Below the pieces are notes generated by a model. It saw only the letters and a program-made list of their open reading frames with translations. It ran no database searches and had not been told where the DNA came from. Positions 1 to 45,080 of a DNA stretch of 45,080 nt are shown here, piece after piece. Both the position numbers and the translations under genes were made by a program. The DNA is from a virus, in the IMG/VR virus record IMGVR_UViG_2531839420_000002, positions 67,685 to 112,764 of that record; one strand, 5' to 3'. Position 1 is the first letter of the stretch. Each line of letters begins with the position of its first letter.

Positions 1-1
1 G

Positions 2-493
2 CCGTCTTATCTGTGCGGTTCCGAGGAGGAGTTGATGGCGCTCTATGAGCGCGTCCGTGCCCGGGGCAAGGAAGGCATCATCGTGAAACCGCTCGATGGT
101 ATCTATGAGCGCAAGCGCTCCTATTCGTGGCTCAAGATCAAGGCCGAAGAGACGGTGGATCTGGTGGTCAAAGGCGCCTATGAGGGCGAAGGCAAGTATC
201 AGGGGATGCTTGGCGGCCTGCTGTGCGATTTCGAGGGCGTTGAAGTTCGGGTCGGCGGTGGTTATTCGGACGAGGAGCGGAAGGAGTTCTGGCGTCTCTA
301 TCAGCACGATCTGAAGGCGGCTGAAGCTTGGGGCTGCGTTGGCGAGCCGCTGTTGTTGGGGACACTGGTCGAGGTCGAATATCACGAAACGACGCCTGAC
401 GGCAGTTTGCGTCATCCTCGGTTCGTTCGTCGGCGTCTCGACAAGCCGGTGGCCGACGGTCCCGGGGCTGGGATTGAGCTGGAAGCTGCTTAA
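2..493 (+). CDS. ATP-dependent DNA ligase, C-terminal part (5' truncated by window edge)
   Basis: EGIIVK, WLKIK, VRVGGGYSDEER and OB-domain LRHPRF motifs; frame is open from position 2. Confidence 0.9.
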   Translation, partial: PSYLCGSEEELMALYERVRARGKEGIIVKPLDGIYERKRSYSWLKIKAEETVDLVVKGAYEGEGKYQGMLGGLLCDFEGVEVRVGGGYSDEERKEFWRLYQHDLKAAEAWGCVGEPLLLGTLVEVEYHETTPDGSLRHPRFVRRRLDKPVADGPGAGIELEAA

Positions 494-498
494 TTGCG

Positions 499-530
499 TG
501 GGGCGCTCTCTACAAGGGGCGCCCCATTTT
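499..530 (+). terminator. Intrinsic terminator after ligase
   Basis: TGGGGCGCTCT...GGGGCGCCCCA stem followed by TTTT. Confidence 0.7.
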
Positions 531-637
531 CACGTCCAGAAGCGCGTGGGAGGGGCGTTAAGGGGTTAGATTAAATGGGTGTTAGAAGAGTTAAGGGGTG
601 CGCAAGCTCTTGGGGGAAAAGCGGAATTTGACGTATT

Positions 638-722
638 TGCATCCGATGTTCCGAGCCTCTGCATCCGATGTTCCGATACCCCACTGCATCCGATGTTCTG
701 AGCCTCTGCATCCGATGTTCCG
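638..722 (+). repeat. Four iterons TGCATCCGATGTTCYG downstream of repA
   Basis: 16-bp direct repeats starting at 638, 660, 685 and 707. Confidence 0.9.
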
Positions 723-729
723 AGCCCAT

Positions 730-1632
730 TCACATATCCACAGCCTGGGGTGTGAGCACCTCCGCTTCGTTCTTCCGCATGAAGCGCACTACGATCCGGT
801 CGTTTCCGCCGTAGCGGGGTGGAATGTCGTAGCCGTCGGCCTTGAGGCCCTTTATCATGTCTGAAGTGGCATCGAACATCAGGTGCATTCGGTAGCCTGG
901 CAGGCTGTCGCGCTCAATGATGGTCTTCAGATCAACTTTGAAGTTCCGCAATGGACCTTCTGCGCCGCATTTTTCACGCAGCCGAGCCATGCCAATGTCC
1001 CATCGCGGTTGATAACCGCAGTGCTTTCGCGCCAGTTCGTAGAGCCGTCGCTCCAGGCCCATGGTCAGTTTGAAGTAAGCTCGGTCGATGGACAGCACTC
1101 GACGCTCTTTGACGACGGCTCGAAACATCCATTCATTCAGCCAGATTTCGACGCCGGCCATGATTGGCTTGCTATTTTTGTCGAGGCGCTCTACGACCCG
1201 AAAATTGTCGATCCAGCCAAATCCACGGCGCTCACGCTCCTCGGCGGACGTTAGATTGGTGAGAATGGTGGTGGCACGCAGTCGCTCCAGGGCGTCCAGT
1301 AGCAGCTCGTAGGAGCGCTTTCCGGTTCCGCGCTGGCATACCTTGAGAATATCGTAAGCTGGCACCACGATCCGGCGCTCTGCTGGCATCCCGCGCTCGA
1401 TGCGCTCGTTGATGATCGAGGCTGCGTAAATCAGGATGTCCTTGTCCCAGATCGTGGCGATGCCAGCAGAGCCCGGTTTGATTTCGATCTTCACCTTGCC
1501 GTCGTTGTAGACCATCGGCGTGGTGCGAGGCTTTTTGGTCAGGCAGAAGAACGGAAACTCCATCGTCGCCCGCTCATCTTTGATGGGTGCATTCATCAGA
1601 CTGTCGAGAAACAGATCAACTTGGTCAGTCAT
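730..1632 (-). CDS. repA: Plasmid replication initiator RepA (RPA family)
   Basis: KDERATMEFPFF, GIATIWDKDILIY and YFKLTMGLERRLYELARKHCG are typical of RPA-type initiators. Start set at MTDQ (1632) because the longer ORF runs through the iterons. Confidence 0.9.
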   Translation of the reverse strand: MTDQVDLFLDSLMNAPIKDERATMEFPFFCLTKKPRTTPMVYNDGKVKIEIKPGSAGIATIWDKDILIYAASIINERIERGMPAERRIVVPAYDILKVCQRGTGKRSYELLLDALERLRATTILTNLTSAEERERRGFGWIDNFRVVERLDKNSKPIMAGVEIWLNEWMFRAVVKERRVLSIDRAYFKLTMGLERRLYELARKHCGYQPRWDIGMARLREKCGAEGPLRNFKVDLKTIIERDSLPGYRMHLMFDATSDMIKGLKADGYDIPPRYGGNDRIVVRFMRKNEAEVLTPQAVDM

Positions 1633-1634
1633 GT

Positions 1635-1793
1635 TGCATCCGATGTTCCGCGCCTGCACCCGATGTTCCGACTCCTCGCACAGGTTGAGCATGGAGTCGA
1701 GTCGTATATGCACCCGATGTTCCGAGCGTGTTAATGCGCGAACTGCATCCGATGTTCCGTGCCTGGGGACGCGACGGTGCACCCGATGTTCCG
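1635..1793 (+). repeat. Five iterons TGCAYCCGATGTTCCG upstream of repA (probable origin/autoregulatory region)
   Basis: 16-bp direct repeats starting at 1635, 1655, 1709, 1744 and 1778; same sequence and orientation as the downstream set. Confidence 0.9.
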
Positions 1794-1795
1794 TG

Positions 1796-2428
1796 TCAGA
1801 TCAGATTGACCACCTTCATCTTGGCTTCCTCGTCGCCTTCAATGTAGCGCTGGGTCGTGGCCAAGTTGGAGTGGCCCAGCATCTCCTGCACGTCCTTCAG
1901 CGACCCGCCAGCTCTGGTGATGGCCCGAGCTGTCTTGGTGCCGAAGGTGCGTCGGCCCGAGTGTGATCGGCAGCCGATCAGACCGGCGCGGCGGAAGAGC
2001 TGCTGGAAGAGGCGCACGATCGACCGAGACAGCATCGGCTCGGGTATTTCGGCTCCGTGATCGACAGCCGTGATATCGGCCCGCTCGCTGCGCACCAGCG
2101 GGTCCTGGTAGCTGCCGGGCGCAACCCGGTAATAGTCAATGATGGTCTGCCGCAGCTCGTCGGAGATCGGGACGGTGCGTGGGCGAGAGGCGCCCTTGGA
2201 CTTCAGACCGCCCTTGATCACCGTCTTGTCAAGGTGAATGTGGGTGTCGATATCGCCGCCGGGCGTCTGGATGTGCCAGCGCCGCAAGCGGGCAATCTCT
2301 TGGGCGCGAAGTCCGGCCTTGAAGCTCAGCAGCACCATGAGGCGATTACGCTCGGGCCATCTGGTGCTCTCGCACGCCAGCAACACTGTGAGCAGCTCGT
2401 TGTCCGTGAGGATTTTGGCCTGGGCCAT
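1796..2428 (-). CDS. Tyrosine recombinase, catalytic domain only (probable resolvase)
   Basis: GLRAQEI, HSGRRT, LGH and TQRY catalytic motifs; ~210 aa from MAQAKIL. Confidence 0.88.
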   Translation of the reverse strand: MAQAKILTDNELLTVLLACESTRWPERNRLMVLLSFKAGLRAQEIARLRRWHIQTPGGDIDTHIHLDKTVIKGGLKSKGASRPRTVPISDELRQTIIDYYRVAPGSYQDPLVRSERADITAVDHGAEIPEPMLSRSIVRLFQQLFRRAGLIGCRSHSGRRTFGTKTARAITRAGGSLKDVQEMLGHSNLATTQRYIEGDEEAKMKVVNLI

Positions 2429-2520
2429 TTGCGAATTCTCCCATTCGCGCTCACACCATTGCTTAGCTTTGGGGGTTCCGTCTGGGGTTGATGGTGCCAT
2501 TGATTTATCATGTGCGCAAG

Positions 2521-2562
2521 CACCGACTGGCGATGGTTTATTGAAACCATCGCCAGTCGGTG
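2521..2562. repeat. Perfect 19-bp inverted repeat with 4-nt spacer
   Basis: CACCGACTGGCGATGGTTT-ATTG-AAACCATCGCCAGTCGGTG. Confidence 0.9.
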
Positions 2563-2668
2563 AGACGGCGCCTTCATCTCCGCCGCACGGCCAAAAGGGA
2601 TTGGCTTGCGACGACACTACAGGTCGATGCTTTGCATCGGGGCTTGAGTGCCAGGTTCAATCGGACAA

Positions 2669-2705
2669 AGAAAAACCGCTGGGCAGAAGCTCCAGCGGTT
2701 TTTCT
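2669..2705. terminator. Bidirectional-type intrinsic terminator downstream of the repressor gene
   Basis: AGAAAAACCGCTGG...CCAGCGGTTTTTCT. Confidence 0.75.
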
Positions 2706-2725
2706 ATTGGGCCGTCGAAAACCAA

Positions 2726-3199
2726 TCAGGGTTGGTCGGCACGACGAAACGCCTTTGTCAAGTCGTGCTTCACGTCTTCATTCAGACGAGGATCGGTATT
2801 GCCTGAAGCCTCGCGAATGAAGCTGAGGATCTCACGTTCGTTGTCGGTCATGGTCGCACCCAGCGAACGCTCTATCAGACGAAGATAGAACGGGTGGTAG
2901 TCGTTGAACCAAATCTGCATGAAGCGAGCAGGATCGACACCAAGAACGATCGCGAGCGGTTCGATCTTATCCATCGGAAGCCGCGCATCGCCCTTCTTGA
3001 TCATGCTGAGCATCTGCGGGCTGGAGAAGCCGGCGTCCTTAGCGATCTGACGCTGCGGCGCGCCGCTCAGCTCGATCTGCTTGGTCAAGTAATCCTGAAC
3101 GCTCGGGAGACTGTGATTGCGAGCCTGATTGTCAGCCATCACTTGCCTATCCCTTGCATTATCATCCTCGTGATTTTTCTTGTGTCCGACAACACGCAT
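2726..3199 (-). CDS. XRE-family HTH transcriptional regulator (candidate repressor)
   Basis: QRQIAKDAGFSSPQMLSMIKKGDARLP HTH; divergent from the main + strand region; GAGGGGG RBS. Confidence 0.8.
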   Translation of the reverse strand: MRVVGHKKNHEDDNARDRQVMADNQARNHSLPSVQDYLTKQIELSGAPQRQIAKDAGFSSPQMLSMIKKGDARLPMDKIEPLAIVLGVDPARFMQIWFNDYHPFYLRLIERSLGATMTDNEREILSFIREASGNTDPRLNEDVKHDLTKAFRRADQP

Positions 3200-3259
3200 G
3201 AGACCCCCTCATTCCGTTACGCAATGCCTTCGAGCAACGCTTGTGCTCATGAGATAAGT

Positions 3260-3548
3260 GTATCAACGATGATTGATTTCTACGTTGGCGAAATGAGTCG
3301 TAACACAGGACACCTATGACAACAAGTCAATTCAGCGTTGACCAATCACCGGCCGGTCAAGAGCGATTTAAGCATATGTCTCAGTCGGAAGTGAGGGTGT
3401 GAACCAATGCCTAATTGCAACATTTCGGAAGCGTTTATGAAACTCGGTTATGGTCCGTAACGCGCGTGTTGACCGATATAGAGCTTACTGGCAGAGAGCG
3501 ATTATCCGCTGTTCTGAAAAGCTCACGAGTTATAATCAGCGCTGACTT
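3260..3548. promoter_or_regulatory. Divergent control region with three operator-like palindromes (3260, 3329, 3533)
   Basis: NNNTCA-N4-TGANNN copies, e.g. TAATCAGCGCTGACTT overlapping TATAAT at 3531; AT-rich intergenic DNA. Confidence 0.65.
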
Positions 3549-3617
3549 GACAGGGTGCATCGCTTATGCGAAGGATGCACTAGGGAACTGATTTTGAAGG
3601 AAGTGTCGGAGAGAAGA

Positions 3618-3845
3618 ATGACTAACATCACCCATGCCGCTGCCGCTGATTTCACTCCCCCCGCGCCTTTGGCGATCAGCGAGGCGCGGTTTTGCCAGTT
3701 GTTCGACGAGCTGCTCGAGGTGAGGAAGCTTGTTAGCGGGGGCCTGTGCGTTCACTCCGGGTTGCATCCCGAACATGGGAAGCTGATCCTCGTTTCCACC
3801 AGCATGGGCGATTTCGCCAGCTTGGCGGATCGCCTCGTTTCATAA
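3618..3845 (+). CDS. Hypothetical protein
   Basis: GGAGA RBS before ATG 3618; followed by a hairpin. Confidence 0.55.
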   Translation: MTNITHAAAADFTPPAPLAISEARFCQLFDELLEVRKLVSGGLCVHSGLHPEHGKLILVSTSMGDFASLADRLVS

Positions 3846-3870
3846 GCCGATCTTCATTCATCTATGAATG

Positions 3871-3911
3871 ACACGAGCAGTTGCCGCTATAGGGGCTGCT
3901 CGTGTTGTTTT
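3871..3911 (+). terminator. Hairpin/terminator
   Basis: ACACGAGCAG...CTGCTCGTGT followed by TGTTTT. Confidence 0.55.
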
Positions 3912-3953
3912 ATAAGAATACATCATTCAACGCTGACTTTCGGATGAAACAAG

Positions 3954-6065
3954 ATGAACAACGACGTGATGATCCTTCGAGAGAAGGTTGTTCGGTTGAC
4001 ACAGATGCTCTCTGACCGGGGCATTATCGTGACCCAGCGAGGAACCGAAGCCTATGTCGAGTCTGACCCCCGCACGGGCCGCCCGAAGCGGGTGAACCTG
4101 CCCTTCGTTCCCGACACTGCCAGCGAGGATCTGATCTCCGCAATCGAGGGCTTCCTCGACCATGAGGTTGCTCACCTGCTGTTCTCCGACTTCATGGTGA
4201 TCGGCGAGGCGCATCGCCTGGGGACTCGGATCGCCATTCTCCACAACATCGTCGAGGACACCTTCGTCGAACGCAAGATGACCGAGAAGTTTCCTGGCTC
4301 GGGTTACAATCTGGCCGTTATGGGGCACTTCTTTTCGGAAGAGGTCAATCGACCTCTGTTCAAGCAGGCGATGATGAATAAGGACCAGGAGGCCATCCTC
4401 GGATCGTTGATGGTTCCAATGATGCGCGCCTGGGCCGGGCAGCAGGTCTTCATCGACTTTATGGAAGGTAAGTGGGAACTGGTCGAGAAGATCGTGGCCA
4501 GGATCGGAACGCTGAAGGATCGCGTTCCGCTGGTTCAGTCCTCCAAGGAAGCTCTCGATCTGGCGCTCGCGATCGAAGCGGCGATCTACCCGCCGAAGCC
4601 GAAATCCTCGACCAAGGGCGAAAAGACCCCGTCCATTCCCAAAAACAAGGAAGAACCGACCCCGCCGGAAGAACCGCAGGCGGGAGAGGGTGACGAAGGC
4701 GACGGTCATGGCTCGACCGAACAGGAGACGTGCGACAGTGAGTCCGAAAGTGAGCCGGAAGATATTGATGCTGGCAACGACGAGCCGGCCGGCAATGATG
4801 ACACTTCTGGCGACGCCGCTGCCGATGAGAGCGATGGTGTCGCGGATGACGAAGGAGATGCTGACCCCGAACCCACAGGTGCCGCAGGAAGCACCGAACC
4901 TGCCGGCGGTGACGACGCCGATCCCGAGCCCGTCGCAGACGCCGATCTGGACGAGGATGACGCGGAAGGAGACGGAGATGGTGGATCGGGCGGGCCAGGT
5001 GATGGCGAGGAAGACGGTGAGCTGAGCGACGGAGAGACCGCCCCTGGCTGCGGTGGCTTCGAGGATTTGCCCGAGGACTTCCTCAGTCGGACGATCGACT
5101 TTGACAAAAGCGTCGGCGAAAAGATCAGCGGTGACGCCGCCGACGCCATGCGGTCAGCCGAATACAGGCTGTTCACCAAGGACTTCGACATCGTAGACCT
5201 GTTCGAGGTTCCCGAGGATTTCGACATGCGCAAGGTCGTGAAAATGGACGATCGCACCAGGTCGATGGTTGGTGTCATGCAGAAGGATTTGGAGCGCATG
5301 ATGGCCGCCCAGAGCAAGGTCATCAAATCCGCCGGGCAGCGGAAGGGGCGCGTTCACGGCGCGTCACTTCATCGCCTGGCCGCAAACGACGCCCGCGTCT
5401 TCTACAAGAAGGAGGAGCATCGCTCGAAGGAGACGGCCGTAACACTGCTGATCGACTGCTCCGGTTCGATGACGGGTTCGCCGATTGAGACAGCCTGCAC
5501 CGCAGCCTATGCACTCTCTTCGGTTTTAGAGCGGATTGGCGTTAAGCACGAAATTCTCGGCTTCACCACCAAGGGGCTCGGCGGCGAAATCCCCGGCTTG
5601 ACCCCGGAAATGATCTTTGCCGAACAGCAGCGCGTCGGCTTCCGCTTCACCCGGTGGGAGGCTCTTTACATGCCGATCTTCAAGGAGGTTCATGAGCGGC
5701 TGACTCCGCAGGTCAAGGCTCGTCTCGCGGCGGCACCGAAGACCCGCGGTCTTCTCCAGAACAACATCGACGGCGAATGCGTCGAGATCGCCACGCGCCG
5801 GTTGTTGTCGCAGCGGGCCGAGCGCCGGGTGCTGATCGTGCTCTCCGATGGCAACCCCGCGTGCAACGGCGACATGCGGGCGCTCTATGAGCATCTGAAG
5901 CGGGCTGTGAAAAACGCCGAAGTTCGGGGCGTAGAGTGCATTGGGATCGGCATCGAGGACGACAGTGTGAGACATTTCTATCCGAAACATGTCGTTCTCA
6001 ATCGGTTGGATCAACTTCCGGGCGAGATCATGGCGCAGCTCAAGAGCATTCTCGCCCCCATGTGA
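3954..6065 (+). CDS. CobT-like VWA-domain protein with N-terminal HExxH region and long acidic linker
   Basis: HEVAH, D/E-rich linker, MIDAS DCSGSM and VLSDGNP. Confidence 0.85.
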   Translation: MNNDVMILREKVVRLTQMLSDRGIIVTQRGTEAYVESDPRTGRPKRVNLPFVPDTASEDLISAIEGFLDHEVAHLLFSDFMVIGEAHRLGTRIAILHNIVEDTFVERKMTEKFPGSGYNLAVMGHFFSEEVNRPLFKQAMMNKDQEAILGSLMVPMMRAWAGQQVFIDFMEGKWELVEKIVARIGTLKDRVPLVQSSKEALDLALAIEAAIYPPKPKSSTKGEKTPSIPKNKEEPTPPEEPQAGEGDEGDGHGSTEQETCDSESESEPEDIDAGNDEPAGNDDTSGDAAADESDGVADDEGDADPEPTGAAGSTEPAGGDDADPEPVADADLDEDDAEGDGDGGSGGPGDGEEDGELSDGETAPGCGGFEDLPEDFLSRTIDFDKSVGEKISGDAADAMRSAEYRLFTKDFDIVDLFEVPEDFDMRKVVKMDDRTRSMVGVMQKDLERMMAAQSKVIKSAGQRKGRVHGASLHRLAANDARVFYKKEEHRSKETAVTLLIDCSGSMTGSPIETACTAAYALSSVLERIGVKHEILGFTTKGLGGEIPGLTPEMIFAEQQRVGFRFTRWEALYMPIFKEVHERLTPQVKARLAAAPKTRGLLQNNIDGECVEIATRRLLSQRAERRVLIVLSDGNPACNGDMRALYEHLKRAVKNAEVRGVECIGIGIEDDSVRHFYPKHVVLNRLDQLPGEIMAQLKSILAPM

Positions 6066-6090
6066 CGGCAATACGCACCCCCCTTCCGGT

Positions 6091-6135
6091 AAGTCAGCGC
6101 TGACTATTGCTTGACCGGAAAGGGGTGCGTATAGT
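6091..6135 (+). promoter_or_regulatory. Operator AAGTCAGCGCTGACTA abutting a sigma70-type promoter
   Basis: Operator 6091-6106; TTGCTT(6107)-N17-TATAGT(6130). Confidence 0.65.
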
Positions 6136-6184
6136 GTCCCCATGACAAGCGTAATAAGCGCGAAACGGAACGGAGATAGACGAC

Positions 6185-7360
6185 ATGAGCGAGAAAATCA
6201 CCTGCCAGATTTGCGGTGAGCAGGTTCACGTCATTCAAATTCACCTCAAGGAGAAGCACCCCGAGGTGTCAGTTAAGGATTATCGCGAGCAGTATCCTGA
6301 TGCTCCGCTTGTTTCCGAATTCGCCGCTACGAAACTGCGCGCCGCTCAGGAAGCCAAGAACAAGACTGCCGAAGAGTCGGCACCGGCGAGCGTCGTCACT
6401 GCGGCGAGCGTCGTCACTGGCGGGTTTCGATCCGAGCGTCGGCCAATGCACGAGGTGTTCGGGCTGGGCAAGGTTAAGGCGGCTATGAACGGCAAGGGCG
6501 ATCCGGTGATAATCACGACCATTGCCGCGTTCGAAGGCTTCGAGGATTTCGTTCCCGATGCCGACTCCAATTACGTCTTCAACATTGACCTGCTGAAGCG
6601 CTGCCTGCTGGGCCTCGAACTGAGCATTCCGACCTACCTCTGGGGTCATGCGGGCACCGGCAAGTCCACCATGTGGGAGCAGGTTCACGCTCGGACCAAG
6701 CGACCGATGCTGCGCGTCCAGCACACCATCAATACCGAAGAGGCTCACATCGTGGGGCAGATCCTCGCAAAAGAGGGCTCGACCTATTTCGAGCCCGGCC
6801 CGCTGTCGGTGGCGATGCGCTACGGTCTGACCTACCTGGCTGATGAATATGACCGCGCCCTGCCCGGCGTGCTGTCGGTTTACCAGCCGGTCCTCGAGGG
6901 CAAGCCGCTGGTGATCAAGGAAGCGCCCCCGGAATGGCGCATCGTTCGGCCGCATCCGAATTTCCGCTTCGTGGCGACCGGGAACTCTAACGGCGCCGGC
7001 GACGAGACGGGGCTCTATCAGTCCACGATCCTGGGTGACGCATCCAATTTCGAGCGCTTCGGCATCGTCGAGGAGGTCCGGTATATGCCCAAGAGCCAGG
7101 AGTCTCTGATCCTTCAGGGGCAGGCCGAGATCGCGAAAGAGGACGCCGAAAAGCTGGTCGATTTCGCTGCTGAAGTTCGCAAGGCTTACGAGGGCCAGCG
7201 GGTGAGCAACACGATTTCGCCGCGCGCCCTGATCAACGCCGCCCGGCTCGCGATCCGTCTCGGCAGCTTCCGCGACGGTATCCAGCTCGCGTTCACCAAT
7301 CGGCTTACCCGTGTGGACCAGGCGGTCGTGGACGGGTTCGCCCAGCGCGTCTTCGGCTAG
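6185..7360 (+). CDS. CobS/MoxR-like AAA+ ATPase with N-terminal C2H2-type zinc finger
   Basis: CQIC..HLKEKH; Walker A GHAGTGKS; Walker B LADEYD; FVATGN; ISPR. Confidence 0.88.
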   Translation: MSEKITCQICGEQVHVIQIHLKEKHPEVSVKDYREQYPDAPLVSEFAATKLRAAQEAKNKTAEESAPASVVTAASVVTGGFRSERRPMHEVFGLGKVKAAMNGKGDPVIITTIAAFEGFEDFVPDADSNYVFNIDLLKRCLLGLELSIPTYLWGHAGTGKSTMWEQVHARTKRPMLRVQHTINTEEAHIVGQILAKEGSTYFEPGPLSVAMRYGLTYLADEYDRALPGVLSVYQPVLEGKPLVIKEAPPEWRIVRPHPNFRFVATGNSNGAGDETGLYQSTILGDASNFERFGIVEEVRYMPKSQESLILQGQAEIAKEDAEKLVDFAAEVRKAYEGQRVSNTISPRALINAARLAIRLGSFRDGIQLAFTNRLTRVDQAVVDGFAQRVFG

Positions 7361-7370
7361 GAGAGGGGCG

Positions 7371-8000
7371 ATGGACGTTCAGCCCCCTCCCCGCTTCGAG
7401 GACTACAAGCGTCTGATCAGCCTGTGCGCTTTCAAGGCGCACAGGAGACTGGTCGCCGCCGGATGCAGCACGACCTTTGACGACGTGTTTCAGGAAATGA
7501 GCCTGACCTTTGTTCGGGCGGCACGATCGTTCGATCCAAACAAGGGCGTGGCGTTCTCGACGTTCCTGGTGCGCGCCTGCTGGAACAACGTCAATCGCAT
7601 GGCCAAGGGCGAAGTTTCCCATGTCGGGCTATCCCTCGATAGCCAGAGTTGGGGCGAGGATGGAGACGAGGAGGGTTTGCACGAGCAGTTCGCCGACGAG
7701 AACGCGGTTAATGCCGAGGAGGCGCTCGAAGAGGCCCAGCACCGCGAGAGAATCTTGAACGATTTGTCGCCGTTGACCCGCAGGTTCGTTGAGCTGTTGG
7801 ACTCACCACCCGACGCGGTGATCCGCGAGCTGGTTGCTCTGAGGGCGAGGGCCGAATTTGCTCGTCGGCGTGGTATCGAGCCGAGCCCGGTTCCCAAGAG
7901 TGTCACTAGCGCCTTTGTGGCGCGGGTGATGGGATTGAGCCTCAGCGAGCGCACGAAAGTTTATGGCGAACTGGCGCGGGTTGTGCGGAGGGCGGCATGA
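7371..8000 (+). CDS. Sigma-70 region 2-like protein (phage sigma factor)
   Basis: DDVFQEMSLTFVRAARSFDPNKGVAFSTF matches sigma region 2; RBS GGAGAGG before ATG 7371. Confidence 0.7.
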   Translation: MDVQPPPRFEDYKRLISLCAFKAHRRLVAAGCSTTFDDVFQEMSLTFVRAARSFDPNKGVAFSTFLVRACWNNVNRMAKGEVSHVGLSLDSQSWGEDGDEEGLHEQFADENAVNAEEALEEAQHRERILNDLSPLTRRFVELLDSPPDAVIRELVALRARAEFARRRGIEPSPVPKSVTSAFVARVMGLSLSERTKVYGELARVVRRAA

Positions 8001-8608
8001 GCTGGAACCCTCATAAGGACGCACCCGATCTGGCGCTGGCCTGTTTCGGTTCGGCGGTTGCGCACCATCCGGCATCCCCCGAGTGCAGCGGGTGCCCCTA
8101 TCTTGCCGATTGCGGTTCAATTGCGGAAGCGACCCGACGCCGGTTGGAGAAGGAGCTTGGGCTCGACAATTTGTCGCCGACAATCAAGAAGCCCAAGAGA
8201 GCGGTTACGCCGTCCACCTCGTCGGCTTCCGCGAGCCCGGCGTCGGCGAAGCGCGAGACGCTGAAGAAGGCCGACGACAAACCGATGCCTGCGATCAACA
8301 TGACGGGGTTGTCGGTCAGGACCGTCGCATTCGTCAAGCCCGTGCTGCTGGCCAGGATCGACATTGAGGCTGCACTGCGTTTGCGGACTAACCCGTTCTC
8401 GCTCGGCAGTTCGTTGGGGCACTGGCATGTCGCACTCGACATGTTGTTCGCCGGCAACTTCGCCCGCGGTGATCTGATCGCGGCATTACAGTCCCGGTGC
8501 GGTGTCGATCTCGCGGGTGCTCAGGCGCGGGCCGACGCGATCATTCAGCTTTTCATTCATCTGAATGCAGCCGTCGAGCGCGACGGTCGCATCTTTTTGT
8601 CGGAGTAA
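7997..8608 (+). CDS. Hypothetical protein with N-terminal Cys cluster
   Basis: CFG...ECSGCPYLADC; ATGA overlap with the upstream gene. Confidence 0.7.
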   Translation: MSWNPHKDAPDLALACFGSAVAHHPASPECSGCPYLADCGSIAEATRRRLEKELGLDNLSPTIKKPKRAVTPSTSSASASPASAKRETLKKADDKPMPAINMTGLSVRTVAFVKPVLLARIDIEAALRLRTNPFSLGSSLGHWHVALDMLFAGNFARGDLIAALQSRCGVDLAGAQARADAIIQLFIHLNAAVERDGRIFLSE

Positions 8609-8612
8609 TCGA

Positions 8613-11600
8613 ATGCCGCTGCTCATTGGTGCCAGGTCGCATTTTTCGATCGGCGAGAGCACCCTTCAGGTAAAGGACGTTGTGAAGCACGCCAAGGCGC
8701 TGGGGTATTCTGGCGTGGCTCTGGCGGACACGATGACGGTCTCGGGGCTCGTGGAGCTGACCAGCAAGTGCAAGGAGGAAGGGCTCAAGCCAATTATCGG
8801 CGCCCGCCTGCGGATCGTTGACGACCCGACCTATAAGAAGCCCGCCCGGTCGTCTGGCGAGAAGGCAAAGGACAATCGGGAGTGGTATCCTAAGCTGTTC
8901 GCGCGCACCGAGGAGGGCCTGCGCCGGATCATGCGGCTGTTGACCCTGGCCAACTCCGAAGATCGCTTCTATCAGGTCGCTCGGCTCGGGTTCGACGACT
9001 TGATGCGGGAATTGATCGGGGGCGGGGATCATCTGATTTTCACGTCTGGGGACGCTTGGGGCGCGTTCCATCACCCCGGGGCGCGGGATATGCTGCGGGA
9101 AGTTTCGGGGCGTCTGGGGGCTTCCCAGACGTTTCTCGAATTGGCCCCAGTCGCAACTCCGCTGTTCGACACCCTTAATCATCACGCCCTGGTCGCGTCG
9201 GCCGAGTTGAACCTGCCGACGCTCGTATCCTACCCAGCCTTCTATCAGGGTGGCGGGGCGGACACTCTCGATGTGCTGAGCGCCATCAGCCGCAATGTGA
9301 AGATCGCCGACCGCTGGGCGTTCAGGCCCGCGTCGCGCGATCATCACGCGCGCAAGCTCGCGGATCTGATCGGATTGATCAAGGGGGCAAAGGATCGCAT
9401 CGAGGCGCGCTATCCCGGTCTCGATCAGGCCGGCTGGAAGGAGGGCCTTGTCAATCAGGACAGCTTCGCGGAGCTGGTCGGCTACACTTGGGAGAAGATG
9501 CCTGTCAGCTTGCCCAAGATCGCCGACGATGAGTTCGCCAAGTTGGTTGAGGAGTGCAAGGAGGGCTGGAAGCGGCGCTTCTCGCGTCCGGCCTTCGGGC
9601 ATCGTCCGAACGCCGACGAGTTGGCTGAGACCTACCATCCCAGGCTGAAATACGAGCTAGGCGTCTTGCGCGACATGGGGTTCGCTGGCTACTTCCTGGT
9701 GGTGCAGGATCTTGTCATGTGGTCGAAGCGCAACGGGATCGCTGTAGGCCCCGGCCGTGGGTCAGTCGGCGGGTCGCTTGTCGCCTACCTGCTGGGGATC
9801 ACCGATGTCGATCCGATCAGGTTCGGCCTGCTGTTCGAGCGCTTCATCAACCCCGAGCGTTTGGACCTCCCCGACGCCGATCTCGACTTCATGTCCACTC
9901 GTCGGCATGAGGTGGTCGCCTACCTGGTTGAGCGCTATGGCGAAGACAAGGTGGCGGGGATCAGCAACTACGCCGTTTTGCAGGCTGCGTCCGCAATCCG
10001 CGATGTAGGCCGTGTGACGGGGCTGACCGACGACGACATGCGAGCGACCAAGCTCATGCCGAAGGAGCACGGGCAGCCGGTGCCGCTGGAGAGGGCCGTC
10101 ACAATGGTTCCCGAGATTGAGTCGTTCGTGACGAAGCACCCGGCGATCTACGGGCACGCCATCAAGCTCGAGGGCGTCATGCGGACACTGGGGCGCCATG
10201 CCGCCGGCATCGTCATCGCTGGCGAACCGCTGGTTAATCGGGCCGTCGTCGAGCGCCGGAAGGACGGGGCGACGGTGAATTGGGACAAGCGGGTGTGCGA
10301 GGATTTCGGCCTGGTCAAGATGGACATCCTCGGGCTCTCGACCTTGGACGTGCTGGAGCTGGCGCGCGAGCAGATTTTCAGGCTGCGCGGGAAGAAGATC
10401 GACTTTTTCGACCTCCAGCTTGACGATCCAAAGGTGCTGGAGAACTTCGCCCGCGGTAACACGGTCGGCGTGTTCCAGTTCGAGTCGGGCGGCATGAGGA
10501 AGCTGCTGAAGGATCTTGGGGCGAGTGGGACGATCACCTTTGAGGAGATCACCGCGGCGACTGCGCTCTATCGTCCCGGGCCGATGGATGCGGGCCTGAA
10601 GGATCAGTTCGTTGAGATCAAGCAGGGCATTCGCTCCGAGAGCTACGACCACCCCAAACTGATGCCGGCTTTGCGTGAGACGTTCGGCGTCATCGTCTAT
10701 CAGGAGCAGGTCATGCAGGCCGCGGTGGACCTGGCTGGGTTCACAAAGGCCGACGCCGATCACCTGCGCAAGGCGATGGGCAAAAAGGACAAGGAGAAGA
10801 TGGCCAAGCAGCGCGACAAATGGGTGCGCGGCTGCGTGGACAACTCGGGCATGTCCGAGGAGGAGGCTGGGCGCCTGTTTGATCAGATCGAGGTGTTCGC
10901 CGGTTACGCCTTCAACAAGTCGCACTCGGTCGAATACACGCTGATTTCCTATATCAGCATGTGGCTGAAGACCTACTATCCGGCCGAGTTCTATGCGGCG
11001 GCGCTGACCGTTCAGAGCCAGAGCACCTCACAGGATCGCGAGAACAAGCTGGCCAGCTTGCTCAAGGACGCTGGCAAGAACGGGATCGAGGTCATTGCCC
11101 CGGACATCAACGTGTCGAGCGACCGCTTTGAGATCCTTAACGACGCCATTCTCTGCATTCCCTTCAATGCCCTGAAGGGAATATCGGACAACACTGCGGG
11201 GGCGATCTTGAAGGCGCGCGAAAGTGGCCCGTTCAAGGACGTGGACGACTTTCTTGCTCGGGTCGAAAAGCGCAAGTGCAACATCCGGCACCAGGACATT
11301 TTGCGCCGGGTGGGAGCGTTTGCCCGCATTGAGCCCGGGTCGTTGCCGGCTAATCATCCCGATCGGCTGAAGGATCAAATGGAGCTGATGCCCGGCCTTG
11401 TCTCGCGCAACATCAAGGCGGATCGCGACATCGACATGGGTGCCGCGACGGTTGAGGCGATCAAGGAGTTGGTGCGCGAGTATCGGGCCGTCGATGACGG
11501 CATTCATCCGAAACCGTTCCTGGGCAAGCGGTCGAAATTCATGGTGATCGCCGACGCGCCGAATTGGGCCGAGGAGAAGCACGATCAGATCACCGCAGGC

Positions 11601-11984
11601 GATGGCTTCGCTTATGTCGAGGAAGCCATGACGGCGGCCGGTCTCGTTAAGTCCGACGGGTATTGGACGACGCTGGTGAAGGCTCCCAAGCGGGAGAAAC
11701 AGCTCACCAACGACGAGATCAACACCTACGTTCCGTTTCTCCATCGCGAGATCGAGATCCTCAAGCCGCCGGTTATCGTGTGTCTGGGCTCGGCGGTGGC
11801 AAAGCATTTCCTGGGGGCGCTCAAGGGCGGCATTATGGATCACGCTGGCAAGGTGATCTTCGATCCCACCCTTGACGCCTCGATCGTCGTCGGGATCAAC
11901 CCAGGGATGATTAAGTTCGACCCGGCCAAGCAGACGGTGCTGAACGACGTGTTCAAATCGGTCGCTGATATGGTGAGCGATTAG
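8613..11984 (+). CDS. dnaE: DNA polymerase III alpha subunit with C-terminal UDG-like domain
   Basis: PHP domain, GPGRGS, FERFINPER, PDADLDF, GVFQFES and YAFNKSH motifs. Confidence 0.95.
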   Translation: MPLLIGARSHFSIGESTLQVKDVVKHAKALGYSGVALADTMTVSGLVELTSKCKEEGLKPIIGARLRIVDDPTYKKPARSSGEKAKDNREWYPKLFARTEEGLRRIMRLLTLANSEDRFYQVARLGFDDLMRELIGGGDHLIFTSGDAWGAFHHPGARDMLREVSGRLGASQTFLELAPVATPLFDTLNHHALVASAELNLPTLVSYPAFYQGGGADTLDVLSAISRNVKIADRWAFRPASRDHHARKLADLIGLIKGAKDRIEARYPGLDQAGWKEGLVNQDSFAELVGYTWEKMPVSLPKIADDEFAKLVEECKEGWKRRFSRPAFGHRPNADELAETYHPRLKYELGVLRDMGFAGYFLVVQDLVMWSKRNGIAVGPGRGSVGGSLVAYLLGITDVDPIRFGLLFERFINPERLDLPDADLDFMSTRRHEVVAYLVERYGEDKVAGISNYAVLQAASAIRDVGRVTGLTDDDMRATKLMPKEHGQPVPLERAVTMVPEIESFVTKHPAIYGHAIKLEGVMRTLGRHAAGIVIAGEPLVNRAVVERRKDGATVNWDKRVCEDFGLVKMDILGLSTLDVLELAREQIFRLRGKKIDFFDLQLDDPKVLENFARGNTVGVFQFESGGMRKLLKDLGASGTITFEEITAATALYRPGPMDAGLKDQFVEIKQGIRSESYDHPKLMPALRETFGVIVYQEQVMQAAVDLAGFTKADADHLRKAMGKKDKEKMAKQRDKWVRGCVDNSGMSEEEAGRLFDQIEVFAGYAFNKSHSVEYTLISYISMWLKTYYPAEFYAAALTVQSQSTSQDRENKLASLLKDAGKNGIEVIAPDINVSSDRFEILNDAILCIPFNALKGISDNTAGAILKARESGPFKDVDDFLARVEKRKCNIRHQDILRRVGAFARIEPGSLPANHPDRLKDQMELMPGLVSRNIKADRDIDMGAATVEAIKELVREYRAVDDGIHPKPFLGKRSKFMVIADAPNWAEEKHDQITAGDGFAYVEEAMTAAGLVKSDGYWTTLVKAPKREKQLTNDEINTYVPFLHREIEILKPPVIVCLGSAVAKHFLGALKGGIMDHAGKVIFDPTLDASIVVGINPGMIKFDPAKQTVLNDVFKSVADMVSD

Positions 11985-12021
11985 CCTGGCTTGACGGGTG
12001 AGTCCGAGCCTGCCATCATCC

Positions 12022-12063
12022 CGAATTAGCGAATTAGCGAATTAGCGAATTAGCGTATTCGCG
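12022..12063 (+). repeat. Tandem octamer (CGAATTAG)x4 plus a degenerate copy
   Basis: Read directly; intergenic. Confidence 0.9.
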
Positions 12064-12072
12064 GGACGGAGG

Positions 12073-12270
12073 ATGATGGTGGAACTGGTCGATGAGAACG
12101 TCCAGGCGGTTTTGCTCGATACCGCCATGTGGCGGACAGTGCTTGAGGGTCTTGAAACGGCCGCAACGCTGTTCGCCGAGCATAATGTGGTAGCGGATGT
12201 CGGCCTGGCACAGTCGCTCGCCGACGCTCGGGCCGAAATTCGCGGACAGCTTTGTCTGTCTATAACATGA
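12073..12270 (+). CDS. Hypothetical protein
   Basis: GGAGG RBS; 65 aa ORF. Confidence 0.55.
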   Translation: MMVELVDENVQAVLLDTAMWRTVLEGLETAATLFAEHNVVADVGLAQSLADARAEIRGQLCLSIT

Positions 12271-12283
12271 GGACAAGACTGCA

Positions 12284-12469
12284 ATGAAACATGACGACAT
12301 GGTCGGAGAAACCTATCGTTCCAATGGGCGAACCCATCGCGTCATTGGCGTGAATGAAGACTGCCCGGATTTCGTTCTGGTCGAGGACTGCGAGACGGGG
12401 GAGATTGGCGCGCAGAATGCGGACGCCGTGCGCGTCCTTCTGCGTCAGGCGCTTGTCGCCGTCGAATAG
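12284..12469 (+). CDS. Hypothetical protein
   Basis: GAGG RBS; followed by a terminator. Confidence 0.6.
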   Translation: MKHDDMVGETYRSNGRTHRVIGVNEDCPDFVLVEDCETGEIGAQNADAVRVLLRQALVAVE

Positions 12470-12470
12470 C

Positions 12471-12496
12471 AAGGGGCGTTCGCGCCCCTTCATTTT
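12471..12496 (+). terminator. Intrinsic terminator (UUCG loop)
   Basis: AAGGGGCG-TTCG-CGCCCCTT-CATTTT. Confidence 0.75.
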
Positions 12497-12508
12497 GCCG
12501 CGCAAGGT

Positions 12509-12552
12509 AAATCAGTTCTGACTTGATATTTAATCCCAAGCAACGCTATATT
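12509..12552 (+). promoter_or_regulatory. Operator overlapping promoter
   Basis: AAATCAGTTCTGACTT; TTGATA-N18-TATATT. Confidence 0.6.
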
Positions 12553-12597
12553 CCCCCGTGAGCGCGACACAGCGCCCCAATGAACGGAGATAGACCC

Positions 12598-13134
12598 GTG
12601 AGCGACGAAACCACTGCCCCCAGCGAGCCCAAAAAGCCCCTGCTGGACGCCGAGCAGCTCCAGAAGGATCTGGCCTTCTCGGATCATGACATTTCCGCCG
12701 CGATGATGCGGCAGGCCAGCCTGTTTGCGCACTATGCGGTGATCGCCGCTCAGGCGCAGAAGCGCTACGACACCGCCAAGCTGGCTGCCGACATCGTGGA
12801 GTCCCGCGTGGACAAGCGTCTGCGCGACGAATACGCCCAGGCCGGCGCCAAGATCACCGAGGCCGCCCTCGGCAAGGAGATTTTGCGCGATCGCGAATAC
12901 GTCGAGGCCCAGAAGAAGGTCAACGACGCCCGTATGATCGCCGACCTGGCCAAGAATGCTCTGGAAGCCTTCAAGCAGCGCAAGGATATGCTGGTGCAGA
13001 TTGGCGTGGCGCTGCGCGAGGAAGCCAAGGGCGAATTGTTCCTCAAGGGTCCTGCGGCCCGCGAGGAGGCCCAGCGCGATGTGACGCGCGACCGGGCCGC
13101 CCGCCTCGTGTCGGAGAACCGCGAAGCCGCGTAA
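12598..13134 (+). CDS. Helical protein, possibly a UvsY-like recombination mediator
   Basis: GTG start after AACGGAGATAGACCC; coiled-coil character; lies before the SSB-like gene. Function is an inference. Confidence 0.55.
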   Translation: MSDETTAPSEPKKPLLDAEQLQKDLAFSDHDISAAMMRQASLFAHYAVIAAQAQKRYDTAKLAADIVESRVDKRLRDEYAQAGAKITEAALGKEILRDREYVEAQKKVNDARMIADLAKNALEAFKQRKDMLVQIGVALREEAKGELFLKGPAAREEAQRDVTRDRAARLVSENREAA

Positions 13135-13257
13135 TTTCTCCTACGATGGCAAGTCAGCGTTGAATGTATAATTCACGTTGAAGCGCTGATGGGGCAATAC
13201 CCGAGAGGGCAACCCCATCGGCAAGAACCAAAGCAGAAAGCTCGAAAGGCAAAAAGC

Positions 13258-14163
13258 ATGTCGAAGAACCTGATGGACATTATCAAGCAGAAGAAGCAGG
13301 GCATTGCCGCTGCGTCGGGGCGTCGTGAAAAGACGGTGAAACCGCCGCCGGGCAAGAGCCGCTGGCGCATTCTGCCGACCTGGAAGAAGGACGGCGATCC
13401 GACGTTTTTCCATGAGTTCGGGCAGCACTTCATCAAGGATCAGACCGGCGAACTGAAGGCAGTCTATGTCTGCACCGACAAGACGTTCGGCAAGCCCTGC
13501 GAGCTGTGCGATGCCGTCGCCAGCGCGATTTCGTCGGCGACCGACGACGATTTGATCAAGGCCCTGACCGAGGCGAAGTCGAAGACTCGCTATCTGCTCA
13601 ACGCCATCCAGCCCGATGGCGAGAACGCCGGCGAAGTGGTGATCCTCGATCTCTCTCCCACCACGTTCGAGAAGATCCTCGACGTGATGGAAGAGCACGG
13701 TGCCGAGATGATCGACCCCGACGCCGGGATCGACATCATCATCGAGCGCAAGGGCAAGGGACTGAACACCGAATATTCGGTGGTGCCGGCGGCGAAGTCC
13801 AAGCCGGTGAACAAGACCCTGTTGGCTCAGCTTAACGATCTGGATGCCTACGTGAACCAGGAATACGAGGCTGGTCTCAATAAGGCGTTCCAGGCCCTCT
13901 CCGCGGTTTCCGGTCGCGCGGCGCTCCCGTCTGGTGCTCGGGCCGCCCTGACCGGGCCGAAGGATAAGCCGGCCACCCCTGCGCCGAAGGAGGACCCGAA
14001 CGTCATCGACGGCTCCTTTACCGTCGAGGATGAAGTGCCCTTCGAGGTCGCGCCGAAGGCGTCGGTCGAAACTGTCGTCGCGGCGAAGGCGACCGCTGGT
14101 GACAGCTTCAACGAGGATCTCGGTGACGACGACATCGAGAGCCTTCTGGCGGACCTGGACTAA
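13258..14163 (+). CDS. gp32-like single-stranded DNA-binding protein
   Basis: WRILP, H..C..(PCELC) metal motif, GIDIIIERKGKGLNTEY and acidic tail DDDIESLLADLD. Confidence 0.75.
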   Translation: MSKNLMDIIKQKKQGIAAASGRREKTVKPPPGKSRWRILPTWKKDGDPTFFHEFGQHFIKDQTGELKAVYVCTDKTFGKPCELCDAVASAISSATDDDLIKALTEAKSKTRYLLNAIQPDGENAGEVVILDLSPTTFEKILDVMEEHGAEMIDPDAGIDIIIERKGKGLNTEYSVVPAAKSKPVNKTLLAQLNDLDAYVNQEYEAGLNKAFQALSAVSGRAALPSGARAALTGPKDKPATPAPKEDPNVIDGSFTVEDEVPFEVAPKASVETVVAAKATAGDSFNEDLGDDDIESLLADLD

Positions 14164-14182
14164 CACCAGACCACGCCTCAGC

Positions 14183-14206
14183 GGAGGGGCTTCGGCCCCT
14201 CCCTTT
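14183..14206 (+). terminator. Hairpin/terminator (UUCG loop)
   Basis: GGAGGGGC-TTCG-GCCCCTCC-CTTT. Confidence 0.65.
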
Positions 14207-14227
14207 ACTTCCATCACGGAGCCTCAG

Positions 14228-15169
14228 ATGCCCGGCATCATGCTGATCGACGGCAATTCTCTCGGTTTCGCTGCGCAGTCAACCTCCAAGTTGACGGCCG
14301 GCGAAATGGAGGTGCAGGCGATCTTCCATTTCCTAAAGAGCCTGCGGATCACACTGCTGGGCTACTCGGGGTTCAAGCCGATCGTCCTGTGGGATGGGCG
14401 GTCTTGGCGCTACGACCACTTCGCCGGCTACAAGGCGAAGCGGAAGGAAGACCCCAAGGCCATTGCTGAGAAGGAGCGCTACAAGGCTCAGAAGCCTTGG
14501 ATTGCTCGGGCGACCCGGACCCTTGGCGTCAACCAGATGATGGCCATCAACTGGGAGGCCGATGATCTGGCTGGTCTGCTGACCAGCAAGGCTCGGTCCC
14601 GCGGCGATAGCGTCGTTTTGATTTCGGGCGACAAGGATTGGCTCCAGCTCGTCGAGCCGGGCGTTCTGTGGTTCGATCCGATCCGCGAGGTGAAGATCAC
14701 CTATCGGGATTTCCAGACCCAGACCGGCTACGTCAATGGCCGCGCGTTCCTTCAGGGCAAGGCTCTGAAGGGCGACTCCTCCGACTGCATTCCCGGCGTC
14801 GGCGGTATCGGGGACAAGGCGGCGCCGATCCTTCTGGAGAAGTTCGGTTCCGTCGAGAAGTTTTGGGCCGCGGCCGAGACGCCCGGCTTCGAGCTTCCCG
14901 AGGAACTGGCTCGCTATCGGAAGAAGCTGACCGAGTTTTGCGCCCCCGAAGGGCGGGATCGGTTCGCCTTCAACATGATGCTGATGGATTTGAAGACCGC
15001 CGAGCGGCCGAAGCCTGAGCGCCTCACGCTCGACAAGGGCGCGTTCGACCGGGCGGCGTTCCGCTCGATTTGTGAAGACCTGTCATTTCACTCCTTGCTG
15101 CGCGACTTAGACAACTTCTGCGCAGCCTTCAACAACAACCAGAGAGACAAAGACAATGAAGCTGCTTAA
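14228..15169 (+). CDS. 5'-3' exonuclease / flap endonuclease (PolI N-terminal/T5 D15-like)
   Basis: LIDGNS, YKAKR, EADDL, SGDKDW and GDSSDCIPGVGGIGDK motifs. Confidence 0.92.
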   Translation: MPGIMLIDGNSLGFAAQSTSKLTAGEMEVQAIFHFLKSLRITLLGYSGFKPIVLWDGRSWRYDHFAGYKAKRKEDPKAIAEKERYKAQKPWIARATRTLGVNQMMAINWEADDLAGLLTSKARSRGDSVVLISGDKDWLQLVEPGVLWFDPIREVKITYRDFQTQTGYVNGRAFLQGKALKGDSSDCIPGVGGIGDKAAPILLEKFGSVEKFWAAAETPGFELPEELARYRKKLTEFCAPEGRDRFAFNMMLMDLKTAERPKPERLTLDKGAFDRAAFRSICEDLSFHSLLRDLDNFCAAFNNNQRDKDNEAA

Positions 15170-15566
15170 CCAGAACGAATTCGACACCCTGTTGGCTCGT
15201 CGCGTGAACCTGGTGGCGAAGACTCTTCAGGATATCGCCAATACCACCGACAACAATCCGACCCTGATGGATCAGGCGCGTTTCGACAAGATGCAGGAAT
15301 TCATCGGCGCCCATCTCCAGAGCGCCATCGACGTGATCACCGCCGCGATGAACCGTCCGCAGCCCGTCGCTCTCGGCGCTTTCACCCTGGGCGAGCCGAA
15401 GGTGCGCAAGACCCGTCAGAAGCGCGCCGAGAAGGTCGAGCCGGCGGCGGGCGCCGAGGGGCAGTCCGGCGCCGTCGTGACCGAAACCAGCGCTCCCGTC
15501 TCCGCTCCCGTCGCCGACGACGAGCTGGGCGATCTGGAAGCGCTGCTCGCGGACGAAGCCGCGTAA
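15156..15566 (+). CDS. Hypothetical protein with acidic C-terminal tail
   Basis: 136 aa ORF in operon; ends DDELGDLEALLADEAA. Confidence 0.75.
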   Translation: MKLLNQNEFDTLLARRVNLVAKTLQDIANTTDNNPTLMDQARFDKMQEFIGAHLQSAIDVITAAMNRPQPVALGAFTLGEPKVRKTRQKRAEKVEPAAGAEGQSGAVVTETSAPVSAPVADDELGDLEALLADEAA

Positions 15567-15609
15567 TCACCTCCTCCCAACACCATAAATCCGCACGAAA
15601 GGTAAAGTC

Positions 15610-15795
15610 ATGACTGAATTGAGCTTCACCGTTGGTCAGAAGGTTTCCTTTGATGTTCGCAATCCCCGCAACGGCGCCATCACCACTCTCGAAGGCATGG
15701 TGAGCGACGCCACCCTCGTTCGCGGTCGCATCGAGGTCAAGAACGCTTGCGGTCAGGTGTTCAAGCCCTTTGCCAAGCATGCCCGCGCGATCTGA
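15610..15795 (+). CDS. Hypothetical protein
   Basis: 61 aa ORF with AAGG RBS; followed by a hairpin at 15801-15824. Confidence 0.6.
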   Translation: MTELSFTVGQKVSFDVRNPRNGAITTLEGMVSDATLVRGRIEVKNACGQVFKPFAKHARAI

Positions 15796-15843
15796 CCACC
15801 GGGAGGGGCCTTGCGGCCCCTCCCCTTCTCGAAAGGATAGACC

Positions 15844-16899
15844 ATGAGCAAGTCCCCTGCCGACGTGCTGGCCGAAGCCCTCCTGAAGACGGTCGGCGGC
15901 AACGACGAGGTGCAGGAGGTGCGCGGCTGGATCGACACCGGCTATCCGCCCCTCAATTACGCGATCAGCGGTTCCTACAACGGTGGGATGCCGATGGGGC
16001 GCATCATCGAAATGTTTGGTCCGCCCAGCTCGGGCAAGACCGCCATCGCGACCAACGTGATGAAGAACGCCCAGAAGGCCGGCGGCTTCGCCATGTTCTT
16101 TGATCACGAGCGCTCGTTCGACAAGCGCCTGGCTGAAAAAATGGGCCTTGATACCAGCCCGGGCAGGTTCCTGTTCAAGACGCCTCGGACCTACGAGGAG
16201 TCCACCACGATTGCCATCAAGGCGGCGAAGACCATTCGCGATGCCAAAGCTCTCCCCGAGGACGCGCCCATCGTGGTGGTGTTTGACTCGCTGGCGTCGA
16301 TGATCCCGCAGTCCAAGGCGGACAAGGACGCCACCGACTTCAACATGAACGACAACACCGCCCTGGCCCGCGCCACCAGCGCAAACTTCAACGCCCTGGC
16401 GCTGCACGCCGAGGAGATGAACATCCTTATCATCTTCCTGAACCAGGCGCGCACCAAGATCGGCGTGATGTTCGGCGATCCGACCACCACGCCGGGCGGG
16501 AACGCTCCCGAGTTCTACGCCTCGGTTCGCATCAAGCTGGGTCGCTCGATGCTGACCGCCGGCACCGGCGAGGACAAGACCAAGATCGGGCAGCGGATCG
16601 GCGCTGAGTGCGTCAAGAACAAGGTCAATCGTCCCTTCCTGAAGGCGTCCTGGGATTTCCTGTTTCAGCCCGATGGCACCGGCAAATTCGATGTGGTCGG
16701 TTCCCTCGTGGACTACCTGGTGGCGGTCGGCGCCCTGGAGAAGGGCAAGGCTCACATCACCTGGACCGACGGCAAGAGCTACTTCCGCAAGGCCCTGGTG
16801 GAAAAGCTGGAAGCGGACCCCACCGGCGTCGAGCAGCTCAAGGCCCTGCTGCCCGCCGTAGGTCGCGACCTCGATGAGGCGCTTCTGGAGGCTGCGTGA
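15844..16899 (+). CDS. recA: RecA-family recombinase
   Basis: GRIIEMFGPPSSGKT, VVFDSLA, FLNQ, TTPGGNA and KNKV motifs. Confidence 0.95.
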   Translation: MSKSPADVLAEALLKTVGGNDEVQEVRGWIDTGYPPLNYAISGSYNGGMPMGRIIEMFGPPSSGKTAIATNVMKNAQKAGGFAMFFDHERSFDKRLAEKMGLDTSPGRFLFKTPRTYEESTTIAIKAAKTIRDAKALPEDAPIVVVFDSLASMIPQSKADKDATDFNMNDNTALARATSANFNALALHAEEMNILIIFLNQARTKIGVMFGDPTTTPGGNAPEFYASVRIKLGRSMLTAGTGEDKTKIGQRIGAECVKNKVNRPFLKASWDFLFQPDGTGKFDVVGSLVDYLVAVGALEKGKAHITWTDGKSYFRKALVEKLEADPTGVEQLKALLPAVGRDLDEALLEAA

Positions 16900-16901
16900 T
16901 C

Positions 16902-16930
16902 AAGTGGGGCGCCTTCGGGCGCCCCACTTT
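16902..16930 (+). terminator. Intrinsic terminator (UUCG loop)
   Basis: AAGTGGGGCGCC-TTCG-GGCGCCCCACTT-T. Confidence 0.7.
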
Positions 16931-16944
16931 CGACGGAGGATCGG

Positions 16945-17310
16945 ATGTTCAAGCTCAAGCACAGAGGGACCGGGCAGTTCGTGGCGTCCGCGAGCGAGCG
17001 CGAGGTTCATTTTGACAACACCGGCAAGGTGTTCAAGACCCGCAATCTGGCCCGTCAGTTTCTCGGGCACTATGGCATCGAGGACGTGGAGATCGTCTCG
17101 GCGTCGGGCGCTCAAATCTATCGGCACGTCGCCACTGGCAAGCTCTATGAGCTGGTCGGGATCGGCATTCATACCGAGACGGAGGAGGAGATGGTGGCTT
17201 ATCGCCCCCTCTATCCCTGCGAACACGAGATGTTCTTCCGTCCGAAGACGATGTTCTTCGGCGAAGCGGCCTCGGGAAGACCCCGTTTCGAGAAGGTGGA
17301 GGGACCCTGA
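16945..17310 (+). CDS. Protein with C-terminal DUF1653-like domain
   Basis: YRH..GKLYELVGIGIHTETEEEMVAYRPLY..FRPKTMF. Confidence 0.7.
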   Translation: MFKLKHRGTGQFVASASEREVHFDNTGKVFKTRNLARQFLGHYGIEDVEIVSASGAQIYRHVATGKLYELVGIGIHTETEEEMVAYRPLYPCEHEMFFRPKTMFFGEAASGRPRFEKVEGP

Positions 17311-17717
17311 TGCCTCACGTTTATCTGTCCAACGAAGAAATTGACGCCATCTTGCGGGTTTCGCCTGGGCTTGACTTGAGCAAGAGCGTTGCCGACGACT
17401 TGGTGCGGCGTCTTTTCAAGGCCCTTGCCGAGCCTAGCGAGCGCGAACTGGCCATCGTTTCCATCGCTCGCGAGCAGCATCATGTCGATGGCGAGGTCGA
17501 GATCGACGATCCCGCCGATGGCATCGCCACAATCAGCGAAGGAGACGGCAACGGTGCCTATGTTCTCGCCTGGGTGTGGGCCGATTTCTCGGGCACCGAG
17601 TTGAATAAGGAAGGGGATGACAGGTGCAGCGAGTGTGGCGCTTCGCTTGAAGACGGCGAAGGATATGACGGCAAGTGCGGAAATTGCGCCGATCGCGAGG
17701 AGAACGAAGACGAGTAG
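17310..17717 (+). CDS. Hypothetical protein with C-terminal Cys4 motif
   Basis: CSEC...CGNC; coupled to the upstream gene. Confidence 0.7.
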   Translation: MPHVYLSNEEIDAILRVSPGLDLSKSVADDLVRRLFKALAEPSERELAIVSIAREQHHVDGEVEIDDPADGIATISEGDGNGAYVLAWVWADFSGTELNKEGDDRCSECGASLEDGEGYDGKCGNCADREENEDE

Positions 17718-17784
17718 CGCTCTTCACCTTCGCTAATTCGCTAACCCGCGCTATGTTTGAAGCAAACAAGCCGGGGAACGGAAG

Positions 17785-18246
17785 ATGAAGGCATTGAGCG
17801 TTTGGCAGCCCTGGGCGCTGCTGCTGGTGACGGGACACAAGAGGATCGAAACCCGCCCCTGGCCAGCGCCCAACGGTCTGATCGGTCAGGAAGTTGCAAT
17901 TGCGTCGTGCAAGAACCTTCGCACCGAACAAAGAGTTGCCTACGCCGCCCCAGACTTCCAGGTGCATTACGCAGCCACCGGGCTCCCGCCCCTCGCAGAG
18001 CTACCTCGCGGCGCGGTCATCGGCAAGACGAAACTGTTGGATTGCAAGCTGATGACAGATGAGCTGATCGCTCGCATCCCTGACCGGGAGCGCGCTTTCG
18101 GCATTTACGCCCCGGGCCGCTTTGCCTGGTTCATGGGCGAGCCCATTAGGTTCAACAACCCCGTGCCGGCAAGCGGCCGGCTCGGACTGTGGGATTGGGA
18201 TCATGAGCAAGTCCGCGCCTTTGAAGGCAAATCCGTTCAAATATAA
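17785..18246 (+). CDS. ASCH-domain protein
   Basis: ALSVWQPWA..GHKRIETR, LPRGAVIG, GRLGLW. Confidence 0.88.
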   Translation: MKALSVWQPWALLLVTGHKRIETRPWPAPNGLIGQEVAIASCKNLRTEQRVAYAAPDFQVHYAATGLPPLAELPRGAVIGKTKLLDCKLMTDELIARIPDRERAFGIYAPGRFAWFMGEPIRFNNPVPASGRLGLWDWDHEQVRAFEGKSVQI

Positions 18247-18631
18247 GATCCAGCATGTCAAGAAGGGGCGTCGGCTCTACGGGGGCATTGTGACCTTCGA
18301 TGACGGCCGGAAATGCTACATCGCCTATCGGAAGCAGGAGGAAATCTTCCGTCACGGTTGCTCTTCGATTTCGGAGGCGATCCGTGACGGCAAGGCGGCC
18401 TGGGCTTTCGACATCGACACGATCCTCGAGATGCGCGCCAAGGGCATCAAGGCGATGGGCGTCATCGTTCGCGAGACTGGTGACATCTGGATGACCAAGA
18501 TTGAATGGCTGACCGACAGCACCAAGGCGAAGGTGCTGAACTACAGCGCTCGTGGCGGCGCGCTTCAGCGCTATCTGCCATTGCGCTTCTTCTGGCGCAA
18601 GCGGGGAAAGCTGATCCTCAAGCCGGCCTGA
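18203..18631 (+). CDS. Hypothetical basic protein
   Basis: ATG 18203 (MSKSAPL); codon usage matches neighbours. Confidence 0.65.
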   Translation: MSKSAPLKANPFKYKIQHVKKGRRLYGGIVTFDDGRKCYIAYRKQEEIFRHGCSSISEAIRDGKAAWAFDIDTILEMRAKGIKAMGVIVRETGDIWMTKIEWLTDSTKAKVLNYSARGGALQRYLPLRFFWRKRGKLILKPA

Positions 18632-18636
18632 ATAAT

Positions 18637-18716
18637 CAATCAGCGTTGAATGATTTTGCCGCTTCACATGCCCCACGGGGCGCGCTATAACGGGGTTGTT
18701 CAGTCAGTGATGATTG
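18637..18716 (+). promoter_or_regulatory. Promoter of the TIGR-like locus bracketed by two operators
   Basis: TTCACA(18663)-N17-TATAAC(18686); operators at 18637-18652 and 18701-18716. Confidence 0.65.
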
Positions 18717-18725
18717 AACTCTGAA

Positions 18726-18769
18726 GAGAGACCAAACGATGAATGTTGCCCAGAGTGCCGGTGTCTCTC
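18726..18769 (+). ncRNA. TIGR-like stem-loop guide unit 1
   Basis: GAGAGAC/GTCTCTC stem enclosing CCA-AACGATGAA-TGTTGCCCA-GAGTGCCGG-TG. Confidence 0.85.
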
Positions 18770-18790
18770 GAACGGAAAGAAGGAGTTAGA

Positions 18791-19342
18791 ATGTCGATTT
18801 CAGCAGCAAAAGCTGTCGCGCCTGTCGTTACGACCGCGCCGAGCGACGTGATCAACGACATTGCAGACGATCTGATCATGCGCCACAAGTCCTATGAAGA
18901 CGCAGCGCAGGAATTGATCAAGAAGTTGATCGGGTCCACTCCCGTCAACGGTTACATGCGCTTGCTGATAGAAGACGGCGCTCTCGCGAGAATTCACAAC
19001 GCGGCAAAGCGCAAGCGTGAAATGCTGGGGCGTTCGCTGCCGAAATCCGCGATGCCTGCCCCCGCGCCCACCGGATCTCGTTCGTTCTCCAGTCTGGTCA
19101 AGGCTTCCGTCGTGACCACCGGGCGGAAGTTTCTCGACGAGTGGCTGGTTGAAGGTCGTCGGCTTGGCGATCTGACGCTCGAAGAGGTTCGTGCCCAGGC
19201 GGAACTTTCACGCAGCAGGGCCAAGGGGCTTGAGCGTCGGGCCAAGTTCTATTTCGCCATCGCTGATCTCGGCTCTCCCACCGCCCTGGTGCGTGAAGTG
19301 CTGACGGACGAAATGGCCGGGAAGATTTTGGACGCTCTGTAG
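18791..19342 (+). CDS. Unknown protein embedded in the TIGR-like array (candidate accessory/effector)
   Basis: AGGAG RBS, ATG 18791, 183 aa; lies between guide units 1 and 2. Confidence 0.75.
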   Translation: MSISAAKAVAPVVTTAPSDVINDIADDLIMRHKSYEDAAQELIKKLIGSTPVNGYMRLLIEDGALARIHNAAKRKREMLGRSLPKSAMPAPAPTGSRSFSSLVKASVVTTGRKFLDEWLVEGRRLGDLTLEEVRAQAELSRSRAKGLERRAKFYFAIADLGSPTALVREVLTDEMAGKILDAL

Positions 19343-19351
19343 TCACGAGTT

Positions 19352-19520
19352 AGGTCTTTGGAGACCAAGCACAGAATGTTGCCCAGCACCATCGCGTCTC
19401 TAAAGACCTTCAGATTTTGAACCAGTAGCGCATTGTTACCCAAGGATGACGTGTTCGACCAATAGTGACGCGCTGCTACGGATTTCATGTTACCCAGAAA
19501 CCGAGTGCGGCGCGTCACTA
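19352..19520 (+). ncRNA. TIGR-like stem-loop guide units 2-4
   Basis: Units at 19352-19409, 19417-19458 and 19463-19520; each stem encloses CYA-N9-TGTTRCCCA-N9-YG. Confidence 0.88.
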
Positions 19521-19538
19521 CAGAACGGAGATAGATCA

Positions 19539-20255
19539 ATGAACCTGAGTGATCTCGTTATTCAGATCCAACTCACCTACCGCCAGCGCAAGCAGCTCCA
19601 GATGGCGCAGAACCGTATCGTTCTTCAGCTCAAGGCGCTCGCTCGCGCCGCCGTGGATGGTGACAAGGATCGTGCCGGCGTGATCGTCGATCGACTGATC
19701 GCCAACAAGGTCCAGAAGGCCGAGGACGTGGAAATCGCCGTGGGTCTGTCACAGAATTACGGTGCCCTGTTTGCTGCGCACGACGGCATCGCGAGCGACT
19801 GCGCCAAGCTTGGCAAGGAGCTGGAGAAGCTGGCGAAGAAACTCCCGGTTGCCGAATGGGTCGCCACTCAGCGCGGCGTTGGCATGACCAATCTCGCCAA
19901 TATCATCGGCGAGGCGGGCGACCTGGCCAACTACAACAATCCCGCCAAGCTGTGGAAGCGCATGGGGCTTGCGGTGATCGGGACCGAGCGACAGCGTAAG
20001 GTGGCCGACGCCGAAGCGGCGCTCGTTCATGGCTACAACCCCGTCCGGCGCTCGGTCATGTGGAATGTCGGCACCTGCATCATCAAGGCCGGTGGCGCCC
20101 TTAAGACGCTTTACGACGAGCGCAAGGTCTACGAGGCCGGCAAGAGCCCGGATATCACCAAGATGCTGGCCCATCGCCGCGCCCAGCGTTACGTCGAGAA
20201 GCGCGTTTTGCGCGATCTGTGGCGGGCGTGGCGGGGAGAGTTTGCGACGGCATAA
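19539..20255 (+). CDS. Nop/IS110 C-terminal-domain RNA-binding protein lacking a nuclease domain (TasA-like)
   Basis: Coiled coil followed by RGVG..LANIIGEAGDLANYNNPAKLWKRMGL..YNP..R..AHRRAQR..KRVLRDLWRAW; no DEDD RuvC or HNH motif; flanked by guide-like units. Confidence 0.8.
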   Translation: MNLSDLVIQIQLTYRQRKQLQMAQNRIVLQLKALARAAVDGDKDRAGVIVDRLIANKVQKAEDVEIAVGLSQNYGALFAAHDGIASDCAKLGKELEKLAKKLPVAEWVATQRGVGMTNLANIIGEAGDLANYNNPAKLWKRMGLAVIGTERQRKVADAEAALVHGYNPVRRSVMWNVGTCIIKAGGALKTLYDERKVYEAGKSPDITKMLAHRRAQRYVEKRVLRDLWRAWRGEFATA

Positions 20256-20265
20256 GCCGATCGCG

Positions 20266-20506
20266 GGGCGAGACCAGAGAACCCATGTTGCCCACCCCAA
20301 CGGTGTCTCGCCCACAAGTTTCCGACGAAAGTCGGAGGAAGATTGACCAACCAACCCCCGTTCCCCATGCCGAGGCTGTCAATCTTCCATAATTTAGCGA
20401 CCAGACTCGCCATGTTACCCAAAATCAGCGTGTCGCTAATCGTTGTGAAGAGAGTTGCGCCAAAAGGCAAATGTTGCCCAGGGGCCACCTGCGCAACTCT
20501 CTTTAC
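20266..20506 (+). ncRNA. TIGR-like stem-loop guide units 5-8
   Basis: Units at 20266-20313, 20337-20388, 20394-20439 and 20445-20506; same CCA-N9-YGTTNCCCA-N9-TG core with different stems; GAAA hairpin at 20321-20336. Confidence 0.88.
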
Positions 20507-20569
20507 TTGCCGCTTTATTCTATGTTTATTCTGCATTAAGTTAAGTCATTCTTGATTTGAGGGACGAAG

Positions 20570-21613
20570 ATGAAAAGACCCTACGCCCTACTTGCGGATT
20601 TGCACTTCCACAACTGGTCTACCTTCTCGACGACCAACGCTGATGGGGTCAACTCCCGCCTTGCCATCCAGTGCGCTGAGATGCGCCGGGCCGGGCAGGA
20701 GCTTCTGGCCGCCGGTGGAAATCTGATGGTGCTGGCCGGCGACATCTTCCACGTCCGGGGCTCAATCAGCCCGACCGTGCTGAACCCCGTCCTCGAGGTG
20801 GTGCGCGATCTGCGCGGCGCTGGTGTGGGGATCGTTGCCCTCCCTGGCAATCACGATCTGGAGGGCAAGGAGTCCGACCGCGTGGGGAATGCCGTGCGCG
20901 CCCTGGCTGACGCCGGCGTGCGTGTTTGTGACGAGCCCGAAGTGATCGACCGTCTGGCCCTGGTTCCCTGGCATTCCAGCACCGCCGATCTGTTGAATGC
21001 CCTCGACGATCTGAATGGTCGCGTGGGCGCCGGCGATTTCGATGTGATCCTACACGCTCCCATCGACGGCGTGATCCCCGGTCTGCCCTCTCACGGGTTG
21101 ACTGCCGAGCAACTCGCTGGCTTTGGCTTCCGTCGCGTGTTCGCTGGCCACTATCACGACCACAAGGACTTCGGGAACGGCGTCTTCTCGATCGGTGCCA
21201 CCACTCAGCAGACCTGGGGCGATGTCGGCACCCGAGCCGGCTTTCTGATCGTCAGCGACGACGTGAGATATCGCGCTTCGCACGCCCCGTCCTTCATCGA
21301 CATCACGCCCGACACCCCGCCGGCCGACATCCCCTTCCTCGCCGACGGCAACTACGTCCGCTTGAAGCTGGAGGATGTGACCGAGACCGAAATCAAAATT
21401 GCTCGCGAGGAGCTGATGGGTATGGGCGCCAAGGGTGGCGTGATCCACGCCACCCGCAAGACCGAAGTTTCCCGCACCGGCGTCGCCGCCAAATCGGGCG
21501 TCACCCTGGAAGCTTCCGTGACCGCCTATGTGGTCGCCAAGAGCTTCGATCGTCCGACCGAGCTTGCCGCCTATTGCGACTCCATTCTCACCGAAGCCAG
21601 GAGTGCCGCCTGA
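20570..21613 (+). CDS. SbcD/Mre11-like metallophosphoesterase nuclease
   Basis: ADLH, AGDIFH, GNHD and GHYH motifs. Confidence 0.92.
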   Translation: MKRPYALLADLHFHNWSTFSTTNADGVNSRLAIQCAEMRRAGQELLAAGGNLMVLAGDIFHVRGSISPTVLNPVLEVVRDLRGAGVGIVALPGNHDLEGKESDRVGNAVRALADAGVRVCDEPEVIDRLALVPWHSSTADLLNALDDLNGRVGAGDFDVILHAPIDGVIPGLPSHGLTAEQLAGFGFRRVFAGHYHDHKDFGNGVFSIGATTQQTWGDVGTRAGFLIVSDDVRYRASHAPSFIDITPDTPPADIPFLADGNYVRLKLEDVTETEIKIAREELMGMGAKGGVIHATRKTEVSRTGVAAKSGVTLEASVTAYVVAKSFDRPTELAAYCDSILTEARSAA

Positions 21614-21852
21614 TGAAGACCCGTATCGTCAATGAACCCGCCAGCCGCTCGACGACCGTCGGTCAGATCGAAGACGATCTGGAGCCGATTGCGGTCTGCC
21701 CCGGCTGTTGGGTCTGTCGCCAACTCGACGAGCCGGCGATCGAAAGCAATCGTCTGATCCACTGCGCCCCGGCCGACATCGACCCGACCACTGTTCGTCT
21801 GAACGTGGATGTGATGGGGTCCGGTATCGTCATTTACGCTCGGAGGTTCTAA
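21613..21852 (+). CDS. Hypothetical protein
   Basis: TGATG coupling to the sbcD-like gene; CPGCWVC. Confidence 0.5.
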   Translation: MKTRIVNEPASRSTTVGQIEDDLEPIAVCPGCWVCRQLDEPAIESNRLIHCAPADIDPTTVRLNVDVMGSGIVIYARRF

Positions 21853-22064
21853 TGGGCAAGCCTCGCTTTTGCCCATACTGCATGTCGGGGGACATCAAGG
21901 ATGGAACCGGCGCCTTTCTTGAAATGGGCGAATACCTGAATGGTCGCTTCGAGTCTGAGGGCGACGCCGATGGTTTCGTGTGCGACACCTGCGGCGGTGA
22001 GTTTTGGGTCAACGGCCCGAACATGCCGACTCGCATGAAAGAAGAGGCGAGCGATGCACGTTGA
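21852..22064 (+). CDS. Small zinc-ribbon protein
   Basis: GGAGG RBS; CPYC...CDTC. Confidence 0.6.
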   Translation: MGKPRFCPYCMSGDIKDGTGAFLEMGEYLNGRFESEGDADGFVCDTCGGEFWVNGPNMPTRMKEEASDAR

Positions 22065-23991
22065 GACGTTGACCATCGAGAATTTCCTCACCATTGGCGA
22101 GGCAAAGCTGCACCTGACCGATCGCGGTCTGGTGCTGATCCAGGGCGAGAACGCCGACAACACCAGCGCCAATTCGAACGGCGCGGGCAAGTCGTCGATT
22201 GCTGACGCCATCTCGTGGGCATTCTTCGGGACCACCGCCCGCGGCGAGAGCGGCGATCGCGTGATTAACCGTTTCGTCGGAAAGAACTGCCGCGTGGCGG
22301 CGGTGGTTCGCGACGGCGACGAGCTTTACGAGATCGCCCGTCACCGCAAGCACAAAGAAGGCAAGAACGGCCTGGTGGTGAAACAGCTCGCCCCAGCGCC
22401 GAGCGACCTGACAAAGGGCACCGACAAGCTGACCCAACTTGAAGTGAACCGTATCCTCGGATGCTCGGAGGAGGTCTTCAATTCGGCAGTCTATGCGGGT
22501 CAGGAGAAGATGCCCGATCTGCCGGCGATGACCGATAAGCCACTCAAGCTGCTGATCGAGGAAGCGGCCGGTATCACGATCCTCGAGAAGGCGTATGAGG
22601 TGGCTCGCGCTAAGCAGGCCGTCACCGAGCGCGAGGCTTGCGACGCGCAGGCCCAGCTTGATCGCATTCAGGCTCGCATCGACTCCACCGAGGACGAGGT
22701 GGCTCGGTTGCAGGGCCAGCAGCGCGCCTGGGACGAAAAGCGGGCTGAAAGTGTTCAGTCCGAGTCTGAAACTGCCAAAGCCCTGGCTGATCAGGTGAAA
22801 GCGCTCGATGCGGATATTGCGACTTTGGATGAGCCTGGCGTTCTCGCCCAGCTCGACGAGGTCGAGAGCAAGCTGAAGGAGGTCGTCGGCGAACAAGAGG
22901 AAAAGTCGCGCCTCGAGCGCGAGCTGGCCGCCGCCGATCGGCGGATCGCCGTCGTCACCGCCGAGATCGACCGGCTGACCAACGACGCCAAGCGCCGGAA
23001 GGCAGAGGTTGATGCGATCGACAGCCGGATCGGAAAGCCGTGTGGCGAGTGCGGCAAATCCTATGAGGCGAGCGATCTGACCGAGGCTCGGAAGATCGCC
23101 ACTGGGAAGCTGCGCAAGGTCGTCGATGAGGTCAAGACGAAGAAGGCAGAAGCAAACACCCTCCGGGAAGCCCGTGCGGGGCTCGCTGAGGGGCTTTCAA
23201 CTTTCGTCGCGGGGATGACAGACATTAGCGCTGCCACGGGGTTGCAGGGGCGTCTGTGCGCGAAACTGCGGGACATCGAAGCGAAGAAGGGGGAGCGCTC
23301 CCGCATTGCTGATCGCACCCGCCAGCACATCGCGAATGCAAAGAGACTGAAGGACGAGCAGAACCCCTTCGCTGCCTTGATCGAGAAGGCCGGGCGGACC
23401 ATCGAGGAGCTGGTTGAGGAGATCGGCACCAAGCAGGCGACGCTTGAGGCTGCTCAGGCTCGCCTGGCGCTGGCCCAGAGCGCGGTGAAGGTGTTTGGCC
23501 CTGCCGGCGTGCGCGCCGAAATCCTCGATACCGTGACGCCCTTCCTGAACGCGCGCACGGCCCATTATCTGGGCAGCTTGTCCGACGGCAACATCACCGC
23601 CACCTGGTCCACGCTCTCGACCACCGCCAAGGGCGAACTGCGCGAAAAATTTGCCATCGACGTGACCGACGCCACCGGCGCTGAGAGCTTTGGCGGGTTG
23701 TCGGGCGGCGAGAAGCGCAAGGTCAGGCTCGCGTGCTGCCTCGCGTTGCAGGACTTGGTGGCGTCGCGGGCGACCAAGCCGATCAATTTGTGGATCGGCG
23801 ACGAGATCGACACTGCTCTCGATGTGGCGGGTCTTGAACGACTAATGGGCATCCTCGAGGAGAAGGCGCGCGAGCGGGGGACCGTGCTCGTGATCAGCCA
23901 TAATGACCTCAAGGATTGGTGTCGTCAGCAGGTGATCGTGAAAAAGGAGGGCGGTCGGTCCTCCGTTGACGGAGTGCTGTGTCATGCGTAG
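22054..23991 (+). CDS. SbcC/Rad50-like ATPase
   Basis: NGAGKSS, coiled coil, CGEC zinc hook, LSGGE, DEIDTALD and VISH. Confidence 0.93.
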   Translation: MHVETLTIENFLTIGEAKLHLTDRGLVLIQGENADNTSANSNGAGKSSIADAISWAFFGTTARGESGDRVINRFVGKNCRVAAVVRDGDELYEIARHRKHKEGKNGLVVKQLAPAPSDLTKGTDKLTQLEVNRILGCSEEVFNSAVYAGQEKMPDLPAMTDKPLKLLIEEAAGITILEKAYEVARAKQAVTEREACDAQAQLDRIQARIDSTEDEVARLQGQQRAWDEKRAESVQSESETAKALADQVKALDADIATLDEPGVLAQLDEVESKLKEVVGEQEEKSRLERELAAADRRIAVVTAEIDRLTNDAKRRKAEVDAIDSRIGKPCGECGKSYEASDLTEARKIATGKLRKVVDEVKTKKAEANTLREARAGLAEGLSTFVAGMTDISAATGLQGRLCAKLRDIEAKKGERSRIADRTRQHIANAKRLKDEQNPFAALIEKAGRTIEELVEEIGTKQATLEAAQARLALAQSAVKVFGPAGVRAEILDTVTPFLNARTAHYLGSLSDGNITATWSTLSTTAKGELREKFAIDVTDATGAESFGGLSGGEKRKVRLACCLALQDLVASRATKPINLWIGDEIDTALDVAGLERLMGILEEKARERGTVLVISHNDLKDWCRQQVIVKKEGGRSSVDGVLCHA

Positions 23992-24154
23992 CCCGTTGAG
24001 CGAACTCCTTGATAAGGAGGCTTGGCAGCAGCTTCAGGACGAGGCGCGCACTGCCAACGACTTACAAAAGCAGGGCATGGCGCGCACGGAAGCGCTGCGC
24101 TGCGCCAAGAGACTGATTGAAAAATCGAAGAAGGAGACTTCGTGTCATGCCTAA
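23984..24154 (+). CDS. Small hypothetical protein
   Basis: GGAG RBS; overlaps both neighbours. Confidence 0.45.
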   Translation: MRSPLSELLDKEAWQQLQDEARTANDLQKQGMARTEALRCAKRLIEKSKKETSCHA

Positions 24155-24518
24155 GAAGATCGACAAGAAGCAGGTTCGCGAGGATCGCGAGGCCCTGGCG
24201 AATGCCTTCCCGCGGACGTTCATGAGCAAGGGCGTTTCGGTGAAGCATCCGCTGGAGGTGGGAATTCATCGCCGGCTGATCGCCATGGGTGTTCGCGGAC
24301 TCGACGGTGAGAAGATGTCGGCCAAGCGCGTTCGGGCGGCCGTCGCCGATTATTGCAGCGGGCCGAAATATGCCTGGGGAATGCTGTTTACCCCCTATCG
24401 GATCAATCTCGAAGGCAAGGTCGTCAGTTCTGTAGCCCAGGAGAACATCGAACACGCTCGGGCTTATCTGATCAGGCGCGGCTTGATGATCCCGGTGGCC
24501 GAGGAAAAGTCGGCGTGA
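24147..24518 (+). CDS. ProQ/FinO-family RNA chaperone
   Basis: FPRTF..PLEVGIH..VRAAVADYCSGPKY..RINLEG..V..EHA matches the FinO/ProQ pattern. Confidence 0.8.
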   Translation: MPKKIDKKQVREDREALANAFPRTFMSKGVSVKHPLEVGIHRRLIAMGVRGLDGEKMSAKRVRAAVADYCSGPKYAWGMLFTPYRINLEGKVVSSVAQENIEHARAYLIRRGLMIPVAEEKSA

Positions 24519-24781
24519 ACGTCGATGCTATTCTCGCTCGGGCCGATGCGGTTCTAAAGCGTCGTCGCGAGCGCGACAGTGTTCTCGAAGCGCGGCTCGG
24601 CCCCAAGCTGACCAGCAGTGAATGGATCGAGTGGGTAGCCAGGCAGCTTTGTCGGCGTAATCATCTCGATCCCGACCTGATGCTGACCGGCATCAAAGAG
24701 CGGCCTGTGCCGCAGTGGTTTCTCTTTGCCCAGGTGGCGAAAATCGTTTTGGAGAAGATCGAGGAGAGGATGAATGGTTGA
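24515..24781 (+). CDS. Hypothetical protein
   Basis: GTGA overlap start. Confidence 0.55.
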   Translation: MNVDAILARADAVLKRRRERDSVLEARLGPKLTSSEWIEWVARQLCRRNHLDPDLMLTGIKERPVPQWFLFAQVAKIVLEKIEERMNG

Positions 24782-25205
24782 TCAGACGGCCGTTGATTGG
24801 CTGAATGCGCGCCTGAGAGCGGAAGCCGGACCCATCTACACCCAGTCGGCGCCGGCCAAGCTCACCTTCAAGCAGCGTGACGGCAGCTTCACGAAGCATC
24901 CGCTGATCGGTGGCGAACAGATGCGGCTCGTCGAAGTCTACATGGGCAAGCGAAAGGGCGCGATCCTGTGCTTCGAGCCGATCGGTGATTGGGGCAAGTC
25001 CGAAAGCGATCCGATGAACGACATGGTTCGGGCGGAAATCCCGCTGAATGAGATGCCGGCGTTCTTCGACTTGTTCGGCGTGACCATTGGTGAACTGAAG
25101 AAGGGGGCGATTTTGCCGTCTCTGGACGCCCTTTCCGGCGCTACAATCAGCAAGTCAGCGCTGAGTGATCGCTACAGCGACAATCCGATTTGGGGGACAT
25201 GGTAA
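24774..25205 (+). CDS. Hypothetical protein
   Basis: 143 aa ORF in operon; contains an operator copy at 25152. Confidence 0.7.
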   Translation: MVDQTAVDWLNARLRAEAGPIYTQSAPAKLTFKQRDGSFTKHPLIGGEQMRLVEVYMGKRKGAILCFEPIGDWGKSESDPMNDMVRAEIPLNEMPAFFDLFGVTIGELKKGAILPSLDALSGATISKSALSDRYSDNPIWGTW

Positions 25206-25792
25206 TGAGCAACATCATCAAGGTCGTCGGCTTCGACCCTTCGCTGGCCAATTTCGGCATGGTCGCTGCCGACCTGGATATCGACACGCTCAAGCTGAAG
25301 GTCACGGGCTTCAAGCTGGTCGAGACCGAGAAGGACAAAAGCAAGCAGGTTCGCAAGGGCTCGGATGATCTGCGTCGGTGCCGGGAGATCATCCAGGCGA
25401 TGCGTGGCTGGGCCGACCCGGACTTCGTGGCTTTCGGCTTTGCCGAAGTCCCCTCTGGCGGCGCGAAGAGCGCGAATGCCCTGAAGGCCCTATCGATGGC
25501 TACCGCGATCTTGGGCGCCTGCCCGGTCGAGCTGGTTGAGGTGAACCCCACTGAGGTCAAGCTCGCCACCGTCGGCAAGAAGACCGCGGCCAAGGAGGAT
25601 ATGATTGAGTGGGTGATCGAGCGTCACCCCGAGGCTCCCTGGTTGACCTACAAGCGCCTGGGCAAGGTGGAGTTCAACGCCAAAAACGAGCACCTGGCCG
25701 ACGGCGTGTGTGCGATCTACGCCGGTCTTCAGAGCCAGCAGTTCAAGCACAGCCTCGCCATGATGCGCTCGGCACTAAAGCTGGCTGCTTGA
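25205..25792 (+). CDS. RuvC-like Holliday junction resolvase
   Basis: VGFDPSLANFG, AEVP, PTEVK..GKKTAAKEDM and HLADG. Confidence 0.85.
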   Translation: MSNIIKVVGFDPSLANFGMVAADLDIDTLKLKVTGFKLVETEKDKSKQVRKGSDDLRRCREIIQAMRGWADPDFVAFGFAEVPSGGAKSANALKALSMATAILGACPVELVEVNPTEVKLATVGKKTAAKEDMIEWVIERHPEAPWLTYKRLGKVEFNAKNEHLADGVCAIYAGLQSQQFKHSLAMMRSALKLAA

Positions 25793-25862
25793 TTATGTCA
25801 AGTCTGTAAAGTCAGCGTTGACTTTGATAAACTCTTTCCCCTTTTGACCAAGAGAGGACCGC

Positions 25863-28800
25863 ATGGGTTACGTTTTCAAAATCCGCCCCTTGCCGGAAGC
25901 GCGCAGCTACTTTGCCGGCATCGGCAAGGCGGTCGCCGATCGCACTGTGAACCGCAAGATTACTCGTCGTCTGGACCTTCCCAAGCAGGTCCCCTTTTCC
26001 ATTCCCCGTGACGACTCGACCTCGCTGGACGCGCAGATTGCGGCCCTGGCCAAGTCCAACGGTCACGCTTTTGAGGGTGACTATCACGTCGAGTTTGGCG
26101 ACGACGAGGTGGTTCAGGGCTTTTATTGGGCCATCGGCGAGATCGTGACGGAGGAATGGGCAGACGTGGCCAGGCGCGTCGCGCTGGGTAACGCCCTGCT
26201 GCATCCGAAAAAGGACGCCCCGTTCGTCGGTGGCTTCCTCGACACCAACGTCTCATTCACCTCCGAGCAGCGCATCGAATTCGATCGGATGCACCATCAT
26301 CTGCGGCAGGCGTCCCTGTTGATGTCCGGCCGCCACCTCCAGCACGGCGATGAAACCCAGCCTGATCGTCCGATGGAGGTGTTCACGAATTGTCTGGAAT
26401 ATTCGACCCGTATCCTGACTATGGAGTATGGCCCTGTTGAGATCGGCAAGATTGTCGGTCAGACCGTGACGGTCATCGCCGGCGACGGTCAGCCACGTCC
26501 TGCCATGATCAACGCTCACGGCGAGCAGGATCTTTACGAGATCACCTTTCGCTCGCTCACTGGTGGCGGTGGCAAGTTCCGCCGCACCGTGAAGGCAACC
26601 GCCAATCACCGCTGGAAACTGCGCGACGGCTCCATCACTGCCTCGCTGAAGACCGGCGATGTGCTGACTCCCATTCATGCGGATGTTGGCATGAACGAGG
26701 CGGCAGTGGTTCACGGCTTGATCTTCGGTGACGGCACGGCTCACAAGGGTCGCCGCGACAATTATCGTCCCGGCATTTCACAGGGTCGCACCTACGCCAG
26801 CATTCGCGTTTGCAAGCAGGATGCGGTGCGCGATGAGGTTCATGGATGGCTGGACGCCGCCGGTTATCGCTACACCACGCCGCCCCACGCCAACGGTGAT
26901 CGCGTCTACTATATCGGCAAGTTCGAGCACGCGAAGGAACTGCCTTTCACGCGCGACCCCGAATACATCGCCGGGTTCATTTACGGCTGGTGGCTGGCTG
27001 ACGGCTACAAGGGTCAGGATCGTTGCCTGGAAATCTCGACCTCCAGTGAAATGGCGGCCGAATGGTTGGATGAGCACGCAGCTTACGCCGGCTTCAATGT
27101 GACCATGCACCGCGTCATGGAGCGCAAGGAAGGCGATGGCTCCTTCGCCAACGGCAAGGACTTGCATATCATTCGCCTTCGCAAAAACGTGGAGTGGAAG
27201 GTCGAGTCCATCGAGCACCTGGGCAAGGCCCCGGTTTATTGCCCCGAGGAGCCGGTCACTTCGACCTTCGTGCTCGCCAATGGGTTGCTGACTGGCAACT
27301 GCTCTAGCTCGGCCCTGTCCACCATTCTGTTCAAGCTGCTGCTGTCTGGCTCGGGCGTCGGTCGCGCCTATGACGACGACCTGATGGTTGTGGACTTCAA
27401 TCACATGCCTATTATCGTTCCGGTGATCGACTGGAGTCACAAGGACGTTCAGAGCGGAGAGATCACTGGCTACCTGACCGAGCGCGACGCGCGTCATCTC
27501 TATGCCGGCCGCGAAATCCACTATTTCCGCGTTCCTGACAGCCGCGAAGGCTGGGCTAAGGCGATCGAGCAGATCGAAAAACTGGCGTTCCTGCGCAAGC
27601 GCGAAGCGGTGCTGATCCTCGACTTCTCTGACGTTCGCCCCCGCGGCGCCGCGATTATGGGGATGCAGGGTCGCCCGGCTTCCGGCCCCGGGCCACTGAT
27701 GCAGGCGATCGGCAACGTCGGCCGGCTGCGCGACGCCGGCATGAAGCCTTGGCGCGCGACGATCTACGCCGATCACTATCTGGCCGAATGCGTTCTGGTC
27801 GGCGGCGCCCGCCGGGCCGCTCGTATGGCGACCAAGTTCTGGAAGGACGCCACGATCTTCGAGTTCATCGAGCTGAAGCGCGGCGGCTTCCTGTGGTCGT
27901 CCAACAACTCGATCACGATCGACCAGGAGTTCCGTGATCGCGTGGAGAACGTCTGGGGTTGGGTTCAGCTCAACCCCGGCGAGGACCCGCTCAAGGCTCG
28001 GTCCCTCATCGGCTGGCCCATCTTCGATAAGTGGGATCGGCACGCCTGGAAGGTCATGCAGGAGGCCCTGAAGGCGTCCTACTTCGATGGCACCGGCGAA
28101 CCCGGCTTCATCAACGTGGATATGCTGACTCAGAACGACGAGGGCATGGAGGTCTACGCCGACGGCATCTTCGCTGAGAGTGCGAAGTATCAGCTCGACG
28201 AGGAGACCAAGGAGATCGGCAAGGAGATCCTGCGGCGGGTGATGAACATGCCTTACCGCATGATCACCAATCCGTGTGGCGAGATCACCCTGTTGGTCCT
28301 GGGTGGCTACTGCGTCATTGCCGACGTTGTGCCTTTCCACGCCCAGGATTTGGACGACGCCGAAGATGCCTTCCGCACCGCGGCTCGGGCGCTGATCCGC
28401 ACCAACCTGATGGACAGTCTCTACAAGCGCGAAGTCAACCGGACGAACCGTATCGGCGTCGGCATTACCGGCCTGCATGAGTTCGCCTGGAGGTTCTTCA
28501 AGATCAGCTTTCGCGACATGGTGAACCCCGTTTTCCACGGCGGGCCGTGCGGGTGGGGCGTCGATCAGCTTGAGCTGATGGCGACCGACATGGACCCGAG
28601 CGTTCGCGCTGGCGCCTTTTGGCTCACTCTGTCCCGGTTCAAGCGGGCCGTCGTGGACGAATGCGAACGCTACGCCTCTGAGCTGGGCGTGACTGTGCCG
28701 CATACCAACACCACGATCAAGCCGGCCGGCACCACGTCCAAGCTGTTCGGCCTGTCTGAAGGCGCTCATCTCCCGGCGCTGCGCGAATACCTGCGTTGGG

Positions 28801-29351
28801 TCCAGTATCGCAACGATGACCCGTTGATTGCGAAGCTGGAAGAGCAGGGTTATCCGGTGCGTCGCCTGCGGACCTACTCGGGAACCACCATCGTCGGCTT
28901 CCCGACCGCGCCGGTGATCTGCCAGCTCGGAATGGGCGACAAGCTGGTGACGGCGCCCGAGGCGACCCCGGAGGAGCAGTTCGAGTATCTGCGCCTGCTG
29001 GAGCGCTTCTGGATCATCGGTGTCAAGGAAGACGGTTTTACCCCGCTGTCCGAAACCGGCAACCAGGTCAGCTACACCCTGAAGTATGATCCGAAGGTGG
29101 TCAGCTTCGAGGACTTCCAGCGCGCCATCATCGAGGGCCAGTTCACCGTCCGGTGCTGCTCGGTAATGCCGTCGGTGGATATGACCGCCTACGAGTATCA
29201 GCCCGAGGAACCTGTGACCAAGGCGGTCTATGAGTTGATCAGCGCCGCGATCCGTTCGGGCGAGGATCAGGAGGTCAAGGAAGACGTGGACTTCGCGCAT
29301 GTGGATTGCGCAAGCGGGGCTTGCCCCGTTGATTTCAACAAGGCTGCCTGA
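25863..29351 (+). CDS. nrdJ: Class II (B12-dependent) ribonucleotide reductase containing an intein
   Basis: SGSGVG, DSREGW, ASGPGPL, TNPCGEI, TTIKPAGT and C-terminal CASGACP; no NrdB nearby. Confidence 0.88.
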   Translation: MGYVFKIRPLPEARSYFAGIGKAVADRTVNRKITRRLDLPKQVPFSIPRDDSTSLDAQIAALAKSNGHAFEGDYHVEFGDDEVVQGFYWAIGEIVTEEWADVARRVALGNALLHPKKDAPFVGGFLDTNVSFTSEQRIEFDRMHHHLRQASLLMSGRHLQHGDETQPDRPMEVFTNCLEYSTRILTMEYGPVEIGKIVGQTVTVIAGDGQPRPAMINAHGEQDLYEITFRSLTGGGGKFRRTVKATANHRWKLRDGSITASLKTGDVLTPIHADVGMNEAAVVHGLIFGDGTAHKGRRDNYRPGISQGRTYASIRVCKQDAVRDEVHGWLDAAGYRYTTPPHANGDRVYYIGKFEHAKELPFTRDPEYIAGFIYGWWLADGYKGQDRCLEISTSSEMAAEWLDEHAAYAGFNVTMHRVMERKEGDGSFANGKDLHIIRLRKNVEWKVESIEHLGKAPVYCPEEPVTSTFVLANGLLTGNCSSSALSTILFKLLLSGSGVGRAYDDDLMVVDFNHMPIIVPVIDWSHKDVQSGEITGYLTERDARHLYAGREIHYFRVPDSREGWAKAIEQIEKLAFLRKREAVLILDFSDVRPRGAAIMGMQGRPASGPGPLMQAIGNVGRLRDAGMKPWRATIYADHYLAECVLVGGARRAARMATKFWKDATIFEFIELKRGGFLWSSNNSITIDQEFRDRVENVWGWVQLNPGEDPLKARSLIGWPIFDKWDRHAWKVMQEALKASYFDGTGEPGFINVDMLTQNDEGMEVYADGIFAESAKYQLDEETKEIGKEILRRVMNMPYRMITNPCGEITLLVLGGYCVIADVVPFHAQDLDDAEDAFRTAARALIRTNLMDSLYKREVNRTNRIGVGITGLHEFAWRFFKISFRDMVNPVFHGGPCGWGVDQLELMATDMDPSVRAGAFWLTLSRFKRAVVDECERYASELGVTVPHTNTTIKPAGTTSKLFGLSEGAHLPALREYLRWVQYRNDDPLIAKLEEQGYPVRRLRTYSGTTIVGFPTAPVICQLGMGDKLVTAPEATPEEQFEYLRLLERFWIIGVKEDGFTPLSETGNQVSYTLKYDPKVVSFEDFQRAIIEGQFTVRCCSVMPSVDMTAYEYQPEEPVTKAVYELISAAIRSGEDQEVKEDVDFAHVDCASGACPVDFNKAA
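26391..27299 (+). mobile_element. Intein with LAGLIDADG homing endonuclease (303 aa)
   Basis: TN|CLEYSTRILT ... ATANHRW ... GLIFGDG ... GWWLADG ... VYC...FVLANGLLTGN|C. Confidence 0.92.
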
Positions 29352-29365
29352 AGGAGGTGATTGTC

Positions 29366-29404
29366 ATGGCCAAGCCGAAGCGCAAGGGCGGGGGTCGCTG
29401 CTGA
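29366..29404 (+). CDS. Candidate 12-aa basic micropeptide MAKPKRKGGGRC
   Basis: AAGGAGGTGA Shine-Dalgarno 5 nt before ATG. Confidence 0.45.
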   Translation: MAKPKRKGGGRC

Positions 29405-29405
29405 T

Positions 29406-29454
29406 CAATCAACGCTGATTTATGCCGCTTGCTGCGTCAAGTCAGCGTTGATAT
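29406..29454. promoter_or_regulatory. Two operator copies
   Basis: CAATCAACGCTGATTT and AAGTCAGCGTTGATAT. Confidence 0.65.
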
Positions 29455-29521
29455 TATCACACCCATGAGCAACCCGCCCCGAGCAACGCGGGGCGGGAAG
29501 CCAAAACAAACGGAGGAATAG

Positions 29522-29740
29522 ATGGGCGAACGTCATTTTGAAGCCAAAACACAGGGGCATGACCCCGAGGCTCGCGTCAAGCAAATCGCCGGTCTGATCC
29601 GCTCCCTTCCCTATCGCGAAATGAAGCAGTTGGGTGAAGAAATTTGCCATCACATCACCGAAAGCGGCGCTGTCGATGAGCATAACCAGAGCGACGTGAC
29701 CGAAGGTTTGTTGCGCTGGGCCGAAGGGAAGGTGTCCTGA
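29522..29740 (+). CDS. Hypothetical protein
   Basis: GGAGG RBS; 72 aa. Confidence 0.65.
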   Translation: MGERHFEAKTQGHDPEARVKQIAGLIRSLPYREMKQLGEEICHHITESGAVDEHNQSDVTEGLLRWAEGKVS

Positions 29741-29742
29741 TC

Positions 29743-29946
29743 ATGATGACGCTTCCTGAACAGATCGAAAATCGGATGCTTTCAGGTGAACCGTTTACCT
29801 ATGGCGATTTGTGCAGGTATTTCGACAACGGCGAAAAGCATGGTCGTCTTATTGACCAAATCATTCAGAGACTTCGCAAGAAGGGGATGATCGCGTTCAC
29901 CAGGGTCGGCCGTCAGGTGATCTGGAAGCGTGTCGAAAAGGAGTAA
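29743..29946 (+). CDS. Small hypothetical protein, possibly winged-helix
   Basis: IDQIIQRLRKKGMIAF..GRQVIW. Confidence 0.6.
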   Translation: MMTLPEQIENRMLSGEPFTYGDLCRYFDNGEKHGRLIDQIIQRLRKKGMIAFTRVGRQVIWKRVEKE

Positions 29947-29949
29947 GCC

Positions 29950-30870
29950 GTGCAGGAATATCTCAACCTTCTTAGTCAGGTTCTCAGTTCTGGCACCGAG
30001 AAAGACGACCGCACCGGCACCGGCACCCGGTCTGTATTCGGCGCTCAGATGCGCTTTCGGCTCTACAATGGCTTCCCGCTGCTGACCACCAAGAAGATCC
30101 ACTGGAAGTCGGTCGTTCATGAGCTGCTGTGGTTCATCAAGGGCGACACCAACATCGCCTATCTGAAGGAGAATGGCGTCTCGATTTGGGACGAATGGGC
30201 CGATGAGAACGGCGATCTGGGGCCGATTTACGGTGAACAGTGGCGCTCCTGGCCAGCATATCCGCTCGATCCAATGGGGCGCTTGAGCATCGACCAACTT
30301 GGTGACGCCATTCACACGTTGCGCACCAATCCCGACAGTCGGCGTATCATTATCAACGCCTGGAATGTCGGCAGCCTGCATGAGATGGCTCTGGCGCCGT
30401 GTCACTGTCTGTTTCAGTTCAACAGCCGACCCATTGCGCATTATCATCGCGTGTCTCTTGGCGCCGGCCTGGGCGTTGTCATGCCCACTGGTGCGTCGCC
30501 CGACGAGGAAGCGAATATTCTCGACGAAGCTGGCATTCCGCGGCGGATGCTGGATCTCCAGCTCTACCAGCGCTCGGCGGATCTGTTCCTCGGCGTGCCG
30601 TTTAACATCGCTTCCTACTCGCTGTTGCTGTTGATGGTGGCCCAGGTTACGGGGCACACGCCAGGCGAATTCGTGTGGACCGGCGGCGACGTGCATCTTT
30701 ATCTGAACCATTTCGAGCAGGCTCGCGAACAGATCGAGCGGCTGCCTCTCTTTCTTCCCGACCTGCGCCTGAACCCCAAGGTTCGCGAGATCGACGATTT
30801 CAAGTTCGAGGATATCACGCTGATCGGCTACGACCCGCATCCGGCAATCAAGGCGCCGGTAGCGGTCTGA
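29950..30870 (+). CDS. thyA: Thymidylate synthase
   Basis: [22 protein letters not shown] and [14 protein letters not shown]. Confidence 0.97.
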
Positions 30871-30880
30871 GGAGAGCAAC

Positions 30881-31402
30881 ATGCGTTTGAACATCATCGT
30901 CGCCGCTTCGCAAAATGGCGTCATCGGCTATCGAGGCGTCATGCCCTGGCACATTCCTGATGATCTGCGTCACTTCAAGGCGACGACCATGGGCCACCCG
31001 GTGATCATGGGCCGCAAGACCTGGGAGAGCATTGGCGAACAGTTCGGCCAGAAGACCTGGGAGCGTCTCGGTAAACAGCTTCCTGGGCGTCTGAACATCG
31101 TTCTGACCAGCGCCAAGGTCGGAATGGAAGTTGGATCGCCCTTCTTGGTCAATAGCCTTGAGCGGGCGCTGGTCTGGGCGGAAGCCGCCGGCACTGGTGA
31201 GGCGTTCATCATCGGCGGCGCCGCGATCTACGAACTGGCGATGCCGCTCGTTGAGCGGATCTATCTGACCGAGGTTCACAGGAATGTCGTCGGGGATGCC
31301 TATTTCCCCAATATCGACCGCACGGCCTGGCGCGAGGTTTCGCGCGAGGATCGTGAAACTCACAGCTTTGTCGTCTTCGACAGGGCCATTGTTCACGCCT
31401 GA
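30881..31402 (+). CDS. folA: Dihydrofolate reductase
   Basis: MPWHIPDDLRHFK, MGRKTWES, LPGR, IIGGA and GDAYFP. Confidence 0.95.
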   Translation: MRLNIIVAASQNGVIGYRGVMPWHIPDDLRHFKATTMGHPVIMGRKTWESIGEQFGQKTWERLGKQLPGRLNIVLTSAKVGMEVGSPFLVNSLERALVWAEAAGTGEAFIIGGAAIYELAMPLVERIYLTEVHRNVVGDAYFPNIDRTAWREVSREDRETHSFVVFDRAIVHA

Positions 31403-31413
31403 AAGGAAAAGTC

Positions 31414-31716
31414 ATGACTGAATTGACGAAAAACGAGAACCTGCCCAGCGCCCCCGAGGGCGGACAGTTGCCGATCAGCATTTACGATCTGGAGACGAGC
31501 CCGGTCGAAGGTTTCAAGCCGGGGTTCTACTACTCTCTGGCCAAGGCCGAAGAAAACCAGGACGCCGCCGAAATTCGCATCTGGGGTCCGTTCGAGAACG
31601 CCGAAAAAGCTGGCGAGGCTGGCGCCCTTCATTTTGCCCGTATTCTCGCCGCCGTGATGGGCGTGCAGTTCGAGGACTCCACTGACGAAGCCACCCAGGA
31701 AAAGGAAGCCGCTTGA
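31414..31716 (+). CDS. Hypothetical protein
   Basis: 100 aa ORF with AAGGA RBS. Confidence 0.65.
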   Translation: MTELTKNENLPSAPEGGQLPISIYDLETSPVEGFKPGFYYSLAKAEENQDAAEIRIWGPFENAEKAGEAGALHFARILAAVMGVQFEDSTDEATQEKEAA

Positions 31717-32141
31717 TGTTCGTCATCCCGTTCAAGAAGCTCGACCCTGCCGCCGTCATTCCGAGCTATGGCAGCGCTGGCGCCGCCGGCATGGACCTGT
31801 CCTCGATCGAAGAAACCATCGTCGCCCCCGGTGATCGTCGGCTGGTAAAGACTGGCATTGCCGGGGCTGTCCCGTCGGGCTTTTACGCCCGCATAGCTCC
31901 GCGTTCGGGCCTGGCGCTGAAGCACGGGATCGACGTGCTGGCCGGCGTGGTGGATGAGGACTATCGGGGCGAAATCGGGGTGATCCTGATCAACACCGGG
32001 CAGACTTCTTTCGTCGTCAAGGCTGGCGATCGGATCGCCCAGCTCATCGTCGAGCAGATCGGCCGCCCGGCGCCGATCGAGGTGGATGATCTGCCCGACA
32101 CGGTTCGCGGCGCCGGCGGTTTCGGGTCCACGGGGGTCTGA
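31716..32141 (+). CDS. dut: dUTPase (trimeric)
   Basis: AGMDL, PRSGLA, GVVDEDYRGE, RIAQL and RGAGGFGSTG. Confidence 0.97.
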   Translation: MFVIPFKKLDPAAVIPSYGSAGAAGMDLSSIEETIVAPGDRRLVKTGIAGAVPSGFYARIAPRSGLALKHGIDVLAGVVDEDYRGEIGVILINTGQTSFVVKAGDRIAQLIVEQIGRPAPIEVDDLPDTVRGAGGFGSTGV

Positions 32142-32143
32142 TC

Positions 32144-32446
32144 ATGATTAACGTCATCGCCTCCATCGTTCTGACTTTGGCCCTGGCTGTGTTCTGCGCC
32201 GAGGCCGAAGCGAAGGGCGGTGGCGGCGGTGGCGGCGGTCATGCTTCGGCGGGCGCTCGCGCGTCCGTCAGTTCGGCCAAGCCCGCCACCGCCAGTTCCT
32301 CCCACCCCAATACCTCGGCGAAATCCGCTTCGACTGACAGTCTCTCCGGTTTCAGCTTCCCGGCTTGGTTCCCGTCCGCTCACGGCGGATCGTCGAACTG
32401 CACCGACGGCGCCGGTAAACACGTTCGCTGCGGAAAGGACGACTGA
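32144..32446 (+). CDS. Small exported Gly/Ser-rich protein
   Basis: Signal peptide ending AEA-KGGGGGGGG; two Cys near the C-terminus. Confidence 0.6.
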   Translation: MINVIASIVLTLALAVFCAEAEAKGGGGGGGGHASAGARASVSSAKPATASSSHPNTSAKSASTDSLSGFSFPAWFPSAHGGSSNCTDGAGKHVRCGKDD

Positions 32447-33054
32447 TGCTTGGATTGATCGGCGCGCATCGCACCGGGAAGACCACCCTCGCTCGCGAGT
32501 ATGCAGCCAGGTCTGGTCTTCTCTTTATTACCTCTAGCTCGACCGCAGTTCACGCCGAACTTGGCATCCCGATGGACGCCGATCTCGATATGCAAACCCG
32601 CCTGAAGGTTCAACACGCGATCCTCGATAGAGCCGAAGAAGATATTCACCGGGCGTCTGGCCCCTTTGTCAGCGACCGGACTCCTCTCGACATGGCGGCG
32701 TATCTGCTGGCTGACGTTGGGCGCTCTAACGTCAGCCGGGTCGAGATCGACGCGGCAATGAAGTATGTCGAGCGCTGCTACGACATGACCAACACCTACT
32801 TCTTCCGCTTGGTTCTGGTGTCGCCCGGCATCCCTTATGTGGTTGAGGAAGGGAAGCCTCCGTTCAATGTCGCCTATCAGGAGCACCATCACGCCCTGGT
32901 ATCCGGCCTCGCCTACGACGAGCGCTGCGAAGTCAGCCTGGATGTGCTCCCGCGCGATTGCCTCAGTCTCAAGGAGCGTCTGAGCAGTCTGGACGAAATC
33001 GCCAAGGACGTTTCGAAGGAGATCGCCAAGGATCGCAATCTCTATTTGCACTGA
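32446..33054 (+). CDS. P-loop nucleotide kinase-like protein (NadR/AAA_28 type)
   Basis: GAHRTGKTT and SDRTPLD. Confidence 0.8.
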   Translation: MLGLIGAHRTGKTTLAREYAARSGLLFITSSSTAVHAELGIPMDADLDMQTRLKVQHAILDRAEEDIHRASGPFVSDRTPLDMAAYLLADVGRSNVSRVEIDAAMKYVERCYDMTNTYFFRLVLVSPGIPYVVEEGKPPFNVAYQEHHHALVSGLAYDERCEVSLDVLPRDCLSLKERLSSLDEIAKDVSKEIAKDRNLYLH

Positions 33055-33153
33055 TCGGCAAAAGCGGGTGGTCAAGTCAAAATTGACTAGACTGCCCGCA
33101 CTTCTCGACGCTATATTTCCATTAGAGAACAACGCACAAGCGAGGAGATAGAC

Positions 33154-33696
33154 ATGAATAAGCTGACCAATTTCGACCGAGATCAAATCGTCGGCGCCGT
33201 GCTGAAGGACGCCTTCGACGCTCGCAATCAAGCGCACCAAGACGAAGGTTATGCGCTAGGCATGTCCATCTACGCCGACGTATTTGGCGAGAAGATGATC
33301 GGACAAATGAACGCTCTGCCTGATGGCTGGTTGCCGACTATCAAGGTCGTCAAGGTGATGATCGCCGGCGCGTGGACCGAACTGGTCTTGAGTGATTTCG
33401 TTCGGGTGCTCGCCAGCCGTAACGGTCACTGCCTCAAATCCTATGAGGCTACCGATCCGCTGGCAGAGCGCTTCACTGCATGGGCGAATGCTGGCGAGGA
33501 AATCAGGGTCCAAAAGAGCGAACTGCGTAACAAGGTTCGCGCTCTGGTCTACTCTGTCACCACCGTCAAGAAGCTGATCGAGGTGTGGCCCGAAGCGGTC
33601 AACTACCTGCCGAAGAAGACCGTCCCGGTCAAGCTGCCGGCGGTTTGCGGCTCTGATTTGAACTCGCTCATTGCCGACCTGAAGGAGGCAGCGTGA
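33154..33696 (+). CDS. Nmad5-like (nucleotide-modification-associated) protein
   Basis: KLTNFDRDQI...SVTTVKKLIEVWPEA; family call is from recognition only. Confidence 0.65.
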   Translation: MNKLTNFDRDQIVGAVLKDAFDARNQAHQDEGYALGMSIYADVFGEKMIGQMNALPDGWLPTIKVVKVMIAGAWTELVLSDFVRVLASRNGHCLKSYEATDPLAERFTAWANAGEEIRVQKSELRNKVRALVYSVTTVKKLIEVWPEAVNYLPKKTVPVKLPAVCGSDLNSLIADLKEAA

Positions 33697-34004
33697 TGGC
33701 CCAGGTCGTCAACTTCACGCCTCGCGCGTCGAAAAAGTCATCTCCCCGTCGTTTAGGCCCGGCGAGGCCGATGAGGATCGTTCACGCCACTCACGGCGAT
33801 GGTCGCTTTGGCACTGTGGTCTTCAATGATCGCGGCGAGGCCAAAATGATCGCTCACCAGAGCGATCCCTATACCGAAGAACAGAAGGCGTCGGCTCTCC
33901 CTCACGAGATGCCGACCGCCGACGACATGCAGGTGTTGCCCACCGGCTACGCCCGGCACCTGGAGGTGCAGAAGCGCCGGGCGGCTTTCCGGGTCGTTTC
34001 GTGA
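33693..34004 (+). CDS. Hypothetical protein
   Basis: Coupled ORF. Confidence 0.6.
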   Translation: MMAQVVNFTPRASKKSSPRRLGPARPMRIVHATHGDGRFGTVVFNDRGEAKMIAHQSDPYTEEQKASALPHEMPTADDMQVLPTGYARHLEVQKRRAAFRVVS

Positions 34005-34456
34005 TGGAACCCCGGCTCCCCACCCTGAAGGAGGAACTCGACCGTAAAGTTCTCGATGCGGTCGAGGCAATTCTCTGGCGCCTGGAGTCGAAGCAGATCA
34101 ACCAGGCACAGGCGTCCGAAGCCGCCAACGCTCTGTTCACGGCCACCGCCGGTCTGATCGACCGCGAAGTGCTCAATGTGATGTGCGCCATTCGCGACCA
34201 TGACGAGACCGAGTATGTCGAGCGCGAGGTGCTAACCAAGCCGGGAGCGATGGGGACGGGCGTGACCATCATCGAGCGTCCGGTTGGTGCCGCCGTCGTG
34301 CGGCTCATGTCGAAGCTGGGGCATGACGGCTCTTTTGGCGTGAACAAAATCTACAGGTTCGATGACGCTCAGCATCCAGCGGAGGCGGCCTTCGATGCGA
34401 AGACCGCCTTGTTGAACCGAATGAAAACCCTTGGCTGGAGCCCGCTATGTCCCTGA
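34001..34456 (+). CDS. Hypothetical protein
   Basis: Coupled ORF, 151 aa. Confidence 0.65.
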   Translation: MMEPRLPTLKEELDRKVLDAVEAILWRLESKQINQAQASEAANALFTATAGLIDREVLNVMCAIRDHDETEYVEREVLTKPGAMGTGVTIIERPVGAAVVRLMSKLGHDGSFGVNKIYRFDDAQHPAEAAFDAKTALLNRMKTLGWSPLCP

Positions 34457-35004
34457 TCACCTTCCTTGATACCGAAACCACCGGGCTGGAGCAGTCGGAA
34501 GGTCATCGCCTGGTCGAGGTCTGCATGAGGGTCTACGACCTCGACACTCGGAAGCTTCGGGTGAACTTCGTTCAGAGGATCAACCCGGAGCGCTCGATCG
34601 CGGCTGCTGCCCAGGCGGTTCACGGCATCAGCCTCGCTGAGCTGGCTGGCGAACCGACATGGCCGGCGGTCGCACCGAAGGTTCACAAGATCCTCAGCTC
34701 TTCGGCCTGGGCGGTCGCCCACAATGCGGCGTTCGACATGCCATTCGTCGGGCTTGAGTTGGTTCGCATCGGCATGACCTGCCCGTCGGTGAACGTGTTC
34801 TGCACGATGGAAGAGGGCCGCTGGGCCACGCCGAATGGAAAACTCCCGAGCCTGAAGGAGCTGTGCTTCGCCTGCGACGTTCCCTACGACCCATCCAAGG
34901 CCCACGCCGCCGAGTATGACGTGGATTGTATGGCTCAGTCCTTTTGGCGCGGTCTCGATTGGGGGTTTTTCTCGATCGGTGCAGAGGAAAGGGAAGCGGC
35001 ATGA
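34447..35004 (+). CDS. DEDDh 3'-5' exonuclease (DnaQ/epsilon-like)
   Basis: LDTETTG, AHNAAFD and AHAAEYD. Confidence 0.92.
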   Translation: MSLITFLDTETTGLEQSEGHRLVEVCMRVYDLDTRKLRVNFVQRINPERSIAAAAQAVHGISLAELAGEPTWPAVAPKVHKILSSSAWAVAHNAAFDMPFVGLELVRIGMTCPSVNVFCTMEEGRWATPNGKLPSLKELCFACDVPYDPSKAHAAEYDVDCMAQSFWRGLDWGFFSIGAEEREAA

Positions 35005-35204
35005 TCGCGCGTGAAATCGTGACTGAGTTGGAGAGGCTTGGCGTGCCCGACTACTCGATCGAACGAGGCAGAAAGCACCCCAAGCTGCGCATCAACGTCA
35101 ACGGCGCCAGCAAAATATATGTGTTGCCTGGAACATCTTCGGATCATCGGGCACTTAGGAACGCGATTTGTGGTATAAGAAGGCTCGTAAAGGGAATGGC
35201 ATGA
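35001..35204 (+). CDS. HicA-like small protein
   Basis: ERGRKHPKL...LPGTSSDHRALRN. Confidence 0.55.
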   Translation: MIAREIVTELERLGVPDYSIERGRKHPKLRINVNGASKIYVLPGTSSDHRALRNAICGIRRLVKGMA

Positions 35205-35653
35205 AGCACGATCCAGAGTTGGCGAACGAATTGCGTGAGCTTGCCAAGTTGAAGCAGCAACTTGGCCAAGAGGACGAGGCTGTTCTCTTAAACAGGTTGG
35301 CTGGCATGGCCGACACGGAACCTTCGATCTCTTTTCACGAGCGAATTAAGAGCGCTCTCTGCATTGGTCGAAACGTTCCAACCTACAACAGGATCGTTCT
35401 CGGACGGAACGAGAGTTTGCGCGGCAGTCTCTACCTGGGGTGGGTTCTCGTGCCTTTTTGGCTGCCAACTTCGTTACTCCAGATTATCGCCCCGCCGCTC
35501 ATTGAGATCCTCTCGGCCAGCGTCGCGATAGTCGCCGGCGTTTTCGCCTGGTTGATGGTGCAGGTAATGCTGCTAGTCGCCGCTCCGCTGGGCATGGTGC
35601 GTCGGGGGAACGCAGGCGAACTTGCAGACGAAGATGACTTTTCCGCTGCGTGA
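35201..35653 (+). CDS. Predicted membrane protein
   Basis: ATGA-coupled start; C-terminal hydrophobic segments. Confidence 0.6.
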   Translation: MKHDPELANELRELAKLKQQLGQEDEAVLLNRLAGMADTEPSISFHERIKSALCIGRNVPTYNRIVLGRNESLRGSLYLGWVLVPFWLPTSLLQIIAPPLIEILSASVAIVAGVFAWLMVQVMLLVAAPLGMVRRGNAGELADEDDFSAA

Positions 35654-35665
35654 CCGGGTTGGGCC

Positions 35666-35674
35666 TGTTATAAT
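35666..35674 (+). promoter_or_regulatory. Extended -10 promoter TGTTATAAT
   Basis: Consensus TGnTATAAT; no ORF between it and the terminator. Confidence 0.7.
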
Positions 35675-35679
35675 AATAG

Positions 35680-35758
35680 GGTCTATCTCTGGTTTGTTGC
35701 GAGCAAGCAGCGAGTCAGCACCTCAGCCCCGCCGATAATTCGGCGGGGCTTTCTTTTT
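35680..35758 (+). ncRNA. Candidate ~80-nt trans-acting sRNA
   Basis: Bounded by the extended -10 and an intrinsic terminator; 5' end GGTCTATCTCTGGTT is complementary to the GGAGATAGAC RBS motif. Confidence 0.65.
35725..35758 (+). terminator. Strong intrinsic terminator
   Basis: AGCCCCGCCGA-TAAT-TCGGCGGGGCT-TTCTTTTT. Confidence 0.85.
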
Positions 35759-35902
35759 GCCCCCGTTCTTTCCCGCCCCAACAGTCCCCGCAATCGTGCC
35801 CAGATGAGCAACAGAGCCCCAAAGCCCAAAGGGCGGGGAAAACACCCCTCCCCCTTTCCTGAAGCGCTCAAAGCCCCAGAAATCAGACCGGGCGGCATAG
35901 TT

Positions 35903-35980
35903 AAGTCAGCATTGATTTTCCCGTTGCGTGGCTCCCTTCATCCCGCTATGTTCGCTTTATCAACAAGTCAACGATGACTT
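35903..35980. promoter_or_regulatory. Two operator copies before the next operon
   Basis: AAGTCAGCATTGATTT (35903) and AAGTCAACGATGACTT (35965). Confidence 0.7.
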
Positions 35981-36003
35981 GCGAAAGAACAGGAGATAGA
36001 CAC

Positions 36004-36390
36004 ATGAACGTGGTTCGCGCGCGGCTCATTCTGACCCCCGACGCCCAGAAGACCAAGGATCTGTTCGTCGCCGTGCGCGACGCGGTTCGCGATCTGATCG
36101 TCAGCGATCTGCCTGACGAAATTGTTCTCGGCAACTTTTTCAGCTTCGCTTTCGGCCCCTTCGCGAACGCCCAGAACAAGGCTCACGTCGCCGCCGTCGA
36201 GCTGTTCAACCGCGGCTCGGTCACTCTCGACCTGAGTGCCGAACAGTTCGTCGATCTGCTGATCGAACTCGCCGGCAAGCCGCTGGCCATCACCGAGGTT
36301 TCCTGGGTCGAAGACGACAATGCCTGCGAGGGCTGCGAGCAGCGGCGTAAGCCGCACACCTCCATCAATAACCAAGAGGTAGACCCGTGA
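36004..36390 (+). CDS. Hypothetical protein
   Basis: ATG 36004 after AGGAGATAGAC. Confidence 0.65.
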   Translation: MNVVRARLILTPDAQKTKDLFVAVRDAVRDLIVSDLPDEIVLGNFFSFAFGPFANAQNKAHVAAVELFNRGSVTLDLSAEQFVDLLIELAGKPLAITEVSWVEDDNACEGCEQRRKPHTSINNQEVDP

Positions 36391-36815
36391 GCACCAGCAT
36401 TCTCAAGGTCGCCGGCATCAGTATCGCCGGCTTGGTCGGGATCAGCACCTTCGCCCTGGTGGCGAAGCTGGCCCTGGCTCCCCTCAACATGGCGCACACC
36501 GCTGTCAACTCGGCGACCGGCGTGGTCAACAAGACTCTCGATCCGAATAACGTGATCGTGAAATACGAGTGGTTCCACGACGCCAACGCCCAGTATCAGT
36601 CCCGGCTGAACCAGATCCACGGTCACAAGGCGTTGATCGCTGGCGAGACCGACAAGGGCGAACTTCAGCGCCTTCGCATTGAGCTGGCGGCGATGCAGCA
36701 GAGCTGCCGCGATCTGGCCTTCCGCTACAACGCCAACGCCACCAAGACCAACGTCGGCCTCTTCCAGGGCGAAACCCTGCCCCGGCTGCTCGACGCCACC
36801 ACCTGCGAGGGCTGA
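36387..36815 (+). CDS. Membrane-anchored hypothetical protein
   Basis: N-terminal hydrophobic helix followed by a coiled coil. Confidence 0.7.
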   Translation: MSTSILKVAGISIAGLVGISTFALVAKLALAPLNMAHTAVNSATGVVNKTLDPNNVIVKYEWFHDANAQYQSRLNQIHGHKALIAGETDKGELQRLRIELAAMQQSCRDLAFRYNANATKTNVGLFQGETLPRLLDATTCEG

Positions 36816-36818
36816 TCC

Positions 36819-37094
36819 ATGAAGACCTTGTTTCGCAGTCCCTCGACTTTGAGCGCTCGCAAGACCGTCGCCGACGTTCTGGCTGGCTTCAGTCGCGTCA
36901 TCGACGATCTTCAGACCGTGCAGCGCCAGAACGAGCAACAGGCGACGGAGGCCCAGGCTCGCATCGAGCGCGCCAAGGTCGATCTGGACCGTGCCAATGG
37001 CGAAATCACCGCCGCCGGCATCGCGATTGACAACATCACCAACCTGATCGGCGGCGATCCGAAGGAAAAGTTCGCCCTGATCGCCGCTGAGTAG
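36819..37094 (+). CDS. Coiled-coil hypothetical protein
   Basis: 91 aa ORF in operon. Confidence 0.65.
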   Translation: MKTLFRSPSTLSARKTVADVLAGFSRVIDDLQTVQRQNEQQATEAQARIERAKVDLDRANGEITAAGIAIDNITNLIGGDPKEKFALIAAE

Positions 37095-37102
37095 GAGGAA
37101 AC

Positions 37103-37639
37103 ATGCGCTTCGTCCGCACTTCTTCGATCGCCATTGCTTTGGTCGGCTGCCTTCTGACCTCGGCCTGCAACGAGCAGAGCGCCAATGCGCAGCAGCCTCA
37201 GCGCGCAACCCAGGCTCAGAAGGCGCAGGAGGCCGCCAACGCGATCGCCTTCACCGAGAACGCCGAGATCGACAACATCAAACATCGGCTGGAGCTGACC
37301 AGCCAGCCGGGTCTGTTGGGCTACGTCGTTCTGCTCAACGAGAGCGGACAGCCGGTCTGGTATGGCGCCGTCAAGGGCAAGATCACCTCGGGCTCGAAGC
37401 GTCTGACCGATCCGCGGCGGGTGATCTGGAAGTCCGGTCAGACCAACTACACGGCCGCCGTCACCGACGCGCCGAGCGACGAGGGCACCTACGGCAGCTC
37501 TGGCGAGTATGTCTTCTTCTGGACGCCGAGCGGGCAGTATGTCCAGTGGAACGGCAAGTATCTCTATTCGGACCAGCCCTTCCGCCTGTCGATCAAGCCG
37601 CTGGTGGTCGATGTTCAGGGCGCTGAGGGTGTCAAGTAA
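37103..37639 (+). CDS. Putative lipoprotein
   Basis: Signal peptide with LTSAC lipobox; AGGAGG RBS. Confidence 0.75.
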   Translation: MRFVRTSSIAIALVGCLLTSACNEQSANAQQPQRATQAQKAQEAANAIAFTENAEIDNIKHRLELTSQPGLLGYVVLLNESGQPVWYGAVKGKITSGSKRLTDPRRVIWKSGQTNYTAAVTDAPSDEGTYGSSGEYVFFWTPSGQYVQWNGKYLYSDQPFRLSIKPLVVDVQGAEGVK

Positions 37640-37697
37640 ACCTAGGCGGGGAGCCGAAAGGCTCCCTCCCTTCCAAGAACGGATACGGAGAAAGACG

Positions 37698-38774
37698 GTG
37701 AGCAAACCAATCCACATCTTCGCCGACGCGATCGACGGCGCGGCCCTGAGCCAGTTCTACGACGCCATGAAATGCGATTTCGCGCTCAAAGGCGCTCTGA
37801 TGCCCGACGCCCACAAGGGCTATGCGCTGCCGATCGGCGCCGTGCCACTGCGGGGTGAAGACCTGAACACCGCCAGCCGCGTTCGCGAGGCGGCCGAGTT
37901 CATCTTCAAGCGCATCTACGAGGTCGTGCCGACCGGCTTCAGGCACAACGACCGCCGGGTGGTCTGGGCCGAAGGCGAGAAGATCCCCTGCACCAAGGTC
38001 GTCTCCCAGCAGATCACCGATGGCGCGCTCAAGCAGCTCGGCAGTCTCGGCTCGGGCAACCACTTCATCGAGATCGGCGTGGACGACTTCCGCCAGGTTT
38101 GGATCATCATCCACTCGGGCTCGCGCAATGTGGGCCACAAGACGGCGACCCACTACATGAAGCTCGCCTCGGGCGACGGCAAGGCGCGGGAGGCCCATTT
38201 CGGCCTGCGCGTGGACAGCCCGGAGGGCCAGGACTACATCACCGATCTGAACTTCTGCCTGGAATTCGCCCTGGCCAATCGTCGCGAGATCGCCAATCGG
38301 GTGGCGGGTGTCATTCGTGAATTCACCGGCGCCGTGCCTGATTGGGATCGTCTGGTCAATCGCAATCACAACCACGCCGAGTTGCGCTGGATGGCGCACA
38401 ATGGCCCGACCAGGGATATGAAAGCGGTCTGGGTTCACCGCAAGGGCGCCACCCACGCTGAAGACGGCATGATGGGCGTGATCCCGGGCAACATGCGCGA
38501 CGGCAGCTTCATCGTTCGCGGCAAGGGCAACCCGGACTCCCTGTGGTCGTCGTCGCACGGAGCCGGCCGCGTGCTGGGGCGGCGCGAAGCCAATGAAACC
38601 CTGAGCCTCGAGGATTTTGTCGAGACGATGACCGGCGTCGTCGCCAAGGTGAACACGTCCACGCTCGACGAGAGCCCGTTCGCCTACAAGGACATCTTTG
38701 CGGTCATGGCGGCCCAGACTGACTTGGTCGAGGTCGTGGCCCATGTCCGCCCCATCATTAACATCAAGGGGTGA
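37698..38774 (+). CDS. rtcB: RtcB-family RNA ligase, apparently missing the DIGCG motif
   Basis: MPDAH, GSLGSGNHF, HSGSR, NHN, HRKGAT and SHGAGR motifs; GTG start after GGAG. Confidence 0.85.
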   Translation: MSKPIHIFADAIDGAALSQFYDAMKCDFALKGALMPDAHKGYALPIGAVPLRGEDLNTASRVREAAEFIFKRIYEVVPTGFRHNDRRVVWAEGEKIPCTKVVSQQITDGALKQLGSLGSGNHFIEIGVDDFRQVWIIIHSGSRNVGHKTATHYMKLASGDGKAREAHFGLRVDSPEGQDYITDLNFCLEFALANRREIANRVAGVIREFTGAVPDWDRLVNRNHNHAELRWMAHNGPTRDMKAVWVHRKGATHAEDGMMGVIPGNMRDGSFIVRGKGNPDSLWSSSHGAGRVLGRREANETLSLEDFVETMTGVVAKVNTSTLDESPFAYKDIFAVMAAQTDLVEVVAHVRPIINIKG

Positions 38775-38779
38775 TCACG

Positions 38780-38920
38780 ATGAAAACGAGTCCCTCTACG
38801 CCGCTACCGGCGCCGTTCCCGCCCTATCCTCTCGCCGAGGTCGAGGACGAAAAGGATAAGGGCGACACCGAGGAGGTGCCGGCTGGTTGGTTCGACATCG
38901 TCGAGCAGACGCACCATTGA
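38780..38920 (+). CDS. Possible 46-aa protein
   Basis: ATG after AGGGGTGA; fills the gap after rtcB. Confidence 0.35.
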   Translation: MKTSPSTPLPAPFPPYPLAEVEDEKDKGDTEEVPAGWFDIVEQTHH

Positions 38921-38990
38921 GCCGCCATTTACTTGGCTTTTTCAACAAGTCAATAATGACTTTACAGAAGCAACACGAAGGGACGAACAC

Positions 38991-40085
38991 ATGGGTCATA
39001 TCTACATGCGCCGGGGCAACGAGTTCACGCCGGCCGATCCCGGCGCCGTGAACATGCACGACACCCTGCCGCCCGGCACCTACACCATTCTGGCCTCGCA
39101 GGCCGGGCTGTATCTCGAAAAGGTCGATGACTTCGAGCTGCCCGGCAAGCTCTACGGCGACGTGAACAAGAACGCCGAGCGCATTCTGAACACCTTCCTC
39201 GATCGTCCGACGACCACCGGCGTTCTGCTGTCGGGCCAGAAGGGCTCGGGCAAGACGATGCTGACCAAGCGGATCTCGCAGAAGGCTCTGATCGAGCATG
39301 GCATCATCACGATCCTGATCAACCAGCCTCTCGCTGGCGAGGGTTTCAACGCCTTCCTCCAGAATATCAGCCAGCCGGCGGTGGTGATCTTCGACGAGTT
39401 CGAGAAGGTCTACGATCGTGACGAGCAGCAGCGCCTCCTGACCATCTTCGATGGCGTCTACGGCTCGAAGAAGCTGTTCTTGCTCACCTGCAACGATCGC
39501 TACCGGGTGGACAGCTACATGCACAACCGCCCCGGCCGCATCTATTACTCGCTGGACTTCGCCGGTCTCAGCCAGGATTTCATTGCCGAATACTGCGCCG
39601 ATAATCTTCTGGAGCCTGCCAACGCTCGCGGCGTGCAGACCGTCGCCGGCTTCTTCGGCGAGTTCACCTTCGACATGCTGAAGGCCCTGATCGAGGAGAT
39701 GAACCGCTACGGCGAGACCGCGACCGAGGCGATGCGGTTGCTTAACATGAAACCGCACTCCGACACCGACGGCACCTATGAAATCTCGGTGATGCGCGAC
39801 GACAAGCCTGTGGTTCATCGCGGCATCAACGATAAGGAGGTCGAGCGCTCGCCGCTGTCGTTGGAAGACTGGATCGTTCACATCTACGCCTTCAATTCCA
39901 AGGACCCCAAGCGGCCGGAAGACGGCATTGTTGAGGACGAGCGGTATCGTCTCGACCAGTCGAAGCTGGTCTCGGTTGATCCGGTCAACGGCGTGTTCGT
40001 GTTCGGCACCGATCGCCCCGACACGACCGTCGTCTTCAAGCGCAAGTTCCGCACCATCGCTGGCTTCAACTACGACGCCTTCTGA
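38991..40085 (+). CDS. AAA-family ATPase
   Basis: GQKGSGKT, IFDEFEK, LTCN and NRPGR; operator at 38947 upstream. Confidence 0.88.
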   Translation: MGHIYMRRGNEFTPADPGAVNMHDTLPPGTYTILASQAGLYLEKVDDFELPGKLYGDVNKNAERILNTFLDRPTTTGVLLSGQKGSGKTMLTKRISQKALIEHGIITILINQPLAGEGFNAFLQNISQPAVVIFDEFEKVYDRDEQQRLLTIFDGVYGSKKLFLLTCNDRYRVDSYMHNRPGRIYYSLDFAGLSQDFIAEYCADNLLEPANARGVQTVAGFFGEFTFDMLKALIEEMNRYGETATEAMRLLNMKPHSDTDGTYEISVMRDDKPVVHRGINDKEVERSPLSLEDWIVHIYAFNSKDPKRPEDGIVEDERYRLDQSKLVSVDPVNGVFVFGTDRPDTTVVFKRKFRTIAGFNYDAF

Positions 40086-40102
40086 TCACCGATTGTTCTA
40101 CC

Positions 40103-40136
40103 GCTTTCGTTAAGTCATAATTGACTTAACGAAAGC
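40103..40136. promoter_or_regulatory. Perfect 15-bp inverted repeat centred on an operator
   Basis: GCTTTCGTTAAGTCA-TAAT-TGACTTAACGAAAGC. Confidence 0.75.
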
Positions 40137-40144
40137 TTAGGAGA

Positions 40145-40612
40145 ATGACGATGAAGTCCTGGTTGTTCGCCGCATTGGCGATCGTCGGGCAGTGGACAGA
40201 CGTAAGCAAGATCGACGCGCATCAGACCATGTGCCTTGCCCAGACGATCTACCACGAAGCCCGAGGTGAGCCTGTGCGAGGGCAGCTTCTTGTTGCCGAG
40301 GTCGTGCTGAACCGAGTGGAGACAGAAGGTTTTCCAAAGACGATCTGCAAGGTCGTCTATCAGCGGGGCGGCACCGGCAAGGCTCAGTTCTCTTGGACCA
40401 ATGGCAAGAAGCAGCTCGACGACTGGACCTCCTTCTACAACGCCGTCGAGATCGCCGTGCTGATGCAGACCGGCGGGATCAATCGGCAGCATCCGGGGGT
40501 CCTGTTCTTCTTCAACCCGAGGATCGAGCGTCCGTCCTGGGCAGACGACATGAAAGTCGTGACCAAGGCAGGCGATCACCTATTCCTCGCTTTCAAGGAT
40601 GGTCGGGCATGA
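40145..40612 (+). CDS. SleB-like cell wall hydrolase (Hydrolase_2)
   Basis: CLAQTIYHEARGE, VVLNRV, FPKTICKVVYQ, QFSW and GDHLF. Confidence 0.9.
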   Translation: MTMKSWLFAALAIVGQWTDVSKIDAHQTMCLAQTIYHEARGEPVRGQLLVAEVVLNRVETEGFPKTICKVVYQRGGTGKAQFSWTNGKKQLDDWTSFYNAVEIAVLMQTGGINRQHPGVLFFFNPRIERPSWADDMKVVTKAGDHLFLAFKDGRA

Positions 40613-40929
40613 GCGCCGATCTGAACCACGAGTTGATTAAGCTGGTGACAGCGAAGATGACCGCCGGGCAGAAGGCCCGGCTTGCTGAGCGAGCGAACGC
40701 GCCGGCGGTTCATTTCGGGCCTGGCACGGAAGCTTGGCAGAAAGCCCAGACCCAGCTCGCCCGGCGCGTCGGCAATCTGGCGCTCTTCCGCATGGAACGC
40801 CCGCTGACCCTGGACATGCGCCAGGCAGCGGCCGTCCGCCGGAAGATCGACCAGGCAATCGAGCATCTGCGGATCGCCGAGCGCCTGATGCAGACCGCCC
40901 ACGAAGAGGCGAAATCGCGCAACGGCTAA
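40609..40929 (+). CDS. Hypothetical protein
   Basis: ATGA-coupled start (MSADL). Confidence 0.6.
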   Translation: MSADLNHELIKLVTAKMTAGQKARLAERANAPAVHFGPGTEAWQKAQTQLARRVGNLALFRMERPLTLDMRQAAAVRRKIDQAIEHLRIAERLMQTAHEEAKSRNG

Positions 40930-41015
40930 TTCGCGAATAAGCGTAGCGCCGCCCGACCCGCCAGGGACCGGGGCGCTACGCTCAATCATCAAAGAACACG
41001 GAACGGAGATAGACA

Positions 41016-41222
41016 ATGACCCGTATCAAGACCACTAGCGAACTGATTATCGCCCTAACGCGCCTTCTCGCGAAGCACGGCAATCTACCCGTTGGCGGTG
41101 AGTCCGATCTTGATTTCGGCGTTCGACTCACTGTCTGCGATGAAGACGGCCACGACGCTGTCGCGGATGCCGGTGAGCCCCACTGTGGCCCGGCCAACTC
41201 GATTTTCATCGAGGTTGTGTGA
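41016..41222 (+). CDS. Hypothetical protein
   Basis: ATG after AACGGAGATAGAC. Confidence 0.65.
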   Translation: MTRIKTTSELIIALTRLLAKHGNLPVGGESDLDFGVRLTVCDEDGHDAVADAGEPHCGPANSIFIEVV

Positions 41223-41488
41223 TGACCATCCCCGAAATTCGTGAACGTCTCCGGGAGCTTGCCGACGTTCATGGCATCAGCGAGCTGAGCGAAATCGCCG
41301 ACAAGCTGAAGCGTCGCTACAACGGTCGCAAGGCCCCCAGGGCGAGCAAGGCCGTCACCCCGGCCCTGGCCGCGGAGGTGCGTGATCACTGCAAAGCGCA
41401 CCCCGAAGAGACCATGCACCAGGTCGCCACCAAGTTCGGCATCAACCAGGGCCGCGTCAGCGAGATCCTTTTCGGAAAGAGGTCGTGA
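41219..41488 (+). CDS. Small HTH DNA-binding protein
   Basis: TMHQVATKFGINQGRVSEILFG. Confidence 0.7.
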   Translation: MMTIPEIRERLRELADVHGISELSEIADKLKRRYNGRKAPRASKAVTPALAAEVRDHCKAHPEETMHQVATKFGINQGRVSEILFGKRS

Positions 41489-42069
41489 TGAACGACAAAC
41501 GGAATGCGCGCCTGGAGAGGCTGGAAAAGGTGATCGCCAAGAAACTGACCGGATCGGAAGGTGGCGTGAACGCGCTCTGCGTCGAACTCGCCAACGCCAT
41601 AGTCGTCAGCGACGAGGTGGTCATTGAACGTCTGGAGCGCGAATTGGCAGAAGCCGAGGGCGCTCTTTGGCGTGTTGCTCCCAATACTCACACTCTGGCG
41701 CCGGGAGTTCCCGACCTTTTCGAGGGGCCTGGCGAAACCTATCGTGCCGCCTACGAGCGGGTGCTGGCTGAACGCAACGACTTCGCCGCCCGGCTGGCGA
41801 CGGCAACCGAGGCGCTAGAAGATGCAACGGCAGCTCTCGAAAGCGCCCGGCACGCCATAATCCGCAAAATGGGCAGCACCAACCGGGCACGCGAGGAAGC
41901 CCTTGCCAAGGCCCGTATCGCCCTCGCCGACCTCCCGGCGCGCAGCGCTACGATGCTGCGGGTGATCGAAGCGGCCGAATACGCCGTCAACGAAGCGCGC
42001 GACTATGGCGAAGGCTTCGAGCGTCTGGCGGCTGCTGTTCGTGCCTGCCAGGAGGCTCGCGATGCGTAA
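41485..42069 (+). CDS. Coiled-coil hypothetical protein
   Basis: Coupled ORF, 194 aa. Confidence 0.65.
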   Translation: MMNDKRNARLERLEKVIAKKLTGSEGGVNALCVELANAIVVSDEVVIERLERELAEAEGALWRVAPNTHTLAPGVPDLFEGPGETYRAAYERVLAERNDFAARLATATEALEDATAALESARHAIIRKMGSTNRAREEALAKARIALADLPARSATMLRVIEAAEYAVNEARDYGEGFERLAAAVRACQEARDA

Positions 42070-42619
42070 GCTGCGCCTCCTTGTCACGGCCAACTGCAAC
42101 CGGGCCTGCCCGATGTGCTGCAACAAGGGCTTCGATCTGGCCGCCCTGCCCGTCTGCACCAGCTTCAACGGCTTCGACGGCTTCGACGAGATCATCCTCA
42201 CCGGCGGCGAGCCGTTCGTCGAGTTGGAGACGTTGCTGGAGGTCATCCAGCGGGCGAACGTCGAAAGCACGGCGCCGATCTTCGTCTACACGGCCTGGAC
42301 CAATCCCGGGCACCTGCTGGGCGTTCTGCGGTTCGTCGATGGCATCACCCTGACGCTGCACTGCCAGGCCGATGTTGCTCCGCTTGTGCGCTTCAACGCC
42401 ATGCTGAAGGCATACCCGGAGCTTCACGGGCGCAGCCTGCGGCTTAACGTGTTTGACGGTATCAAGCTGCCCGAGGACCTCGATCTCGGCCCCTGGCAGG
42501 TCAAGCCGATGAGCTGGATGCAGGACTGTCCCCTTCCCCGCCAACGAAACTTTCATGCGCTGGAGAGCAGCGTAGCCGCCCGACGCACCAGGGTCGAGCG
42601 CGCTACTGTTTCAGCATAA
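42062..42619 (+). CDS. Radical SAM protein (C-terminus possibly frameshifted)
   Basis: CNRACPMC and LTGGEP; start at MRKLRLL. Confidence 0.85.
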   Translation: MRKLRLLVTANCNRACPMCCNKGFDLAALPVCTSFNGFDGFDEIILTGGEPFVELETLLEVIQRANVESTAPIFVYTAWTNPGHLLGVLRFVDGITLTLHCQADVAPLVRFNAMLKAYPELHGRSLRLNVFDGIKLPEDLDLGPWQVKPMSWMQDCPLPRQRNFHALESSVAARRTRVERATVSA

Positions 42620-42644
42620 GAAAATCAAGTGACGGAGAAATACA

Positions 42645-42965
42645 ATGGGGCGCGTTGAAAATGAAGCCGACTTTCCTGAAAATTTTGAAGCCCTCGAAAG
42701 TGAAATCATCAGCATCGTGTCGATAATTTCCGGCGTCACCAAGGTTCTTGATGGTGTTTTGACCATGCTCGAAGACATCAACGGTGGTGGAGTTGGCAAT
42801 CTCCAGAACATTTGCGCGTTCGCCACTGGCGCCAAAGGCATGATCGAATACGCCGGGATGCAAATCGACTTCGCCAAGGACATGCTTCGTAACGCGGAGG
42901 TCACGATCAACGCGGGAGTCGAAAACGTCCAGCGGCACATCGCCAATGGCAAGGAAGATGCCTGA
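42645..42965 (+). CDS. Hypothetical protein
   Basis: GGAG RBS; 106 aa. Confidence 0.6.
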   Translation: MGRVENEADFPENFEALESEIISIVSIISGVTKVLDGVLTMLEDINGGGVGNLQNICAFATGAKGMIEYAGMQIDFAKDMLRNAEVTINAGVENVQRHIANGKEDA

Positions 42966-43339
42966 TGAACAGCTTCGATTACACCAACTCCTCAGATTTG
43001 GAAAGACTGCGGCTCGCCCTCGTGACGACAAGTGACCACGACAGAGCGATGATCGTCGCCTTTTGCATGACCAGCGGCTTGATGCTGCCGAAAGGCTTTG
43101 CGATGCGCTGGCTGTGGTGGGTGTCCCGCAAAAATCGTTTCGTCAAGATGACGGCGGCGCTGACGCACCCCAAGACCAAGCCGCTGCTCGACGACATGTG
43201 GCGTGAAACGATCAACTGGATGGTCGCCGGCAAGGATCAGAATGACCCCAAAAGCGCCGGCGGCTGGAACTCGAACGAACTGAACCTCTTCGTCGAATTC
43301 TTGCGCTTCATTGGCGTGTTTCGTCGGAGGGCTGCCTGA
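42965..43339 (+). CDS. Hypothetical protein
   Basis: TGATG coupling. Confidence 0.65.
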   Translation: MNSFDYTNSSDLERLRLALVTTSDHDRAMIVAFCMTSGLMLPKGFAMRWLWWVSRKNRFVKMTAALTHPKTKPLLDDMWRETINWMVAGKDQNDPKSAGGWNSNELNLFVEFLRFIGVFRRRAA

Positions 43340-43557
43340 TGAAGACGTTCTTCGAGGAAATCGCCGTGAACGCCGCTGGCCGTCGCGTTCGAGTCCGTCG
43401 GGCGCACGTTCGTCCTCGGCACTTCTATGTCGTCAGCGTTGACGGCGTTCGGATCGACAGCTTCCTGAACCTCGCTCGCGCCCGCCGACTCGCCAAGACC
43501 CTGTTCAACACTCTTGGACCGATCGAGTCCGAAACCACCTGGAGGATCGCCGCATGA
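43339..43557 (+). CDS. Hypothetical protein
   Basis: TGATG coupling; GGAGG RBS. Confidence 0.6.
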   Translation: MKTFFEEIAVNAAGRRVRVRRAHVRPRHFYVVSVDGVRIDSFLNLARARRLAKTLFNTLGPIESETTWRIAA

Positions 43558-44036
43558 ACAAGATCGTTATCGACACTGCCACGCTCAAAGCGCTGCTTGG
43601 GGGACATCCCGAGATCGAGGTGGAACTTCTCGCCGTCGCCCGCGAGAAGGTGGCCGAGGAGCTGAAGCGCAAGCTGCCCGACGGTTATGCCGCCAAATTT
43701 GCCGACGACATAATGGCTGACCTCAAACAGCGCATCAACGCCCAGATGTTGAATTGGCGGGGCGATGCGCTGTCCGACAGAGTGCGCGACATGGTGCGCG
43801 GGTGCGTCTACGACGTGCTTAATGCACAGACCAAGGCCGCCGCCGAGCAGACCGCCCGAGATGTCGCGGAGAAGGCGATCACCGCCATGCTCCCCCGTCT
43901 GGAGGAGCGGCTGAGCCAGCATCAAGACGCCTTGATCAAGAAGATCAACGGCCTCGTCGGCGAGGAGATCGAGCGCCAGATCAACGCTCGCCTCAATGCC
44001 ATGATGAAGCTGACCGAGGGCCTGCAAAATGCGTAA
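43554..44036 (+). CDS. Helical hypothetical protein
   Basis: ATGA coupling; GGAGG RBS. Confidence 0.7.
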   Translation: MNKIVIDTATLKALLGGHPEIEVELLAVAREKVAEELKRKLPDGYAAKFADDIMADLKQRINAQMLNWRGDALSDRVRDMVRGCVYDVLNAQTKAAAEQTARDVAEKAITAMLPRLEERLSQHQDALIKKINGLVGEEIERQINARLNAMMKLTEGLQNA

Positions 44037-44400
44037 GCCGCCGGTCAACATGGACCCTTGGCGCAAGAACAAGGATGAGATTATGGCCATCGCCCTGCGC
44101 AAGGGCTGGTTCTCGGTGCCGAAGTATCTCTGGCGTGCCGAGGGAATGGCCAAGAAGTGTCGCGAGCTGGTCAAGGAAGGCAAGCTGCGCCGCAGGCGCT
44201 CATGGGAGAAGGGGCGCTACAGCCACGACATCATGTATGAGCCGGTTGGCGTGAAGGTCGCGCCAAAGCCCGAGTCCAAACGCCCCTGTCACTGCCCTCG
44301 CTGTGGCGTCGATTGTGGCGATCACGACAGCTACCTCACGCATTGGCGCGAACATCACGATGTGCCGCCCGCAAAGCCTGCTGCTGTGGGGCAGAATTAG
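44029..44400 (+). CDS. Hypothetical protein with C-terminal C2H2-like zinc finger
   Basis: CPRC...LTHWREHH. Confidence 0.65.
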   Translation: MRKPPVNMDPWRKNKDEIMAIALRKGWFSVPKYLWRAEGMAKKCRELVKEGKLRRRRSWEKGRYSHDIMYEPVGVKVAPKPESKRPCHCPRCGVDCGDHDSYLTHWREHHDVPPAKPAAVGQN

Positions 44401-44433
44401 CGTATTCGCGAAAGCACGAACGGAGAGCGAGGG

Positions 44434-44784
44434 ATGAAGAGCATTTTCGACGAGCAGGGCCACCGCCGCTTCATCGACAAGTCCGAGGACTTGGCGGCCT
44501 GGACCGACGACGAGCTGCGCAAGGGCATCGCCGACTACCAGGCGATCATCGACCGCGTGGATGACAGCGAATACAGCGGAGTCGCCGAGGGCGACTGCTG
44601 TGCCGACAGCCGCGACATCCTCTTGCACGAGCTGAAGCGCCGGGTGGTCGAGATCGTGCCGACTGACGGTGAAATCCGCGGACGCACTGGGCGCGTTATC
44701 AGCATCGACGAGTTCGTGGACCCGCCGCTGAACCGTCATGCGCGTCGGCAGGTTAAGTCCAAGCGCTATCGGGGGCCTCGATGA
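44434..44784 (+). CDS. Hypothetical protein
   Basis: 116 aa; RBS present. Confidence 0.65.
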   Translation: MKSIFDEQGHRRFIDKSEDLAAWTDDELRKGIADYQAIIDRVDDSEYSGVAEGDCCADSRDILLHELKRRVVEIVPTDGEIRGRTGRVISIDEFVDPPLNRHARRQVKSKRYRGPR

Positions 44785-45080
44785 CCGCCAATCCTCGCGA
44801 CGCTCTGGCGTTCAAGCACTTCCCCGCCGAGTGGTGCCGGATCGTCAACAAGCCCGGCGCCAGCAAGAAGCGCCAGCAGCTCCGCAAGCGGGGCGAAGAG
44901 GCTGAAACCGTTCTGGCTCTGCGGGCCAAGGGCGCGAGCTGCGCCACCTGCAACGGCTATGAGAAGGCTCCGCACCCCAAGGAACTGGGCTTCACCCATT
45001 ACTGCGCCGCCGACAGCGATTTTCACGGCTATGTCGGCGCCCTCGCCACCGGCTTGTGCCATCGCTGGGCTGAAAGGAAA
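44781..45080 (+). CDS. Hypothetical Cys-rich protein, 3' truncated by window edge
   Basis: ATGA-coupled; open to the window end (MTANPRDALAF...CATC...LCHRWAERK). Confidence 0.55.
   Translation, partial: MTANPRDALAFKHFPAEWCRIVNKPGASKKRQQLRKRGEEAETVLALRAKGASCATCNGYEKAPHPKELGFTHYCAADSDFHGYVGALATGLCHRWAERK

Follow-up and report, generated by a model that had tools for sequence, protein, structure and literature searches.

The window, as the whole stretch of 45,080 nucleotides (nt) analysed here is called, forms the end of a 112,764-bp contig (C60) of a 3.8-Mb assembly rated 100% complete. Between recA and sbcD-sbcC it carries a cassette in which eight hairpin guide-RNA (tigRNA) units are laid out 1+3+4 around two genes, one encoding a TasA protein of 238 amino acids (aa) and the other a 183-aa protein referred to here as the partner. 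The features of the cassette and its edges were as follows:

18640..18649, no strand assigned: palindrome core TCAGCGTTGA, upstream of the cassette promoter, a likely operator
18663..18691, + strand: candidate sigma-70-type promoter, TTCACA-17 nt-TATAAC, read from the sequence
18701..18716, no strand assigned: weak copy of the palindrome close to the predicted start site, three mismatches to consensus
18726..18769, + strand: tigRNA unit 1, pattern match with a 6-bp stem
18791..19342, + strand: partner gene, 183 aa, mostly helical product, AAGGAG upstream, between units 1 and 2
19352..19409, + strand: tigRNA unit 2, pattern match with a 13-bp stem
19417..19458, + strand: tigRNA unit 3, pattern match with a 5-bp stem
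19463..19520, + strand: tigRNA unit 4, 13-bp stem, CTA as box C
19539..20255, + strand: tasA, 238-aa Nop-domain protein with no nuclease domain, assigned by Table S1 identity and 9MTY matches
20266..20313, + strand: tigRNA unit 5, pattern match with an 8-bp stem
20337..20388, + strand: tigRNA unit 6, pattern match with a 10-bp stem
20394..20439, + strand: tigRNA unit 7, pattern match with a 7-bp stem
20445..20506, + strand: tigRNA unit 8, 15-bp stem with a T-rich tract after it
20543..20558, no strand assigned: strong palindrome copy before sbcD at the right edge of the cassette, one mismatch to consensus

When the whole 45,080-nt window was searched with the pattern CYA-N9-YGTTNCCCA-N9-YG, eight exact matches were found, all on the + strand between 18732 and 20491, compared to a mean of 0.40 matches in shuffled sequence. 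One more match, at 13025, was found in the window with one mismatch. The first-pass annotation had placed stem-loop units at the eight starts listed above, and a stem was found to begin at each of them. It had also described all 16 variable segments (spacers) as 9 nt long and all different, which proved correct, as no two spacers of the eight units were identical at more than five of nine positions, and its reading of CTA in place of CCA in unit 4 was seen as well. Spacers A and B of the same unit were complementary at only one to three of nine positions, indicating that they do not pair with each other. The arms of each unit paired over 9.6 bp on average compared to 1.5 bp when arms were swapped between units, and pairing of at least 5 bp was found in 2 of the 56 swapped combinations. 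The claim that the closing stems differ and still base-pair therefore held with respect to pairing, but not to the extent that all stems are unrelated, since units 1, 2 and 5 have a GAGA/TCTC stem core in common.

All eight units were accepted under the TIGRFinder stem-loop criteria, which allow CTA as box C (10.64898/2026.09.09.750476), and with their 9-nt spacers they fall within the TIGR-Tas array definition of two 8- to 12-nt spacers between box C and box D. CTT was present at the stem's base on the 3' side in three of the eight units and on the 5' side in none; the corresponding CUU motif is described as frequent, but not universal, at the base of stem-loop TIGR stems (10.64898/2026.09.09.750476). 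Elsewhere in the genome the core pattern matched twice (contigs C15 and C24), and both matches failed the 5-bp stem filter. A search of Rfam gave no match. The stem of unit 8 and its T-rich tract may double as a terminator, judging from the sequence; unit 8 was not called in the terminator scan. Likewise, the sequence at 18663-18691, a candidate for the single promoter proposed at first pass, was not called in the promoter consensus scan, which requires T at the last -10 position.

The 238-aa frame was confirmed, and neither DEDD_Tnp_IS110 nor any RuvC or HNH family was found in it by Pfam, in agreement with the earlier description of a protein lacking DEDD RuvC and HNH domains. The only Pfam family seen was Transposase_20, below threshold. 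The sequence is identical, letter for letter, to rows 5835 and 5861 of Table S1 of PMC12045711, both in cluster node18136, whose 50% cluster also holds close homologs retrieved here. Because of this identity to table entries, the protein is a catalogued TasA. In a single-sequence search, 9MTY was the sole match below E 0.001 (7e-5), and a profile made from 82 of at least 120 homologs matched 9MTY at E 5.6e-23, over residues 146-297 only. 9MTY is TaTasR, from a dual-repeat nuclease system (10.64898/2026.09.09.750476). Moreover, the Atlas model of TasA (pTM 0.85) aligned with IS110 models at TM 0.68-0.71 over 201-213 residues. The identical Table S1 sequence, the 9MTY profile match and the stem-loop geometry of all eight units together uphold the proposed TIGR-Tas-like identity, and the system is almost certainly a member of the stem-loop TIGR-TasA group. 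As such, this kind of system is already known.

Identity as an IS110 transposon was rejected, as no DEDD_Tnp_IS110 match was obtained. The tasA gene is present in one copy in the genome. Among 60 relatives only one genome (G008) was weakly matched (E 1e-6), by a 398-aa frame resembling ordinary IS110. The TasA C-terminus lies six residues past the conserved R232, and a 27-residue Y/H loop would probably not fit there. At near-invariant positions of the family, the protein deviates from E to L at residue 12, from E to Q at 24 and from E to G at 92; these losses, and a partner only 12-26% identical to its own family, suggest that this copy of the cassette may have drifted. Were translation to start at the in-frame ATG at 19446, TasA would be 269 aa long and its gene would contain unit 4, as in intragenic tigRNA loci. 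The 238-aa start is favoured because GGAGA precedes 19539; no unit lies inside this frame, and many homologs extend further at the N-terminus (median 55 aa).

The locus content reported at first pass was correct for the units and the 238-aa frame and omitted the 183-aa frame at 18791-19342 between units 1 and 2. To this second gene the main weight of the locus attaches, the system first reported being already known. Homologous loci were drawn from GTDB and IMG/VR (134 loci; 135 sources with C60). When the ORFs near tas were clustered, one large family occurred in 97 loci, and a profile of these tas neighbours, from which the window protein was excluded, matched the 183-aa frame at E 8e-21 (one-sequence scale). 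By profile search, a member of the partner family was found no more than 3 kb from tas in 116 of the 134 loci, upstream of tas and on the same strand in 114 of these. In 12 of the 18 partner-negative loci tas lies less than 1.5 kb from the start of the locus, and two of the remaining six, which have full upstream sequence, show weak matches (E 1e-4 and 0.02). With Tas grouped at 90% identity, the partner was present in 93 of 108 groups. At distances above 3 kb from tas, the partner profile matched none of 7,253 frames. Pairwise identities of Tas and partner were correlated among 93 representatives (Mantel rho 0.53; permutation maximum 0.19), and kinship among the loci makes both this test and the partner counts overstate independence.

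The same coupling was found in the reciprocal search from the partner side, which gave 30 loci, reduced to 26 when four short spurious matches were dropped. A downstream tas was present in 23 of the 26 (one as a C-terminal fragment and two cut early in the gene by the contig end); in the other three, the contigs end 135-400 bp past the partner and guide units occupy that space. This test is partly dependent on the first, as several of the 26 are duplicates or contigs already found and the query was derived from tas-adjacent proteins. The pair also occurs in a cultured phage, Rhizobium phage RHph_X2_25, with four units and adjoining a repressor. Among clusters made at 50% identity, the partner profile matched 4,387, of which 2,266 at E 1e-10, and some of the 4,387 may match only the N-terminal half. 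Frames of the latter kind were seen in 19 of 400 host-class genomes (L142-L160); they are mostly 100-230 aa long (up to 459), stand in mixed housekeeping contexts without a convincing Pfam family, and have no tas within 1.5 kb. Judged by their sequences, they are possibly a host homolog of the N-terminal module of the partner.

The partner resembled no established family in the searches made. A single-sequence homolog search retrieved only the protein itself, Pfam gave no family common to more than 1 of 61 members, PHROG and PDB sequence searches gave no match, no likeness was found between the partner and Tas profiles, and tblastn with one family member against phage and plasmid records returned nothing. 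The Atlas search gave no usable feature match, with one weak row from a ParB cluster (TM 0.33). An AlphaFold2 model (mean pLDDT 87, pTM 0.49) was helical with one short hairpin, and Foldseek against the PDB with this model returned nothing at E <=0.001 (best E 0.61). Family members average 23% identity. Among 266 members, the columns conserved in at least 85% were A, R, L, G, L and A. Because only one of these residues is charged, the pattern argues against an enzyme and would suit a binder better. The protein is basic (pI 9.6; family median 8.6).

No second gene is described for stem-loop systems in the main text of Xu et al. (10.64898/2026.09.09.750476), which has no mention of ParB, accessory or neighbor, or in the consulted parts of the text and Tables S1 and S3 of PMC12045711, in whose figs S13 and S14 the partner may appear. 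The gene is also absent from the available parts of Guan et al. (10.64898/2026.08.11.744272) and of 10.64898/2026.09.22.753630. The neighbour screen of Faure et al. was clustered at 50% identity, according to the part of PMC12045711 consulted, which would explain why a family with a mean identity of 23% was missed. Relative to the TIGR literature covered, the two-gene form of stem-loop TIGR-TasA is new. Between the sub-arrays of PlTIGR an intergenic region of about 450 nt is reported (PMC12045711, section 9), a length similar to that of a short partner gene.

The guide geometry was shared by homologous loci, as the earlier reading required. At least one unit of the strict 9-9-9 pattern was found in 82 of the 135 sources and at least two in 57, and 319 of the 321 units were on the tas strand. 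No strict CCA-type 9-9-9 unit was found in the other 53 sources, and other box motifs fall outside this pattern. Several IMG/VR loci in the series L098-L133 (for example L112) have tas and partner without CCA-type units; they may use other box motifs or have no arrays. Solitary guide-like units opposite to the tas strand, 1.6-5.5 kb away, were seen on the minus strand at L008:8343 and L038:4548. L038 and L041, which belong to different genomes, have some identical guides and others that differ, including one example in which spacer A is changed by one base and spacer B is replaced. These differences are possibly a record of spacer turnover.

The element that carries the cassette combines phage and plasmid functions. 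Among 106 ORFs of the contig, PHROG identified structural genes (terminase, portal, major head, tape measure and tail fibre) together with a replication initiator, two ParB-like proteins, an integrase, a DNA polymerase, a primase, a helicase and SbcCD. The SbcD of the element shares 38-45% identity with its counterparts in Rhizobium phages RHph_N1_10 and RHEph10 and in SSU5. The phage-plasmid setting suggested at first pass is thus supported by the gene content and by the SbcD kin. The first 40 bases of the contig repeat at 110,358, and several sites are found a second time after an interval of about 110,358 bp; an ungapped alignment of the 2.4-kb end overlap fails. We take the contig to represent a circular element some 110 kb in size. 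In 32 kin loci found through SbcD, neither tas nor the partner was present; recA was in place in 31 of the 32 and the gene preceding the cassette in 17, where its distance to sbcD was 150-1,910 bp compared to 1,939 bp here. These findings show that the slot is variable and that the cassette is accessory cargo. No flanking direct repeat was found among the largest 20 of 51 repeat families.

A dispersed palindrome, AAGTCA-N4-TGACTT, has 30 sites with no or one mismatch on the contig compared to 0.03 expected, and its core TCAGCGTTGA gives 34 strand-hits where the rest of the genome predicts 0.3. Sites with exactly one mismatch, the class of the copy before sbcD, number 16 compared to 0.03 expected. 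The three-mismatch class, to which the copy near the predicted start site belongs, is barely above background (31 compared to 19.6 expected). Intergenic copies in the window lie at 3533, 6091, 12509, 13151, 18640, 20543, 25809, 29439 and 40112. From its sequence and distribution, the palindrome is likely the operator of a regulon of the phage-plasmid, and we infer that the cassette is under the element's own regulator.

Taken together, the locus probably encodes an RNA-guided, non-cutting means of repressing rival mobile DNA, assisted by a non-catalytic 183-aa helper. The cassette would be transcribed, its expression being governed by the dispersed operator, and the eight hairpins would be cut into single guide RNAs. 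These would be taken up by a TasA dimer, whose binding to 18-bp DNA sites, without cleavage, would block transcription and so silence genes in competing phages or plasmids; the 183-aa neighbour would act as helper of TasA. On relatives, processing into single units and 2:1 protein:RNA complexes are published; the arrays of PlTasA are processed (PMC12045711, in the part consulted), and MbTasA binds target DNA and represses (10.64898/2026.09.09.750476). The MbTasA reporter set-up lists only Tas and guide (10.64898/2026.09.09.750476), and repression by these two alone implies that the helper is not needed in every clade.

As to what the helper would do, binding or extending the TasA complex comes first, at slightly short of an even chance. 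A part in guide maturation is appreciably less likely, though it ranks as the chief alternative, given that stem-loop Tas have no Y/H loop and that guides from the extended BlTasA locus were sharper. A role as regulator or inhibitor is somewhat less likely again, and one in spacer renewal is improbable. More generally, a large clade of stem-loop TIGR-TasA systems could, at a little under even odds, be a two-protein machine in which the upstream subunit either matures guides or makes bound TasA an effector, thereby standing in for the absent Y/H loop or the absent nuclease domain.

Targets were predicted as spacer A plus the reverse complement of spacer B, a geometry derived from the 8-nt 3' overhang of TasR (PMC12045711, in the part consulted). 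In the 3.8-Mb assembly, searched in four geometries with gaps of 0-2, the eight guides had no such site with 0-1 mismatch. When 301 unique guides were searched against the 134 loci and C60 (4.35 Mb), matches were at chance level and the right geometry was no better than the wrong ones. The same was found for the 32 kin loci, in which the best target had three mismatches. In 83 genomes of the family, seven guides (unit 6, with 5.6 chance matches expected, was left out) gave no exact and five one-mismatch matches compared to 7.2 expected; the five fall in genes for a chemotaxis receptor, a terminase and MlaD, and in two unassigned stretches. Since no match exists inside the cell, other phages or plasmids are the likely targets. 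Rival mobile DNA as target is thus reached by exclusion, a step that would be weakened if TasA tolerated mismatches.

The terminase match is that of guide 2, with 17 of 18 bases in a terminase large-subunit gene, L225:1293-2975 (G480:C57:29258-29275), and a silent mismatch. The site lies immediately ahead of a Walker A-like motif. With total matches at chance level, it is a lead only. In exact searches of IMG/VR, guide 2 had one match, in a 607-aa frame distinct from the L225 terminase stretch, and guide 4 had none.

In the strongest rival explanation, the same TIGR-TasA machine would serve to regulate the host, or the element that encodes it, by imperfect matching, with two or three mismatches or mainly through one spacer. 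Every guide has three-mismatch sites in the genome (60 in total at gap 0), and asymmetric engagement led by spacer A is reported in the available part of Guan et al. (10.64898/2026.08.11.744272). In contrast, two-mismatch sites in the assembly were no commoner in the right geometry (3, 4 and 4) than in the wrong ones (2-7), and the 301 unique guides showed no enrichment of two-mismatch sites in their own loci (2 compared to 4, 1 and 1). Two copies of the dispersed palindrome are matched at their edge by unit 7's spacer B, but the other half of these sites is mismatched at six to eight of nine positions, and targeting of the palindrome by unit 7 was rejected. Overall, imperfect-match regulation is unlikely, at roughly a one-in-five level of belief.

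The explanation that the partner is itself the missing maturation factor, binding or cutting the precursor and passing single hairpins to TasA, is less probable than regulation through imperfect matches. It would fit a TasA that ends six residues past its last conserved position and a basic partner that co-diverges with Tas; guides were sharper from a BlTasA locus extended by additional genes, and stem-loop Tas have no Y/H loop (10.64898/2026.09.09.750476). However, the partner has no conserved catalytic-looking residue set and no nuclease fold match, and stem-loop arrays of other clades are processed in E. coli (10.64898/2026.09.09.750476; PMC12045711, in the part consulted).

A decaying relic, either a drifted TIGR cassette or a truncated IS110, non-working and with the 183-aa gene as an unrelated passenger, is very unlikely. 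The loss of some near-invariant TasA residues, the empty target searches and the PHROG label of the 238-aa protein, 'transposase', would be in keeping with it. Against this, both frames are intact with ribosome-binding sites, the eight stems pair despite their different sequences, the protein has no DEDD domain and is listed in the Tas table of PMC12045711, and partner and tas are coupled in both directions (116 of 134 and 23 of 26). Least credible of all is an RNA-guided aid to recombination or partition, in which TasA would bend or mark DNA and recombination proteins of the element would be brought in by the partner, since the position between recA and sbcD-sbcC and the proposal of Faure et al. 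that TasA assists integrases, with their tasParB operon (PMC12045711, in the part consulted), are countered by a variable slot whose cassette is missing from 32 kin loci, by a pair that adjoins a repressor in RHph_X2_25, and by a ParB family match in none of 61 partners.

The closest described systems are the stem-loop TIGR-TasA of PlTasA (PMC12045711 and Guan et al. 10.64898/2026.08.11.744272, each as far as available) and of BlTasA and MbTasA (Xu et al. 10.64898/2026.09.09.750476). As in these, a solo Nop protein is found with hairpin units that have box C and D, two 9-nt spacers and a 9-nt loop, and sub-arrays flank tas on both sides; such arrays and repression by TasA are published (10.64898/2026.09.09.750476; PMC12045711, in the part consulted). 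Unlike them, as far as these sources describe them, the locus has a conserved second gene inside the array, CUU at the stem's base in only three of eight units, and no unit within the 238-aa frame. The tasParB-tasA operons (PMC12045711, methods section 44 and fig. S14, as far as seen) are similar in having an accessory gene with tasA and guides between and around the two, but tasParB has dual-repeat arrays and matches ParB domains. The partner did not group with it, having stem-loop arrays, no PDB match and no ParB family in its 61 members. TaTasR (9MTY) shares the Nop homology (E 5.6e-23) and the CCA/UG boxes; in contrast, the present system has no RuvC domain and stems replace the edge repeats. 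The likeness to IS110/IS1111 bridge recombinases is limited to the C-terminal RNA-binding fold (TM 0.68-0.71) and the sub-threshold Transposase_20, whereas there is no DEDD domain and no single bridge RNA, and the locus has eight separate guides and one genomic copy.

The maturation of guides without a Y/H loop and the renewal of spacers are named as open questions for stem-loop systems in the TIGRFinder preprint (10.64898/2026.09.09.750476). A partner coupled to tas in both directions and co-diverging with it is a direct candidate for both. If it improves loading or repression, it would be relevant for compact PAM-free repressors. Moreover, because a near-complete element sits in an assembly rated 100% complete, self- and host-targeting could be tested here, which is impossible for most TIGR loci.

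Two other genes were observed downstream of the cassette. A 1,162-aa ribonucleotide reductase is encoded at 25863-29351 of the window, and its PHROG match begins at residue 488; residues from about 177 to 480 resemble an intein with a putative homing endonuclease. A ProQ/FinO-family RNA chaperone gene lies at 24117-24518, 3.6 kb downstream on the same contig, and its product could bear on the handling of small RNAs.

Follow-up and report, generated by a model that had tools for sequence, protein, structure and literature searches.

Small RNAs (sRNAs) that pair over the Shine-Dalgarno (SD) sequence block binding of the 30S subunit. GcvB, a host global regulator of amino-acid transport, pairs a G/U-rich seed with C/A-rich leaders. 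In the accessible part of its description, AbcR1 of Agrobacterium, Sinorhizobium and Brucella is an Hfq-dependent, multi-target anti-SD sRNA (PMC4152367). Phages also encode antisense RNAs that block the ribosome-binding site (RBS): according to the accessible part of one review, c4 of the phage-plasmids P1/P7, sar of P22 and OOP/aQ of lambda each act on one transcript (ant, cII and Q), mostly adjoining their own gene, and c4 sets P1/P7 heteroimmunity by its sequence (PMC12197685). The same part describes VpdS of VP882 and PreS of lambda as phage trans-acting sRNAs that act on host RNAs or Hfq and favour lytic growth, and describes no common leader tag on phage genes for them (PMC12197685). 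The accessible parts of PMC9928086 and PMC11652158 do not describe what keeps SSU5-like phage-plasmids silent in the plasmid state. A literature search whose coverage lay largely outside subscription journals and supplements found no published description of a multi-target RNA of this kind in SSU5-like elements.

We analysed a window of 45,080 nucleotides (positions 67685–112764 of G000:C60, an element of 112,764 bp, hereafter C60); coordinates are those of the window unless C60 is named. The segment 35680–35759 likely encodes a trans-acting sRNA whose exposed 5′ end would pair with the GAGAUAGAC signature of 17–18 of the element's own genes and would block their translation together. Like AbcR1, the candidate is trans-encoded, has an alphaproteobacterial-type host and would place a single-stranded seed over the SD regions of many mRNAs. 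AbcR1, as far as the accessible part of the paper describes it, is encoded on the chromosome, recognises its targets by generic UCCC anti-SD motifs and regulates host transporters (PMC4152367), whereas the window's unit is phage-encoded and would read a tag of SD plus spacer that is private to the phage's own genes and changes between phage lineages. A c4-type RNA lies directly upstream of a single antirepressor target, whereas the 17–18 predicted targets here are dispersed over ~110 kb and include no recognised antirepressor; the gene after the unit (36004) has no Pfam or PHROG match. The unit differs from GcvB in pairing over the SD and spacer, and the two share no sequence match. A likeness to GcvB is seen in the relatives G441, G437, G440 and G442: the seeds at the ends of their units are rich in G/U and match leader motifs that are rich in C/A and lie at about −17 to −35. 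Searches with Rfam 15 families (including AbcR/alpha-r, GcvB, c4 and Spot 42) gave no match at the gathering threshold in the window (best 20.1 bits, versus 80 for Spot 42) and none in sets of 7 and 3 related loci.

The first five called genes of C60 recur at its end, which fits a circle of about 110 kb. Its genes include repA, parA, an integrase-family recombinase, cobT/cobS, dnaE, ssb, recA, sbcCD, RNR, thyA and head-tail genes, and its closest named relatives, at ~40–45% identity, are Rhizobium phage RHEph10 and Methylobacterium, Acinetobacter and SSU5-type phage-plasmids. Judged by a size of ~100–120 kb and by the repA, parA, cobT/cobS, dnaE, recA, sbcCD and siphovirus head-tail genes that it has in common with SSU5-like records, C60 is an SSU5/RHEph10-like phage-plasmid. 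Phage-type cobT had no match among 82 family genomes, and a match in G115 was set aside because G115 is not a relative. The host genome encodes Hfq. Separately, four TGCATCCGATGTTC copies lie at 639–727, directly past the end of repA, and form an iteron-like origin candidate.

The 35666–35759 unit and its matching leaders

The unit lies on the plus strand and opens with a predicted promoter, an extended −10 TGTTATAAT at 35666–35674 without a good −35; TGnTATAAT occurs three times on C60, one of them here. A G-run follows (35679–35681; GGGTCTATCTCTGG begins at 35679), and the RNA is predicted to start at about 35680. A promoter scan chose a weaker alternative −10, AATAAT at 35672–35677, whose use would shorten the seed. 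The predicted 5′ seed GGUCUAUCUCU (35680–35690) is complementary to the SD plus spacer of the targets, and its nucleotides 4–9 (35683–35688) are predicted to be unpaired (>0.9). It runs into a predicted 12-bp hairpin with several G-U pairs (35689–35718), whose U/G-rich 5′ arm could lengthen the pairing into A/C-rich leaders, and is followed by an intrinsic-terminator-like element (35725–35759) made of an 11-bp stem (35725–35750) and a T-rich tail. No ORF of at least 13 aa starting on the opposite strand was found inside the unit. The sequence-only reading had proposed an ORF-less ~80-nt unit between an extended −10 and a strong terminator, and all of these elements are present where it placed them. 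By sequence signals the locus thus has the promoter and intrinsic terminator around an ORF-free unit of 50–200 nt that mark the sRNA class, and by prediction it has a single-stranded seed complementary to the initiation regions of several distant mRNAs.

The motif (G)GAGATAGAC lies ahead of 17 of the 162 starts called on C60 with a purpose-written simple caller (c14, c114 and the like are that caller's gene numbers). In the host 4 of 2986 starts have it, and in 29 relatives taken together 4 of 3950. The pattern was written from C60, and adding one variant raises the C60 count to 18 genes. Outside start regions, the sole antisense copy on C60 is the 35666–35759 unit. The core GGAGATAGA occurs six times in the window against 0.22 expected, a number reached in 0 of 100 shuffles; all ten C60 copies stand directly before a called start, and in an unbiased count it is among the commonest 9-mers upstream of C60 starts. 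Its density is 8.9 per 100 kb on C60 and 0.41 in the remaining contigs. SD pairing was considered and rejected as the source of ATAGAC, since the host 16S tail is the standard GGAUCACCUCCUUUC; the earlier claim that ATAGAC exceeds what SD pairing needs is thereby upheld.

Eight motif sites, all on the plus strand, had been listed before and all were found at the same positions. They precede a cobS-like AAA gene (6169–6181; ATG 6185; palindrome at 6091), the conserved gene c114 upstream of ssb (12583–12597; GTG 12598; palindrome at 12509), a recA/uvsX-like gene with a partial motif (15836–15843; ATG 15844), an IS110-related, Tas-like gene (19524–19536; ATG 19539), an Nmad5 gene (33144–33153; ATG 33154; palindrome at 33074), a gene without assigned function (35988–36001; ATG 36004; palindromes at 35903 and 35965), an internal gene with a wobble variant (36370–36386; GTG 36387) and a small gene without assigned function (41002–41014; ATG 41016). 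That list was incomplete, since ten further motif genes lie on C60 beyond the window: c14, c16, c41, a dNMP kinase gene, c51, the head scaffold gene, two tail-region genes, c94 (before a helicase gene) and a ligase gene. The most consistent predicted target is c14 (328 aa; G000:C60:5847–6833), which is present in 27 of 30 elements, usually directly after dnaQ, and has no Pfam match and no named Atlas family. The description of the targets as operon-leading fits 13 of the 18; the other five start at most 33 nt after the upstream gene.

The tagged IS110-related gene (19539–20255) matches PDB 9mty (E 7e-5). Dual-spacer repeat units (CCA-N-ATGTTGCCCA-N) lie in stem-loops around it at 18728–18767, 19361–19520 and 20270–20506, and the gene and its flanking repeats together resemble a TIGR-Tas system.

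Chance tests, palindromes and a second unit

The complementarity of the unit to the leaders is not a product of chance. Its best 10-nt window pairs with 11 genes when at most one G-U pair is allowed, and the maximum in 5000 dinucleotide shuffles was 6. Among all 46-nt C60 windows outside start regions, 11 was reached only in two windows covering the unit, and the next best value was 6. The 13 strongest duplexes among the 162 C60 starts all involve motif genes and all arise from the RNA 5′ end; −18 kcal/mol was passed at 22 of 162 C60 starts versus 115 of 2986 host starts. Energies were calculated with a purpose-written routine (r=0.83 to RNAduplex); GC content and cis overlaps confounded its raw version, which was left out for relatives. 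Host mRNAs were rejected as the main target set, their 4 motif starts in 2986 being the rate seen in unrelated elements.

A wobble tally from the motif pattern was discarded as circular, since the pattern admitted only wobble variants, and an 11-nt query allowing any two mismatches was used instead. It matched 14 of 162 genes, all at −13 to −10; 15 of the 22 substitutions were G-U compatible, and six of the other seven were C>A or C>G at the duplex edge. A stronger SD would likewise favour the A>G changes, which confounds the wobble reading. Extension of the pairing into the hairpin arm was slightly better on motif genes (p 0.04) and did not exceed that of shuffled arms (31/200); beyond base composition it is not significant.

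A palindrome, AAGTCA-N4-TGACTT, has about 37 intergenic copies on C60 (e.g., at 6091, 25809, 35903 and 35965), and similar palindromes occur in most relatives. A loose copy lies within 130 bp of 10 of the 18 motif genes versus 29 of the 144 others (p 0.002), or, for genes with a gap of at least 40 nt only, 8 of 13 versus 21 of 56. The promoter at 35666 has no strong copy; its best score is 5.1–5.5 bits at 35625, compared with a median of 23.

An unbiased antisense-to-leader scan found a second anti-RBS unit on C60 outside the window, at ~32773–32896 (the unit itself at ~32820–32896), before the presumed terS. Its seed adjoins its terminator and matches GAACGGAACGGAG leaders, including that of cobS, in a motif that overlaps that of the 35666 unit; its promoter contains TTGACA and overlaps a 27-bit palindrome copy. 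Possibly it is a late-operon leader that ends at a terminator and also serves as an sRNA. Units before terS are rare in related loci (9 of 80 with terminator-like sites), and a 16-nt match of the C60 pre-terS unit in L188 was rejected because it lies inside a coding region. With two units covering overlapping motifs, the term "master" sRNA in the sequence-only reading was an overstatement.

Units in related phage-plasmids

The searches run found no sequence homologue of the 35666 unit. Among 120 loci inspected by eye for the pattern TATAAT-N4-8-GGTCTATCTC in viral contigs (37 of 64 parts), no matching unit was present. A motif-plus-start scan gave two or three loose copies in 6 of 120 loci, a seed-plus-arm pattern gave seven loci, none with promoter and terminator, and at the DNA level 401 genomes of the class yielded terminator-hairpin matches only. 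Retention of the motif in relatives that lack the sRNA, which would have spoken against the proposal, did not arise: relatives carry 0–1 such starts.

Relatives were compared by position and not by alignment, and covariation is argued on position, with the dnaQ-like exonuclease gene (34447–35004, plus strand) as the synteny anchor. The set comprised 40 loci (46 examined plus our own, minus six near-duplicates and one short locus). A terminator-bounded non-coding unit lies within 2 kb after dnaQ in 14 of these, and 26 have no unit there. Own leaders ranked first of 40 for 4 of the 14 post-dnaQ units and for 1 of the 45 remaining terminator-bounded units. In this energy test, which is noisy, the window's unit came fourth of 40.

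Against the leaders of 30 elements with whole or near-whole records, the window's unit ranked its own element first (6.8% versus at most 2.1%). In a 10-mer test on these records, 22 of 202 units ranked their own element first, compared with 6.7 expected, and several of the 22 are artefacts: the first ranks of G436 59518, G440 43549, G449 70356 and G444 14467 were rejected as palindromes or overlaps with a real leader. The window's unit had the second-highest gene count, tied with one artefact. Among ten post-dnaQ units, those of C60, G437, G440 and G441 ranked their own element first and those of G429 and G442 second (6 of 10 in the top two), and those of G432, ANB28, G443 and G444 showed no preference for own leaders. 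These fractions are inflated by selection, because six of the ten whole records were chosen when a promising unit in them was already known. The post-dnaQ seeds differ wholly between elements, each following its own leader motif: CACTCACAC occurs in 24 of 121 G437 leaders, ACACACAAACA in 22 of 118 G441 leaders and ACACACATAGA in 13 of 110 G440 leaders, each with a mean of 1–2% in other elements. In G429, the closest relative, a unit is present at each of the two positions occupied on C60 (post-dnaQ and pre-terS).

When orthologous leaders were swapped, the own leader of c14 ranked 1, 1, 1, 2, 3, 6, 7, 8 and 13 of 27. For cobS, the own leader was first in C60, G440 and G441 and 26th of 28 in G429, and most structural genes showed no preference for their own unit. 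The units of relatives often match the same orthologues (cobS, c14 and c114). Rhizobial and Methylobacterium elements have similar units behind the ligase gene, with a strong self-match only in a Shinella plasmid. A further non-coding, terminator-bounded unit is shared, with similar sequence, by G433 (at 30640) and phage nickie (at 100969); it does not match own leaders and is possibly another ncRNA.

SSU5 (JQ965645) has an unannotated toehold-hairpin-terminator unit between the helicase and primase genes (~35760–35860, minus strand). Its 5′ seed pairs with AAACACAUG starts, at two mismatches in 13 of 112 genes, the best including cobS, dnaE, ssb, helicase and sbcD; the c114 leader is also among the targets of SSU5-type units. 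This unit type matches 708 enterobacterial plasmid records. In six aligned records the seed is invariant (6/6) and followed by a hairpin, and 4 of 21 predicted pairs show a compensatory change. A short ORF opposite the unit, before the primase gene, has 23 aa in SSU5, is broken in one record, fused to the primase in another and overlapping elsewhere; cis control of primase is possible but would not be what the records conserve. A covariance model built from six SSU5-type sequences matched only its own source among 24 sources, and neither the window's unit nor others. The two units have in common the 5′ toehold, hairpin and terminator and the predicted targeting of cobS and c114 leaders, a likeness that we treat as analogy rather than as homology.

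Proposed action and alternatives

The reading of the unit as a multi-target antisense RNA is well supported, because the element-wide statistics, the predicted exposure of the seed and the match of the relatives' different seeds to their own leaders all point to it. Transcription from about 35680 would give an ~80-nt RNA that nucleates on AGAUAG by its exposed 5′ toehold, possibly with the help of host Hfq, and the duplex over the SD and spacer would stop 30S loading. Repression is the expected outcome because the predicted duplex covers the SD and ends 0–5 nt from the start codon. Expressed constitutively in the plasmid (lysogenic) state, the RNA may add a second lock to the genes for replication and recombination and to some virion genes (ligase, cobS, c114, recA and scaffold). 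The argument for this timing, a weaker one, is that the palindrome accompanying many of those genes is missing from the unit's promoter.

The same pairing could operate at another time, with the RNA acting in lytic growth to damp or switch off early and middle genes. We consider this rather unlikely. Eight of the 18 targets have no upstream palindrome, the analogous pre-terS and post-ligase units often lie behind one (a strong copy at 3 of 4 and 5 of 14 promoters, respectively), and the palindrome could be repressing or activating, all of which would suit lytic timing; a strong palindrome is missing from the promoters of all ten post-dnaQ units, that of the window among them (palindrome discovery being unreliable in several elements), and a consensus extended −10 should be readable by host polymerase without a phage factor. 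That the motif is simply a strong, duplicated leader style of the element, and the unit a by-product (an inverted leader or a DNA-level site) with no pairing function, seems quite improbable. Motif leaders are A/C-rich (0.63 versus 0.52), as in ordinary unstructured enhancers, the motifs of G437 and G441 resemble repeated promoter-leader modules, and the opposite strand in SSU5 has the short ORF before primase. However, such a by-product leaves unexplained why at least seven versions, unrelated in sequence, each have a single antisense copy flanked by a −10 box and a terminator; on C60 no ORF lies behind the motif copy on the opposite strand, and the variable SSU5-type ORF accompanies a seed that does not change.

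A paired RNA could also serve as a guide or activator that brings a phage protein (a nuclease or translation factor) to the tagged mRNAs or stabilises them, favouring phage over host translation. The tagged genes are ones required in large amounts by a phage in lytic growth, hardly any host start has the tag (4/2986), and the conserved targets c14 and c114 have no recognised function; yet the pairing covers the SD itself, and no partner protein is linked to the unit, whose flanking genes vary among relatives. We think this explanation very unlikely. RegA and RegB of T4, both phage RNA-binding proteins, are the model for a motif read by a phage protein, with the complementarity to the unit incidental. 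Protein control of phage initiation regions is on record (in the accessible part of PMC3014915), but a decoy for such a protein would hold the motif in the same sense and not as its complement, and the motifs are wholly different between relatives and still track the seed of each unit; we give this idea hardly any credence.

The phage antisense RNAs covered in the accessible part of the review have either a single switch gene or the host as their target (PMC12197685). If the multi-target antisense reading is true, one phage RNA would recognise a private tag carried by a tenth of the phage's own genes, and these would form a regulon made for that RNA, which is another kind of design. About 700 enterobacterial plasmid records have a unit built in the same way, which is the most accessible case for a test, and orthogonal seed/tag pairs are potential ready-made multi-gene switches. 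We tentatively raise the possibility that SSU5-supergroup phage-plasmids carry a lineage-specific barcode in the RBS regions of their lytic genes, with co-evolving matching small RNAs. Such a genome-wide translation lock may silence both the resident element and superinfecting phages of the same barcode, as a layer of immunity specificity beside the protein repressor.
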